Below, in pieces: positions 1-64,000 of a DNA stretch of 64,000 nucleotides. The notes below the pieces were generated by a model. The model saw only the letters and a list, made by a program, of their open reading frames with translations. It ran no database searches and was not told the origin of the DNA. The number at the start of each line of letters is the position of its first letter. Within the stretch, counting starts at the first letter, position 1. Origin of the DNA: Bigelowiella natans CCMP2755 (taxonomy: Eukaryota; Protista; Cercozoa); the NCBI GenBank assembly GCA_000320545.1, contig ADNK01001791.1, forward strand, positions 1 to 64,000, written 5' to 3'. Both the position numbers and the translations under genes were made by a program.

Positions 1-89
1 GGTTGGGCATCATCGATTGCGTCCTGCAATAGACGTCTTGCAAATTTCACTTGTGTCATCTGTTTCTTTCTCCTTCAATCTTGCTTGAG

Positions 90-134
<45 letters not shown>

Positions 135-183
135 ATATATGCGTAGAATTGCGATTGTATATGTATATTTAACTGAACGATTG

Positions 184-226
<43 letters not shown>

Positions 227-1111
227 CCTATTTCGCATAGAATAAGGATAGAGAGCCGCCCACGTCAGGTATCATGTCTACATTCGCATCAATCTCCCCC
301 TTTGCTCTCTCTCTCTATTTCCTGTAAAGCAATCTGTGTCACCATCGCACAAAGATAACACAAGTTATACGTTATATTCTCCCCCCCCCCCCCCCCCAAG
401 CTGGAGAAAAACGGCACGCGAAAAGTTCGCTGCTCGCTTCTGAGCCTCATAGATCTCGCTGGGTTGGATGATGATGATAATGATGATAATGATGATGATG
501 ATGATGAAGAACAAGAAAAAGATGATGCGATTGAATGCTTGTGTTGCGTGTACAGCTAGCCTTTGCTCTGCTGTACCTTTCCCCCTTCCTCTCTCCGCCC
601 ACGGACAGTTGTGGTGTGTGAGTACGTTTGTGTGTGTGTGTTTGTTTTTGTGTTTGTGCGTCTGTGCGCGCGAATGTGTGTATGTTTGCGATATTTCCTC
701 TAAATCCCTCCTCTTTGCGTGTTCACCCCCCCTCCCCCTCCCCCTCCCCCTCCCTCCTCCTCCTCCTCCTCCTCCTCTTCCTCTTACTACGCAAAGGTCG
801 GAGTGTATATCGCAGCTCCCAAACGGTGTCAAGAGCCTGGAAAGGGAACTTAAGCATATAAATCGGAGCCTCCTCGGCCTGAGCAGGGTGCATGCTACTA
901 CAAGTTGCTCTGATTGGGGTGATAGATAACTGCGCGGCTCTTTTCTTACTTTCCGTAATACGCGTAAAAAAGGTCATCATGAGCTTGTCCCGTGGGAAGA
1001 CGGAGCACGTGCCGTATCGAGACTCCAAGATTACAAGAATCCTGCGCCCTGCTCTTGGAGGGTCGTTATGCGTATATAATTTATACAAAAATATACAGTG
1101 TGCTTGTCTTA

Positions 1112-1150
<39 letters not shown>

Positions 1151-2660
1151 ATCCCCGTCAAAATTTGAAGAAGATTTGCTATTTTACCACCTTGCCCGTG
1201 CCACTACTTATCTTGTTCATACGCCGCCGTGACGTGCGTGCGCGCGTGTTCTTTCCTCTGCGGCATCAGAAACTCGAAGACACTATTCGTATGCACTTTG
1301 TCGCCAACCGAGACCGATCGAGAGGTTCAGCTCCACAACTTCACTATTTTCGGCTATTTATTTTTGCTTTCCTGCGACCAACGAAACGACGCAATTTCAG
1401 GGTACAAAACCTTGAAAATCCGAGCGAGAAACAGCGATGTTTCTTGTCCTGCGATTGGTCCGGCCATGTGCCGTGCAGTATGTGGCAAGAGCCATCATTG
1501 CGTTCAGTAGAATCAGAGTTTCTTGAAGAATAGCAAACCGTTGGTAGACACGCACTGTGGCGCCGCTCTGAACGCTTTTCTTATCCTTCCAATCACGCCA
1601 TTCCCGTGGGACCAACAGGTGTCGAGAAACTCTCTGAGGTTTGGGTCTTTTGCGCAACGAGTCACAAATCGCATCAGCATGAACGAGCGATTGGATGAGA
1701 AGGTGGGACTTTTGGGGAGGAAGGGCGGTGTGTGTGGGGGGGGCGGCGGGGGGGGGGGACTGCCATGAGCCCAACGGGATCCATATAAAAGGAAACTTGT
1801 TGTTTTGCGTCTTCTATGCACTATCAAACCGGGTCGTCTGGGGAACGCCTAACACCTGTTTCACGTATGCACGAGAGAAACCAAGAAAAGGGATTTGAAG
1901 TTTCCAAAAGCCCCGTTTCGATATGATTTCGATTCCAACTCAAATCGCGTATTCGCCATCTGCTCAGGACCTGATTAGAAAGTACAAGGGGCTCATTGTT
2001 AACATGAAGAGGAAAATCCAGAAGTTTGCGACCTCGTAAGGCCGATTTGAGAGGATTACCGTGAGCACGCGCGCACTGTGCCGCATCTTTTACGCTTTAG
2101 TGGGAAAGCAGTGTGCGGTGATACATATACAGCCCCCAATGATAGGAGCTGGTTCTTTCTTCGTCCATAGTTGTTTCGAGCATTACACAACATATGTATT
2201 AGTAACGTACTGCTGTCGCAGGATAAAGGTCAGTAAGAAAACCGAGGCGGAGAACTCGCAGCTAAGGCGGCGGAACAAGGTAGAGCCTCTTGCTGACCCC
2301 GAATGCAAATGATTGTTTGGGACTTCGCTTTCATCCCCCCCCCCTCCCCCCCCTCCTCTCTCTCTAACTCTCTTTCTCTCCATGCGAGACGCAATCGTGG
2401 GCACTCATTGTGTTCGTTCACGATTCTCATTTCTTACGAATTCCTCCTTGTACTTCGCAAAGGACATGCTCGAGAAGCTGGAGGTGCATAAGAAGAAGCA
2501 GCAGGAACTAGAGGTCCACGAAACCTATCACGATTGAGACTTTTTCCATTATTAATGGGGGTGATAGTGGGTGCTCCGGCGCTACGATTGATGGCCCCTC
2601 GGATAACACTCGCTCATTCTTGATTTTCTAGGTTTCCTTTGGTGTCGTAACTCTTCTTTA

Positions 2661-2700
<40 letters not shown>

Positions 2701-3086
2701 TACATTACATTAGCGGCGCATCGATTTGCTTCGGAAAATCATCACCCAGGCTCAGATTATGCAGGTATTGCTTGGCTTCTAAGGGGGGAGGGGGGGGAGG
2801 ATGGATTTGGCATGATACGAAAGTAACGATGATGGTCGGCTGTGTATTGCATTATGTACATCGTGCACGCTAGCACGTGTGCCTTCGTGTTAATTTGACG
2901 TGACATTTTCCTATCGTCTGCGACGAAGCTTACACACCACAAATTCCGTCAGGTTGGTGAGGGGGATGACACCTCCTCGCCTGGAACTCCCAAGAGTGAG
3001 GACAGGCGAACACTCAGCTTAAGTCCGCAGAGTACAGTCACATCTCCTAAGAATATATCCGCAGGTTTTTTGTCCCATCACAAGAA

Positions 3087-3117
<31 letters not shown>

Positions 3118-3760
3118 ATAAATATAAAGTGAGCGCGGAGGAGGGGGGGCGGGGGGATTACGTGGGAAGATATGCCATGGCGACTACCTGCTAGCTAGAG
3201 TATCTATGTGGTGGTAGCAGCGGTCATGACTGTTCCTATTTGTAGTAATAATAATAATAGCAATAATAATAAAAATAATAACAATAATAATAAAAATAAT
3301 AACAATAATGATAATCAGGAGCTTTGGGGATGGATGAAGAGGATATTCAGGTAGTAGTTATTGTCCACATTGCATCATCATGGTCGCTGCCACCCTCACA
3401 CAACGCATTAACAGCTGAAGGAAGAAGCCGCACTTTCTTCCCGACTTACATTAACTCTATTCATAATCTGTATATATCACATTTACAATGATCACACATA
3501 GGTTGTGCGGATGGACCTTCGTACGATGCAATCGCCAGAGTAAGACTTCAACAGCACGTGCTAAGACGGATGATGATAGGATAATGTCTTACCTCCCCCT
3601 TCCCCCCCCCCTCCTATTCTTTACAGACTTGGCACAACAGCGACTACAACCACGTCATCGTCGTCCTCAATAGCCAATGAAGACACGAATTCGGAGCTTA
3701 GCTTTAGCTCTTCAAATTTCACGTATCGAGGTAAGATCGCGTCCTTGTTCAGGCCAATTG

Positions 3761-3804
<44 letters not shown>

Positions 3805-3963
3805 TTCTTATATTTGTATGTATTGCATGCTATGTGGGAGAACACTACCTCCATTCTGACGTGCGTAAGGGAGATGATAACACACACTTTGCGTGATATT
3901 TGATATTTCTCCATTTGGGCAGATGCCGTCGAGATAAAGTCCCCTCCGGTTCTACAAACACAC

Positions 3964-4003
<40 letters not shown>

Positions 4004-4378
4004 ACATACACACACATATACACTGGTTGCCTTGGTGGTCACGAAGTAATAACGGAGTCATACCACCTTATTGAGAGCAGCCTTTTTTTTCTCGAGGATG
4101 TCAAAAACCGCAACGGCTTTTGTGTGATGGAACAACGATCCCTACACGAATTCTTTCTTTATTTCTCTCGCCATATATCTTATCCTGCAGAGAGTTGTGG
4201 TTTATAATGTGGGTACTTGCTGCAACCTCAGAGACGTCCGAGCCCCAGGGCAGCACAGGCTATTTCCTTTGCCTCGCAGCTCGTTGAGCCCCGGAGGGGC
4301 CAAAAGAGCGATGGTAGTAGTAGTAGTAATAGTTATAGTATTAATAGAGAATGATAGAATGGAAAGAAGGAGAGTGTG

Positions 4379-4427
<49 letters not shown>

Positions 4428-4581
4428 GGGGGGCACAATAGAGACACACCAATACTAACAGCTATTACTACTGTTGCTGCTGCTACTGATTCAACAATTA
4501 TTCGCACAACACATTGCAATTAGTACGACAGCTACTACCACTGCTATTTCCTATACACAACCGCACACGTGTGATAAAAAT

Positions 4582-4620
<39 letters not shown>

Positions 4621-4987
4621 TCTCCAATTCAATATCCAGGCGACGTTGTCAGGAGAAGAAGCTCCAAAAGTAGTAGCTTCAGCGCTTTCAAGGGCGTTGT
4701 CCCGTCGCTGCGTATACAAACGGGTGAATCATCTCCCAGAAGCAACCAGGAGGACGATCGAGTGAGCGAGTTGATGAAGGCTCTGAGGGTATGATTTATC
4801 GATCATTTAAAGACGCGTATTGTCTCTGATGCGTCGTACGTGTAGGTACTACGAGAGGAGAATTCCGGACTAAAAACCGTCACAACGGAGGTTGGCCAAC
4901 CCCACATCCCTCCCCCCTTCCTATGAAATTTGGATTGTAGAGAAGCCTTCTGCCCGACTGTGCTTTTTTTAATGCTATAGCTATGGG

Positions 4988-5023
<36 letters not shown>

Positions 5024-6261
5024 GAGTCATTGTTTTTTATATTAAGATTGGAAAGGCCATGGCGCTTCGGGAGGGGGAAAAGGCGGCAGCGGGGGGGGGC
5101 CACAGAGAAAAGGGGGGGGGGGGGGGGGGGGGTGCTTGAGTAGCCGTAGTAGGAAAATCTGAATCGAGGGAAAATATGGAATTATTGTCTGTTTCGTCGG
5201 CCTCACTGTTGATGTCCCGACATTCTACTTCCATTAATACTCTCTCGATGATGATATTGCCATTGCATGTTATCCTCCGCATGTAAAATCCAAAAAAAAA
5301 AAAAGATATCACATTAGTTTGTGCTTCTGGTAGGAAATGAGCGCAGAGAAACGGGTCCAAGCCCAGAGGCTCGTGGCCCTTAGAAACGGCACTCACCTCC
5401 ATATTCAGGCAGCTTCGGCAGCCACCGAGGTCACTGGAAATGGAGGGGGGGGGGCAGATGGGTGGGGGGAGGTGGAGGCTGTTCGAATGTGGCTTGCAGA
5501 TAACAAGATTCAATGGACGGTTACGCGTGCAAGCTCATCGGCAGCAGCTGCGGCTGGAAAGAGTGATCAGAAGGGCGAGGGGATCAATAATGCTGCTTGC
5601 GGCGAGAACAGTAACAGCAACGAAGAGAGCAAACGATTCTGCAAGGTGGTGTCATCTCTGACGATGTGCAAGCTTCGTCTGCTATGCGTGGCATGAACGT
5701 GTCGTTCGTTGGTGTTTTCCCAATCCCAGCCCGAAAACAGAAGGAGCAGAGATTGCCTCCCCGTGTTTTGCAAATGTCGTTATCATCATCAGCAGCAGCA
5801 TTTTCTTCATCGTAACAATCATCCATCACCATCGATACATTGCCATTATGATTCTCTAGTTGTCGGATGTACGGAAGCTTATCATTCCAGGCAAAGACAA
5901 GGAAGGTCTCGTCCCGTAACAAAGATAGCAACATCTATCAATTTTTCGCTGCTTTTCAGCGCTAATGCCATATATACCCTCCCCCTCCCTCCAGATTCTC
6001 ACACAATACAATAAAACCCCACAGGGACGGAAAAAGAGGGAGAAGTAGCGGAGGACGCCCCCAGCCATACGTTCATTTTAGCCACAAAGAACGATCTCAA
6101 GATCAAGGTTAGAGGGTTCAGTCAAAAACAAAAACTACAATAAGAATGATTGTATCGGGCCATTTCCATCTTTCAATCGCCGAAAGCGAGCACCTATGCA
6201 AAATACACATTTTTTACGTCATCGTCGTTGTCGTTGTCGTTGTCGTTGTCTTCATCGCATT

Positions 6262-6298
<37 letters not shown>

Positions 6299-6513
6299 GG
6301 ATGATGAGAGTTTCGTCACTGAGCTTTTCCCCCGTCTCGATTCGTTTTTCGATGCGATTTTTTTTTTAAACTATGTTGCGCCACGGCATGTAGGTGATTG
6401 CTCCTACGTCGGAAATATATCACCTTTGGGTCCTTGGAATCCCCCCCTTACTGACGGTGGAGACTATCAAATCGAAGAACGCAAATGGTGCCAACAGCAG
6501 CAGCCTGGGTTGA
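1..6513 (+). CDS. Kinesin motor protein (multi-exon, 5' end outside window) with coiled-coil stalk and C-terminal PH-like domain
   Basis: Spliced exons give LSLIDLAG|SE (~440-800), HINRSLLGLSR|VIMSLSRGKTEHVPYRDSKITRILRPALGG (~860-1060) and SLRFGSFAQRVTN (~1630), which are kinesin switch II and C-terminal motor motifs. Coiled-coil exons follow. The last exon VIAPTSEIYHLWVLGI... ends at TGA 6511-6513. Confidence 0.85.
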
Positions 6514-7008
6514 CCCTAATCCCCCTTTGGTCGAGAAGATCACTGCGGCCTCTGATAGGCCTTCGTAGTTCAACGTTGGAAGCTTACGCTCTATAGAACA
6601 TGTAAGAACACATTGTTCAGCAAAGAAATAAATGTATGGCCACAGGCGTGCCGGCATAGCTCCTTAAGTAAGTTTATTCGCTGTGTCGCATCGACGACCC
6701 AGCGAGGAGAATATTTCAATTTTACATCATCAGCAACTTCAAATGTCAAGTCGCAGCAGCCCCTGCATTAAGAACATCTTGTTACTTTGTAAGTCGTGCA
6801 TGCACGCGACCAACCAACATCTGCGGCTGCATTGCTGCCACGCCTGCGTCGAGCCCACAAACACTGTGATCTAATCTGCTTGTGTGTTAGAAACAGCCTA
6901 ACAACAGCGAAACATCTGGTGGTGCCAGGCTCACACATGTACAGCGATTGATAGCAAGACTACAAGACTACTAGCTCTCATGCACATGAACCAACAACTC
7001 GCTGTGCT

Positions 7009-8052
7009 GTGTGCATGGAGTCGCGCGCGCTTTGTTGCATCGCACGTGTGCCGCCGTTAACGACATGTATGCACGTAGATGCAAGTAAAATAATTGTCTC
7101 CGCCCCAATACATGTTTTGAACGTACGCGTTGCAATGGGCAACGAGACACACAATGGACTGTGCAATGCAACATGCACTGCATGCACACACGTCCCCCAC
7201 GTCCTCACTGGCACTTTGCCACCCCGATGTCAAACCAAAGTGCAGTGTGCTAAATCATGGTTACGCACTAATGCATGGATCGACACAGGCAGCGGTCCTC
7301 AAATCCATGAGGGAACAAATGATTGGAGCAGTTGTGGCTTCATCATTGAAAATCGAAAAGTGCCAGATGGCACATCGTGGATTGATGTGTCCACAAATAC
7401 GTGGAACAAAGTGTCCTTGTTTCGTCGGCTCAAATCGATCACTGACGATTTGTTAGATGACGAATTGCCCACCGTTTTGGCGACAACAGAGGCGCTGAAA
7501 AAAGAACTAAAAAAACATCACAAGGTGATGAAATCCTGTGCTTTCAACGAATTCGAAGAGGAATGGTCCAATGATTCATTGCGAGCTGTGCATCTCAAGA
7601 ATCTTGGACACCTTCCGTCATCTTCGATCACCGGCATCAAACTAAAACTTCCAAGTGTTGCTACATCATGGATGCGCGCCATCTGTGGTGTCGGCAATCT
7701 TGGAAAATTCATGTTCTCACGTGGACAATGCACAGAGAAAGATGCCACGTGCGATGCATGTGGCATCCTGAAGGACATGGATCATCTCCTGCAATGTCCA
7801 ACACACAGTCGAGAACAAATCAGATTGCGCAATCAAATGAGCGCGATCATGAATCGCAACGACGACACGAACCGGCTGACAAAGGCTGAAAAGGACTCCA
7901 GAACTGCTGCGCGCAGTGCGCGGCAACATCGGTCGCATGAGGACGCTTTCAAATGCATGAAGCACGTGGTGGCAGAAACCAACAGATGCAACATTGGCGC
8001 TGTAGCCGCTGCATTGCACAGCTACATCAGGATGACCCTTGAAAAAATTTAA
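7009..8052 (+). mobile_element. 3' fragment of a non-LTR retrotransposon (LINE ORF2 C-terminus), hypermutated
   Basis: Intronless 347-aa ORF containing CDACGILKDMDHLLQCPTH, a CCHC knuckle typical of LINE ORF2 C-termini. No RT motifs are present. It is followed by a duplicated 3' segment and a decayed (TA)n tail. Confidence 0.65.
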
Positions 8053-8071
8053 TTCTTCATTACATCCGTCT

Positions 8072-8121
8072 CATGTGTGCACACATGTGTACATGTGTGC
8101 ATGTACACACACATGTGTATG
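8072..8121. repeat. Decayed (TA)n microsatellite
   Basis: 25 in-phase dinucleotides: 12 TG, 10 CA, 3 TA, 0 CG. Confidence 0.75.
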
Positions 8122-8405
8122 TCACATTGTAGCGCTGTAGCCGCTGCATTGCACAGCTACATTTAAGGATGACTATTGAGCAAATTTTATTGATTAATTG
8201 CATCCATCTTACACATTTCATACTAATGTGTCTACAATCGTTTGTTTCAGAAACGACTTGCTAACCTTTTCCATGCTCTATCTGAGAATGTAACATACTG
8301 CTACACAGACGCGTTTGCATACACGCATCTAGATATTGTATCACCGCTTATTGTCGTACACGAGCGCTTAGCCGGTCAAGAATCTGTGCAAAACGTAGAC
8401 TTAAT

Positions 8406-9017
8406 TCACACTGGAAAGCCGCTTTTTTCCTTCGAGTCCACCACCTCCTCGCCGCTCTCTTCCTGGATAGCGTATGGATTACCCATTTCCGCGAGCGTAT
8501 TCTCAAGGAAGTCCCTTACGAGATTCGAGCCGGGGTTGAAGGCGTCTCCTTCATCGAATGAGAGATTGCGGTTATCCAGGGCTATTCTCTTCAGAAAGTC
8601 CATAGTGCTTGGCGCACTCGTCCCTTCAAAACGGTGTTTGTTTTGCTGTTTCATGTGCTCTGAATAGGCATCCGCGTCCGATGGAGATTTGAGCAGCTTC
8701 TCCTTGAGGTTCTTGGAGTCTTTGCTGCCAAGCTTCGAGTAAGGAGTTCCGTCTTCTCGCATGCGCAACATCTCTGACTCCTTCCTATTTGACTTCTCAT
8801 CAAGATTTTCTCCTGCTTTTGCCTCGGCCTTGACATTCTTTTTCTTCCTCCTCTTCTTAGGGAAAAGAACAACCATGAGCAGACCAGAAAGGTTGGCGCA
8901 GGGCAGCTCGACACACAGATGCAATACGAATGCCCCGAGCATTGTTCCCCCCAAGGCGAAAATGAATCGAGACGCGTATGCAATGATGCTCCACTCGAGA
9001 GGGGTCACCCTGGTATC

Positions 9018-9093
<76 letters not shown>

Positions 9094-9199
9094 GTGTGTG
9101 TGTATGTGTGTGTGTGTGTGTGTGCATAATACATACTAATACGTTCTACGCGTCTCATTTAAGGAACCTTATCAACAACACAAATCTTGTTTATACTTA

Positions 9200-9240
<41 letters not shown>

Positions 9241-9877
9241 AATATCGCAACCACCTGTTATAGTAGAGAAGCGATAGGACCGTCGGGTGAGCCAGATACA
9301 TCCCAAAGGTCAGCTTGGAGAGGTACCTTGAGATCGGTACAGGAGAACGAGTAGGAGAAGATGCAAATAGCAAAAAATAGAGGATATGAGCAAAGATTCA
9401 AGTTCCAAGAGCGCGACAAGTACCTAAAAGGGAGGATTGAGAGGAAGTCGTTGATCAACCCGCCCTCCCCCTCGAAGCAGAGGAATAGCATCATAGCAAC
9501 ACCAATACTCCACGCAGGCTTGGAGAGCGCAATGTAGGCTGCCTCGTCATCGTTGGACCATTGCTTATCCGTTTGATAAGCGCCATGGCATCCATAGACT
9601 GTACCGAAGAAAATGCCGCAAATGACAAACACGAGACCGGTCACGATCGCTGTCTTGTACTGCTCCGGGATTTTCCATTTATTCCTATTCCAGTCCAAGT
9701 AGAACATCCCGAATATCACCTACATATTTATAGCACGTACAGTCTGTCAGGTCACCCGCTCAAGAAGAGCTCTTAAGCAGCGCTTACGCCTTTAAGAAGA
9801 TAATGGACAAAAGAGCTCTCCTGCCACACCTCTGCGACACACGCGTATCCCCATCCCATCGTGCGCCCACACGTATA

Positions 9878-9941
<64 letters not shown>

Positions 9942-10337
9942 TACAACAACATAAACATCGAACAAAAACACGAAACACCCCACCCCGATGTAGTACGCAG
10001 GACAGCGCGTCCAAGGAGGACCATAGTAATCCGCTTGATAGTCAGAGACGAGGTACGTCTGAAAACGCCATTCATACTTCTTCGCCGCCCACCAGGAATA
10101 GGCAATGCTTGCAACGGAGAGAGCGGCAGGAAGCAAGTAACCGGCGCTCTTTCTCCACAGGTACGCTGCAAGGATGAAAGGCATTGTGTAGAAAAACATC
10201 ATATCATCCGCCAGATACCAAGTGACCCCGTAGCAGCCTCCAACGTCTCTGTTCGTGAATACTGTTTGAATGTAGAGGAGATTGTACCACCAGTTATCGT
10301 GGCAAGCGTCCACCACCTCTTGCATACTGAAGGTACC

Positions 10338-10383
<46 letters not shown>

Positions 10384-12223
10384 AAAGGAGAGATTAGAAA
10401 GAGGAATATGAGGGAGACAAAGCGAGAGAGAGAGCGCGCGAGAGAGGGAGGGGAAGGGGGGGGGGCATGTACATTATCTCTGCATTTATTTCGAGAGGTT
10501 TTCGAAAGTTGCAAAGAAAATCTTATCTCTGGATAATGAAATAGTTAGGGCTTAAAGATCGAGCAAAATCCATATAACAGCATCAGCTGAAGGAGTGTAA
10601 CTTGATGGGTCGGGCGTTATATTTACCTGAAGTCCGTCTTGTGCATAGTCAGCGGGATGAGTTCCACATAGAACCAAACGACAAACATATAGAGCGGCGT
10701 GATACGAAGAAAGCGATGGAGAATGAGGACAGGAGCTTGCTGAATCGTTTTTATCGGCTTCGAGCCTTTGAGCTTTCTTAGCGTGATGTAGGAGGCTAGA
10801 AAGCCGCTCATCATGAAGAAGGAGTCAACTGAGAATTCGGCGGACTGGAACACCTGCCCAGTCCATGTGGACTGTACGGCATCTTTCACGTTGCTCCCCG
10901 GGAACGGAACGAGTTCTCCGAGATCCTGGTAGCCAGGACCCCAGGTATCGATGGTCTGCCCCGGCCCCCAATTTCGGTAAACTGGCCATACGGCCGTGTG
11001 CCCGAGCACCACCCATGCCATGGAGAACGACCGCACGCCGTCCATGGAGTCGGTGTTGAGGCCTGTGCGCAGCTGCAGGAAGCTCTGCAGCGTGCCGATC
11101 ACCGAAAAGGAGAGAATTAACTTCTCCTTCATGGAAGAGTTCCTTACGGCTTTCCTGCCGCTCTCCCCCTCGTCGTTCAGCTCGTCGTAGTCCTTGTCGC
11201 GATAGTTTACATAGTAGTCGTAGCAAGTCCCGAAGATGAGAGCAGCCCCGAGGAGCGAGCAGATCGTGATCATGATAATAGCACCGGTACCGATTTTCTT
11301 CTGCACAAGTCCACATCTCGTCTCAGGAGAGGTTGTGTTCATTGAATGCAAGGCTTCGGGAGGGAGAATGTTGGCGAAGATGTAGGCCTCGAGGAAGCTA
11401 TCAACAGGGGAAGAGGTTGCATAGAATAAAGGCGTCAGTGTTGGAATTTGATGCATGTAAATGCACAAGCGCACCCGTGCAAGGCAATTAAAAAACACTA
11501 TTGAACATGAATTGCATTGCATTACACGTATATATGATCTTTGAACAACATGCAGGCATTATGATGAGCACGGATGGTGTGGAAGTGTTCAGGAGTGTGT
11601 TTCGCATATCCTCTCTGTGAACGGTCTGAATCACCTGTTGAGCTGGTTAACGTCGCTACTTTTGCACGACTGCGGAATGCACCATGCAAAAGGTCCTGCC
11701 GAGATACCACCGAACCCACCACCTGGAAGCTGCGTCTTTGAGATGCAGAATTCGCGGTCAGGATCGTTTCTACATGCTGGGAAGTTGCCGAAGTCTTTCG
11801 AGAACTGACTTTGGAGCCAATCGTGGTCATGGCCGGTTTCAAGAAATTCTGTGATGGCATGAGCGGTAATGGCGTAGCCTCTCACAGCATCTCCAGATGA
11901 GTAACCGGCCTTGAGCCCCTCCAGCGTATCTGCACCGAAAAACTCGCAGTAATCTTGAGCGCAGTTGCTGTTGATCCCGGCGGTAGTCTCAAGGCAGAAT
12001 CCCTCACATGCAACCTGGCTGTAGTTGGAGAGCTGGGCAAGGGACTCAACTTGTGAACACAAAACACCGCAAATGTTGTTCTGCGGAGTTTGGGAGCAAC
12101 TAGTTGCAGACGACTGGGAAAAGAATGCCAGGCCTACGACATCATTACTTCAGGGAAATATTGCTTAGGATACTTGAGGAAATTACCCAGAAGAAAGGCT
12201 GTGGAGAAGTGTGCTCTGAGCAT
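8406..12223 (-). CDS. NRF-6-like O-acyltransferase (Acyl_transf_3 family), multi-exon membrane protein with signal peptide and Cys-rich N-terminus
   Basis: Motifs MDGVRSFSMAWVVLGHT, FSVDSFFMMSGFL, HRFLRITPLY, TWYLADDMMFF, YYGPPWTRCPAYYIG, GGLINDFLS. The spliced N-terminus MLRAHFSTAFLL|GLAFFSQSSA is a signal peptide. Confidence 0.9.
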
Positions 12224-12991
12224 CAGTCTTCACGGAAAGACCACACCAGGATTCTGTGACAAGCGATCACATTTATTCTGTGAATAACGATGAAATATCT
12301 GCCTACACAGACACACGCATATTGGGTAATCCCAGACAAAATCATTGTTTATGCGCCTACTGATATCAATTTGACTAGTGATGAGGAAGATATCTAAATG
12401 AACTTCTATAGCCATACTTCGAGATAAACGGGGCAATCGAACACGGGGAGAATGATCAAGCGTTATTTGGGGAGGAGCAGAAGGAGGTGTCAAGACAGCT
12501 TTCTGATCTATGGGAAATGTTGAGAAATAGCCTGTATTTCCGTCTAGTTTCTCAGAACAATACATGTAAGAGCAATGAATGCGCACAGTTTTAGATCCCA
12601 ACCCTTAATATTAGAAACCAAAAGAAATGCAGTTTCAGCCTATGTCATGCCGTGATCATTGTCGCTCATCAAAGTTCACACATGTTTGTTCTGGCGAAAC
12701 CGTAACGAGTTCGTCCGCATGCACAGCAGTACAAATTGGATTGAGGCGCTTTGAATCGTGCGACACCGAATGAGATAGGTACTCGTAGTAGATGTTTAGT
12801 AGTGGCCAATGGCCAAGTCGCAGGACAAAGATCTCCTACATCATTGTATTGTCATCGCGCCGTTCTGTTTCGGAACATTCCTAGCAATTTATTTCTCCTC
12901 CTGCTCATCACCGAGCCGGACTCTAAAACTCAATCGCCGGTGAAGGCGCTCAAAACATACTAAATGGGGAATGCAGACTCCCGCATGTTTC

Positions 12992-13076
12992 GATCTCCAT
13001 TCGGTAAATGGGCCTGGTTCAATAGTAGTAAGAGCTTCTGAAACCAGGCTGTGAGGTTCGACTCCTCACGGGATCA
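12992..13076 (+). ncRNA. tRNA-like cloverleaf (not a canonical tRNA)
   Basis: Acceptor-like GATCTC/GGGATC plus A. D-like hairpin CCATT-CGGTA-AATGG. Stem GCCTGGTT/AACCAGGC with a long loop. T arm GTGAGG-TTCGACT-CCTCAC containing a B-box (GGTTCGACTCC). Confidence 0.55.
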
Positions 13077-13077
13077 C

Positions 13078-13242
13078 GGGGAGGTAGACTCGATGGTCAT
13101 GACGGTGCACTTTCGATTCCCTACCTCCCACAAGGCCTGAAGGAGGCCCACTAGTTGGGTCTTAGAAGGTTTCGACCGCTTCCTTTAGGTGGCTACTGGT
13201 GTGTGATGAGGGGCCAGTTGAAGCTAAGGGCTTTTTAAGCCC
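13078..13242 (+). ncRNA. Second degenerate tRNA-like unit plus consecutive hairpins (structured leader)
   Basis: GGGAGGTAG/CTACCTCCC stem enclosing A-box-like TAGACTCGATGG and TTCGATTCC. Further hairpins: GGCCT/AGGCC (13134-13148), CACTAGT/ACTGGTG (13149-13201, with inner GGT-TTCG-ACC) and GGGCTT/AAGCCC (13228-13242). Confidence 0.45.
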
Positions 13243-13336
13243 ATACTCTCTAAAATAATTTTCGTTCGTTGCAAAGTTCACCTCACTTTGCGCGGATTTG
13301 TTTTAACGAGGGAATGAAACAAAAGTATCAAAAACG

Positions 13337-14740
13337 ATGGAGTCAGTTTGGACCAAATCCAATGAAGTAGATTCTTACAACGAAGAAGAAATGACAATGT
13401 TCGTGAAGAGGAAACTGTTCGTAGCCAGAGTTTCTTCAGTATCAGCGAAACAAGCACTGGTGACATATGTGAATGACAACACTGAGGAAGATGAAATGAT
13501 TCTCAGGAGGCAACATGCTCTTCGGCCTGCTGAATCGCTCTCTCTGAGGGAGTTCAGAGATGAATCATTTAGGATTCCACTACCTCGCAAAGCCTTAGAT
13601 CTAGCTCGACACCTTGAGGAAGGGGATGTCATCCAAATTGTCCAAGCCACAGTAACCTATGCTGCAGATGGTACCTCTGAAGATGTTCTACTTCGGGCTC
13701 CCCTTATCTCTGGTAGATTAAATCGAGAAAAGGTCAAAACCTGCGAGGTGATAGTTGAGGACAACTTCCCTGTGAAACTTGATGAAATGTTGGAAACTTG
13801 CAAAGCTTCTGCAGCAGATGCTACTTGCAAGACTACTGCTGCTGCTGCTGCTGCTGATGATGATGATAATGACACTGTTTCGACTGTCACCGAAAATGTT
13901 GATGGGGAAAAGAATGACGTCATGGGCAACAGATTTGATGAAACACAACCCGAGGAGATGAAGGCGCATGAGAGCCACGACTGCGACGACCTTGGTGAAA
14001 GAGTTTATGCTCAGATGGACTTAATCATCTGTAAACTGACAGGCATGTTTCTTGAAAATGAGAGGGAACAAGTTGAAGCGGTCACGTATGACAATTTTGC
14101 GCTTCGTGAGGCAATGATCAGAGCTTTACAGAATCTCAACGATGTAGAGAAAGAAGGGAAACTGCCTACTTCAGAAGTAAAAACACAAATGGATGTTCCT
14201 ACTCGTGCTCATGTGGTTCAGCCTCCAAAGACAAAGACAAAGCAAGATTGGAATGACTTGACAAGAAAATTAAGAGGAGAATCACAGTGCAATGAGAGAG
14301 CGAACAATTTGAAGAGGGAGAAGGTTTCAAAGGTTCCAGTGGAATTTGAACAGAAACCTGAGACATCCAAATCACGTCGAGCAGATGCCAGATCAGTGAA
14401 GAGCCTTGAGACACCTTCTCTGTTGAAGCCTATCGATGATGATGGCTGGAAGACTGTCATGAGCAAAAAAACCAAGAGGAGGAATTTGAAACTTCGGATC
14501 AAAGATCTTAGAGCTGGAGACGAGTACGTGGGAGAAGTTACAGACGCCTTCAACTTCGGTTGCTTCATAAACTTCGGATGTGAAAAGGAAGGACTCATGT
14601 ACTATGCCCACCCACGGAGGAAATCTGTGGGGCCTAAGAGCAGGTTCGAGGTGAAGCAGGGGCAGAAAATAAAGGTCAGGGTCTTCAAGGCTGACAGCTA
14701 TCGTCGAAAGATTTATCTAGATTTTGTCCATTACACCTGA
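13337..14740 (+). CDS. Intronless 467-aa protein with C-terminal S1 RNA-binding domain; probable retroelement ORF1-like protein
   Basis: C-terminus LRIKDLRAGDEYVGEVTDAFNFGCFINFGCEKEGLM...VKQGQKIKVRVFKADSYRRKIYLDF matches the S1 pattern. It is preceded by DDDGWKTVMSKKTKRR. No introns, in an intron-dense genome. Confidence 0.7.
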   Translation: MESVWTKSNEVDSYNEEEMTMFVKRKLFVARVSSVSAKQALVTYVNDNTEEDEMILRRQHALRPAESLSLREFRDESFRIPLPRKALDLARHLEEGDVIQIVQATVTYAADGTSEDVLLRAPLISGRLNREKVKTCEVIVEDNFPVKLDEMLETCKASAADATCKTTAAAAAADDDDNDTVSTVTENVDGEKNDVMGNRFDETQPEEMKAHESHDCDDLGERVYAQMDLIICKLTGMFLENEREQVEAVTYDNFALREAMIRALQNLNDVEKEGKLPTSEVKTQMDVPTRAHVVQPPKTKTKQDWNDLTRKLRGESQCNERANNLKREKVSKVPVEFEQKPETSKSRRADARSVKSLETPSLLKPIDDDGWKTVMSKKTKRRNLKLRIKDLRAGDEYVGEVTDAFNFGCFINFGCEKEGLMYYAHPRRKSVGPKSRFEVKQGQKIKVRVFKADSYRRKIYLDFVHYT

Positions 14741-14943
14741 TGTGGTACAAGAATCCAAGGAAAAAAATGAGAAGAAATTAGAGTGAAGGCTTATGCATAG
14801 GAGCAGATGTTTGCAGATTCACTCCATGAAGTCACTGACCTCGGAATGCACATGTTTAGGAAAACAATAGACCTAATCTATGCACAATTTAAATTATCAG
14901 CATCGTTTTTACTAGATTCTTTTGATTACGGGCTACAATTTTC

Positions 14944-15000
14944 ATGAGGAAACATCGGCGTAACCCTAAAATTACCGTCTGGAACGGTGCGTCTATTTTA
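14944..15000 (+). pseudogene. Possible truncated start of LINE ORF2 (APE endonuclease first strand)
   Basis: MRKHRRNPKITVWNGASIL resembles the (L/I)xxxTWNxxSL start of APE domains. The frame then degrades into TpA-depleted sequence. Short match only. Confidence 0.3.
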
Positions 15001-16228
15001 GAATTTTCCTTCAAGAGCGCCCCGCCCCTATCTCAGCGAACATGTTGATGCATGTGCAAACATTTTTGTAAATGTAGAACTTTACTACGGCATCAACACT
15101 GTGCATGTGCATGTGTGTGCACATCTAGACATGTGTGTGCAAATCCATGTGTTTGTGCGCTTTATAGCTTGGTGACAACATGCATGTATGTCATTGCCAT
15201 CACGCTTGCTGCCTACGCCATTTGCAGGAGCTCCTAAATGCCATGGAAATGAGAGAATAGAAAAATCCACAAAAGTGTGTTGCACCAGACACAAATCATG
15301 CAATGCATGTCAGTACAGCTTTGTGGTCAGATTCCATGTGAGACGCAGCTAGGCAGGCTAGAAGGCCTCGCTAAATATGGTCATGCCTGAGATGCCATAG
15401 TAGTTTATCGTCGAATCAAAACGACGTACCTCACGTGAAAGCAAGTCTGGTGCTATGTACGTCATGTTGCACAGTCAGCGCGAGGTTTGACTACAAGCAT
15501 GCACAACATGCATGCTAGCATGATGCAATGAGCAGCACTAGAGCATTCACCACAACGTTTTGATGGTCTCCAAGCAGTGGCAATTTCTGTACGCATGGCA
15601 TCTATGTGATGCCACAGGCGGAGCCACACAAAGCATGATTTATGTCACGTACATAATGCGCATCCGCCACGCCGAGCATTGCACATGTCGAACGCAATGC
15701 TAAAGCACAAACTCACAACGTCTACTCAGAGCATACGACTGCAGGCAATTCCCTAGCCTGAAAAGGACATAGACACAAAGCCCAGCCCACGCCTTGTATG
15801 CATCGAGCTCTCTGAATGCCTGAGCAAGCACTGTACTCACCAGCGCATTCCCAACGCTGCCTTCTTCCCATAATAAAATGCTGGAGCAGGTGGACAAGGC
15901 CGATCGGGCGCAGAGAAATCTCAACGCAAATTCAGGAGCAGAGCCAAAATCGTCCACTAACCGCGCGATGTTTTCATCGAAGGTTTTTGCATCGTAATAA
16001 TTTCGGGTCGAACAAATGCTTTCGCCAGTCTTCTTATCCGCACCTTACCGATTATTATGCATCAGTAGTGTATTCTCCTTATGTTTGCCTCAGAATGTGG
16101 GTCCGGTTGATTTATAGTAAACCATAATATTATATATATTTATATATATTTATTTATTTATATGTATTTATATTTTATATGAATATCTTTCGCACGGGTT
16201 GTAGAAAATTCAAAAACCACATGAGAGT

Positions 16229-16301
<73 letters not shown>

Positions 16302-16358
16302 TACACAAAGAAACATTATTTGTATGCGTGTTGGTTCGAATATGAGACCCTGTGCAAG

Positions 16359-17522
16359 TCATTTACCTTCATCCTCTACATCGTCGCTTGTACCTTCTAG
16401 ATCAGTCTCACCGCCAAATTCGTTTTCATCGCTTTTGAAGCACCTGCTTCTTTTGACCTTTTCCCTCCCTTCCCCTCCAACCTTCTTTCTTACAAATGGC
16501 CTATCATCATCATCATCATCCACAACTATGTTCGCCTTCGTTTTATCGAATTGAAGATCAAGCCATATCACTAGCTCTGGGGACACATTCAGCAAGAAGT
16601 TCCTCAGAGCCCGAGAGGCGCAGATGATGTTTGGACGCGACATTAAGCTGTCAAAAAATCCTGGCTCTAGTGACTCTGATAGCGACTCGTCACTGACATT
16701 TGCCAGTATAGAAGTACTCTTCGCTATCCATTTTGCATTTACGTTCATGTCTCGAAGCATTACTGACTTTTGAGAATTTGGCCCTGATCTGAATGGTACT
16801 TTGATCACTTGGATCATAGTTGTCGCTGCCGCTAACCCTCCACTGCTGCCAAAATTTGTGCCTTCTACATATTCAGGAGGCATGATACGGGCTCTCAGCG
16901 AGCAACGAAATCGCTGAGAACAGTAACCGTCGAGGCTTTGCTGCAGGTGCTCTGCATCGAGAGGGTCATCCTCCTTGAAGGCGTACGGAATTCGTATCTT
17001 CGTTTCCGCCTTGAAAGGGTGGATAAGTGCTTTGTGAACTGCGCGAGAGAATCTCGAGATTTCCCTCCCTAGACTGCCCCCTACACAGGTACCCTGCAGT
17101 AGAACAGCCTCAAGCATATCAAGCTCGCTCCTTTCCCATTTCCATCTCGGTCTTGGTCTCGGAGTCCCCAGCGGCGAAACTACATTGTTAATTGAAAGGC
17201 GGGTTGAGTACATGCAACGAATGTTACGTTAGCTCCGCATACGAACAACCCAGAAGATTTTGTGTTTCCCTGTCGAGTTGCTTTTCGCGTTGCTCCAATG
17301 CTTGCATAGCAATTTTCGGCTGTTCGGCCTGGAGACGGGTGAAAAGGTGGTCAAAGTCCAGCCCAATTTCGGCTTCTTTCTCCTCGTCCTCGTCCTCGTC
17401 CTCGTTCTCCTCAACCTCCTGAGATGCGCCGGGTCAGAAGAATACGATTTTGAATTATTTGGGCTTACCGGGTCGAAGTCCAGTTTCGCCTCCTCTCGCG
17501 TCCGCTTCCGACTTGCAAGCAT
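16359..17522 (-). CDS. Hypothetical protein (about 3 exons)
   Basis: MLASRKRTREEAKLDFDP, a GT-AG intron, an acidic exon EVEENEDEDEDEEKEAEIGLDFDHLF..., then a long terminal exon (ORF 16359-17213). No family recognised. Confidence 0.55.
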
Positions 17523-18539
17523 TGTCTAATGGGCGGCCCCTGCCTTCGGCATCTGGCAACTTACTTTTTCTGGAAGAAAATTCAAAACCTTCAAAATCTG
17601 CCTGCAATTATAATGCGCGACCGATAATGACGAGGAATTCTCTGACAAGGCGCCGGCATCACTACCGGTGAGTGTCTGTCAGGAGTTTGTGCAGAGATCC
17701 AGAAAGAAAACAGAGGAAATCAGGCAATCCGGTGAATGCGACGAATAAAATTAGGGTTTTTCCCAGAAAATATGCAAAGATTTCGAAATTTGGCGGGAAC
17801 GAATATTGGAAAGTTAGCCACGGAAAACCCAGTCCCCTCCTTGGATGTTTTCCGTATGATTTTCAGACCAAATATCGACCATGATCCGACTTAACAATCG
17901 GAAAATAATCGAAGAATTACCGGGTAGATCTACATGCCCCCTGCAGGGCAGAACGTGACGATGCTTTCAACGGACACTGAGGGATTCTACATGTCCGCAC
18001 CTCAGCGCTACCCAAAGGGCCGCTGTTGTTGCTAAGTTGGGTTGCACAGTGAATGCAAGTGCGCCGTCGGAGGCGACAACCATGGTCATTTGTACTTAGT
18101 TGAAACACAACAGCTCCTCGCTCAAATGTTACTTGATATGAACGCGTCAAACCCAATCTCTGACGATCGTTATGCTACAGGGTCTGCTACGGCCTTCGAG
18201 TCAGAATGCTTCTTGCCTCTGCTCTAGTGCTACAGCTCTTGCATCAAGGTTTACGTTCGAAATTGACTTCCTCTCCTGGTGCGGGCTGCTCAGCAGGTCA
18301 ATCGGACTGACATTTGCCCTCCTCTGCTGCGCTATTTCTCGTCCCGAAGCACGACCTTTCACACATTCTTTCCATTTACACCCCGATGAGCGTGTGCGCG
18401 AGCACATGTACGGGTAAAAAGAATGGTTTCCGAATTCACCGCCTCGCACGTACGCGATGAAAGCACATCGTTCATATGGTGATCTTTCCACCTCACTTAT
18501 GGGCAACATCTATCAGATATCATCGGTCGAGCTTCACAG

Positions 18540-18884
18540 CAGAGCGAAAGGAGTGGTAGCCAGAACGAAATGTCTCCAAGTGAATCGATGACTGCATCAA
18601 TGCAGAGGCGGCTATCAAGCTCGCAGACCAGTAGGTTGGCTGATAAAAACAGTGGGACTGACGACAATAGCGATGAAAGCACTGACCGATGTAGCCAAAA
18701 TCACATTCATTGCAGTGAAAAGGAATCGAAAACCGCGCCGCTCACGCCATCAGAAAAACGGCTGATAAAGTGTGTCCGAAAGGGAAGGGGGAGGGAGAGG
18801 ATAGGGGGAGAGGAGATGGAACAGAGCAGACAAGTTGCATGATAAAGAGAGAGATTGGGGGCGATGTGAATATGTGTGCGCGCG

Positions 18885-18920
<36 letters not shown>

Positions 18921-19625
18921 ACACACATTACGTATCATTTACTCATTCTGATGAGGAATAACAGAATTTTGGCATCGTCTCGACCACAACCCAACATATG
19001 CGCCACAAGCCGGGCGTGCATCACCTGTCCTTGGAATGACCTATTGTGTTCGGTTATGTTATCAAAACACGGAACTCTTGCTCGCCTTAACCGCTATTCC
19101 CCACTAAACATCAATGATATATTTGCTCCGTAGGCTGTCGTTCTCCGAATCCGACCGCGAAAGAATGCAAGATGGGATGAGACAGGACCGCTACGACATG
19201 GAAGAGAGAATGAGGAAGGGCACGGGCGACACGTTTAGCTTCTCTCTTGACCCTGACAACGACAACGATGAAAGCGTTAGAGGCGTGAATATGCACAAAG
19301 ACAGAGACGCTGGTGAAGACGATGACGATGTTGATAACGACGACGACAATGATGATGATGATGATGATGATGATGATGCTGATAGTCCAACGCCATTGCA
19401 TAGCACGTGTGGATGCAAACAGAATATTTACATAATGCGCGTTCGCTGGATTTAGAGTGCTACATTTCGCGACGCTTGTTGTTAACAGGCAAACGTCTGA
19501 TGTCTGAGGAATCTACGAGTGCTTCTTCCACGGAAAAAGACAGGATCGACGGCTCGGACGTGGGGGGGGAGAGGCGAAGGAGAAGGGCGCGGAGGAAGCG
19601 GGGACGCAACGAATTGGTAGATAAA
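18540..19625 (+). CDS. Probable upstream low-complexity exons of the MYND-PrimPol gene
   Basis: Ser-rich and acidic open frames (18570-, 19114-, 19490-) separated by microsatellite introns. An acceptor AG at ~19722 leads into the PrimPol frame. Confidence 0.4.
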
Positions 19626-19671
19626 GCGACGAAAAATAAGCTTATGGGACAGATAGAATGATAATGTGTGC

Positions 19672-19711
<40 letters not shown>

Positions 19712-19746
19712 GTGTGTGTTAGCTATACGGCGAATTTGAACGGTAC

Positions 19747-19764
19747 ATGTTCGGGATGAAAAAG

Positions 19765-19804
<40 letters not shown>

Positions 19805-22476
19805 TAGGGAAAAGGAGAACAGGCCATGGCGACGACAACAGCAGCAACGACGCGGGAAGAGGGGGAACTCAAGCAGGGGCCGTTTGCGCCATTTGCCGAA
19901 GGCCGACAACTTCACGATGCAGCAGGTGTTGCTCTGTATATTACTGCTCCCCAGAGCACCAGAGGAGTCATTGGCCCCTCCACCGCATTGAGTGTGCATA
20001 CTTTGCAAACCGCAATGCACACCGAAAGAAGGAGAGAGAGCGGTTGGAGCGTCGTGTCAGTGAGGTCTTGCTAGACGACAATGCCGTAGATCAGGGAGAA
20101 GGAAGGGGGGGGCAGGTTCTGACCTCTGACAGTGGGATGGTGGAAGATATTTATGACGGCAAAGGCGAGAGAGATGGTAGCAACAGCACCAACGGAAACA
20201 AATCAGTAGATAAGTACAACAGCACGGAGAATCGTGAATGGAGTGCCTCGTACAATCGGTGGCTGGACACGACACAAGCAATTATCGACGATTTCAAGCG
20301 CAACCGCTCACTCTCCTCCTCCTCCTCCTCTTCCCACCTACGCCGACATGTCCATTCGCATCATCATCGAGTAGCCAAGAAACCCCCTCAAACACCACCC
20401 CCTCAGAAGCAAACTCAGCAGCTGCCGGCGAAAGCAGTTTCATTCGATTTCACCGCCCCTCCCTGTGCCTCTCGTGAAGCCTTCTCAGCTAAGGTTGATC
20501 AAGACAGTCGTGTCCTTCATGACACGGCGCCTTCGTCGTCGCTGGTGACTGCCGCGAGCAACAACAACGGAGGAGAGCAGCACTCGGGGCAGAGGCCAGG
20601 AGAAAACGAAAACCTCCTAACCTCCCCCCCCGCCCTTACGTCAGTGCTGCCAGCCCCACCGGATACATACGAGACGTTCAATCAGCTCAAAGTTGCAGTT
20701 GACTACGTTCAGGCGCACTCGCCCCCTCCCGGGCAGACTCTGCTGGTTTTCGCCCATGAGCTGGCACTAGGGGGGAAGCGAAAGTTCATCGTCGCTACCC
20801 CCAAGCGGTTCTTTGAGAAGTACATGAAGGTGGAGGCCGACTCGCGCTGTTTCCACGAGGTGATTCTGGACGGGGCGCCGTGCCACCTCTACCTCGACGT
20901 CGAGTACTACAAGCAGCACAACCCCACGCTTGATGGAAACCATCTCGTGGACACGTTGCTGCGGCACATCGATCAAGGCGTGCGGCAGCTTGTCATGAAG
21001 ACGGAGGGGGTAGGAAATGGGACAGCGGCGGCGGCGACGGCGCTGAAGCGGGAGGCGATCCTGGAACTTGACTCCAGCAACGACGAGAAGTTCTCTCGAC
21101 ACATCATCATCCAGCTGCCGGGCTATGCATTCCAAGACAGCATGCACGTCCGAGAGTTCATTCACAGCTTGTACGCGCCGCCGCCCAACGGCCTCGGGCT
21201 GCAGCCTGTCCTCGTCAGAACGGACAAGGGCTCGCAAACGTCCTTCATCGACTTGGCTGTGTACAATCGAAACCATTGCTTTCGCCTCTACCTGGCCACG
21301 AAGTTCGGTAAAGGGCGCTTCCTGCTCCCCACCAGGCGGTACAACGCTGATAATATGCAGCACGGATACAGCGCTTGGGACTTGTTCAGAAAGTCGCTCA
21401 TTACCAACATCCAGCGACCGCGGGGGAGAGGGGCGCCGCGGCCGCTGGAGGAGGAAGGGGGGGGGCGGGGGGGGATGAGTAATTTGGCACATTCTACCAC
21501 CTCTGCTACTCCTTCTCGTCCTCTTGCTGCCGCTGCTGCTGCCAATGGCCCTTTTAAGAATGGAAACAGCGTTTTGAAGGATAGCGATGATCCGACTACC
21601 ACTACTACTACTACGATGATTAGTATATGCTGCCCAGAGATTCCGTTGTCACTTTATCCTTCCTCGCTCAATCACTCACGCTACTTATCCGCGTATTCGC
21701 AGTATCAGCGCCGCCATCATCCTACATCGGCACAGCTGTCATCGGCATATGGTGCTGCGCAGAACAGCCAGGCCGCATTCTCAGGAGCGCGCAAAACTGC
21801 GATGTATGGCCCCTCCCCCCACCCCGAGCTCGACAGGTTCGTCGTCGAGGTGGCGTCCCGGAGGGGGCCGACGGCGGGGATTCGGTCTTGGATCGAGATG
21901 GAGACCGGGGTGTTTCTGTTCAACATCAAGGACAATCGCTACTGCGGAAACATCGGGCGCGTGCACAAAAGCAACGGCGTCTTCTACATCGTGGACCTCG
22001 TCCAGAGCTCCGCAGCGGCGCAGATGTGCTACGACCCAGACTGCAAGCACTACCGGTCCCCCCCCGTGCCGCTCCCCCCACAGCTGCAGCACCTTCGCGA
22101 GGAATATGGCGATCTTCGATTTCAGCAACGGCGGGAGCAAGAGCAGATGCAACAGCTGATGACACTCGAGGAGGAGGAGGAGGAAGGGGGGAGGGGAGGG
22201 AAAGCACACGCCGACATTAACAGCTCCGTAAGAAGATATACGTCTCAATACGGGATGGTGAAAGCGGAGTTAAGGTCCCTCCTGCAGACAGTGGATGAGT
22301 TCATCGTGCGCCGGCCGATGGCTCGCTATCAGCAGCTCACCGCTCATCTCGAGCAGTTTTTCCCGCCGCCGTTCGTTCGAAACGCAATGAGAAATGCAAA
22401 CGTCACGAAAAAGATTAAGACGGTCATGGAGAACCGAGGAGTCTTTGGCATAATTGATGCAGCCAAGAGCGCCTGA
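19747..22476 (+). CDS. PRIMPOL: DNA primase-polymerase PrimPol (AEP domain + UL52-type Zn finger) with N-terminal MYND zinc finger
   Basis: AEP motif I LYLDVEY, motif II SRH, motif III FIDLAVYNRNHCFRL. Zn finger RYCGNIGRVHKSN...CYDPDC. MYND CAICRRPTTSRCSRCCSVYYCSPEHQRSHWPLHRIEC. Confidence 0.92.
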
Positions 22477-23024
22477 AGTATAGCTTGTAGCTAGCTCCTA
22501 GCATTGGTCGCTACGCATAGTAGCGTTGACAACTGATTAATTAGCAGCAGCAGCAGCTATGGTACTATGGCACTGCACTAATGGAATGAACCACTATCAA
22601 AATGACGAAGCAAACATGAATGCATGGATGATATGGATTATTACTTATTACTGTTGTCTGCGCTGTGCTGTTATGAGACAGATGTAATGAAGTGATTAAA
22701 TCATCTCAATAGTCATCCTAGTGTAGCTATGCAAAGCGCGCTAAGCGCGGCGGCTACAGCGCCTATATGTTGTGTCTATTATGAGGCCGTGGTTTAGTCA
22801 TCAGCTAGAGCAAATCTGTTTACTTTTGATTGACCTTACAGCAATAAATTTGAGTAAGAGGCACTATAACACTTTTAAATGATGTGTGCTTCTGCTTAGA
22901 GGTAATGGTGACATCCAAAACGACGCACTTGGTCCCCTTTCAACTAGTTTCACATGCACGCCTGCACGCGCATTAATTACATAGCATTGAGATGTGAAAG
23001 CATGATCAGCTCGACAAACACGTG

Positions 23025-23067
<43 letters not shown>

Positions 23068-23317
23068 TGGGCACGCAATGATGCGATGTTGCGCAACGCA
23101 AATCGCACGTTCGAGCGGACTGGGCATCACCTCAGTTCTGGTCTGCAGGAGGTAGGACGCATGCTACAGCGAATGGCTGCACAATCTAGACAATCGACAT
23201 CTACCCAAATACTAGATCCTGCACTAGCACGTACTCTCATTGCATAGAATGATCAGAGAATCTCAAATCCGCTTTTAAGATGGCAAATTCGTATGTTTTG
23301 TCATCTCTGTGGGCGTG

Positions 23318-23460
23318 TCAGTCATAGTCTTTCAGAATCATTTCTGCTGCCTTTTCAGCTATCATTAGGGTTGGAGAGTTTGTGTTTCCTGTATGATATG
23401 TGCGAAGGGAACAAGAACAAATGCATAGTGTACACAGAATCATATGTACAATTTTTATAT

Positions 23461-23528
<68 letters not shown>

Positions 23529-24045
23529 TGTTTATCAATAGGTGTAGTAATTAATGTGTACATGATAAAAGCGTGAAGGACTAAATTTGTCGTTTATTGA
23601 AGAAGGCGTTGTCGTCAGTAGCTTGCTTCTATACCCCCCCCCCCTAAGTGTAACACACACCTGACACGATCTGTGGCATGATGGAGGCATCCACCACTCT
23701 TAGCCCTTGCGTTCCGTGCACCTGTATGGTGATAATAATGGAGAGGCAATGATAAGTCCTAACAGCTGGCTATACAAGGAAAGAAAAAGTCATTTCTCTC
23801 TCTCTCTCTCTCTCACTCTCTCTCTCTCATTCTTTACTAAGACGCATGAGGAAATCAGGGGATGGCTATTATTCTCCGATGATGTTCACTTGCGCGTAAG
23901 TTACAGGAGGGGGGAATGGCTCCTTGGGCCTTCATCGCACGAATCAAGCACCAATATCCATCAAAAAGAAGAAACCTTTAGTTGGGAGTCAACGACGCTC
24001 TCAATCTCTGTGTCCTGGCCTTCTCGTAACACAAATGCAAAAATT

Positions 24046-24082
<37 letters not shown>

Positions 24083-26398
24083 CTCTCTCTGGAATTGCGT
24101 AAATCCTACAACGAATAGCAGCCTCACGGCCACCTCTATCACCAATACAGAGTAAATGCTTATATATTATCTACAAAAAACACACATGTACTTTTCCCAC
24201 CTATACCAACGTACACACACGTTGTATTATGCGTGAGTTTCTCCCCCCCCCCCCCCCTTTTCCCTCTTCATACAGATGACCCAAAACCAAACGAAACACT
24301 ACGGCACTTCCTCCTCTCACCCCACAACGACATTAAACAACAACCCATTCTACAGGTGCCGACGGGGTGGAAAATCGACGCGCTGATATCCTAGAACAGA
24401 GAAAGAAAATAACTTAAATTAACTGAGACGATAAGAATTACAAACGAAGATCAAGCACACGGAGAGTGCATACGCATGTACGTGCAAGTGCACACACACA
24501 CTCACGCACACCATGCGCGCACACACCTCCTACGACTTTTCTACTACCACGAAAAGAAATGATATCTAAAATAGCATTTTGAGAACAACCCCCGCGCTGG
24601 CCGCGAGATCTTCGTCAGACATCAAATGAGTGCCGGGGAAAACCTGACAATTTTTGATTGTATCAATGTGCATTTGTATATGTGTGTGTTAGTTTTCTAA
24701 TTTCGGAATGAGTATCAATCCCTCCCCCCCCTCCCCCTCCTTGAAAACCTCTTCAGGCTCCAGGTTACTCAAGGGAGATATCTCCATCATCATTCGAGCA
24801 TGTCGTAGACTTTCCGCAGCGACTCTGTATTGATGTGAGGGATGGCAAAAAGAAGGATGATCGGAAAACCTGTTTGCTACTTTGCGTCGGCACAAAATTC
24901 AACAGGATGTAACACACGCCAGGAAAAGAAAGTGCGCTATCCAAGATGTATTCTGTCCAAAATTAGAACTATATTTCGTTTGGGAAGCTACTATTACAGT
25001 CGATCTTCGTCAGTGGCTAGGTAGTTTGGATCAATCCTGAATGAAAGTATACGGGAAGGGCGGGGGGGGGGGGAGGGTGGACGGAAGGGGCATGAGGAAG
25101 TGGGTCCATAATTGCCACCACACGCTCATCCATACACTATAAGGCGCGGTCTCCATTAGTGCAAGAATGTGCGTGTGTTTGTGCGTGTGTGTGTGTGTTT
25201 GTATGTGTGTACGCGCACCTTGGAGCCTCGCGCGGGTTGTTTGACTTTAATGACACGCTCCCACGACTACCAACAGAACGCATATGTTGTGTGTGATGCG
25301 AAAACCAACGATAAAAAAAAAGAACCATCGAATCACAGCAAGTGTTATGGTTGAAATCAAGGCCACATACACGCACACATTAGAACATGTGGAGTGAATT
25401 TTACACTTTTTTATAAAAATATGGCGGTGATTATCGAAGATTGTGCACCTCGTCGGTCGCAGGTTGCACACGCTGAGCGTCATCCCAGGGAAATCTGCGC
25501 CCCAGTATGTATACATGTGTGATGAGTGATGCACGAAACATGCATGCAAACGCAAACGCAACCGCAACCGCAACCGCACGACGACAACGAAGAAGAGTCA
25601 GAGCATCTATGACGTTTTCTTTCGATTTTGTTCAAAAAAGAATGGTAGCCCTCAAATGCAGAAGTCGCTCGCCTTTCGATTCGTAGCCAATGGCCACCGC
25701 TAAGCTCTGCATCTTAACACTGATTCGAATGGCTCTTTGTATTTATGGCTGTGGTGGTATGACGCACCGTGGAGGGGTTCTCCAAAGCGGTTGAGAGACA
25801 GAGGCTGCACGTGGTACTGAGTACCGATCACGGCAATAATGGCATTACGAGCACGCTCAGTACAAGATTACGAGCATAAATGATTACCTGTATGTTGGGA
25901 GTTCCTCCGACGTCGCTCTTTCTCGAGGGGGTAGGAGAGGAGAAGGCAAACATCCCAACTTGGCTCGGCGCCATGGATAGAGGCCCCGTTCGCATCATCG
26001 CTTCGGAACAACGACAACAACAACAACGACAACAACAGTCAATCATCACGGAAGGCAAGCTAGTGGCTATTGAAGAAACTGATGAAATAAACCGAAGAAC
26101 CATCGATGTATTGTCACCCAATCATATCTTGCAGGCAAAAATAATATGTGATACATATACATTCATATATATATATATATATATCACCATATTCCGCAGC
26201 CATTTTTGCCTGTCCAAGCAGAGAGCCAGCAGCCTGTATTTCGAATGATTTTGTGTGTTATACGACGAATTGAATGATAGGAACTGAATCGATTATTATC
26301 GCATTGGTTGGCCTTTGCAACTCGCACAAATTTCGAAAGGATCATCATGCATGCATGCATGTGTGTGTGTTTGTGTGTGAGCGCGCGTGAGAGAGAGT

Positions 26399-26441
<43 letters not shown>

Positions 26442-28666
26442 GGGCAGGGGATTATTGGATATGTGCTCTCCTTCGAGCATCAGGATGTAGCACCCACAAT
26501 TCCGAGGAGTTATTCAGGATTCGCTATGCTACCGTATCTCTCGTTCAGAAGTTTCGCGCATACAGATATATGACGATGTCTCGTTTCCCCGTAAAACATA
26601 CTTTAAACACCTTCTACTACTTCTTCTTCTTCTTCTTCACTAATGACCTGGTTCAACGTCCAAACACCGGGTGCGTTTAGCCTGTTGGGGACAGCAGCAG
26701 CAGCAGAGAAAGGTACAACGATGATGGATGCAGGTGGTTAGGGTTAGGGGAAGAAGGAGTGCATCCTGCTCCAAACTAAAGCTGAAATCACGTGAAAATA
26801 ATGCTTATCATCATCATCATCATCATCATCATCATCGTTGTTTTTGGATATTTTCCCATTCAGCCGAGCCTTCCTCAAAGACACATCAGGAGGGTCCCCG
26901 CCAAAATCGCCATTAATGAGAAACACAGAGCAGGACGCGTACTTGTAAACAGCGCGGATCTGAAGATGGTCATGGAGGTTCTTTCCCACGCCGGGAAGCG
27001 AGATTTTGGGCAATACGCCGATCTTCCTCAACTCCTCTGCATGGCCAATCCCCGAAAGCATGAGGATTTGGGGAGATCCAATGGAACCCGCACTCAAGAT
27101 AACCTGCACATGACCGGATGCGAAAGTAGTAGTCACACATCAAATCACCGTTTTCCTTGGAGGTTTCGTAAGAACGACTATCGTTTCATCAGCTTTCCCT
27201 CTCGGGGGGACGGATTCTTTCAATGTGTGTTAAGTAAGCTCGCTTGTCGGTCCTGTGCATGTTTGTGTCATCTCATTGGCCTCTCATTAGCGGATCGACC
27301 TCGTTCTCCGCTTCGATTCGCTTTGACTCTCCTCCAACGTGCACATTGATTCCTTTTGTAGGAGGTGGATGGGTAAATCCTCATGAAATAATACGAATAC
27401 GAATTACTTAGCCCCCCCCCCCCCCCCCAACGGCCGGCTACTACCACGCACACGACGCTTCATATTAGGGCAAGAAGATGATAAAGACGAGGATGCCGTG
27501 CTGTCTAGGTCAAGCGACTCCGTCAAACAGCCTGTTGCGAGCGTAAGGTTTGGCCTACCAGGGGAAGGAGAACGACAAAGGGTGGGGGGGGGGGGAGGGG
27601 AGATGCATTATATAAATATGATATGTGTTGGTCGACCCCAGTTCCTCCTCAGCGGAGCTCCATGTTTTGTTCAGTGGCAGGTTGATGTTATTACATATAT
27701 TATACCACAGTACCTCTCTTGCAAGATGGGGTGGATGAAAGCACGGTAAGAGGAGAGGCGGACGCCCTCAGTTTGGTTCACCTTCCATCATAATTTAACC
27801 AAAAACAATACATGCTTTCTTTTTCCAAACAATATCACGGTCATTGCTACGTTTTGTGTCGAATGTTCAGACTCCACATAGAGTAAGAAAGGGAGAGAGA
27901 GAGCGCAATAATAGCGATGTGAGCCCCCCCCCTCCTCGTTCCTACTGATCTACTGACATTTTCACTCCGTTGAAAATACTACCTGGAAATATCCTACCGA
28001 CTCACGGTCTGACGCGTGGAAATCCGCAACTTCTGGGATTCCAATCTGAACCATAGAGAAGGAGCATTCGAAAGTAAGCGCACGTAACAAGGCGCAATCG
28101 AAGACTTCGCGCAACAATTGAAAAATATTATTCTCTAAAAAAAAAGTAATATCCTCCGTGTCACTGATGAATTCTGGTGATGTTGGAAGAGACTTGCTGC
28201 TGAAACCTCGAGGATAAATTATTTAGATTTTGAAGCCTGCACGCGCACGCACCGACCTCCTTTGCAGCGCCGATGAAACGGTCCAGCACATCCCATTGCA
28301 CGCGTGGAGGCTCTACCCGCCATTTGCCTATTTTCCGGTGATAACGACAAAAAAAAGAAATCCAAAATATCAGTGAAAATAAATAACGAATACTTTCTCA
28401 GGTAAGTAAGTAATTCGTTTGGCGCTGAAGCTGATGCTATTATGGGTACAACGGAAAGAACACTTATACAATGAAATTACGAAATCTTGGTGATGATAGA
28501 TAGCGATGATGGCAGCACTGCAACTGCAGTGTCATCAAGAGCGAGAAAACCGGTCCCCCTCATTCGAAATATGCAAAAACCGCTCTCGTGCTTGAAATGA
28601 ACCGTAGATATGGGAGACATTCTTACATCGAAATATGAACGAATAATGGCTGTGTTCGAATACTTA

Positions 28667-28724
<58 letters not shown>

Positions 28725-30312
28725 TAGAGCAGTATTATTTCACAGATGATAACGACGTTTTGATTCTGATGTGGGGCCTTGAGAATGCTTGGTAGCCCCG
28801 TCACCGCCGCATCGATAATCGAGCATCTAAGGAGAGAGCGAAAGAGCGCAAGCAGCATAGCACATAGCACACAGCACACAGCAGAGTTGGAAGGACTTTT
28901 CACAATGCACGATCCTTTGGTGGTGCGAAACATGTCGCTGGCCTTGTTCATACGACTTACACGTGACGCTAAAAAGAGAAATGTTATCGGAAACCGCACT
29001 GCTGCTTTTCGTGCAGAATGTGTCTGGATGATAATGAATAGTTTTGAAATCCCTTCTTCTTCTTCTTCTTCTTCTTCTTCTTCTTCTTTTTCTTCTCCTT
29101 GTTCCCCTTCCCCCTCCAACTACATTATCGAAGTATCCTTGCACGTTTGAGGACCCCCATCCTTCGTTTCCAAACTGTTTTGAGGAGATACCGAGCAACA
29201 ACGACAATAACAACAACAGCAGCAGCACACGGCAACAAGGTACACGGAGCGCATGAGAATTTTAGTAATAATCGCTTGCGCCACGCAGAGAAACCGGGGA
29301 AAATAGATCGGTAATTTGCACCGCCGCACTTCTCCTTCTACATGATGGTCAGAGTGCTTGCGATGAGTGTTGTTGTTTGTTGTTGTTTGTTTGTTGTTGT
29401 TTGTTGTTGTCCACCTCCATCTCCCACAAGTCGTAGTCCCTCTTTTGCCCCTTCGTTTATCCATGTATCAGTAGAGTTTTTTAGGAGATTCGTAGAACGC
29501 AGTTACAATCAGTGTGTGTGGGGAGGGCGGAGGAGGGGGGTTAATCGTGCAGCCAGTTATATGTGTAGAAACGCTCTTATTCACATATCACGACTCCTCC
29601 CCCCCCATTATGTCACGCAATAACAACGAAAAGAAGCAGCAAACTAAAATCGCTTAGAAAAATGACTTCTAGTTCCCACAGGACCGGCTCAATAGATGTT
29701 GGCGGGTTTAATTTGACAATGCTTTCCTACTGCTCCTATGTATAATTACCCTTTGGTAAATCATGCCGTTTATTGATGAACATCCTCCTAACACCTGAGT
29801 ACGGAGAAGCATCAGCATCTTAATTTTGAACAATAATATATAAACTTCGGCGCACCTTGCCACGGGGATATCCTATCTTTCTTCCGTTTAGGCCTGGTTG
29901 GAGTTCCTACGCACCAAACACACATCTTAGATTAGTACAGAGAGAAGAGTTCGTCTACTGAGACAGTGTGTTCTTTCCTGGCCGAATCTGCAACACCTGG
30001 AGACTTTCTCGCTTTTCAGCTCAGACATACATCAATCGTTTCCATCGTCTTATTTACTGAACAATACCGTTTCGTAGCCCCAGGAGGTGTTGGGATCGTT
30101 CATGGTGTAGAGGTAGCCGACAGGGATGTGGATCCACATGTGTAAGTCCTGCGACGAGGAGGTGCCGTCAGAACGATTGTCAATTATCAATGTGGCAATT
30201 TCATCGATGATTTCAATGACGGTGTACTAATGAATGAGAAGCCGAGATGATTATATCATTACTTCTGTGTTAGCTTTGTAACTGTACGCCTGATGAGGCT
30301 TAGTCCCCCCCC

Positions 30313-30369
<57 letters not shown>

Positions 30370-30682
30370 TTCTGTCTGTCTGTCTTTCTGCCTGTTTATG
30401 GGGAGGGGGAGGAGTATACTTGTATATTGGTCGTTATATATATGTCAATTTCATACATTGCCGCCGGCTTCAATGAGTAGGACTTTGTTCCGAGGATTTT
30501 CCGAGAGGCGGTTTGCAAGTAGGCACCTGTTTTAGAGTTAGATTTGCACGCAACATTTTTCCAATCATTGATCCTCCTGATGCGTTTCCCGTCCAAAGTC
30601 ATTAATTTGGCACTCACCCAGCACTGCCCGCGCCTACAATCACATAGTCGTACTTCGGGAGGAGGCGGGGCCTGAGGGCCAT
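23318..30682 (-). CDS. GMC oxidoreductase (choline dehydrogenase-like), many exons
   Basis: MALRPRLLPKYDYVIVGAGSAG|CLLANRLSE...VLLIEAGG, WIHIPVGYLY, VILSAGSIGSPQILMLSGIG...GVGKNLHDHLQ, IFHPVGTC, LRVVDASIMP, GNTNSPTLMIAEKAAEMI. Confidence 0.92.
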
Positions 30683-31316
30683 CAGAAGGCAAATACATCA
30701 AAGTAATTCCAGGGTGTCTCCCTACAGTGCGGAGGGAGATATTCATTCGAATCGAATTACGTGCTTCCAGGAAGCCTAAGGCCCCTGAGCATGCCCGACA
30801 GCATGCTCATCTTTCTCCTGTGCTGTAACCAGATGTACAGCCCCTGCCGTGATGTGTGTTATCAACAGTCCGAGGTCCGGAGAAGATAGGGTATACCCTA
30901 CCTCGCCTGATAAGAAAACAACACCGAAACATCTAAAACAAGATAAATAGATAGAAACAATAAACACAACATCATTAGTGATGTGATATGATAGTAGGAT
31001 AAGAGCTGCATGTTCGAAAGGCTAACCAGCTATACGACTCGACATCGACAACAACTACAACAATGCACATGTTGTTTTAGATGTGCTTAGTTCGGAAAAT
31101 GTCACTCAGTCAAATTGATCAACAACAGCCACAACAATGCACATCTGATTAATTTAGGAAATATTTTTAGGTTAAAACCATGGTACAAAGAAAGACGAAC
31201 TAAGACAACGTCTACAACAATAAAAACAACAACAACAACTCGCCTCGATGGCGTCCCAACTCGTACCGATCGCTCCACAGCCGATCTTATTAAAGGTGCA
31301 AGGCATGAGCTAGGCA

Positions 31317-33239
31317 ATGGCCAGAGAGAGGAAAATCACCGCCATCGAATATATTTAGTAATTTAAATCCCCCATCAAGTATGAAGCAACCCCCCCCCTA
31401 TTCCCTGCCCCCTGCTCAGATCATTCGGCGGATGGTAAAGGAGCCCACAAACGGAAAGCTACGGAGGCTGAAGATGGAAAAGCTGAGGGGAAAGCTGAAT
31501 ACAGCGTCGATTCTAGCGCTAAAAAATCACGGCTTTAAAGAGGAAAACGGGTGAGAACATAACGCATCCGTATGATGACGGAAATTAGGCATCGTATTTG
31601 TTCGATGACAATGGCGAAGACAGAGATTGCTCTTGCTCTTTCAGGTTGCTGTGTCTCCCTCTTGGCAGTGAGGGAGATAAGAAGGCACAAAATCTGCTCA
31701 CTATGCTGGAGTCTTTGCGGAATAAGGCCAAGATGTTCCAGTCGGATCAAGACGAGAAGAGAGTCATCTCGGACTCGAAGGACACCATCAATGCGGTGAT
31801 TTGCACATCCAGAATGAATTCGCGCGTGTCCATATCTCTGATCCCAAAACCACCAGCACGTCCATAGCATGCTCCTATGAACGAGCGGATCAGAAGAGTT
31901 GCAAGTGATACTCGAGAGAATATGCCTACTCTCAATTCACACTATTCTGTACGGCGAGTTAGGTTGAAATGACCGCCACGCGCATGGAGAGGCACCTTGA
32001 AATATATAGGTGGGAATTCGCTTTTCGAATTATCGGTGATGTAGTCGGGCGGCAGTATTGCGCAAAAACAATACCTTCAATTCCATACACAAATTTATAT
32101 TTGTATGCATATGAGTATATCATCTATTATGCAGAAGATCTAATTTCCGTTGGTAACAGAGCTGTGGACCCATCGCAACCTCCCCCCTCTATGTGGGATT
32201 CTCACGTTTCAGCCTGGCGATCTGCAGGTAACTATCTGATAGGTTTACTGCAACAACATGCTGGACCCTTCTCTATTTTAGCCTATTCGTTTTTCCTACA
32301 TCTTCGTCGACATGATTGATGTAAATTGTGCAATATTATCCTCTCACTTATTATTCACTTGCTATTATTACTATTATTATGAAGGGAAAGTGCTCGTAGA
32401 CACGCTAGAGGCGGCGCTGAAGGTGATGAAGTTGTTATCGTTTTATCTTGCACGACACTACCAAGAAACTTCCAGGAGCTGAACAGTCGCAATCATCATC
32501 ATCATTATCATCATCTTACCATGATTTAGTATCATATTGTCATCATGATCGATGGTACATTTAAAATAAAAACTAAAGGCACATCCGTCCAAATTCCGCC
32601 TTCCAACCGCTGGTGCTGCAGGCCTTCACGTACTACAGAACAGTGTTGCTCAATAGCGTCGTCAGAATTATGTCATTTTCATACCGGAAAGCACCGAGAT
32701 TCAAGTTGAATTCTAGAACTTTGCATCGTCATCATCATCATTATCATCGTGGTTCATCGTTGTCGTTGTCGCTACCATTCCATAGCTGATAGCTGCGACT
32801 TACAATTCGTAGTCTCCGCTTGCTCGTATAAATTGCTGCCCCGGAGCTTTGCTGGTGTTGAGGTCTTGCGGGTTCATCTTCACGGCGAACTCAGTGTTTC
32901 TCAGCGAAAATGCCGGAGCCTCAAAGATGGACAAACTGCGTACGCGTACATTCTCGCATTTGTCGACAAAAATCTTTGAAATTTCATTCTGAACGGAGAC
33001 TGGGGGGGGGGGGGGGGGAGTGGGTGCGCGCACAGACCCTGGCCAAGCGAGCTACCACCCCAGCTAGGATAAGGAAAAGCATTAGAGTGATGATCGTAAT
33101 CGAGAGTGAATGTTTACAAGGATGATTAACCAGGTGCTTGTATTGTCGAAATCCGGAGGAAGCTGCTCAAGGTGATAAACACCTGATTATATGACACAAA
33201 AACGTACAACATTAACGACCAGTAACTTACACATAATCG

Positions 33240-33282
<43 letters not shown>

Positions 33283-33376
33283 ATGTTATATCTGTAGGAT
33301 TCTCACCAAACCGCCAAGGCCAGAGCAAGCGCAATCGATCGATTAGCTTTTTCGGCTCTCAAGAAGAAAAAGAAGA

Positions 33377-33408
<32 letters not shown>

Positions 33409-34576
33409 AAGAGGGGGCCGGGGGCAGATGTTAGTGCGGAAGACTATAAGAGCAACCAAGGTGATATTTCTAAATACTTGTTTATCTGAGGAATATAAAA
33501 TTCGAATACACACACACACACACACACACAATCTCATATACGTACTCCCTCCCCCCCCCCCCCCCCCCAAAAAAAAACCGTAGCTTTAGGAATGAGGCAA
33601 AGATTAAAGGAGGCGACGATTAGAATAGATACCCTGCAGGCTCTCCTCACGGAAAAGCGAGGTAGTTTTATCGGGGTTCCCCTCATCGTTGTCATCGTCG
33701 TCATTATCGTAGTTGTATTACTACTGTATTCGCTATCATTCACCCACCCTGTCGTCACAACAAATCCAACATATTCTTCTTCACATTCATCCTTTTACAC
33801 CACCACCACCACCACCACCACCACCACCGCAGACGAATTTGGAGAACCTTTTAGAATACAGTGGACAGTGCCCAACTGGAAGCTGCGGGTGAGCCGCGTT
33901 GCGTTGCGTTGCGTTGCGGGAAAAACAGAGAGGAGTTCGGTTTTCATCAAAATATTAATGGCGCCGATAAGCTCTATTCCATCGAGGGTAGCAATTGCCG
34001 TTCTCCCAATCTTCTGCAGTGAAACAACACAGCACAATATATCACCGTTGCAAAGCCGCAAAATAACGAGTTTTTCTGGGCAGCGCCATAACATCCGTTT
34101 CTCCGGCTTTTGAGCTTCCAATCGTGTACTTGTTGTACTTGTTGTTGTTGTTGTTGTTGTTGACAATGTGCGTGTTTGATGCATTACCAAAGCCCATTTC
34201 GGACGACACCTCCGCCTGCTTCACATCACCTGCGAGCATTGAGTCAGTCGTACATGTCTCATTCTCATCATCGTCATCATCATCATCGTCATCATCATCA
34301 TCACCATCATCATCGTCGTCGTCATCATGTTGATCATGCTCCTGTACATGGCGGTGCTTGATCGTTAGGATATGCGGTAGTGGTTGCTACTTCGTGTGTA
34401 CGATTTAGAAACGAATATAAAAGATCAAAATGAACCAAAGAAGTGGTGTTTAATAGCTAATATAAATGTGTGTCACCCCTCCCCACCCCCTCCGTTGTCT
34501 CTTTCACGTTGGTCAGGGATTCTCAAGGGCGTCGCTGGCGAGGTTTTGTTTTCTGGATGCATTTGGAGCTAGTCTG

Positions 34577-34616
<40 letters not shown>

Positions 34617-35190
34617 TTCTCATATAGTCACATACATGCAGTATTAAGAGAGAGTGTGGTGGCTATTGCCTATGTTGTCGCAGGGTATATTCGCAAGCCG
34701 CACGGCACAGGATCGAGGGGGAGAAATGACTACGGCGTGGGTCAGCAGCAGCTCCATTAACAGAAGACGCACACATTCACCGTCTAACCCTGGAAATAAT
34801 ACACACTAGTGCACACGCTCATCGCTGGAATTCGAATGTGTGTATGAATGTATTGTGTGCGTGTGTGCGTGTGTGCGTGTGTGTGTGCGTTGTCATTAGA
34901 ACGCAAACATCTTCAGTCTGTTTTGTATTCTCACGCCCCTTAAATGCGACCGCACGTGCATCATTATTCCTTCACATCGTACGGAATAGTGATATACGTG
35001 GTTTGCTATATTACATGATCCTGAGACACTGTCGTTGGTGTTGTCACTCGTTCTGCTCTGCAGGGATCTTCCTCGAGTGCATGTCGCGGTCAAAACTTCC
35101 GGCCAAGGTGTTTGCGGTGTTGCTAGTCCTTGTGTGATGATGATGATGCGCCTTGCAGCGTCTTAATAATTTATCGACGGAATAATCAGC

Positions 35191-35239
<49 letters not shown>

Positions 35240-35495
35240 ATGAGAGGTGGGGGAAATTGCTTGTTAAGTTGGGAAATTAACAACTAAGGTGTCGCTCCAT
35301 GGATGCATTCTGCACGCTGCAACAAAGCTTCCCATATATCCTGGTATGAAATTAGATTGCACAGATTGACATGGATCATCTTTGCAGGATATGCGTTTTG
35401 CCTCGCAGACCAAATCTAACAGAGCCACACCAGTTTTCTTGATGCCTTCGGATGTATACGTGCGCTAATACCCATCTGCCCTCCCCTGTTCCCGC

Positions 35496-35534
<39 letters not shown>

Positions 35535-35902
35535 GCAATTTGCATCGTCGAAGGTGTGGGGGCCTCCGTCGCATCCGGTCGCATTTTCACCAGCGAGGAC
35601 TCCAAGTGGGGATTTCCCAAGGTTTGTTCGTCATCATTATCACCACCGCTATCACCACCTTCAACAGCGACGGCAACAATCAAATATACACATTTACCGC
35701 GCGTACTTGTTATGTTTCCGAGGGCAGCGTAACGCTCTCTAAAATGAATCAGGTTATTCCGGGAGGGGGGTCTGCTCTGCTCTCTGGACTAGGTGGGAGA
35801 GAGATAAGCAACACCGTATTTTAGACAAACAAGCCAGAATTCGTGGAGTAGTACTCGATTATCAACAAAGATCGTTGCATCTACACATACATATTTATAT
35901 CT

Positions 35903-35934
<32 letters not shown>

Positions 35935-36177
35935 ATCTGAATTCACGTATGTATAGGTGCCTACGACCCACAAGGAGATGCTTTGTGCGTTCGTATTGAC
36001 TTTGCTGTTTCGGGGGTGCCCGTCGAGCCAGAGGGGGGAGAGGAGAGCGACGAAAAGGAGGGAACAGGTAGTAAGCAGCAGGTAGAAGATGATGAAGGGC
36101 GGATAGACGATGAAGAGGCTGGAAGTAATACTAAGATAGGCACGTGTAACGATCTTGACGGTGATAAGAAGTCATGA
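31317..36177 (+). CDS. MATH/TRAF-domain protein with coiled coil and N-terminal PUB-like region(s), multi-exon; start uncertain
   Basis: MATH-like exons FRIQWTVPNW, DSQGRRW, GIFLEC, RIFTSEDSKWGFPK, AYDPQGDALCVRIDF. PUB-like INCCPGALLVLRSCGFIF (~32830). Confidence 0.65.
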
Positions 36178-36920
36178 GCTTGCTTAGTGCTCTTCATGTA
36201 ATACATCTGATACGATTGCTGCTGCTGAATTCACAAAGCTCCCTTGAATCATGTGCATGCTAGCATGCAGCAACATCATCAATTTCATTGTGTGCTTTAG
36301 CTGGTTATTAGATCAACATTTTCGCTAAACGTCCTGAGTGCTGAGCGGCCACGTACATGTGCTGCGAGCGCTTTGGCATGCTAGCTAGCATGTGAGTCAG
36401 CAGGGCGCAGCCGGTATTACATCTCACATCGACCACTAATACGTATGCAGGCCAGCTAGCCAGCAGGTTGCATACACAGCTAAAAAATGTAATTATCCGT
36501 TACATACATCCGATCCGTTCATTCATTCACACCTGGACATCGCCGTAGACCACCAGCCCTACCTAGCTAGCTAGCTACCACACAAAGATCTGAGTTCCCA
36601 TGTGCATGTACGCGTGTATCCACTACTAGACTAGTCCAGCAGATGTACATTCTAACATGCTGTGTTGCGCATCAGACTTCCTTGCTGCACTTACTCTGAT
36701 GCTAATTACCTGGCCAGCTGTACTAATAATATGGTACCAACAAAGCAGCACCAACATGCTGCTCTGTGTCTGGCGAAACGTCATGCACGGCAGAACCGCC
36801 CCCCTCTAGACATACGCATGCGAACGATCACATTTACTTTCCAGTAGCTCTGGAGTGATAACGGGTGGAACATAGCACAGAGCTTGCATAGTGGATTACA
36901 TGAAAATTGATGGAGCAGAC

Positions 36921-37906
36921 CTACATAGTGCTAGCTTTGCTGTTGATGGTTTTTTTCTTTTTCTTTTTCTTTTTCTTCTTTGTCGGTTCTTCCACTCCGC
37001 TCGCCTCTTCCCCGGTAGGAGAAGGAGCAGCCGTTTTCTGGGCAGTGGTAGTTGTCGGGGCAGCTTTCGGCTGGGTTTCTTCGCTTTTCTTCCCATCCTC
37101 TTTCACGTCACCACCGCTACTAGTATTACCTTTCAGCGGTTGCTGGTGCTGCTGTTTCTGCTGTGCCCCCGACTTCGCTGCGGAGGAAGAGGCATTATTC
37201 GCACCGCTGTTCCCGGCAGCACTGTTGCTGCTGCTGCTGCTGCTGCTATTTGCACTCTTCTTCTTCGATGATTCCAATAGACTTCGCTTGCTTTCGGAGT
37301 AGAGTTTGTACACGGCCTCCACGATTCTCGCAACGTCGCTAAGCTGATGGCGCGCGTGCAACAAGCGCTGCGAGTCTATGTACTCCTCTCTGTCTATTGG
37401 CTCCGGGCCTGACGACGTGCCATCGCTTTTCATCGTGGAAAATAGCTGAGGCCGCCGCGCGAGGAGTCTGAACATCTTCTTGAGCTTCTCAAGCTGAGAT
37501 ATGACATCGGCTGGCGATTTCGCAACGTGGGGGTCCTGATGGAGGAGCTCGTATTCGTTCATCTGAATCATGGGCATTCTTCCACCGACGCTGCTCGCCC
37601 GGCCACCGGGAGGGGTTGGACCTGAGCGAGGAGGAGGGGCAAACAAGCAGCCCAACGACATAGACACACACACACACACACACGCACACACGCACACAGG
37701 ACGAGGGGTGAGAACAACAAGTGGGTAAATTGATCATCAGCGCTAACTGATGGATGGATTATTGTTGTTGTTAAGGTGGTAGCAGCTGGTTGCACTCGAT
37801 CGGCTGCTTCCCTCCACAGCACATCGTATATAATAAAGATAGTGATGATCCTGCTCCTCCCGTACCAATCCACCACCCAATAGGCAGGCAGGCAGGCGGA
37901 TATATA

Positions 37907-37978
<72 letters not shown>

Positions 37979-39533
37979 GTATATATTCATGCCCATATCA
38001 CTCCACTTCTAACCCGGTGCCGGCCCAACAGGAGAATCTTCGCTCAAAGTAGCAGCAGCAACAGCAGAGGGCCCTGCTCCAGAGGGGGAGGCCATCAATC
38101 CCTGATGAGCTCCAAACGACGGCAAAGGGGCGAATCCTGATGTGTATGGGGGGTTAATGCCGGGGTGATGCTTGGGCGACGACTGTGGTGAGGAGAACGG
38201 CGTGCCGGCACCTGATGACTTCAAATGGCGCATCTGGAAGGACCGATGATGCTGCTGGCTGCTAGGGAAGTGATGACGTGTCATTTGGTGGCGTCTCTTG
38301 AATAGGCGCCACTCCTCTACCGTGACCTGCCGGTCTTTGTTCATCCGTTGGAACTGATTCCATGAGATGGAGGCGAGGAGGGGGTTGGGCTTGAAGTCGG
38401 TGTCGTTTTGCTTCATCATTTCCGACGGGTTCATGTTTGCGGCAGAGTCGGCAGCCTCTTTTGCTGCCTTGGCCGCGGCCTCAGCAGCAGCTGCAGCTTC
38501 TATCTGCTCCTGCTGCCGGCGGTGCTTCTCCTTATAGGCTCGCCATTCCGCGGGGGAGACCTGGCGGCCAGTGTGCATCTTCTGGAAAGCGTTCCACGAG
38601 ATCGTAGCCCCCTCTTTGACCCGGTTTGTGAGCTTTGGGGTCTTCATGACCTGGTCCGTCTTCTCCGGTTCTTTCGGAAAGCTCTCCTTAATCCCGTTGG
38701 GAACCCGGACAGGGGCAGCCTTCGCTAATTTGCACTGGGAGAGATATGACGCCTGGCAGCTCGCTTGAAGAGCCACGTATGTCAATTGCTGCATTTCTAT
38801 CCAGCCCCAGTCCTTTACATGCACCATCGTTTCCACACCACCGCCATTTTTGGCCTCGTCATCGTTGTCGATCTCTTTCACCTTGCCGTCCTGCGGCTGC
38901 TTTTTGCTGTCGCCCTCCCCGTCTGCTCCCGTGTTCGATGGCGTAGGGTTTTTCTTTGTATCCCCCTCCTTGCCCGTGTCCTCACCACTGGTTTGTTCTT
39001 CCATTTTGACGACTCCCGCTTTACCCTCTTTGCTTTTTTGATCTCGCTGCTTCTCTAGTTCTTGCTTCTTCGCTTTGGCGCCGTATGCCACGGGCTTGAC
39101 AGCATCTGCCAGCGGGAAGTTGATTTGGTCGAAGGCTATATCGATCCGGAACGCGTGGTCCTCTCCATCACGCTGGAACAGCTTCTTCAGCGCCGCTTTG
39201 GTAAGCTTCTTATGTTTGGAGATATCCAGCTTTAGGACGGAGGGATCGTCGAAGATCATATCTTTAGCTGAGAATAATGTTCCAACCACCCCCCAAAAAA
39301 ACACTTGAGACACATGAATTCTTTGCGCATGTAGGATCAACAGTCGTCACTAACAATCACAATTAACTAATTCTTGCAAGCAGTGTATCATGGGTGAAAA
39401 TGTACTTACAGGATTTACTAGTCCCCGCCTTTCCCTTGCTACCGTCCGGTTTCTTCCTCTGCTTCTGTCGTTTGTGCGACTTTGGCTTTGAGTCTGAGCT
39501 CGAGGGCTGAGCGTCGCTCTTGCGTTTTCCCAT
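36921..39533 (-). CDS. Hypothetical basic, probably nuclear protein with a duplicated 27-aa W-rich motif (about 4 exons)
   Basis: First exon MGKRKSDAQ...HKRQKQRKK (NLS-like). Long exons in ORFs 38009-39340 and 36921-37697. Two copies of ISWNxFQxMxxxRQVxxxEWRxxKxxH. Confidence 0.7.
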
Positions 39534-39860
39534 ATTTGGCTCTAAATAATCGTATTATCATTGGAAATTTTACTTGAGAAATGTGGACGTGGTGAACACA
39601 TATTCTTAAAAGTGTTCGCCGCTCAAACCAACGCTCGGAGTTGTGTATGAAGCCGAAAGTTTAATAGTTCTCACGATGATTCCCCAAACTATTCCATGCC
39701 CGTTCGAGAAAATATCATCTCTCAATCAAAAGAAGAAAGGCTGCTGGCTCCTCCCGGCTTCGCAGGCCAGATGCACAGCGTGACCATACAGGGGAATTTG
39801 CCATTATGACTAAATTTCTTTGTAATTATAACTTCTCTAGAGTGAATTGTTGGTGGCATC

Positions 39861-40105
39861 GCTCCTCTTCACTTTTCAAATCCTAGTATCCTGACTGCCC
39901 CCGCCCTCTCCGAAATCAAATAGAGGTTTTCACCTGTGAATCCGACGACTAGGATAGAGGGGCCTCCTATATGTGTCTCGTAAGAGTTGGAATTGGAGTT
40001 TGTGAGAAACTTGCTGCTGCCCCCCACAGCCTCTTTACGGTTTTAGGTCTTCCCTTTACTCCACGGTGTTTTCGCAGGCTTAGGGACAGGGGGGTGGGGC
40101 CGAGC
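39861..40105 (+). ncRNA. Candidate structured RNA in a divergent intergenic region
   Basis: Nested stems GCTCCTCT/AGAGGGGC and ATCCTAGT/ACTAGGAT, inner hairpins, GNRA-capped CTC-GTAA-GAG, and CTGCCCCCC/GGGGGGTGG enclosing AGCCT/AGGCT. Confidence 0.3.
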
Positions 40106-40989
40106 CGATAGGAATATTCATAAGATCTCGTCCAATGTTCTGTTCTGTTCTCCGAAAATGAAAGCTAATAATACAGAATATGAAGTCATTTTTCTTGTCG
40201 TAGTGAATATTTAGGCACAATCTACACCCCTAAAAATGCGGCAAGCTGGACTTGGCTTTGAAATTCTTGGAAAAGAGAAAATGGTAAAAATGCATTATGA
40301 GGGCATCATACGGCAATGTAAAAAATAAGTCGCAGATATGTTTTCAAAGCCGTTTCAAGTCAGCTCTGAACAGAAATCACCCAGGATTTTATCTTAATGT
40401 ATCGCTGGCTACTCGGGAAGTCGCAGGGTTCAGATGTCCCCCCATGTTACAGTCGTACCTCATCTGTGCGAAATCTGCATCGAGATCGAAAATACACCCA
40501 ATAATATCTAAATACCTTATCGTTGAATGCATGAGCCAAAACTCTTTGGCGCAATTTTGGATTTTACATCATCGAGACTGTCCTTACGTAATATGTGGTA
40601 TTTAGATTTGACTTACTATTTGCACAAATTCCGATGCGTTCGGAAGATGGCTACCGCGCCCTCCCTCTCCCCGTTGACAGGGAAGTTGTGAGGAGCGGTG
40701 CTATCAGGAGACGCAGACGTCGTGGTTGTGTAAAAATGATGCTTATATGTTGTTGTATTTTGCTTGCATTTCCAAAAGTGCTCTGATGTGATTTGAGGGA
40801 CGAGTAGTCGTGACTTCGTGCATGCTCGAAAAGGCGAGTGCATCTGTGCATCCCTACTCAGGCTAATGGAGAATCCCCCCCCCCTCGATTTTCACCAATT
40901 AGGATATAAATTCTTTTTGCAATCAGCTCAAATAACCTTTGAATCTTTTCCCCCCACCCTTGCCCATCCTAATTGCTTGCGACATCCCA

Positions 40990-42356
40990 GTAGGGTACCT
41001 GTTGCTCGCATGGCTCCTCTGTGGCCTCGCGGTTTTGCAACAGTGTGATAATTATCATCATCATTGTGCATACGACGATAAGAGTTGCTTTGGCAATGAA
41101 GGTATTGAAAATGGGAGAACTAGGTTAAATCTGCCCGTCCTCTGATGATATGTCGCTCTCCTTAGGAAAGGCATCTAGGACGACTGTGGCAGTTCCAATC
41201 TTAGGCGACTCCCTTGCTTCAAGAGCAGGACCATATATAACTCCCGCGATAAAGTCATAAAATAAAGCACATAGGAAACACTGCATGTATATAGCTTGTG
41301 AGAGTGATGGCCATGCTTTTAGAAACCGTTCCCGCACAACACATAGCAAGAACACGCTGAATGGGAAGAAAACGTCGAGCTAACGTTCTGTTTTCAAGCG
41401 AAGAATCAGCGAGCAACACCCTGTTTGCTTCAAATTACCATTCATTGGTCTTGCTTTTCTTCTTCTTGTTCTTCTTCTTCTTCTTTGTCTCTTACTGACG
41501 GTCTGCAGCATTATTTCAACGCCGCTCCGGGCTCTTGCACGGTAAGTGGCATTGTAGCATTTCTTGGATTTACTGCTTCATGCAGGAGGATATTTTGCCT
41601 TAGTGATCTTCATGGCGCTGCTATGCCATCGGCAGCAGCCGGCGCCGACTCTTTTATCCGTACTCTGCATTATATTCAAACGTCAGTTGTTGTTCTTGTC
41701 AGGTCGTTGGTAGGCCTGGAAGCAGACGATGCGTCCTCAGATAGAAATAAGAACGACAAGAAGGTGGTGATGACTGGCACTAAAGTCAAGGGGGTGGAGA
41801 CGCTTGTGTATGCCCAGAAGAACGATTATCTCGGCTTATTCTACATGAAAGGCATGCCCAGAATAGACTACTATGTAGTACTAGTAAAAGCTTAGAGCAC
41901 TTAAGGCAAGAAATATCATCGCGAGCTTTTGTCCGCTTAGACGTTCATATTCTATGTATCTGAACATAATATAACCGATGTTTGGAAGGGTCGTCTTTCT
42001 CGATTTTACGTCTATTTTTCTAAAGAAAATGAGTGTCAAGATTAATTCATTGTTTTCAACGCGACACTGTAGGTTCACCCGTGAAGGGCATTCAAACTGT
42101 CATCAGTATTCCGGTCATCCACATGCAATAATAGCGATGGCAGAAACTGGGGGGGGGGGGGGGGGGGGGGGGGTTAAATTTTAAAATCTAACTTCGGCTT
42201 CTGATGACAGTCAAATATACGTATCCTTTGATAGGCCCAGACAAGTTGTAATCGTATTGCTGTTTTGCTGTTATAATGATCAACTTTTAGGGAAGATTTG
42301 AGTACAATATTCCTGTGGAGAATATTACCCACAGTGGATCGGAGGTACATTCGTGC

Positions 42357-42394
<38 letters not shown>

Positions 42395-44107
42395 CTCTCT
42401 CTCCCCCTCCCCCTCTCTATGTCTTTCCGTATTCGTTTCATTTTTGAGGCACAGCACATGCATGCATATGGGAAAAGGCTTTGCTCGTATCGGTCCTTCT
42501 CGGAAGTGGCGGTCTTGTTGGTGACGATGAAATACAAGACGATAATGCCACAGCGAGTCAGCTTGCGAAAGTCATTGACGACTACAATGCTGCTGCAAAG
42601 TCTAGTGATTCTGCAAGAAAGGGGGGTATGGAAAACAGTGTAGTAGCCATGATCATGTGATGATAACAGCAGCTTAATTCATCATCGTCGTCACCCCCCA
42701 TTATCGCAGTGCCATTCGCATCATCGGCATCTGCTGTCATGCTGAGTTGGTTCTCCAGCTGTACCCCAGACTATCCCCAAAAGATGAAATTTAATAAACA
42801 CTCGAACACCGACGATTATCGTACTGCAGCGCCTCGCTCGCCTACCGCAGAGCAAATTCGCTGCCTTCGTTGCGAAACTCTGCGATTGCGGAACTCGCGA
42901 ATGAGCTTTCCATTCCATTCACATCTCGTGATTTTCAAGAGACAAGACCCACGTCAGCAGCACTAACATATTTGTACTCACACGACTGTCAGAGGAGAGC
43001 GAAAAAGGCCTGATAGCCATCAACGGCAAGGATCCCTGGAACAGAACGGCCCTCTACCACGCTGCAGCCGCCAACAAGCCTCAATGCGTGCGAGTGTTGC
43101 TAGAGAGGGGGGCAGATCCTAATATAGGCCAGAAGGAGGGCGCCACACCGTTGTTCATCGCTGCACAGAATGGCTTTCACCATGTAGTCGAGGCACTTGT
43201 CGATTGCAATAGGACAGACGTCAATCAAGCGACGACGAAGACCGACTCTACTCCTCTCTATGTTTCCGCACAGAATGGGAGGTACCTGTCGGCCTCCTGC
43301 CACCCTCCCCTCCCCCTTTCCTTTCTCTCGTCCCTCAGTACGTTGTGGGCGCATATTTGTGGGGGGAGGCAGTTTGGTTGCGGCCTCTGCTATTGAACGA
43401 TAATGACATGGGGATGAGGGAGGGGGGGGGGGTGGCTGTTGGGGTTGCGCCTGTTTAAAACATCGACAATGGGCTTGTAATCATCATGATAATCACGATC
43501 AACAACAAAAACACAACATGAAGGAAGAATGAATGCTGAATTTGCCTTTTCTCCCCATACGGTAAGGTACGATGCCGTGATGTGTTTGGTGAAAAAGGGC
43601 AAGGCCGACATTGATAAGCCTCAGGTTTTGTAATTTATATACGAAGAGGGGGGGGGGGGGGGGAAGCTTTCGAAACTGACGAATAAAAGCAATAACTTTA
43701 GAACATATTGAGCGAAAAAACAGAGATGATCGTATCTCCCCTGCAATGAGATGTGATGCGGGACAAAAATCATTCGAAGATTCTCGTGAAAGATTTTCGG
43801 TTTTTTTTTTTTTTTTTTTCCAATAGTTTTCTTTCTATCTCTCTCCTTCCAAGCCAAGGGTTTAATGTGACGTGCATGATCCTGTGCAGGCTCTGAGTAA
43901 CAACATCGTTTCATCATTTCGTGCTCCATATCTATAGGCTGACGGCTCGACTCCTGTCTACGTAGCTGTGCAGAACAAACACAACAATGTGAGCTCTTTT
44001 AGACACTGAAAGGAGTGTGAGGAAAAGGAAAGGAGGAAGGATTGTATCACAAACACACGCGCGCGCGCACACACACACACACACACACATAAAATATATG
44101 TATAAAA

Positions 44108-44140
<33 letters not shown>

Positions 44141-44272
44141 CGAACGATTTGTTCTTACCCCATCTGTATTTGTTGTGTGGGCAAGATCCTAAAATTCTTG
44201 CTGAAAAATGGAGCAGATCCCATGAGAGGTATCTCAGCAGCAAACTAATATGCGATTTTGAAGGAAAGAAAG

Positions 44273-44309
<37 letters not shown>

Positions 44310-45039
44310 AATACCGCGATTGCGACTATTTTTGTGTGATTTTGCAGAGAGCAGATTCTTTGAACGATCCCCTCTGCATGCATATTGTCTCGGTGCTCCT
44401 CCTCCTCCTCCTCCTCCTCCTCCTCATTACCTTGGTTGCGTTGCAGGGAACGTGTCAAACTCCGTGTTTGTGCCGTTGTTCATGGCGGTACAGGCAGACA
44501 CACCAATGGCTACCAAGATGCTTCTATCGAAAGGGGCAAACCCCAACATTCGAGTCGATGTGGTAACATCCATGATATCGGCAATTCCATTCCCAAAATT
44601 TCACTTTAGATTCATTACGAGAGGAAGAGGGGGGGGGGAGAACTAGGGATCGTTCTCTATGCTTTGCCATCATTCTCACATTCACATCTGTCCATATATC
44701 ATGCATCGGCCATGTACTTATTCCCAGACCGCGCAGCAGAAAATGATGGTGGGCGGCGATGTCGCGACGTTTCCGTTGCTGCTGTGCGCGGTTGCGAACA
44801 AGCCTGAAATGACAAGGCTTCTTCTCAAATATGGAGCGCGGGTTACTAAAATCAACAACATTCGACAGAATTGACCCCATCACCGCCCTCGCCAACACTT
44901 CACCCCAAATTGACCATAATGATCGTGCTTCGTGCTTTCCGAACGCAAAATCGGTTTTCTTGCCCTTGGTCACAGGAGCATTATTGATAATGACACCAAC
45001 ATGTGGGTGCGTGTGTGTGCGCGTGTATGGGAATGTGTG

Positions 45040-45077
<38 letters not shown>

Positions 45078-48000
45078 GTAGGTTGATATGGTGGGAATCA
45101 ATGGAACCACAGCTCTGCACATGGTCCGTCCTTTAATTATTACAAAAGAGCACAACCAATGCACGCGCACACACACGTTGAGCTGCACGCGACAGCCTCT
45201 TGCAGCACAATCCAGCGTATCAATTCTTCGGGTATCACGCTTCAACGCGTCATCACCATCGCCATCATCATCGTCATGATATCTGAATTACGCCGTCCTC
45301 TCCTCGTAGGCGTGCGCGTACGCGAGCTCCAAATCAGCAGCAGTGCTGATTAAACACGGGGCAGACATCGAGCACCCTGACAACCGCGGATTCACACCGC
45401 TCATGAGGTTGGAAATCATGCTACCATTGCAAACACTTCGTAACCTATTTGACGGCATTTGGCGTGGGAAAAGCTCATCAGCGATTCTTCTTCAGCGACG
45501 GCTCAAACGCCGATGATGACAGATGAACCTCTTCTGACTGGGTGTGATAAGGGAGATGATCTGCGAGTCTTCTACGCATTCATTCCCACACAACCCTGAT
45601 CTGGCGCTCTTTGTTTCGTGCTAAAATTAGAGCATTCACGATGATGCTTTAAGCTAGGATGTGATTGCTGTCTAACCCAATCCTCTCCGTAACAGGTCGA
45701 TCTATAAGAGTGAGGCGGAGCTGGGATACCTAGCTCATAAGTTCACCAAAGTAATACTGCGCGCACCGCCTTTGAACCCGCTATCGAGTGAAAGGGCTGA
45801 TGGCGTTGTGCTTCGATGCCACTTGTGTCTGTTGGTGTCGTCGGACAACAACAACAACAACAACAACAACACAACTACAACAGCAAAAATGATGGATTGA
45901 CACATGCCGCAGACGATGGTTTCGGCTACACTTTACCACTTTCTCAAAATCTTGTAGTTGTGGAGCTAGTAGTAGCAATAGTAGTAGTAGTAGAGGAGGA
46001 GGAGGAGGAGGAGGAGTAATGTAGAACAGCCATTGGCGCGTGATCTTTGTGCAGCAGTTTATCATCGAGTGAGTTGGGTGTCATTCCTACCTATCATACC
46101 ACCATCTCTCATACGCACGCGGATTGCTTCTTCCTCCTCAAACATTAGACCGACGACATGGAAAAGTACATCGAGGCTGTGAATAAGCGCCGGCGCAACT
46201 TGGCCGAGTTCCTTCTGTTCCAAGGAGCCGATCCCAATCAGCAAACCCCTGACGGGTTCACTCCGCTCATGACAGGTAGTCGTTGGTTTTAGAGGGGGGG
46301 GGGGAGGACGTTGTGGGCGGCGGCTTTTGGCCTGTCACGCGAACAGGTCTTCTTCCCAATATATCCGCCCGTGAGAACACACACGCATACACACACGCTC
46401 GCGCGCGCGCGCGCGCACATCAGACAATTATGAGGGGGGTGGAGGAGAGGAGAGGAGAGGAATACATTTGTAGTAACGTCTATTGCTTGATTTCCCTCCC
46501 ACCCACCCCCTTCACCCCCTTCATCAATGCTCACAGCTGTGGCTGCGAATGACCCTGAGATGATAGACTTACTCGTCGAGGTACACTAGGAAGAAGAACA
46601 ACAACAAGAACAACAACAAGAAGAAGAGGATGAGCGGCGGCTGTGGGATGGAGGGGTGGGGGTGAGGAGAGGAAATAAACGCTTTGATACTGGGGCAAAA
46701 CTTCCGTTGATGTGTCGTATCGCTGCTCATAAACAGCACGGAGCAGATGTTAATATGAAGACTGCTACTGGAGTGTCTGCATCCATCATTGCAGTGACGC
46801 TGGGGCAATCTCGAATCCAGGTGGTGTGGGTCTCAGGATGATGGGAAATTATGATGATCACAGTGATGATGATGATGATGATGATGATGATGACGATGAT
46901 GATGGTGGTGGTGGTGGTGATGATGATGATGATGATGATGGGGAGGAGGAGGAAGAGGAGGATAAGGACGTATCTTTCCGGATAATAGTAATTAAGCCGT
47001 TCCGCACTCGGCATCTGCGCCACCTGTCAAAACGAGCGGCAGCCTGAAAAACCGATGATTTCCGTACTGCCGCTTTGCCGCGGAGACAAAATTATCGGTG
47101 CACTTCAGCGATGGGAACTTAGGAGATTTCGGGTGTTTGCATAGGGCTGCTCTCACTGCATAGTGTGGCTAATCACCTTCTGTTTCTTCACCTTCCTCGC
47201 CCGTGCGACATCATTCTAGTGCCTGATGAAGCTGAAATCACACGGAGCTGACCCGAAAAAGGACAGGGAGTACCTCGAAAGGTAAAGATCAGGATAGGGT
47301 TCAACTGATGGTGATGATGATGATATTAACGATGATGATGATGATGATGATGACTGCATAAGAAAAGCGTTCCCTAAAAGTCTAGAATGTCACCGACAAC
47401 ATCGAAAAAAAGTGGTTGCGTTGTGTTATACCATATCAATAGCTCTTATTTTCTCGTCGTCCCCCTCCCTTCTTCCTCTCCTCCAACTCATCCTCCTCCT
47501 CCTCCTTCCCGGTCGATTATCGCGTGAATTCCTTGTTAGGGTCTCGAAAGAAGTCTCGGAGCGTCAGCCGGAGATAATAATCCATGAGCTTGGAGATATA
47601 CCCCCTCAGTACATGCCTTCTGATTTGGTGATAGTACCACTACTAGTTGTTGTGACAGTTGTACAAACAACACACCATCCATCTTTTGGGGATGAAGAGG
47701 AGGAGGAGGAGGAGGAGAGAATCAGTTGGCTGATGATGATGAAAGCCAGAATAATGGACGGGAAAGCTGTGTGCATGTGTCTGTATCTGATGTATGCGCC
47801 CTCCTCCTCTTCTTCTTCTTCTTCTTCCACTTACCCGTTCTGTTTCCGCATCCATTTCTTCCCTTCGCATAGACAATAAAAGAACGCCTGGACTACTCGA
47901 AAGGCTTCCATGAGCGTCAGCAGCTGAAAGAGTCTTTGAATGACCCATCGAAGAAAGAGCAGGTCAAGTATCATTCAGCCCCTCTCTCGCAGCCTCAACC

Positions 48001-48617
48001 TTACAATCAGTGTATTGCGAGTATGAACGCAGATAGCAGCTCCCATCTTCTGATTCTCCTCCTCTTTGTTGCCTTTTCTCATGCAATGCAGGTGGTTAAG
48101 GAGTTGGTGAGAAGAGGGCCTAAGGATGGACTTAAGTTTGTGCGTCGATTGGATAAATTCAAGTATTTTTTTAGCTACTTTAATAATTATTACAATAATA
48201 ATAAAATCTTTTCTCCAGCATCTTTCCTCCTCCTCCTCCTCCTCCTCCTCCTCCTCCTCCTCCTCCTACCACTACTACTTACTACTGCCCGTCTTCTTCT
48301 TCTTCTTCTTCTTCTTCTTCTTCTTCTTCTTCATCTTCTTCTTCTATTATTCGTTTGGCCCTTTACAGGAAGGAAGAGGCCGCCATTAAGTGGTTTCAAC
48401 AGCTAAACAGGACGGAATGGAAGAAGAATATCTCCAAACTGTCCCCAGCGGAGCAAGAGGTATATACTTACGCCACTCCTCGCTACTACCATCACAATCC
48501 TCATCAGTAGCAGCAGCAGTAGTATCGGCAGCAGCAGAGTCATCATCCATCGTCGTTGCTACCATCATCACAGAAATGTTTCCTTTTCACGTAGCTTTCA
48601 TCATGACATCGAAGATC

Positions 48618-48657
<40 letters not shown>

Positions 48658-49767
48658 TACACAATATGTATTATGAAATCCTCACCATCGCTCTATCCCA
48701 TCATGGCCGTGACCTCCAGCTGAACGAATTAATGCTCGAAACGTCGGAAATGCATCTGCGAGACACGCTGGAGAGTCGTAACAAACGGCGAGAGGAGTAC
48801 TTTAAGGGGAAAAAAGAGAGAGATGGTGATAGCAAACCAACCAATAAGGTGGTGGCAGTAATGCGTCGTTGCGGTCTATTCAAGGCCATTGATGTGGATA
48901 GTACTACGCATACTTTTTTCCCCTCATTATTCTCCCATCCACCCTCTTGCTTTTACAATTTTGAGACGCCGTGCGAAACTATTGCCCACTATGCGCAACT
49001 TTGTGGTGTCTCCCAAATATCATCATTATCATCATCATCATCCACAACTCATTGAGCGATGTATCAGGACTACACAGCGCTGGATTCGTTAAGTCTGGAT
49101 ATCGACTCCGAAGACGCGAAGAGAGAGGCCATCGATCTGGCGCAGTTTACGGCTAGGACAGTGGAAGATACACGGAAGGAAATGGAGCGGTACACCTATG
49201 CAAAAGCGAGAGGTAATCGGTGGAAAGACTCAGCTGCTGCCCTTTCAAATGAGAGAAACGAGTAGATAGAGAAAGCTAATTTATTATGTTGGTGTTACTA
49301 CTACTACTTCTACTATTTTTAAGTCCTCCTGATGCCATCCCGATGAACTTCTCACGCTGCTCTTTGTTTGTCATCAATCTCCTCCTCCTCCTCCTCCTCC
49401 TCTCACCTCCATCTCAATCCGCCATCATGCGTGATCATGCCCAGGCCTCCCAGTCGACACGCAAACCGAGCAGCTGGTGAGAGAGGCGAGGAGGCAGCTT
49501 CAAGAAGAGGGCTACGAGCTTCCAAATACGATGCCGCCAGGAAATGCTGTGGTGAATTCACTCACAGAGAACCACCGGGATGAAGATGAGACAACGAGGC
49601 GCTTTCGCGAGGCTAAGGACGACGGAGAAAGGGACGAGATGCTGCGGCGGAAGATCGAAGAGATTGATGACGAAATGGATGGGTTCAAGTCAGGGGAGAT
49701 CTCCAGAGATGACGAGTGCGAGTCATTCGGTAGCCACACTGAAAGCGATGGCGTGGAAGACTTCTAG
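40990..49767 (+). CDS. Ankyrin-repeat protein with charged C-terminal tail, many exons; start uncertain
   Basis: RTALYHAAAANKPQCVRVLLERGADPNIGQKEGATPLFIAAQNG..., further ankyrin exons to ~47280, then charged exons ending SDGVEDF* at 49767. Confidence 0.8.
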
Positions 49768-50211
49768 CACTGCATCGTCGTAGAATTACAAAAAACGCAT
49801 GCGCCACAGCCGTGCATGCAACGTTGAAGCTATGCATACTTATTACTGTATACTAAATGGTCAAACATTTTCATGTTTATGTAGAATTTTCGATCAGTTA
49901 CGCGGGTACGATAGTATCATGCTCAGTTGTATGTGCCACCCGTTATGATATGAGGACAACTTGCATTGCGCACATGTACTCGCACAAAAATAAAGAGGAT
50001 GCTCCTTTTCAGCATGCTACACGCCCGGGATGGCAAGCTTACAGTAATAACCATTGCATGTGCGTGGGGCTAGCATGGCATAAGCGAATGCATTCTGATG
50101 CCATGCGTTCTTTGAACACTAGAGGATTGCTGCTTTTTGCGTCTATGTCACTCATGTAATGATTCAACTCCGGCTTTTATTTGCAAGCTCTTTGGGATTT
50201 ATCCATGGATG

Positions 50212-50252
<41 letters not shown>

Positions 50253-50362
50253 CGTGTATTAAAAGAACGCTGGAACCAATAGCACAAGGCTATACAGTCT
50301 AGATAGTTCGTTAGAACATCAGAGCCCAGCTATGCTGCACTAGCCGCTTGCTTTCACAGGCT

Positions 50363-50635
50363 TTATACTGCTATGAATCTGTGGGTACTCGCTCGTGTGA
50401 GTTGGAGGAGTGGGTTTGCTCCCTCCTGCATGCCGACAAGAAGCTCGATGAACTCCCATCCGGCGTTGGAGTCGGCGCCGAATATCTCGCAAAGCTGATG
50501 GTAGTTATGACGAGCAGGCATTTATGCGTATATTTCGCGTTTATTGCGTGATTATGTGGAAAAGCAACAGAGCTCGATGAGCTTCAGCTAGGGTATACCT
50601 ATGGTTCTCTTACAGTGTATATGTGACTGTGTGTT

Positions 50636-50671
<36 letters not shown>

Positions 50672-51202
50672 TTTGTGTGAAACAGAACAGCACAGCATAC
50701 TTGCTCTATGCCAGGATAATCATTCGCACCAACCCCTGAGGCAGTAGCACGTGCCTTACAGACGTGATAGAAGCAACAGTGCGTTGATTAGAGACGGCAG
50801 CAAACGGTATTATCATTATCAACGATCTTCTCCAGAGTGGGAAGCGAGCAGCAGCCGCCACGCAATCATTATCACCATCAATATTACCATCGTCATCATT
50901 GTCATCATTTTCATTATCATTATCATTATCATTCTCACTGCAATCGAAGTTTCATTAAAAGTAGAGGGTACTTGTTCCTTCAACGAGCGCCAAGCCTCCA
51001 AGCCGCCGTCAAGTGGGATAAGTTCTCCCAGATTTTTTGCTGGAAGTTGCTGCTGCACATCACCACCAAGCGGTTTATATCTCTATCTTAGCTACCGCCG
51101 AAGCATGAGAAAATAAAATCTCAAAATATAATCGGTGACAGATAATGCCATGAGAAAGAAAGGGAAAGGGAAAGGGAGAGAGAGAAAGAGAGAAAGAGAG
51201 AA

Positions 51203-51245
<43 letters not shown>

Positions 51246-51436
51246 GAGAAATACTCTCTTTCCATTATTCTCCCCTAAAACCTTTGCAGAGCCGGATAAT
51301 GGCCTTCGTTCGCCTCCTCCTCCTCCTCCTCCTGCTGCTGCTGCTGGCCCCGTAGTAAGAAACCCACTAGAAAGGTTCAAAGAAGCAAACAGAATCTACC
51401 CCGCCGAGATGAGCGGAACAAGATAGAAAGAGGGAG

Positions 51437-51479
<43 letters not shown>

Positions 51480-51913
51480 GAGTTATCAACCGACTATCGA
51501 GGAGCTTTGTGGAGTGAGCGGTGTAGCATGATGTGGGATGGAAGAGATGGGGCGGGTATCGACTTATTGCCATGGGCTGCATGAGCGGGAATCTCCAAGA
51601 ATAATGATAGCGATTATTTTGCAATGCCATGGAAAACATGCAGACACAAACAAAAGCAGCCCTGAAAAAATGGTTGTTCTCTGGCATGGCCGTTGCAGCA
51701 CCGCAGGAGAACAAACAACGGATTCGTAGTGCCCTCTCCTCGTATGTCTGCATCTCTCTGGCTTGCAATCACCTCCACCAACGCAACGGCGAGCCTCCTC
51801 ATATCTTCCTTCCTCGCCACAGATCCAGCAAGAACCTGGAATAGGAAGAAGCAACGGTAAACAATGCAACGACATCATGTCGTAGTCGCGGTAGCAGCAC
51901 CAGTAGTAGCTAT

Positions 51914-51951
<38 letters not shown>

Positions 51952-52058
51952 AGAAGTAGCATACTGGATCATTGTCGAGGCCTCTTTTTCCGGCGGACGC
52001 TGCAAGCTTAGCTGCGCTCAGGAATGGCATCGCAGTCTTATCATCCTGAGAGGGACAC

Positions 52059-52099
<41 letters not shown>

Positions 52100-53186
52100 G
52101 AGTTAAGACATGACGATAGTGAAAGCTATTAAGCTGATGCCTTGAGTAGCCCTTAATACCTAACCCTTTTAGCATCTGCAGCCGAGTTAAAACCTCGCTC
52201 ATTTTCTCCGCATCATCATCGTCATCATCATCATCATCATCATTATGATCCCATCAACAGCAATAGCACGAAGACGACGACTGCCAGTCCACCTTGGACC
52301 CCAACTTGGCAGCGTATCCGAAGTTAGACAATCCGGCGCCGATCATCTCTGCACAAACAACGATTGCATCATTGCGTGGCAGTAGCAGTAGGGTTGTGTC
52401 AGCAGAGGCCCGAGAAGTGCAGCATCGCCCGTTCGCACGTGCACGGATTCTGTATTCCGATGTGACAACGTGCTCATCTTATGTATTATTCATACGCACC
52501 CATCTCCTGATTATTGCTGAGATCGCCTTTTGTAACCTTATTGGGGAGGATGACATAACGCGTAAGAGACGTAAAAGCGATGTGAGGGCTTTGTCGATTG
52601 GAGGGAGAAGTAGGGGGGAGGGCAAGGGCAAGCACGGGGATAGGGAGAATGATAGGGGGGTGGGTTATTGCATGGGATTTTCCCTTTCTGCATGTGAAGA
52701 GGATATTATCACCATAATCGTGCTGCTGTCGATGCCACCATGTGCAAGCTGAAGATGGATACATGCAGAGTGGTAGTAAGTGAAGTGGTTTTGCGAAGGA
52801 AGTTATGATGCTGTCTGCTGCTGCTGCTGCTGCTTTGTAGTGGTAGTAGAAGTATTAACTGGCTATCGATCTATCTACCCCTTCTTGGTGTGTCGTTAGC
52901 AAGCCCTTAACAGCTCCTTTGGCCACTCTACGGAATATATTTAGGATCTTCTCTGTCCCCAGCTGGAGATCATACATTTCGTAAGCGAGTGACAGCCCAT
53001 CGCGGTCTGAATCAACATCATCACGTGATTTCATATCATCATTTACCATCATTAACAATTAACACCGTCCTTATCCTGTGGTTATGTTGGCCGTGTATAA
53101 CTGTATGCTTTGTGTGTGAGGAGCCCACCAAGATCCTTCAAGCGCGTGACTGTCCACACAGACATCTCATCGTCGCTCTCTGCATC

Positions 53187-53223
<37 letters not shown>

Positions 53224-54931
53224 GACAACCCATAGACCTGCATTTATTGTGTATTTCCACAACTTAGATACACAACACTGCAAAAGAAATTAAGGCGACG
53301 ATGATTCTTTGTGCAAGCGCTCGTTCCTCCCTGTCTCTAACGCACACTTAAAGCACCCGCTCACTCTCAATACCACTGTCTGCGTCACAAATGCTCCCAG
53401 CACGGCCATGAAGCTTTCTGGCTCCGAATTTGTAGCTGCAGGTTGATACTCGTCCAGGCCTATTAACAAGGGGTAAGAGCAGTCGTATTGTGGTCGTTGT
53501 GGTAGTGCCGGGGGGGGGCGGGAAGCTGTGGGTGAGCTTCAGTGAATTTGTCTTTGGTGGAAAGTGTAGATATTTTTTTCGCATACATAGTATAGAAAGA
53601 GGAGGAGAAGGGCAAGGGAAGAAGGAGAAGTAGAAGGAACAACAAGCACCCATGTGGCGATATGCAGCCCATTCTCTAACGCCTAGATCGCTGGCAGCCT
53701 TCTGTATTATTTGAAAATGCAAATCAACTTCGTATGCACGTACATTCCAGCAAATGCGACAGGCAAAAAAGCCCTTATGTCTCTTTACTTTGTTCGCTCC
53801 AGGATTTCATCGAAATGCGTGTACAATTCATAATATTTTGTGCCGCTGTTGCTACATAGGTTGACGGGAAAGATCTGCTACGCAACGCACCGTGTGCTCA
53901 CGTAACACAAGCGTCTGGCTTGCCTGCTCCCTGATAATTTCATGAATTTCCAAAGGCGTCTTGGTTTCCGTAAAATATTCTCACATATGATACAATGTCG
54001 GTAATTTCGTGCTAAAAAAATCGAAGAACGACGACTTCCATTACAATGTAGCAGAATGAAGATCATCAGGTCTATACAACCATTCAGACGACCGAATAAA
54101 TATTATATATATATATATATATTAGATAAGTGTGTCAATTCTTTTTCTCGCAATATTTCTTAGAACTCTTAGATATGTAGATAGTACCCAGATTCATAAA
54201 CGGCGCGATCTGGAGACAGTCTGAGGGAGAAGGGGGGAAGAGGAGATGAGAGATGAAAATTTAGCTTTGAACTTGTACTTTCCAAAGACCTTGCGGCATA
54301 TAAGCGTATGGAACTTCCTCCTCCTACAAATACCTTCATGTAGGGGGCAAGAATAATTGAATGCGATGGATGCAAACGTCGTACAAACCGCATAATCCTC
54401 GTCGATATTCGATAAAAAAAATGGAGGCGCCCGTTCCTATCACTACTTGTCGGATGTTGCTGTTGTTACCGATGTCGGTGCTGCCTCCCCGAATGTGATT
54501 TCACCAATCTTCTCCAAAATGATAAAGTCACTCGAGTCGAAGCGGGAATAGCCTAGGCGTTGCTGGATCTTCTCGACTGGCGACAGGCCCTCCCCCCCCT
54601 GTGTCTCAGCTTTAGGTACCAGCAACTGCCGTCTCACTTTGCCACCCATGGCGATTCCACCAAATCGCCTGATAAATAGGGAAAACGGCACACTGAATTG
54701 AAAGGTCGCTCTATTCTTCCGACTCCACGGTTAGCATTTAGAGGTGGTTGACGTGGCTCGGATGTCGGCGAGCGTCTCCCTCTCCAGCACGCTACGTCCA
54801 GGCCCAACTGACGATGAAAGAATCGTCGAAAGCATAGCTAACTGCATGAGAGACGACTGCCTCCTAACGCCGCAGCCTTGCTGGCAAATGCCTCGGTCAA
54901 TCCTCGGGCCGAGGACTCGGGCGCGGCCCAT
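50363..54931 (-). CDS. STN7/STN8-related kinase-fold protein, probably a pseudokinase and probably plastid-targeted
   Basis: RFDSSDFIILEKIG, HQEG|LAHGGIDSSTIM (catalytic-loop position), LSNFG (DFG position), and C-terminus EIFGADSNAGWEFIELL...ASTHRF, which resembles STN7-family ends. Confidence 0.6.
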
Positions 54932-55331
54932 CGACGTCGACGCTCTTGTGGTACACTTATTTACGCGTCCTCTGTTCGATTCTGTTTGGTTGTGTCGATA
55001 TTTTATCGATGATTTACCGTATATTTTATAATATACTTTCACGACTGAATCGGTTTATGACATAGCTTGCCATTATCTTCCTTCCTTTCTGGCAATTTCG
55101 AGTGGGTATACGCAGGGTAAAAAGGAGCTAGTCAACAAGTAAGGTTTTCCTGACAGGATTCCAGGCAATATCGATGTTGCGACTACCCCTGATTGCCCTA
55201 AATCTTAAATTCTTTCTAAGTTCGAAGGCCCGACGAATTTTCGGATCGAATTCGCCTGTTTTTTACCCCGGAAACATCTCAAGTATGAAGTCTCAAGGAG
55301 TTATCTCCAGTAGCCCTTCTTCTAAATCCGA

Positions 55332-56225
55332 ATGATTGCCACGGCGCTGCCGCTCTGCATGCTTTCGTTGGCCTCGAGCACCGTTGCCTCTACCATTCGT
55401 GCCTCAGCTTTGGTAATTACCTGGGGGGGATAAATATATTATCGTGTAACTTAAGAGAATCGAGCTTAACCTGATACTTTATGCATTAGGCAAGGCGCAG
55501 GTTCGTACGGGCTGAGGGCAGCATGTTTCGTTTGAAGCTGCGAGGAGGATCATCGCTTCTGCGCCAGACTGAGACAACTTCTGTGCCTCAAAAAAACAGG
55601 AGGCGTCTCTCGGTCGGGGCTGCTTCGAGTGGTACTCTTCTCTATGTCAATGTATACGTCTATTGCTAGCCCGTTGCTTATGCAATGATGTGTTAATTAC
55701 AGAACCCGTGGACACAATTGTACAGTATGTAGTTGTAAGGCGGGATCTAAAGGACCAATGGGGTAAAGCACTGCTAAAGTTTTCACAAATAATATCTGCT
55801 GGCTTTCAAGTCCAGACTGCTTTTTTGCGGTTCGTTCTGGTCGCTTAACCTCTTACTCTTTGATCCAAAGGCACTGGCCCGTTAATAGCACAAGCATGCC
55901 ATGCTTCTACGGCAGCCTTGTGGCTATCTAGAGATGAAGAATACACTAAGGCATACACTGATGGTCACTATATCAGAGAGTAAAAATTAAATCAGTTTAC
56001 AAATTTCATCCATGCCGGCGTTCCATTCATTCAGGTCTTGATGCTATGCACAAGGTCATTTTGAGTGCCAAAAACGAAAACGCTCTTCGCAAAGCCGCGA
56101 AAACATTAGAGGAGGTATGTTGTGTATATTTACTAGTCTTATCTGTGTATATAAACATGAATGTGTGCTGGCCTATCTTGTGGCATTACGACGTGATATG
56201 TGTGCGGTACTTGTTTGTGTGTATC

Positions 56226-56261
<36 letters not shown>

Positions 56262-56511
56262 CGTAGGGAGGTGTAAAATGCAAATTGTGGATCGAGCAGC
56301 CAGAAAATATACCAACAGGTTGGTCATACTACTGTCGTCTCTATCTTCGTGAAAAAATAGTGAGGTGTTGGCTTTGCTATCGCATCTTCTTTTAGCACGC
56401 TCGGTTGCCACTGAAACTTTGATTTCCTATGATGTAGCTCTAGCAACTTTCCCAAGGCCTCGTAGCGAGATAAAGCCATTTACAAAAGGTCTACAATTGT
56501 TTAAAGATTAG
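55332..56511 (+). CDS. PTRHD1: Peptidyl-tRNA hydrolase PTRHD1 (PTH2 family) with bipartite presequence
   Basis: VQYVVVRRDL..W|GPLIAQACHASTAA, MHKVIL, KLWIEQPENIPT|ALATFP...GLQLFKD*. The N-terminus has a hydrophobic signal and an Arg/Ser-rich LKLRGG segment. Confidence 0.85.
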
Positions 56512-57441
56512 CTAGATTAGGATAACAGCAGCCACTTTCTAGGTTTGAGTATGGATCTTCTCCTGTAAATTCTCATTTCTAGATTATGGTGACGGCACAT
56601 AGTCTAGATAGCTAGATAGTCTAGAGTGTGCTAAAAATTCACAAGCAACGTTTCATTCAACTAGTCAAGCTAGCAAGGCTACAAGGTAGCATGTTGATCC
56701 CATTCATGACATCTCTCATGTAGCGTTACATGAAATGAGTCTAGAAATACACTAGCACACGCCGCAGCTTGCTAGCTAGCTAGCTAGCTGGCATCGATCA
56801 TTTGCATGTCTAGCAGTGGGCATGTCAAACATTCTGTCATTACTAGATTGCAACATCGCTAGATCGCTAGCTAACTAGCGGTACATTTGTCAATGACAAT
56901 TGTCAGCACATGCAGCACACTCCATTTCTAGCATTTGCAAGAAAACTGCATACTAGCATAGCTACACAGCATGCGATCACATGTCTAGATGTGTGTGATT
57001 AGCTCGAGAGCTGCAAGTGCAAGTTCAATTAGCGCTAGAGCGTTCGACATGCACGACAGGGACGAGACGCAGCTTCCGCAAGAGGAAAACTTTGAAACTG
57101 GACTTTTGAAGTTCTAGTTCCAAACAAAGATGGAGTACCACGTTCTAGCGCCATAGCGTTCTAGCTAGCATACGATGATCTAGATGATCTAGTGATGGAG
57201 GCTAGGAGGGTGAGTCAACTCCATCTAGCTATGCTGGCATGCGAAGACACCAATACCATCTAGCTATGCTGGCATGCGAAGATACCTACGCGCTGTGACA
57301 CCGTTCAAGAAAAGAATTGAAATACATCTAAACATCTCAACACGATCTAGATTTGTAAACTCTCTCTTCCATTCTAGTCAAAATCACTGCATTTTTGGAT
57401 CAGTTCAAATCGAATGATACATCTAGACATCTAGATAGCTA
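56510..57441. other. CTAG-saturated intergenic tract
   Basis: About 36 CTAG in ~930 bp by hand count, against about 4 expected at uniform composition. Confidence 0.85.
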
Positions 57442-57583
57442 AAATTGGTGTACTATTGTTGAGGATTTAACATGCTAATGTAGCCTTCGAACGCACGAAC
57501 ACGCACTGCTCCCAAACGAGCAGCGCTCATTACGTAGTAGCTTTAATCTGACGTATATGAGTGCTATAGCTCTGTCTATTTTA

Positions 57584-59416
<1,833 letters not shown>

Positions 59417-59861
59417 TGTGTGTTATGTATCGTTAAGCTTTAAAGCTCTTTGCCTGTGCATATGCCTCATGGCATTTCCCCCCTAATGAGCAAATTCGTG
59501 CTCGTCGCAATAGAAAATAAAGCCGAATTAGGAACTATTTGTTTAACTGATGCCCTTCTAGTCGATCTGGGTGTCAGATCCCTGTTGTGTTGCGCGGGAA
59601 GTGGGTTTTTGCTGAGATCAGATAATTTTGTTGCCATCCAGCTCTATCTTGTAGAAGGAAATTCAAACCATTTTTCTCTTGCGTCAAACTCTGTAGGGTA
59701 GAGAAGGAAATATTTCTGAATGTCACATTCCTTGAAATTTGATAGAACGAAGTAATTATTTTTAACCATCAAATGACGATTCAATAAATGGGCGCAAAAC
59801 CATGGTGTGGATAGTTTCCGTGTTCTTTCACCTTAATTTCGTTTCGGATTCGATCGGATAG

Positions 59862-60747
59862 AAAACGACTTGGATGCTGCTCCTGCGACAAGGTGTCCAG
59901 TGTCCAATTCATTGCAATGAACAAAACTCAACTTGGTGCATCTTGAGCTCAAGTGCCAAACGATTTCAATTTCACAGATCGCTTCATCAATTGTGCATCT
60001 CTGGACCTGTTCGGTGCGACATCTGTCGAAATGAACATGAGAACATTGTCACTTTGGGAGCCTTTGCTGCCATGTCTTCAAAGGAAAAGCTGTGCCTTGC
60101 TCTGGGGGCACGATTTGGTGCACCTTCGACAGGCAAAGAAATCGACAGGGCTCCGCCGAATCGATGTCCAGCTCAATGATTTTGCTGCTGTGCGCCAATT
60201 TGGTGATTTTGTCCTTCGTCTCTGTGCTCCTAGTTTCTGTCACATGCAAACCCGATCGAGATGACTGATTTCAGCTTGAACTTGGACACACTCCACCTAC
60301 TAGCCTGTTCCTCTCTAGCTCCCTGGCTCTCTAGCTCTGATCAACAGATCAACAGGCAGTTCACCTGGCCCCAACTCATTGTCCTTGGCTTCCTCAGTCA
60401 CAGGACACTGTGTTAGTTTTGTTGCTCAACACCAACAGGGTGCTGACAAGTCCTCGCAATGATTTTTGTTGAGGCGCTGCTGCACGCATGTCCAGCTAGC
60501 TAGATGTGCACGTCCCATCTGCATGGCCATGTGGTTCTTGCTCACGTGGTTTTTGCATCACTGGGTCAATGCTTCGTTCATTGTTCATTGTTCAACATGA
60601 ATCAACCAATTCGTTGACCAATCGCTTTTGTCCGGTCATCATTTCAAGCAAAAAGTGACACCATTCTTGCAAGTCTGGAAGTGGTGATGAAAGTGCCAGC
60701 TCCAGAGATCTAGAGATGCCTGCCTGTGTGACTGCATCAAGTCCATT
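59862..60747. mobile_element. TpA-depleted degenerate repeat/TE remnant
   Basis: 9 TpA in ~885 bp (7 CTAG, 1 CTAC, 1 TTAG). Tyr-free pseudo-ORFs rich in Cys/His. TE family not identifiable. Confidence 0.45.
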
Positions 60748-61078
60748 TATGTTTTAAGTTGCACTTTGTGTGTGCGCCCAGCCCAGGCCGGAGGACTGTG
60801 AGCATGTGTGCGTATCGTTGTCTAGTTCTAGAGTTATGCATCATTCGACAGGCCGTGTCGGCGCCAGAACCATCAGTTGTGCACATGCTCGATGACAAGT
60901 GTTTATGCACGATGCTGCTGTGTACGCCACATTTAGACAAGTATGCGTTTAAAAAAAGTGCATGCAGATAATTAGATAATTCAGGTTTGTTTGCAGACAC
61001 AGCGAAATAAATTTGATCATCGATAATTTGCCGCTCTATTGGCTAAGTTTTGTGCATGTACATATATTATGTATATAA

Positions 61079-61142
<64 letters not shown>

Positions 61143-61243
61143 TTTGTCATACAGAGCCGGAAGAGACAAAAAGAGGATTCCCCATATACGTCAGGCACTA
61201 CATAGGGCCAATTCTGCCTCTACCAGCAAAATTAATGAAGTTA

Positions 61244-62587
61244 TTATATTTCCGGCAACCACCTACCCGTCTTCGTAAATTTAATAGTGACTCGTCTCCT
61301 TTTCTCAAACTGAGCCTGAGCGAATGCCTTGTTCAACTTATTTACTTTCACGTCCCTAGAATCCGCAAGAGAGTAATGGCGTTTGGCTCGCCGAGCTACA
61401 TGGTTCGAATCTTTACTTTTCGTGTCCCCTTCTTCACCTTCAGCACTGCTTCTAATCTGTGCCGTTGTCGACATCATCATCACCATGCTCTTGCCAGCAC
61501 CTTCTCCATCTAATTTGCTATCCTTAGCCTTTAAGTCCTGCGTCGATGTTTCCGCCCCAGCTGTTCCATATGCTGCATCCTGAGCGACAACACCGTTGGG
61601 CGTTGAGCCGTAGGCTCCTGCTGCTGCTGGGTCATAGTATCCTCCTCCTCCTCCATAAGCAGCAGCAGCCCCATATGGATATGCTGCAGCGGCTGCAGCA
61701 GCATACCAGTACTGCTGATATGCAGCAGCAGCAGCAGCTGCAGCATATCCAGCCCCTGCATTAGCCTGAGGCGAGGCCCATCGTACTCGGAAGCAAGAAT
61801 TACCGATTTGTCGACCGTTGAGGCCCTGGATCGCTCTCTGGGCCATCTCTCTAGTAGCATAAACAACCGTTGCAACCCCCTTTCCAACTGGCATGGCGAG
61901 GCTTGTGATTTCGCCATATTCCTCAAATTCGCTCCGGACTTCAGACTCCGTCAACGTGAGATCGATATTCGTGACCAATAGACCGGAAGTTGATGCTTGT
62001 ACTGCAGGATCACCACTGCCCCCTGTGCCGTTCTTGGCCACAGCTACGGAGACTCTCATGGCGCGATTTGATAGGTAAACGCCGGTCATTTCTTGCACTG
62101 CGCGGTCGCGCTCCATTTGGTCCGTGAATTTAATGAATCCATACCCTTTGGATATGTTGGTCGCTGGATCTATAACTACTCGTGCTCCCGAGACCGTGGT
62201 ATAGCGTTGACGGAAGCACTGCTCTAGCATATAGTCTGTCACATCAGGTGCGAGATCTCCAACGAAAATAGAGAATGAGGGACCCACGCCGCTCCCTCCA
62301 CCCGTCTGAGCCCAGTTCAGCCTATAATATTTGCCAGGATTGCTAGGGACCGGTTTAGAGTTGAGGGTGGTTAGAACTCTTTCGGCTATATCACGGGAGC
62401 AAAACTCCACAAAGCCATAACCAGCGATGTCCCCTGTTTCTTTATTCCGGATCACTTTGACATTCTCGATCACATTCTTGTAGTCCTCGAACATTCGATA
62501 GACGAACGCCTCGTCCATGTGGGCATCAAGGCCTCCAACCCATAGCGTCTTGACATTTGTAGGCCTCGAGTAGTTCGCTGCCGCCAT
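61244..62587 (-). CDS. Triple-RRM RNA-binding protein of the RBP45/RBP47/Nam8/TRNAU1AP family, intronless
   Basis: TLWVGGLDAHMDE...VKVIRNKETG..GYGFVEF, SIFVGDLAPDVTD...SKGYGFIKF, a third RRM and an Ala/Tyr-rich tail. Likely ATG at 62587 (MAAANY). Confidence 0.9.
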   Translation of the reverse strand: MAAANYSRPTNVKTLWVGGLDAHMDEAFVYRMFEDYKNVIENVKVIRNKETGDIAGYGFVEFCSRDIAERVLTTLNSKPVPSNPGKYYRLNWAQTGGGSGVGPSFSIFVGDLAPDVTDYMLEQCFRQRYTTVSGARVVIDPATNISKGYGFIKFTDQMERDRAVQEMTGVYLSNRAMRVSVAVAKNGTGGSGDPAVQASTSGLLVTNIDLTLTESEVRSEFEEYGEITSLAMPVGKGVATVVYATREMAQRAIQGLNGRQIGNSCFRVRWASPQANAGAGYAAAAAAAAYQQYWYAAAAAAAYPYGAAAAYGGGGGYYDPAAAGAYGSTPNGVVAQDAAYGTAGAETSTQDLKAKDSKLDGEGAGKSMVMMMSTTAQIRSSAEGEEGDTKSKDSNHVARRAKRHYSLADSRDVKVNKLNKAFAQAQFEKRRRVTIKFTKTGRWLPEI

Positions 62588-62736
62588 GACCGCGAGGAGG
62601 AAGAAGCTTCGGGTTGTCACAGTACCGAAATAATAACAAGAGAATGAAAAAAAAGAAAACAATAAAGCGGCTATTGTTAATTTGATGCCCCACCAACAAA
62701 TGCTTGTAGATCAAGAAATACACCGAATACTTCGTA

Positions 62737-63514
62737 AAAGGATGCAATGACAAAGAGAAGTCACAGTCCCAAGTTGGCAAGGCACGAAAGAAAATGGAAC
62801 CAGGAATGGAGGATGCACCTGGAAAAAAGCAATTGGAAAAAAGATGGACGAGGATTTCAAATGAGATCTTCAAGCTCCTCGATGGCTGAAATGCCATTCT
62901 TGATTCCTTCTGGTTTCACTAGTTAGACCTCGCTAAAGTTAGTTCGAGGCACTGCGTTTCGCACACTGCAAATGTCTTGCAACGTTTTGGAAGTGCAGTT
63001 TGTCTGTGATCATTGTTTCATTGTTTCATTGTTTCTTTTGGGATCGACTGCATCCAGGCTGGTTCAGCTTGTGCATGCCTTCTCATGGGATGCCACACAC
63101 AAGTGGCACGCATCTGCATCATCACGGAACATGCGCCAGCCCACACATTGAGCTGGATCGACTTGCTAGCTTGTTGTGCGTGTGCAATTGCGCAGTTTTT
63201 GTTCGGAAAGCGAGGCGTCACACGCGTGAACGGAATCACGCGATGTGCGGGCTGCTGTGTGTTCACAGTCCAGGTTGTCAGGCACAATCACAATTGTGAT
63301 TTCGCTGCATGACGAGCACAATTTCAAATGCACGATGCAACTCAAGTGTGACATGATCGAAATGCCATGGAATTTGCATCAGGTTTGACCCGCATGCACA
63401 CATGCGTTTCCATTTTGCATTGTGCAAATGAACCAATGCAATTGACTGCTGAGACGTGGCATGCATGCATGCGCCCTCATTGCAGCGCAGCTCACTAGCT
63501 CAAGCTAGCCAGTC
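62737..63514. mobile_element. TpA-depleted degenerate repeat/TE remnant
   Basis: 62942-63514 (573 bp) has only 3 TpA, all in CTAG. CpG is abundant. Confidence 0.45.
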
Positions 63515-63624
63515 CTATAGTCTAGGGTGCACATGCAAACACATGTGATTGATGACTTTGAAATGTGCATGATACCGTTGTCGTTCGATTCTGTTGTTCA
63601 TGCTGCAGCATGCACCACGACGGG

Positions 63625-64000
63625 TCATGCTAAATGAATCTGTGGCCATGCAGGATCACTGAAGTATTGAACCTCCCATCTGTAACAACCCAGACCATTT
63701 GTTGTATCTTTGTCATAGAAGTTGAACGCATAGCAACCGTATGTTGATGAATGTCCTGGCTCTGTTACACGAACCCGCGTGCTATTTGCCTGTGTGGTTA
63801 TGTCATCATAACTGTCATTGTCGTCATTAGATGCCATGATTATGACGATCAAACCTGCACAAGATATGTGTGCCAGTCATCAACTTCTTGTTTAGATGAC
63901 ACCACCATAGTGTAGGTGGATTTTCCGGGATTGTCCTGTGAAAACATAACAAAAAAGAGAGTATTTTTTAAAATTCTGAACCACAAAAGAGCGGAACGCT
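63625..64000 (-). CDS. Last exons of a gene extending beyond the window; penultimate exon resembles the end of a PH domain
   Basis: AG|DNPGKSTYTMVVSSKQEVDDWHTYLVQ|GT...AG|ANSTRVRVTE...QIHLA*. Confidence 0.5.

What the first reader, a model, noticed from the sequence alone, without database searches (positions are those of the whole stretch)
8072..8121. Fossil (TA)25 tract reading only TA/CA/TG, never CG
Seen: 25 in-phase units, 12 TG, 10 CA, 3 TA, 0 CG. Independent T>C and A>G transitions at these frequencies would give several CG units. Zero CG fits a mutator that needs an intact TpA, because one hit destroys the target on both strands. Near-equal CA and TG suggests strand symmetry. (TA)n is very common in this window, so it is the likely ancestor (inference).
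Basis: partly seen in the sequence, partly recalled or inferred. Interest (0 to 1): 0.75.

Follow-up and report, generated by a model that had tools for sequence, protein, structure and literature searches.

The report
TA-erasing hypermutation scar at algal retrotransposon
At the end of a retrotransposon copy in the alga Bigelowiella natans, a 50-base tract reads only TG, CA and TA, likely an old TA repeat rewritten unit by unit by the TA-specific hypermutation reported in this alga in 2026, and the retrotransposon itself carries the same changes.

Summary
Observation confirmed: 8072-8121 has 12 TG, 10 CA, 3 TA and 0 CG (P=9e-5), identical in an independent contig. The window is Bigelowiella natans. 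The tract abuts the 3' end of a high-copy non-LTR retrotransposon fragment that has lost TpA but not CpG. Sister copies polarise this: 9 of 18 TA sites but 2 of 51 CG sites vary, and tyrosine columns read Cys or His. Unit order is random, and sister tails start TA-rich. A 2026 preprint (10.64898/2026.01.13.699255) measured TpA>TpG/CpA hypermutation in this species, in viral inserts; transposons were only inferred there from composition. Added here: copy-level evidence in a LINE family, a microsatellite substrate, and survivors skewed to Y-TA-R, above all CTAG, not in the preprint's main text. This scan noted similar TpA erasure and YTAR survivors in diatom DNA (unchecked notes).

The parts
8072..8121 (.). 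Mixed TG/CA/TA tract, 25 units, no CG; inferred former TA repeat (tail or insertion target of the retrotransposon)
7190..8071 (+). 5'-truncated copy of a non-LTR retrotransposon: C-terminal ORF remnant 7189-8049 with a Cys/His knuckle, 1 Tyr in 287 codons; 12 TA, 49 CG, 171 TG+CA
   Evidence: depth step and loose ends at 7190; homology to L001 and P0121-P0124; RVT_1 on P0121 33.3 bits, cut-off 29.6
7997..8074 (+). Very high-copy 3' end of the element, also found alone as short SINE-like copies
   Evidence: summed contig depth about 2,000-3,500 times the flanks, a rough indicator only; 3 copies in this 64-kb window
8132..8209 (+). Second, short copy of the element's 3' end directly after the tract
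7179..7190 (.). Six YR units (TG, CA only) at the 5' junction; possibly the other half of a TA-repeat target
   Evidence: a run of 5 units ends at 11 of 569 flank positions, so modest, post hoc support
6700..7189 (.). Single-copy flank with TG/CA excess (rho 1.6-1.9) and moderate TA loss (rho 0.57-0.79); possible spreading of the mutation beyond the element
   Evidence: flat single-copy depth in 4 of 4 runs; gradient; no Pfam match in 8 of 8 ORFs scanned
22673..22760 (-). Third short copy of the element's 3' end

Best explanation
The tract is likely an old TA microsatellite at the 3' end of a Bigelowiella natans non-LTR retrotransposon, rewritten in place by the alga's TpA-specific A:T>G:C hypermutation. 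TpA is its own reverse complement: a hit on the top-strand A gives TG, a hit on the bottom-strand A gives CA, and either hit removes the TpA on both strands, so CG is not made (logic, fits the counts). Shown here: the counts, random unit order, TpA loss without CpG loss in the element, and TA-versus-TG/CA differences between copies in both directions. Shown elsewhere: the process itself, in viral inserts of this species (preprint). Inferred: the TA ancestor over all 25 units. Untested: the enzyme, likely an ADAT2/3-type adenine deaminase acting on silenced DNA (the preprint's candidate is Bn78255). Every unit of a TA repeat sits in R-TA-Y context, the class least retained in TG/CA-rich blocks, which would explain why the tract is nearly saturated.
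For: Organism: RRM gene 100% identical to JGI Bigna1/89018. Region 7001-8000: TpA o/e 0.23, CpG 1.03, TG/CA 1.64. In the 40 listed rows (of 102): window TG/CA against sister TA at 7229, 7236, 7316, 7334, 7996, 8028 (3 TG, 3 CA); window TA against sister TG/CA at 7263, 7398, 7509; CG involved only at 7272 and 7803. That is 9 of 18 TA sites against 2 of 51 CG sites, P=4e-5. At 10 Tyr columns in 6 proteins, 22 of 34 non-Tyr residues are Cys or His and 1 is Arg, against 27 of 466 elsewhere. Unit order matches shuffles: runs P=0.28, palindrome P=0.43, inverted repeat P=0.65, direct repeat P=0.16. Sister tails: consensus of 25 contigs reads TA-CA-TA-TA-TA-TA after the element end, agreement 0.57 (similar in 4 runs). 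The window has 17 (TA)n>=9 arrays against 3 (CG)n>=4, longest 8. Preprint: hypermutation only at TpA, about 6e-7 per site per generation, RT and endonuclease domains enriched among TpA-poor CDS.
Against: Sister tails are short and variable: only 1 of the 6 other held copies shows TATA right after the end, and consensus agreement is 0.39-0.61. Only 40 of 102 difference rows were visible, and of these 14 are transversions and 9 non-YR transitions, so ordinary mutation is also present. At 7509 and 7398 the window has TA where 97% and 79% of depth has TG/CA, which may be reverse changes. Two TG-versus-CA sites (7364-5, 7412-3) fit a TA or a CG ancestor. Phe fills 9 of the 34 non-Tyr cells. Part of the low TpA may be inherited from the master element. 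No change in the tract in run X2, so no sign of present activity. The preprint saw new mutations only in two single-copy viral regions, although it excluded sites above 2x mean depth.
Confidence: 0.76

Rival explanations
1. A compound (CA)n/(TA)n/(TG)n microsatellite reshuffled by slippage, with the TpA mutator acting only on its TA part or not at all.
For: Compound arrays occur in the window at 9021-9124, 16232-16296, 23462-23529, 28671-28724 and 37900-37980. They also lack CG. Sister tails do not document 25 TA units.
Against: Those arrays have pure blocks of 10 or more units; here the longest run is 4 and there are 10 runs against 11.9 expected for random order. The adjoining element shows the TpA signature independently.
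Confidence: 0.13
2. Methyl-CpG decay of a (CG)n tract, which also yields TG and CA.
For: Two CG-versus-TG/CA differences in the family (7272, 7803); CpG is slightly lower in TG/CA-rich blocks (0.83 against 0.92).
Against: Survivors are TA (3), not CG (0). CpG o/e next door is 1.03. (CG)n arrays are rare and short. Sister tails are TA-rich.
Confidence: 0.04
3. Template switching or fold-back during retrotransposition built a palindromic CA/TG tract from a short seed.
For: A 16-base palindrome at 8072-8087 and inverted arms at 8078-8101.
Against: Palindrome, inverted and direct repeat lengths are ordinary for shuffled units (P 0.43, 0.65, 0.16).
Confidence: 0.04
4. ADAR-like editing of the element's RNA before reverse transcription.
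For: ADAR favours U before the edited A (as stated in the preprint's discussion).
Against: It would give only TG on the sense strand. The element has 3 TA>TG and 3 TA>CA, the tract 12 TG and 10 CA, and the single-copy flank is also TG/CA-rich.
Confidence: 0.02
5. Rival for the chemistry only: same TpA target, but the lesion is a modified thymine (oxidised T that pairs with G) or an error-prone polymerase, not a deaminated adenine.
For: Sequence cannot tell A>G on one strand from T>C on the other. No enzyme has been shown; the preprint's candidate rests on motifs and predicted structure. Thymine modification of repeats in other protists is recalled, not checked here.
Against: A U/T before the edited A is the natural context of TadA/ADAT enzymes (recalled; U33-A34 of tRNA).
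Confidence: 0.25

Closest known systems
TpA-specific hypermutation of integrated NCLDV and virophage DNA in Bigelowiella natans (Mettrop et al., bioRxiv 10.64898/2026.01.13.699255; read parts 1-4 of 5 of the text, supplements not seen)
   Same: Same species, same change (TpA to TpG or CpA), both strands, foreign or selfish DNA. The 1-kb window 7001-8000 (TpA 0.23, TG/CA 1.64) meets the paper's cut-offs (0.43 and 1.52), by a similar, strand-symmetric rho.
   Different: There measured de novo in two single-copy viral inserts, with transposons inferred from composition only. Here it is a fossil in a high-copy LINE family, polarised by sister copies, with a microsatellite substrate and a flanking-base skew. 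The main text has 0 hits for CTAG, microsatellite, CpG, context, retrotranspos and flank.
Fungal repeat-induced point mutation (RIP; recalled, and cited as analogy in the preprint)
   Same: Dinucleotide-specific, both-strand hypermutation of repeats, with leakage into flanks.
   Different: Opposite direction: RIP turns CpA into TpA and raises TpA; this removes TpA. The preprint's main target is single-copy, so homology pairing is not needed there.
Methyl-CpG deamination of repeats (recalled)
   Same: Also a self-destroying palindromic target that gives TG and CA.
   Different: Target is CG; here CpG is near expectation and the survivors are TA.
Non-LTR retrotransposons with microsatellite tails or targets (search listing only, e.g. 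PMC2887409)
   Same: 5'-truncated copies, short high-copy 3' ends, simple-repeat tail.
   Different: Clade not determined here; no endonuclease domain was held.

Membership tests
B. natans TpA hypermutation | Host is B. natans | tested here: met
   100% identity to Bigna1/89018
B. natans TpA hypermutation | Changes are TpA>TpG and TpA>CpA, both strands | tested here: met
   3 and 3 polarised sites; 9 of 18 TA against 2 of 51 CG sites vary; Tyr to Cys/His
B. natans TpA hypermutation | TpA depletion with CpA+TpG excess (rho <=0.43 and >=1.52 per kb) | tested here: met
   7001-8000: 0.23 and 1.64; one window only, so not a 3-window cluster
B. natans TpA hypermutation | Target is DNA of viral or other foreign origin | tested here: met
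   retrotransposon, not virus: RVT_1 on relative P0121; the preprint proposes transposons as possible targets
B. natans TpA hypermutation | Raised de novo rate, in a subset of lines | tested here: inconclusive
   one run's contig over the tract has 0 differences; far too little to measure a rate
B. natans TpA hypermutation | Caused by an ADAT2-like deaminase (proposed only) | not testable with these tools
   no genome held; needs biochemistry
Fungal RIP | C>T at CpA, raising TpA | tested here: not met
   TpA is depleted
Methyl-CpG decay | CpG depleted, CG the variable site | tested here: not met
   CpG o/e 1.03; 2 of 51 CG sites vary
Non-LTR retrotransposon | Reverse transcriptase domain upstream of a C-terminal Cys/His region | tested here: met
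   not in the truncated window copy; in P0121 (33.3 bits, above cut-off) and weakly in L001 (18.9 bits, below cut-off); window fragment 70% identical to P0121
Non-LTR retrotransposon | 5' truncation and simple-repeat 3' tail | tested here: met
   loose ends at 7190 and behind 8054-8074
Non-LTR retrotransposon | Target-site duplication; clade-defining endonuclease | tested here: inconclusive
   no clear duplication seen by eye; N-terminus not held

The most novel reading that the evidence does not exclude
B. natans runs a standing, RIP-in-reverse defence against its own retrotransposons: a DNA adenine deaminase, recruited to the thousands-of-copies 3' end, erases TpA outward for about a kilobase into element and host flank, prefers TA followed by a pyrimidine (or preceded by a purine) and spares CTAG; the same context rule in diatoms would mean one enzyme class shared across Rhizaria and stramenopiles.
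Probability: 0.3. Interest if true: 0.8.

Novelty: new member of a known kind. Interest (0 to 1): 0.48.

Why it matters
The preprint leaves open whether the TpA mutator hits transposons, how it is aimed and which enzyme does it; its filters excluded high-depth repeats. This locus shows the signature copy by copy in a LINE family, and TA repeats next to such copies are ready-made dosimeters: each unit records one hit and its strand. The skew of survivors (Y-TA-R, CTAG) is a fingerprint that can be tested at once on the 231 published mutations and on a candidate enzyme. The mechanism itself is not new, which caps the score.

Tried and rejected
No whole genome is held, so the genome-wide tract scan could not be run. 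Palindrome or duplication origin: rejected by shuffles. ApT-specific mutator: GC occurs in the other phase. The broad set of mixed YR tracts of 6 or more units is not CG-free (16 CG in 158 units over 18 tracts), so zero CG holds for this tract and 15100-15123, 15130-15141, 15179-15190, 26346-26369, 42455-42470, 61051-61066 and one in L002, not for all. Viral contigs: 0 matches. Metagenomes: only 2 loci. Pfam on 34 of 49 ORFs from TG/CA-rich blocks (those of four blocks left out) gave nothing above cut-off, so the other blocks are unclassified. Which strand or side sets the context preference could not be resolved from TG-versus-CA counts. Literature searches found only the one preprint on this process; subscription journals are mostly not searched. 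No earlier notes on this genome or sequence.

Full report
Observation. The tract at 8072-8121 has 25 in-phase pyrimidine-purine units: 12 TG, 10 CA, 3 TA, 0 CG. Independent T>C and A>G changes would give 4.8 CG; zero has P=9e-5 given the margins. A TA-exclusive model fits far better (lnL -3.3 against -13.0). None of 3000 Markov simulations of the local region gave a run above 14 units, so the ancestor was already an alternating repeat. A contig of run X2 spans 8047-8135 with no difference.

Organism and setting. An RRM gene at 61244-62587 is 100% identical to JGI Bigna1/89018, so the window is the chlorarachniophyte Bigelowiella natans. The tract follows a repeat that starts at 7190, where summed contig depth rises about 60-fold in 4 of 4 runs, and about 2,000-fold or more at 7997-8074 (the tool warns that this is no copy number). 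The repeat is a 5'-truncated non-LTR retrotransposon: its ORF remnant is 70% identical to P0121, which carries RVT_1 above cut-off, and 93% identical to P0124. A second short 3'-end copy follows the tract (8132-8209) and a third lies at 22673-22760.

What was lost is TpA, not CpG. In 7001-8000 TpA o/e is 0.23, CpG 1.03 and TG/CA 1.64. The ORF has 1 Tyr in 287 codons, against 24 of 448 and 11 of 477 in two host genes. In the 40 visible rows (of 102), six sites have TG or CA in the window and TA in sisters (3 TG, 3 CA), three have TA in the window and TG or CA in sisters, two are TG against CA, and two involve CG; 14 rows are transversions and 9 are transitions outside YR steps. Per target, 9 of 18 TA and 2 of 51 CG sites vary (P=4e-5). 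At 10 Tyr columns of six proteins, 22 of 34 non-Tyr residues are Cys or His, 9 Phe and 1 Arg: the protein-level twin of 'no CG'. Against this: 7509 and 7398 may be reverse changes, and part of the low TpA may be inherited from the master element.

Ancestor of the tract. Unit order is indistinguishable from random (runs P=0.28, longest run 4, palindrome P=0.43, direct repeat P=0.16), unlike the compound CA/TA/TG arrays of the window, which have long pure blocks. Sister copies continue TA-rich after the element end (25 contigs, agreement 0.57; similar), but only 1 of 6 other held copies shows TATA there. Six YR units also sit at the 5' junction (7179-7190; a 2% event in this flank). (TA)n>=9 occurs 17 times in the window, (CG)n>=4 three times. 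A TA tail or TA target site is therefore the best ancestor, but 25 pure units are inferred.

Mechanism. TpA is palindromic; a hit on either strand gives TG or CA and removes the target on both. Both products occur in the element and the single-copy flank is also TG/CA-rich, which argues for action on chromosomal DNA and against editing of the element's RNA. The enzyme is unknown; an ADAT2/3-type deaminase is the published guess, and a thymine lesion cannot be excluded from sequence.

What is known. The preprint 10.64898/2026.01.13.699255 (parts 1-4 of 5 read; supplements not seen) reports this very change in B. natans mutation-accumulation lines, at about 6e-7 per site per generation in two viral inserts, and infers transposon targets from TpA-poor CDS. 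It excluded sites above twice the mean depth. Its main text does not mention microsatellites, CTAG, context or flanks; its Table S2 and Fig. 2B, which I could not see, may bear on context. In 10.1101/2025.03.17.643675 (passages only) B. natans transposons and repressed genes share one H3K9me3+H3K27me3 state, a candidate guide. Six searches found no other paper on the process.

What is added. In 12 blocks chosen only by TG+CA excess, TA retention relative to the rest runs from ATAT 0.23, GTAC 0.35 and ATAC 0.40 to TTAA 0.59, CTAC 0.65, CTAA 1.06 and CTAG 1.65. CTAG is 39 of 255 TA against 117 of 2832 (P=6e-11), or 26 of 229 without the CTAG-rich block at 56.65-57.05 kb (P=1e-5); other YTAR is only weakly raised (41 of 203 against 400 of 2715, P=0.026). 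Selection on TG+CA inflates the R-TA-Y end of that ratio, so the firm part is YTAR/CTAG survival. In element-defined DNA, YTAR is 6 of 12 (window, with no CTAG) and 6 of 15 (L001, homologous, so not independent) against 42 of 253 in five host CDS. CTAG is enriched in absolute terms in some blocks, so it may be regenerated rather than spared. TpA is lowest near the element's 3' end both in the window and in L001, where it climbs from about 0 to 1.0 towards the RT domain; this fits spreading from the high-copy end, or selection on RT. After I had computed this, the scan's notes showed TpA erasure and YTAR survivors in diatom DNA; these are unchecked AI notes.

Verdict. Real feature, right mechanism, known process, new kind of target with a testable context rule. 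Interest 0.48; new member of a known kind.

Noticed in passing
window 56400-57450: Block with 37 CTAG among 81 TA in about 1 kb (36.6 per kb against 1.7 elsewhere), also TG/CA-rich and with almost no CCGG; a similar CTAG-rich flank follows the element in L001 (11 CTAG in 194 bases). Source of the CTAG excess unexplained.
   Followed up: partly
window 59880-60900 and 62950-63660: Two more TpA-erased blocks (15 and 8 TA left, 9 and 4 of them CTAG) on either side of an untouched RRM gene. The first looks by eye like a decayed LTR gag/protease on the minus strand; no Pfam match.
   Followed up: partly
window 15030-15900: TG/CA-rich block with three more mixed tracts without CG (15100-15123, 15130-15141, 15179-15190).
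   Followed up: partly
window 7997-8074, 8132-8209, 22673-22760; L002 (three copies in 2.9 kb): The last 77 bases of the LINE behave like a SINE of thousands of copies and are nearly invariant at the front; the one conserved Tyr codon lies there in CTAC context.
   Followed up: partly
L001 200-1769 (minus strand): Open RT-to-C-terminus frame with a TpA gradient, rho 1.03 at the RT end to 0 near the 3' end.
   Followed up: partly
window, many sites: Perfect dinucleotide arrays cluster at 28-40 bases and (TA)n arrays outside repeats are unmutated; compound (CA)n(TA)n(TG)n arrays recur, e.g. 9021-9124.
   Followed up: no
window 19723-22476 (+): Long ORF joining a MYND finger to a PrimPol-type zinc domain (Herpes_UL52 hit).
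   Followed up: no
window 13307-14740 (+): Intronless 477-codon ORF with a C-terminal S1 domain, low in both CpG (0.52-0.63) and TpA (0.34-0.52) without strong TG/CA excess.
   Followed up: no

What the first reader, a model, noticed from the sequence alone, without database searches (positions are those of the whole stretch)
12992..15000. Putative new retroelement architecture: tandem tRNA-like heads, S1-domain ORF1 and truncated APE start
Seen: ~250 nt of dense structure with two tRNA-like units, an intronless 467-aa ORF ending in GWKTVxxKKxKRR plus an S1 domain, then ~200 nt later KITVWNGASIL, then TpA-depleted DNA. Established: LINE ORF1 proteins usually use RRM, CCHC, PHD or esterase domains, and tRNA heads typify SINEs. 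Inference: the 5' half of a LINE-like element using an S1 OB-fold as RNA chaperone, with a Pol III-type or tRNA-processing-defined 5' end. The ORF retains about 11 Tyr, so it may be young or protected.
Basis: partly seen in the sequence, partly recalled or inferred. Interest (0 to 1): 0.75.

Follow-up and report, generated by a model that had tools for sequence, protein, structure and literature searches.

The report
tRNA-mimic-headed OB–MLLE–S1 gene family
In a marine alga, a small family of intron-free, transcribed gene copies starts with an RNA predicted to fold like a tRNA and encodes a likely RNA-binding protein; no reverse transcriptase was found at this copy, so it is likely a half-retrotransposon or a duplicated host gene rather than a complete new LINE.

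Summary
The 467-aa intronless ORF, its S1 domain, the GWKTV motif and KITVWNGASIL are all present. Only one unit of the structured leader is tRNA-like (12992-13076: 6+6-bp acceptor/T helix, canonical T-loop, GG loop); the second is a plain hairpin. New here: the protein is likely OB–MLLE–S1. Whole-length relatives are two Bigelowiella natans gene models (~84% identical), two transcriptome proteins of that cluster and one marine contig. The paralog keeps the head, and its differences mostly preserve pairing (small numbers, not significant). RNA contigs run from about 12975 to 14999 and stop inside the APE-like peptide. No APE or RT was found in 1.4 kb downstream, nor a target-site duplication or poly(A). 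T-runs in the transcript argue against Pol III. The ORF has lost codon-boundary TpA in one of two tests, a mark this lineage reportedly puts on foreign DNA. Best reading (0.42): an ORF1-only non-autonomous or domesticated retroelement whose tRNA mimic would be cut by RNase P/Z. Main rival (0.33): a duplicated host gene family. No whole genome was available, so retroposition is untested.

The parts
12975..14999 (+). Transcribed unit (approximate ends)
   Evidence: X3 contigs cover about 12975 (inferred from bin depths) to 14999 and X6 ends at 14998; JGI contig L001 matches 13173-14994. Contigs cannot fix true ends or strand.
12992..13076 (+). tRNA-like cloverleaf: 6-bp acceptor-like stem 12992-12997/13070-13075 stacked on a 6-bp T-arm 13051-13069 (loop TTCGACT), 4-bp D-like arm with a GG loop, long arm 13012-13049 in place of the anticodon arm, discriminator-like A13076
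   Evidence: MFE and pair probabilities (T-arm about 1.0, acceptor 0.25-0.58); z -4.0; descriptor hit; paralog model P0006 covers it
13015..13065 (+). A-box-like (13015-13025, one mismatch) and B-box-like (13055-13065) words; the B box is the T-arm itself
   Evidence: 7 GTTCGAnnC words in the window, 3 with an A-box-like word upstream; the consensus used was recalled
13079..13129 (+). Second unit: long GC-rich hairpin with a 9-bp basal stem, not a cloverleaf
   Evidence: z -3.46
13136..13242 (+). Predicted three-way junction (13136-13189) and two hairpins (13195-13218, 13228-13242); T5 run at 13232-13236
   Evidence: 7 of 7 listed variant sites leave pairing intact (P about 0.12)
13337..14740 (+). 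Intronless 467-aa ORF, likely OB - acidic linker - MLLE-like - basic linker - S1
13397..13732 (+). Likely N-terminal OB fold (residues about 21-132)
   Evidence: Low-confidence AF2 model, pLDDT 45; the top structural matches are mostly OB folds, best Z 7.2, rmsd 3.5 over 78 residues, none at Z 8 or more; Foldseek not significant
13991..14131 (+). MLLE-like helical domain (residues 219-265), with KLTGMFLE
   Evidence: Pfam MLLE E 7.8e-4, 19.9 bits, below the cut-off of 27; the signature is present in P0001-P0006
14444..14482 (+). GWKTVMSKKTKRR basic motif
   Evidence: sequence; kept in the paralogs; a GWxxVxxK pattern occurs 3 times in the window's six frames
14489..14737 (+). S1 domain (Pfam residues 392-460); the same module is 70% identical in P0007 / Bigna1|88095 behind an unrelated N-terminus
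14944..15048 (+). 34-codon ATG frame holding KITVWNGASIL (14968-15000), an APE-start-like peptide; the RNA contigs end inside it
   Evidence: P0006 reads RRNPEITVWN without this ATG
15050..15650 (.). TG/CA-rich DNA without recognisable coding; its first ~60 nt align weakly to the last exon of paralog model P0006
   Evidence: (15047-15103, 50% over 20 aa)

Best explanation
This is one copy of a small, lineage-restricted family of intronless, transcribed units, each a structured leader that opens with one predicted tRNA mimic and is followed by a single ORF for a likely OB–MLLE–S1 RNA-binding protein; it is likely an ORF1-only (non-autonomous or domesticated) derivative of a non-LTR retroelement that has lost ORF2 except for a possible APE start stub. 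Shown: the ORF, near copies, transcription, lack of introns, and no detectable APE/RT in 1.4 kb downstream. Predicted: the cloverleaf and the OB and MLLE folds. Inferred: Pol II makes a precursor from about 12975; RNase P and/or RNase Z would read the 12-bp acceptor/T helix and cut at 12992 and after 13076, as at plant mitochondrial t-elements; the GC hairpin at 13079-13129 would protect the new uncapped end; the protein would bind RNA through OB and S1 and recruit PAM2-type translation or decay factors through MLLE. Copies would spread, or would once have spread, with an RT supplied in trans by one of the genome's LINEs.
For: Near copies: two B. natans gene models about 84% identical (P0002 and P0006, both with model numbers C_303xx), and the 84% variant lies in the same DNA and RNA runs as the window type. 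The paralog model also matches the head (from 12971) and the tail (14938-14988, 15047-15103). Intronless beside a gene with 3 spliced introns. No whole-length relative elsewhere: 259 hits among 1.84 billion representatives, and all 149 listed hits other than P0001 have their best stretch at the C-terminal S1 region. The S1 module recurs behind an unrelated N-terminus in another B. natans model, ending at the same stop. Codon-boundary T|A odds ratio 0.20 against 0.72 for 8 pooled host-like frames (p 0.0016), with a LINE-like relic at 0.03; TpA hypermutation of foreign DNA in this species is described in bioRxiv 10.64898/2026.01.13.699255 (abstract and passages). APE-start-like motif: 1 match in 127,996 codons, 227 nt after the stop (pattern built after seeing it). 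Head: both mismatches of the 2x2 loop in the fold would become Watson-Crick pairs in the paralog, and 5 of 6 protein-inferred changes keep pairing. Domains are more conserved than linkers: against P0002, N 125/135, MLLE 47/54, S1 71/83, linkers 59/79 and 89/116. Two RNA runs begin 13 and 26 nt after the cloverleaf (X5 13089, X15 13102).
Against: No TSD, terminal repeat or poly(A) at plausible ends (one 9-nt direct and three 9-nt inverted matches, chance level; longest A-run 7 nt, inside the UTR). No APE/RT domain, and the 3' end does not match the LINE-like relic in this window. None of the known ORF1 domains (RRM, CCHC, PHD, esterase) was found. The second TpA test is not significant (NTA/NTG 0.48 against 0.69, p 0.36), one host exon is as low as the ORF in the first test (0.22), and 11 Tyr remain. 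Pairing conservation is not significant (7 of 7, P 0.12; at least 5 of 6, P 0.18), and one inferred change in the T-stem (13054) would break a pair unless its silent partner also changed. The deepest run, X3, covers the whole head, so uncut RNA exists. The starts of X4 and X6 are assembly-graph breaks, X16 starts at 13257 at low depth, and strong hairpins alone can stop reverse transcription. Homology to the paralog extends at least 21 nt upstream of the head, so the unit's 5' border is unknown. Against L001 the ORF has 17 non-synonymous and 7 synonymous codon changes, nearly all in residues 156-382.
Confidence: 0.42

Rival explanations
1. A young host gene family. Domain shuffling made an OB–MLLE–S1 regulator of translation or RNA decay, which was then copied by segmental duplication. 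The leader is a structured 5' UTR built from a decayed tRNA or SINE, and KITVWN is a chance reading of the 3' UTR.
For: Transcribed in 6 of 6 RNA-type runs laid, two of them marine metatranscriptomes. Domain-level conservation. RNA ends inside the peptide. No retroposition marks. The ATG before the peptide is absent in P0006, and K is E in both P0006 and L001. Two models have neighbouring model numbers.
Against: No introns in a locus whose neighbour is spliced; TpA loss at codon boundaries; no ortholog in other eukaryotes in the searches; 14937-14995 is kept in the paralog while 14750-14937 is not.
Confidence: 0.33
2. One reading: an autonomous LINE family with an S1-type ORF1 and a full APE-RT ORF2 in other copies, this locus being a 3'-truncated or decayed copy.
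For: ORF1-like spacing and an APE-start-like motif; an acidic residue 32 codons later across a frame change in both window and paralog (ANIFVNVE / ANVVMNME; the likeness to APE motif II is recalled and weak); TG/CA-rich DNA downstream; LINE-like relics in the window; one X6 contig joins 14951 with 255 unrelated letters before it.
Against: No APE/RT in six frames; no fused or longer relative (weak by the tool's own note); 0 of 14 scanned hits carry RT or APE; no RNA contig at 85% likeness or more continues past about 15090; the paralog's loose end after 14995 reads into a stop in the peptide's frame (read by eye).
Confidence: 0.12
3. Cargo of an integrated DNA virus, transpoviron or DNA transposon: an intronless foreign gene with a structured leader, partly eroded by the host's TpA mutator.
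For: Intronless, lineage-restricted, TpA loss; this species carries integrated NCLDV, virophage and transpoviron genes (bioRxiv 10.64898/2026.01.13.699255, passages).
Against: No relative in IMG/VR by protein or by head pattern; no significant PHROG or BFVD match; no terminal inverted repeats; flanked by ordinary eukaryotic genes.
Confidence: 0.08
4. Two separate things: a Pol III small RNA or SINE (about 13008-13236, A/B boxes, T5 terminator) lying just upstream of an unrelated Pol II gene.
For: A-box-like and B-box words 41 nt apart and a T5 run at 13232; an alternative tRNA-like register starting near 13008-13010.
Against: RNA contigs run through 13232 into the ORF without a break (X3 record 13174-13585) and begin upstream of 13008; the paralog keeps head and ORF together; no second copy of the head in the window.
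Confidence: 0.05

Closest known systems
ORF1-only non-autonomous LINE derivatives (HAL1, HeT-A, Ag-Sponge)
   Same: One ORF for a nucleic-acid-binding protein, no RT, multicopy (PMC5753468 and PMC5786205, passages).
   Different: Those ORFs are homologous to the ORF1 of a known autonomous partner and keep its 3' tail. Here no partner, tail or TSD is shown, the domains are OB/MLLE/S1, and the head is a tRNA mimic.
APE-type LINEs, ORF1 types I-V
   Same: Structured 5' UTR, a first ORF with nucleic-acid-binding domains, a ~200-nt spacer and an APE-start-like peptide.
   Different: Types I-IV use RRM/CCHC, coiled-coil-RRM-CTD, PHD or esterase domains (PMC4120745, passages, which has no occurrence of OB-fold, S1 domain or MLLE). 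No ORF2 here.
t-elements of plant mitochondria; MALAT1 mascRNA
   Same: A non-decoding tRNA-like fold with GGTTCRANYCC next to an mRNA end. t-elements upstream of rps4 and ccmFN1 coincide with mapped 5' ends and are proposed RNase Z/P signals (PMC1920247, abstract and section 35).
   Different: This is a nuclear locus and cleavage is not shown. mascRNA sits at a 3' end (recalled), and the Rfam match is far below threshold (20.4 against 42.5 bits).
tRNA-headed SINEs (SINE2)
   Same: tRNA-like 5' unit with A/B-box-like words.
   Different: SINEs are Pol III transcripts and 'cannot encode a protein' (PMC5786205, passage). This unit is 2 kb, coding, and read through T5 and T4 runs.
HDV-like ribozymes at LINE 5' ends (L1Tc, R2)
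   Same: A structured 5' element that would free the element's RNA from a longer transcript (PMC3185411, search listing only).
   Different: No Rfam ribozyme hit at E up to 10. A loose descriptor gave one partial match at 13139-13190 that was not followed up. The head would need host enzymes.

Membership tests
Autonomous APE-type LINE | ORF2 with APE endonuclease and RT | tested here: not met
   No Pfam family in six read-through frames 14741-16122; no PDB match; RNA ends at about 14999. Applies to this copy only.
Autonomous APE-type LINE | Other copies with a full ORF2 | not testable with these tools
   No genome held; the search for longer proteins was empty but is weak.
Autonomous APE-type LINE | ORF1 of type I-IV (RRM/CCHC, CC-RRM-CTD, PHD, esterase) | tested here: not met
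   Pfam finds only S1 and a weak MLLE. Type V is 'unclassified', so this alone does not exclude membership.
ORF1-only non-autonomous LINE (HAL1/HeT-A type) | Single ORF, no RT | tested here: met
ORF1-only non-autonomous LINE (HAL1/HeT-A type) | Multiple copies | tested here: met
   Two subtypes in the same runs and two named models of the second subtype; the copy number is unknown.
ORF1-only non-autonomous LINE (HAL1/HeT-A type) | Homology to the ORF1 and 3' tail of an autonomous partner | tested here: inconclusive
   No match to the one LINE-like relic in the window; other families could not be searched.
ORF1-only non-autonomous LINE (HAL1/HeT-A type) | Poly(A) or repeat tail and target-site duplication | tested here: inconclusive
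   None found with the ends unknown; the TG/CA alternating tract near 15100-15160 could be a mutated (TA)n tail (inference).
tRNA-headed SINE (SINE2) | Internal A/B boxes | tested here: met
   (consensus recalled; A box with one mismatch)
tRNA-headed SINE (SINE2) | Short, non-coding Pol III transcript | tested here: not met
   A 2-kb coding RNA read through T5 at 13232 and several T4 runs.
Functional tRNA gene | Canonical cloverleaf with a 5-bp anticodon stem and a score above threshold | tested here: not met
t-element / tRNA-mimic processing signal | GGTTCRANYCC T-arm in a 12-bp acceptor/T helix | tested here: met
   (predicted fold)
t-element / tRNA-mimic processing signal | Mapped RNA ends at the element's borders, cut by RNase P or Z | tested here: inconclusive
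   Only contigs were available: 2 of 6 RNA-type runs start 13-26 nt downstream, 1 covers the head, 2 start at graph breaks, 1 is too shallow.
MLLE domain | Pfam gathering score of 27 bits | tested here: inconclusive
   19.9 bits, E 7.8e-4; KxTGMxLE signature present; no PDB match by phmmer.
S1 domain | Pfam gathering score of 22 bits | tested here: met
   22.1 bits in the whole protein, 24.8 alone; ribosomal S1 and PNPase matches.

The most novel reading that the evidence does not exclude
A protein-coding retroposon lineage that uses a tRNA mimic, not a ribozyme, to have host RNase P/Z cut its 5' end out of a Pol II transcript, and that encodes an OB–MLLE–S1 protein built from host translation-factor modules to package and translate its own uncapped RNA, with an autonomous APE-RT partner carrying the same ORF1 elsewhere in the genome.
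Probability: 0.17. Interest if true: 0.8.

Novelty: new variant of a known kind. Interest (0 to 1): 0.5.

Why it matters
If the retroelement reading holds, it adds an ORF1 type made of OB, MLLE and S1 modules. It also adds a third way for such an element to define its 5' end, beside internal promoters and HDV-like ribozymes. Full-text searches of the held library found 0 papers with MLLE + retrotransposon + ORF1 and 0 with S1 domain + ORF1 + LINE + retrotransposon + OB-fold; most subscription journals are not covered. Even as a host gene, a nuclear mRNA with a tRNA mimic at its 5' end would be unusual and is directly testable by 5' end mapping; one search listed one general review only. The locus is also a test case for whether an expressed gene survives the TpA mutator reported in this species.

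Tried and rejected
Whole genome: none held, so copy number, TSDs, synteny and ORF2-bearing copies could not be searched. DNA runs X1 and X2 (2 and 6 million letters of contigs; both flagged as possible sources of this DNA) cover 12605-15425 and 12730-15490 with ragged ends and nothing on the neighbouring gene. That fits a multicopy unit in shallow sequencing or an enrichment library, and contig depth is no copy number, so it is not used as evidence. Whole-protein AF2 failed (pLDDT 30.6). The Tudor/Agenet lead for the N-terminus (Atlas scores 0.80-0.83) was dropped in favour of OB. The Atlas gave no feature hit for residues 205-467. Searches for N-terminal relatives among shorter proteins and for longer fused forms were empty. 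Viral collections were empty or non-significant. A likeness of GVTLKLPS (another frame of 14951-14985) to the relic's GIKLKLPS was tested by local alignment with shuffles and was not significant. Telomerase-RNA idea from TAACCCTAA at 14961-14969: rejected, because only about 30 nt follow it in the RNA and L001 differs at 14968. Hammerhead, SECIS, tRNA-Sec and permuted-tRNA readings were considered by eye and by Rfam and are not supported. Differences between copies are not enriched for TA-to-TG/CA context (7 of 26 transitions, 5.8 expected; 7 of 28, 6.0 expected; the paralog test used 39 listed rows, with 91 more hidden). No contig held the paralog's head as DNA, so T-stem compensation could not be tested. 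Four look-ups in earlier findings returned nothing. PMC12730881 (passages) held nothing relevant. Bao and Jurka 2010 was not held and is known here only through PMC5753468 and PMC5786205. The supplements of the TpA preprint (tables of low-TpA CDS) were not seen and may say whether these gene models are in that set.
Full report
Setting. The window is eukaryotic, rich in microsatellites, with spliced genes. No whole genome is held. The only named whole-length relatives of the ORF are Bigelowiella natans gene models, so the window most likely comes from that species or a close relative (inference).

The ORF. 13337-14740 encodes 467 aa with 11 Tyr. Pfam gives S1 at residues 392-460, just above the cut-off, and a weak MLLE match at 219-265. 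Scanned alone, S1 has E 2.8e-5 and MLLE has E 7.8e-4, the latter below its curated cut-off. The S1 domain is of the ribosomal S1/PNPase/Tex type. A low-confidence model of residues 12-145 (pLDDT 45) matches mostly OB folds, best Z 7.2 and none at 8 or more; Foldseek gave nothing significant. The likely architecture is OB - acidic linker - MLLE-like - basic linker with GWKTV - S1. RNA contigs of X3 and X6 splice three introns out of the neighbouring acyltransferase gene and none out of this ORF. This shows that these two runs hold RNA and that the ORF is intronless.

Relatives. The word-indexed search found 2 clusters among 7,994 scored candidates: a JGI contig protein (96%) and Bigna1|85363 (84%). 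The latter's cluster also holds Bigna1|85350 and two transcriptome proteins. The 84% subtype is present in the same DNA and RNA runs as the window type, so it is a paralog. A profile search of 1.84 billion representatives gave 259 hits; of the 150 listed, all 149 other than P0001 match best at the C-terminal S1 region. The best of them, P0007, clusters with another B. natans model and carries a 70% identical S1 module behind an unrelated N-terminus. I scanned 14 of the 149 with Pfam and none has RT or APE; a motif screen of all stored proteins flagged no RT-like word. Searches for shorter N-terminal relatives and longer fused forms were empty, as were viral collections. One metagenome locus, L001, spans 13173-14994 with 39 differing columns. 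Domains are better conserved than linkers.

The leader. 12985-13260 is more stable than all 200 shuffles (z -4.14). Its first unit, 12992-13076, folds as a four-way cloverleaf: a 6-bp acceptor-like stem on a 6-bp T-arm with loop TTCGACT, a 4-bp arm with a GG loop, and a long arm in place of the anticodon arm. The 12-bp acceptor/T helix and the T-loop/GG pair are what RNase P and RNase Z read (established knowledge, recalled). A descriptor written after seeing the fold hits only this place in 64 kb and none of 100 shuffled windows; 3 of 822 GC-matched 85-nt tiles fold as stably. It is not a tRNA gene. The second unit, 13079-13129, is a single long hairpin. A three-way junction and two hairpins follow. 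The gene model P0006 happens to translate the paralog's head. Under the smallest base changes, 5 of its 6 differences keep or improve pairing, two of them closing the 2x2 internal loop that the fold already showed; the sixth lies in the T-stem and cannot be judged, because its partner is a silent codon position. At DNA level 7 of 7 listed variants in 13089-13245 leave pairing intact. Neither count is significant (P 0.18 and 0.12).

Transcription. X3 covers about 12975-14999 and X6 ends at 14998; L001 ends at 14994. The RNA therefore contains the head, runs through T5 at 13232 and several T4 tracts, and ends inside KITVWNGASIL. This fits Pol II and not Pol III (inference). Of six RNA-type runs laid, X3 covers the head; X5 and X15 begin at 13089 and 13102; X4 and X6 begin at an assembly-graph break 30 nt before a paralog difference; X16 is too shallow. 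This is at most a weak hint of an RNA end just after the cloverleaf.

The tail. KITVWNGASIL lies in a 34-codon ATG frame. An APE-start-like pattern, built after seeing the motif, matches once in 127,996 codons of the window, so the likeness is not trivial. The paralog keeps 14937-14995 while losing or replacing 14750-14937 and reads RRNPEITVWN without this ATG. No Pfam family is found in six read-through frames to 16122, nor any PDB match. There is no TSD, terminal repeat or poly(A) and no likeness to the LINE-like relic at 6955-8049. 15050-15650 is TG/CA-rich but not TpA-poor: rho 0.63, against 0.18-0.35 in the most depleted tiles of the window's relics.

TpA. A preprint describes TpA-specific T/A to C/G hypermutation of viral and probably transposon DNA in B. 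natans (10.64898/2026.01.13.699255; abstract and passages seen, supplements not seen). At codon boundaries the ORF has a T|A odds ratio of 0.20, against 0.72 for eight pooled host-like frames of my choosing (range 0.22-1.25; p 0.0016) and 0.03 for the relic. The within-codon test is not significant (0.48 against 0.69, p 0.36). Differences among copies show no TpA bias. This suggests partial, older exposure under selection, but it is not proof.

Mechanism and odds. Shown: a multicopy, intronless, transcribed, lineage-restricted coding unit without detectable RT at this locus. Predicted: the tRNA mimic and the OB and MLLE folds. Inferred: derivation from a non-LTR element as an ORF1-only form (compare HAL1, HeT-A and Ag-Sponge; PMC5753468 and PMC5786205, passages) and 5' processing by RNase P/Z as at t-elements (PMC1920247, abstract and section 35).

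Novelty. Known ORF1 types do not list OB, S1 or MLLE (PMC4120745, passages), and two full-text searches for the combination returned 0 papers. The functional categories it would fall into are known, so I rate it a new variant of a known kind. Membership of the LINE class fails for this copy and is untested for the family. Interest 0.5: the anatomy is real and odd, and the decisive tests are simple, but mobility and processing are not shown.

Noticed in passing
window 6955-8049 (+): Stop-free 365-codon frame with only 2 Tyr and rho(TpA) 0.28, ending in a CxxC...HLLQC motif that recalls a LINE ORF2 C-terminal zinc finger; no RT Pfam hit. Its 3' end 7991-8071 recurs at 8124-8209 and, inverted, at 22676-22766.
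   Followed up: partly
window about 60000-60900 and 62700-63900: Further TpA-poor, TG/CA-rich tracts (tiles with rho TpA 0.18-0.47), probably relics hit by the TpA mutator already described in a preprint.
   Followed up: partly
protein P0007 (cluster with Bigna1|88095): A 206-aa protein with a hydrophobic segment and charged repeats carries a 70% identical copy of this S1 module, ending at the same stop: a possible 5'-truncated copy fused to another gene, or the donor of the domain.
   Followed up: partly
window 14951, run X6: A contig joins the conserved 3' segment with 255 unrelated letters before it: possibly a third transcript sharing this 3' end.
   Followed up: no
window 12605-15490, runs X1 and X2: Two small DNA-type runs cover just this unit, with ragged ends, and not the neighbouring gene; enrichment or copy number cannot be told apart.
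   Followed up: partly
window 14961-14969: Telomere-template-like TAACCCTAA near the RNA's 3' end; not kept in L001.
   Followed up: yes
window 19747-22476 (+): 909-aa ORF with a MYND finger and a Herpes_UL52 primase-type zinc domain; PrimPol-like by recall.
   Followed up: no
window 9258-12450 (-): Spliced acyltransferase-3 gene transcribed away from the unit; three introns are shown by RNA contigs.
   Followed up: partly
window 16359-17213 (-): 284-aa ORF without a Pfam match on the other side of the unit.
   Followed up: no
protein P0005: Its N-terminus is of the window type and the rest of the paralog type: an assembly chimera or gene conversion between copies.
   Followed up: no

What the first reader, a model, noticed from the sequence alone, without database searches (positions are those of the whole stretch)
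56510..57441. CTAG accumulates about 10-fold: an apparent mutational sink
Seen: about 36 CTAG in ~930 bp between convergent PTRHD1 and STE20, including (CTAG)4 near 56772, without a long repeating unit. Protection alone cannot raise CTAG above background, so CTAG must be created. Inference: possible routes are substitutions of the base 3' of TpA to G, 4-nt fill-in duplications at CTAG cuts, or transposon footprints. It could instead be a selected terminator or boundary motif.
Basis: partly seen in the sequence, partly recalled or inferred. Interest (0 to 1): 0.78.

Follow-up and report, generated by a model that had tools for sequence, protein, structure and literature searches.

The report
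CTAG insertion scars with target duplications
The CTAG excess between these two algal genes comes mostly from CTAG units that each sit between two copies of the same 4-5 bases, about two dozen tiny insertions that are likely scars left by a still unidentified jumping gene cutting itself out again and again.

Summary
The count is right: 36 CTAG in 932 bp (6.3 in shuffles; about 10x composition). The window is Bigelowiella natans DNA, and the tract is single-copy, so it is no satellite or MITE.

In the tract 13 of 32 CTAG runs have exact repeats and 8 more have one mismatch. Window-wide, 27 of 144 have exact 4-nt repeats (1.1 expected); 3- and 6-nt repeats are at chance. These are 8-9-bp insertions with a target-site duplication, often nested, most likely excision footprints of a cut-and-paste transposon with CTAG (or CT..AG) ends. 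No donor element was found.

They cluster in convergent 3' gaps and mobile-element remnants, which also carry the published TpA-to-TpG/CpA signature. Simulated editing that spares CTAG cannot give the excess. Old footprints show CTAG decaying at about the neutral rate, so neither protection nor selection is needed, though partial sparing is not excluded. Ten literature searches found no description.

The parts
56510..57441 (.). CTAG-dense tract: 36 CTAG in 32 runs; an estimated 73% (50-93%) of runs are X-CTAG-X insertions
56437..56511 (+). Last exon of the + gene (PTH2-like, 'PTRHD1'); stop TAG at 56509-56511
   Evidence: splice joint 56316/56436 GT..AG
56507..56520 (.). ATTAG-CTAG-ATTAG: exact 5-nt duplication that includes the stop codon of the + gene
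56512..56692 (+). 3' UTR of the + gene (RNA cover ends at about 56690); 8 CTAG
56599..56628 (.). Nested cluster of three CTAG (ATAG exact; ATAGT/ATAGC one mismatch; 3-nt AGT repeat)
56657..56677 (.). Two adjacent exact footprints, TCAA-CTAG-TCAA and CAAG-CTAG-CAAG
56768..56791 (.). (CTAG)4 between CTTG and CTGG (one mismatch); the most multi-locus piece of the tract
56855..56882 (.). ATCG-CTAG-ATCG followed by CTAG-CTAA-CTAG (nested, partly decayed)
56923..57042 (.). Four separate exact footprints: CATTT (56923-56936), CATA (56949-56960), ATGT (56981-56992), AGCG (57031-57042)
57175..57209 (.). Three consecutive exact footprints: ATGAT, TGAT, GAGG
57216..57285 (.). 35-bp tandem duplication; each copy holds CCAT-CTAG-CTAT (target copies differ by TA/CA)
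57419..57438 (.). ACAT-CTAG-ACAT followed by a second CTAG
57086..57586 (-). Stop (57584-57586) and 3' UTR of the kinase gene ('STE20'); RNA cover reaches 57204 (X17) or 57086 (X15); 13 CTAG in 57086-57441, none in 57442-57586
15121..15545 (.). Four exact X-CTAG-X in another convergent gap (15125, 15349, 15515, 15538)
23181..23194 (.). ACAAT-CTAG-ACAAT in the gap downstream of the PrimPol-like gene
36256..36633 (.). Five exact footprints in another convergent gap, including CATG-(CTAG)2-CATG and CTAC-(CTAG)3-CTAC
59900..60900 (.). TpA-depleted repeat remnant with 3 exact footprints (60331, 60710, 60828)
62740..63600 (.). TpA-depleted repeat remnant with 2 exact footprints (63166, 63495) and a decayed one at about 62796-62807

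Best explanation
Most CTAGs in the tract sit between two copies of a 4-5-base target (X-CTAG-X) and are likely excision footprints of an unidentified cut-and-paste transposon whose ends are predicted to read CTAG or CT..AG. Shown: the X-CTAG-X anatomy, the fixed repeat length, the constant core, the nesting, the single-copy tract, and the concentration in convergent 3' gaps and mobile-element remnants. Inferred: (1) an element inserts with a 4(5)-nt staggered cut, duplicating X. (2) On excision it leaves its terminal bases on the flanks as 3' overhangs; palindromic CTAG overhangs anneal and ligate, which explains one uniform core. Two retained bases per end, CT + AG, would give the same product. 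(3) Local hopping, or repeated targeting of the same permissive stretch, repeats this, adding 8-9 bp each time; landing on an old CTAG gives tandem CTAG. (4) The same stretches are exposed to the host's TpA editing, which strips other TA steps and later erodes footprints too. CTAG stands out because it is continually re-made, not mainly because it is protected.
For: Exact 4-nt direct repeats flank 27 of 144 CTAG runs window-wide (1.09 expected, maximum 6 in 3000 permutations) and 17 of 112 without the tract; 5-nt 4 of 144 (0.24); 3-nt 2 (2.8); 6-nt 0. Other 4-mer cores have a median of 1.3% against 21% for CTAG (31 of 145). The match extends 0-1 nt beyond X in 22 of 31 cases, so this is not 8-mer slippage. 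Inverted flanks are only 4 of 144. No other constant core of 1-3 or 5-8 nt stood out beyond simple repeats. X varies freely with a weak symmetric bias M-N-N-K, as expected of an integrase target. Exact footprints: 13.9 per kb in the tract, 0-6.5 in other convergent gaps, 2.3-3.0 in remnants, and 3 of 70 runs in the other 52.7 kb. The same form occurs at other loci: near the 3' end of another RNA contig and in a loose-end consensus, and once in L001. A simulation with insertions reaches O/E 8; substitution-only models stay at or below 4.65. Passages of PMC3878927 describe the known analogue: overhang sequence between target duplications, and local hopping.
Against: No donor was found: no CTAG-ended inverted-repeat element with a matching duplication in 64 kb, and no clear one in L001. 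No empty-site allele was seen in the seven runs laid, so insertion polarity is inferred from anatomy. 11 of 32 tract runs have no recognisable 4-5-nt duplication. The uniformity and density are far beyond the footprints I recall for known elements. My insertion simulation without sparing could not match both 36 CTAG and the tract's low non-CTAG TA (O/E 0.34): matching the TA loss left 14-23 CTAG from 36 events, and the tract holds only 4 CCAG/CTGG. So editing mostly came first, more events occurred, or CTAG is partly spared. In L001, 5 of 29 TA in a TnpB-like frame are in-frame CTAG without duplication (p 0.006), which points to some sparing. Adjacent footprints (7 of 31 gaps of 5 nt or less) are only at about the 95th percentile of random insertion, weak support for re-targeting. 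Compartments were drawn by hand, partly after seeing CTAG; the window-wide test does not depend on them.
Confidence: 0.62

Rival explanations
1. Direct micro-insertion without a transposon: a 4-nt staggered break (topoisomerase II or an integrase-like nuclease) is filled in and joined around a captured or templated CTAG unit, possibly as part of the host's anti-foreign-DNA editing pathway.
For: Topoisomerase II leaves 4-nt 5' overhangs whose fill-in gives 4-bp duplications (PMC8795545, passages). Convergent gaps accumulate supercoiling (recalled). 15 of 18 non-tract footprints lie in the top quartile of TG+CA enrichment. No donor element was found.
Against: The topoisomerase duplications in those passages carry no inserted core. 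I know no source for a constant CTAG unit. 5-nt duplications occur (4 of 31). Telomerase addition of a TCTAGGG-type repeat (recalled for the nucleomorph) does not fit: CTAGG/CCTAG occurs 2 times in the tract, and X ends in T on either strand in 14 of 27, about chance.
Confidence: 0.2
2. Substitution sink: TpA editing spares CTAG, and neighbouring 4-mers (CTAA, TTAG, CCAG, CTGG) are converted into it.
For: 14 of 26 surviving TA in two remnants are in CTAG against 50 of 2052 in gene bodies. Paralogous copies differ as CTAG/CTAA/TTAG/CCAG at several sites. L001 has 14 CTAG with one exact duplication.
Against: It cannot produce direct-repeat flanks. Twelve simulated models gave O/E 0.18-4.65. All but one of the 231 published hotspot mutations are A>G or T>C on TpA, which cannot create CTAG. 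A TA-depleted LINE remnant has 0 CTAG among 29 TA. Decayed cores are in excess. The paralog differences cannot be polarised.
Confidence: 0.08
3. Replication slippage of (CTAG)n or of 8-9-nt units in a slippage-prone genome.
For: The window is rich in microsatellites. CTAGCTAG is the commonest 4-mer doublet, 9 of 160. 4 of 31 exact cases extend to a full 8-9-nt unit.
Against: Slippage copies the whole unit including CTAG; 27 of 31 cases extend 2 nt or less beyond X. X differs at nearly every site.
Confidence: 0.06
4. A selected terminator or boundary motif for convergent genes.
For: CTAG is 4x denser in five other convergent gaps than elsewhere (30 in 4745 bp against 79 in 52886 bp), and the tract spans both transcript ends.
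Against: Density is flat across UTRs and the untranscribed middle, and zero in the 145 bp next to the kinase stop. Repeat remnants carry it too. Cores decay at about the neutral rate. Selection would not create target duplications.
Confidence: 0.04

Closest known systems
Tc1/mariner excision footprints (Sleeping Beauty, Frog Prince; PMC3878927, passages seen)
   Same: A few terminal bases of the element left between two copies of the target by end-joining; local hopping would cluster them.
   Different: The target is variable and 4-5 nt, not TA; the core is a 4-nt palindrome, not a 2-3-nt overhang; density is up to 14 exact footprints per kb; the donor is unknown.
TpA-specific A:T to G:C hypermutation in Bigelowiella natans (Mettrop et al., bioRxiv 10.64898/2026.01.13.699255; parts 1-4 of 5 of the text read, supplements closed)
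   Same: Same organism; the tract and other convergent gaps show loss of non-CTAG TA and gain of TG/CA; several target-copy mismatches are TA/TG or TA/CA.
   Different: The main text has no mention of CTAG, tetranucleotide or context. It describes substitutions in viral and mobile DNA; here the feature is an insertion in single-copy 3' gaps. The tract's overall TpA rho is 0.95, so the paper's cut-off (0.43 or less) would miss it.
Topoisomerase II 2-4-bp duplications (ID_TOP2A; PMC8795545, passages seen)
   Same: 4-bp duplication of a weakly specified target.
   Different: No inserted constant core in those passages; seen with mutant enzymes.
Virophage/Polinton integration (mavirus 5-6-bp, EMALE mostly 3-5-bp duplications; bioRxiv 10.1101/068312 and PMC8547959, passages seen)
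   Same: Short variable target duplications; B. natans carries virophage-like inserts.
   Different: No CTAG footprint in the passages seen; element ends were not compared here.

Membership tests
Cut-and-paste transposon excision footprint | Short direct repeat of fixed length and variable sequence on both sides | tested here: met
   4 nt 27 of 144 against 1.09; 5 nt 4 against 0.24; 3 and 6 nt at chance
Cut-and-paste transposon excision footprint | Constant few-base core between the repeats | tested here: met
   CTAG 31 of 145 against a median of 1.3% for other 4-mers; no other core of 1-3 or 5-8 nt
Cut-and-paste transposon excision footprint | Core equals the termini of an identifiable element with the same duplication length | tested here: inconclusive
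   None in the 64-kb window or evident in L001; no whole genome held
Cut-and-paste transposon excision footprint | Empty-site or occupied allele at the same place | tested here: inconclusive
   No substitution, and no indel on tract-spanning contigs, in the runs laid; the DNA runs may be the window's own source
Tc1/mariner | TA target duplication | tested here: not met
   Duplications are variable 4-5-mers
piggyBac | TTAA target and footprint-free excision | tested here: not met
   Variable target with a retained core (definition)
hAT | 8-bp duplication and random footprint | tested here: not met
   8-nt repeats 0 of 75; core constant
Satellite or MITE family | Long repeat unit or multi-copy element | tested here: not met
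   Single-copy depth and only short (45 bp or less) outside matches listed at 80% likeness; no long tandem unit
B. natans TpA hypermutation target | TpA loss with TpG/CpA gain | tested here: met
   TA not preceded by C or followed by G: O/E 0.34 against 0.82 in gene bodies; TG rho 1.27, CATG 3.4; overall TpA rho is 0.95 because of CTAG
B. natans TpA hypermutation target | Viral or mobile-element origin of the edited DNA | tested here: inconclusive
   The tract is single-copy UTR/intergenic DNA with no element recognised
B. natans TpA hypermutation target | Raised de novo A>G rate on TpA | not testable with these tools
   Needs mutation tables or reads of the lines; the preprint's supplements are closed
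Topoisomerase II duplication | Pure 2-4-bp duplication with nothing inserted | tested here: not met
   A CTAG core lies between the copies

The most novel reading that the evidence does not exclude
There is no transposon: B. natans has a host enzyme system that writes a fixed CTAG unit into 4-nt staggered breaks in the same regions that its TpA deaminase attacks. That would be an insertional mutator (8-bp frameshifts plus stop codons on both strands) acting beside A-to-G editing as genome defence, with tens of thousands of marks genome-wide if this window is typical.
Probability: 0.17. Interest if true: 0.92.

Novelty: new variant of a known kind. Interest (0 to 1): 0.74.

Why it matters
A uniform, machine-searchable scar (X4-CTAG-X4) makes up about a fifth of all CTAG in this window. 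Extrapolated to a genome of about 94 Mb it would number in the tens of thousands. It would point to a very active transposon with an end chemistry not matched by the families tested, or to a new insertional mutator. Each scar is also a built-in clock and polariser: two once-identical copies plus a known core let one date the newly reported TpA editing, measure its context preference, and show that it reaches single-copy 3' gene ends. That makes the open questions of what is targeted, and when, directly testable on existing genome data.

Tried and rejected
No whole genome is held for the window. A repeat probe found one metagenome contig (L001), nothing in viral contigs and nothing in prokaryotic genomes. 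The L001 TnpB-like protein found no viral loci. No RNA holder is on record in the run index; not used as evidence.

Rejected readings: CHG/Dcm-like deamination (CCAG 4 against 4.1 in shuffles); a separate CC-to-CT process (TpA editing alone gives CC 0.70-0.76 in simulation); palindrome fold-back (inverted flanks 4 of 144); telomerase addition; tails of truncated retroelements (no partial CTAG units among 5-8-nt cores); 8-mer slippage. My interim idea of strict CTAG exemption was dropped.

Literature: ten searches found no description of this footprint and no B. natans methylome; 'Bigelowiella' plus 'CTAG' gave one unrelated paper (listing only). PMC12695648 does not mention the organism. The ChlorV preprint has no CTAG motif (passages). 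Blanc et al. 2015 on B. natans virophage inserts was not held, so their termini were not checked. Five look-ups of earlier scan notes showed nothing on this genome or motif.

Full report
Observation. The tract holds 36 CTAG in 932 bp, of 160 in the window. Dinucleotide shuffles give 6.3 +/- 2.2 with a maximum of 13 in 1000; O/E from composition is 10.3. It has no long unit apart from one 35-bp duplication.

Setting. An RRM frame at 61247-62623 is 100% identical to a protein labelled JGI Bigna1, so the window is Bigelowiella natans nuclear DNA. The tract lies between a weakly PTH2-like + gene (stop 56509-56511) and a - strand kinase (stop 57584-57586). Raw RNA reads and contigs guessed to be RNA (one shows a GT..AG joint) cover the + gene to about 56690 and the kinase down to 57204 or 57086. 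At 80% likeness the tract has single-copy depth, only short outside matches, and no listed substitution in four runs. It is not a satellite or MITE. The DNA runs may be the window's own source, so lack of polymorphism says little.

Known background. Mettrop et al. (bioRxiv 10.64898/2026.01.13.699255; I read parts 1-4 of 5; supplements closed) report TpA-to-TpG/CpA hypermutation in viral inserts of this alga and TpA-poor mobile DNA. Their main text has no 'CTAG', 'tetranucleotide' or 'context'. The signature is present here. In two repeat remnants TpA rho is 0.21 and 14 of 26 surviving TA are in CTAG. In the tract, TA not preceded by C or followed by G has O/E 0.34 against 0.82 in gene bodies. 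Five other hand-drawn convergent gaps have TG rho 1.4-1.6 and 30 CTAG in 4745 bp, against 79 in 52886 bp elsewhere; four are at 6-14 per kb and one at 1.1. Divergent gaps have 1.7 per kb. Gene orientation at some gaps rests on unannotated long frames.

Protection is not enough. TpA editing cannot itself create CTAG. In 12 simulated substitution models, exempting CTAG gave O/E 0.35-0.49; added conversion or protection reached at most 4.65. The same runs reproduce the low CC and high CATG/TGCA of the gaps without further assumptions.

The anatomy. Reading the flanks shows CTAG between direct repeats, for example TCAA-CTAG-TCAA, AGCG-CTAG-AGCG and CATTT-CTAG-CATTT. Of 32 tract runs, 13 have exact 4- or 5-nt repeats, 8 have one mismatch and 11 have neither. 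Window-wide, with microsatellites masked, 27 of 144 runs have exact 4-nt repeats (1.09 expected, maximum 6 in 3000 permutations), 4 have 5-nt (0.24), 2 have 3-nt (2.8), none 6-nt, and 20 have 2-nt (10.7, maximum 24). Without the tract the 4-nt count is 17 of 112. Other 4-mer cores have a median of 1.3%; the next two, GCTA and TAGA, overlap CTAG. The repeat stops at X: extension is 0-1 nt in 22 of 31 cases, 2 nt in 5, and 4-5 nt in 4. X has a weak symmetric bias, C or A first and G or T last. A mixture fit puts 73% (50-93) of tract runs, 59% (44-74) of runs in gaps plus remnants, and 14% (0-39) elsewhere in this class. Collapsing exact cases one by one removes 15 events and 128 bp, which exposes nesting. 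The first event duplicated the + gene's stop codon. The form recurs elsewhere: near the 3' end of another RNA contig, in a loose-end consensus of three DNA contigs with 0.71 agreement, and at 1 of 14 CTAG in metagenome contig L001.

Is CTAG spared? Mostly not. In gaps, remnants and tract, CCAG/CTGG cores with a target repeat of at most one mismatch number 13 of 44 against 4.3 expected (two of them one duplicated site). Summing six one-mismatch core classes by hand gives 40 against 24, about 16 decayed per 39 intact, near the 22% expected from 12% divergence between target copies. TA inside target copies is edited at 6 of 24 sites. In a repeat family, three variants each in 11-13 of 14 RNA reads imply GAAT-CTAG-GAAT where the window copy has CCAG (phase inferred; L001 has GAAA-CTAG-GAAT). 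A LINE remnant has 0 CTAG among 29 TA. Against this: with exact repeats only, decayed cores are at background (1 of 44); the tract has just 4 CCAG/CTGG; an insertion simulation without sparing could not give both 36 CTAG and the TA loss; and 5 of 29 TA in L001's TnpB-like frame are in-frame CTAG (p 0.006). Partial sparing stays open.

Mechanism. A fixed-length variable duplication around a constant core is the form of a cut-and-paste excision footprint: overhang bases between target copies after end-joining (PMC3878927, passages). A palindromic CTAG end with a 4-nt overhang would rejoin cohesively and give one uniform product, as seen; this step is inferred. Repeated landing in tolerant 3' gaps and dead repeats would give the density. 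The near-absence from the intron-rich remainder (3 of 70 runs in 52.7 kb) suggests targeting or local hopping rather than purifying selection alone. Co-location with the editing signature (15 of 18 non-tract footprints in the top quartile of TG+CA) fits visits that attract host editing; also inferred. No donor was found in 64 kb. The main rival is direct insertion at 4-nt staggered breaks, such as topoisomerase II makes (PMC8795545, passages), but that leaves the core unexplained.

Novelty. It works like a mariner-type footprint but fails the Tc1/mariner, piggyBac and hAT target tests. Ten searches of the held library found no description; most subscription papers, Repbase, Blanc et al. 2015 and the preprint supplements were not visible. 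If the window is typical, 31 exact cases per 64 kb extrapolates to roughly 4 x 10^4 in the genome; this is unverified. Verdict: real, and explained at the level of anatomy with high confidence (about 0.9); transposon footprint 0.62; new variant of a known kind; interest 0.74.

Noticed in passing
window 13072, 17696, 27947, 34423, 52868, 60347: GATC with exact 4-nt direct-repeat flanks in 7 of 202 runs (one is a shifted CTAG case) against about 0.9% background; possibly a second, rarer footprint type, not significant over 100-plus cores.
   Followed up: partly
L001:61-549: TnpB/Fanzor-like C-terminal frame (Pfam Cas12f1-like_TNB, E 5.9e-17) next to a copy of the window's short repeat; 5 of 29 TA are in-frame CTAG without duplication.
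   Followed up: partly
window 6958-8049: TpA-depleted LINE remnant (relative carries RVT_1 and an endonuclease domain) that keeps a 364-aa open frame and has no CTAG; two JGI gene models have absorbed copies of it.
   Followed up: partly
window 60346-60594 and 62884-63035: Short high-copy, transcribed repeats (summed depth about 80x and 250x single copy) ending in (CATTGTT)n-like runs that may be edited (TTA)n tails; the family carries several CTAG/CTAA/TTAG/CTGA variant sites.
   Followed up: partly
window 6600-8400, 14741-15700, 22477-23230, 36175-36920, 49770-50365: All five other convergent gaps show TG/CA, CATG and TGCA gain and CC loss, unlike divergent gaps: the editing signature appears to reach gene 3' ends, which the parts of the preprint I read do not describe.
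   Followed up: partly
window, CTAG runs overall: 2-nt direct repeats flank 20 of 144 CTAG runs against 10.7 expected; some footprints may have shorter duplications.
   Followed up: no
window 19723-22476: Long single-frame gene with an N-terminal MYND finger and a UL52-type primase zinc domain, PrimPol-like.
   Followed up: no
window 7997-8054 and 8132-8191: Local duplication of the LINE 3' end with an exact 31-bp copy 135 bp downstream.
   Followed up: no
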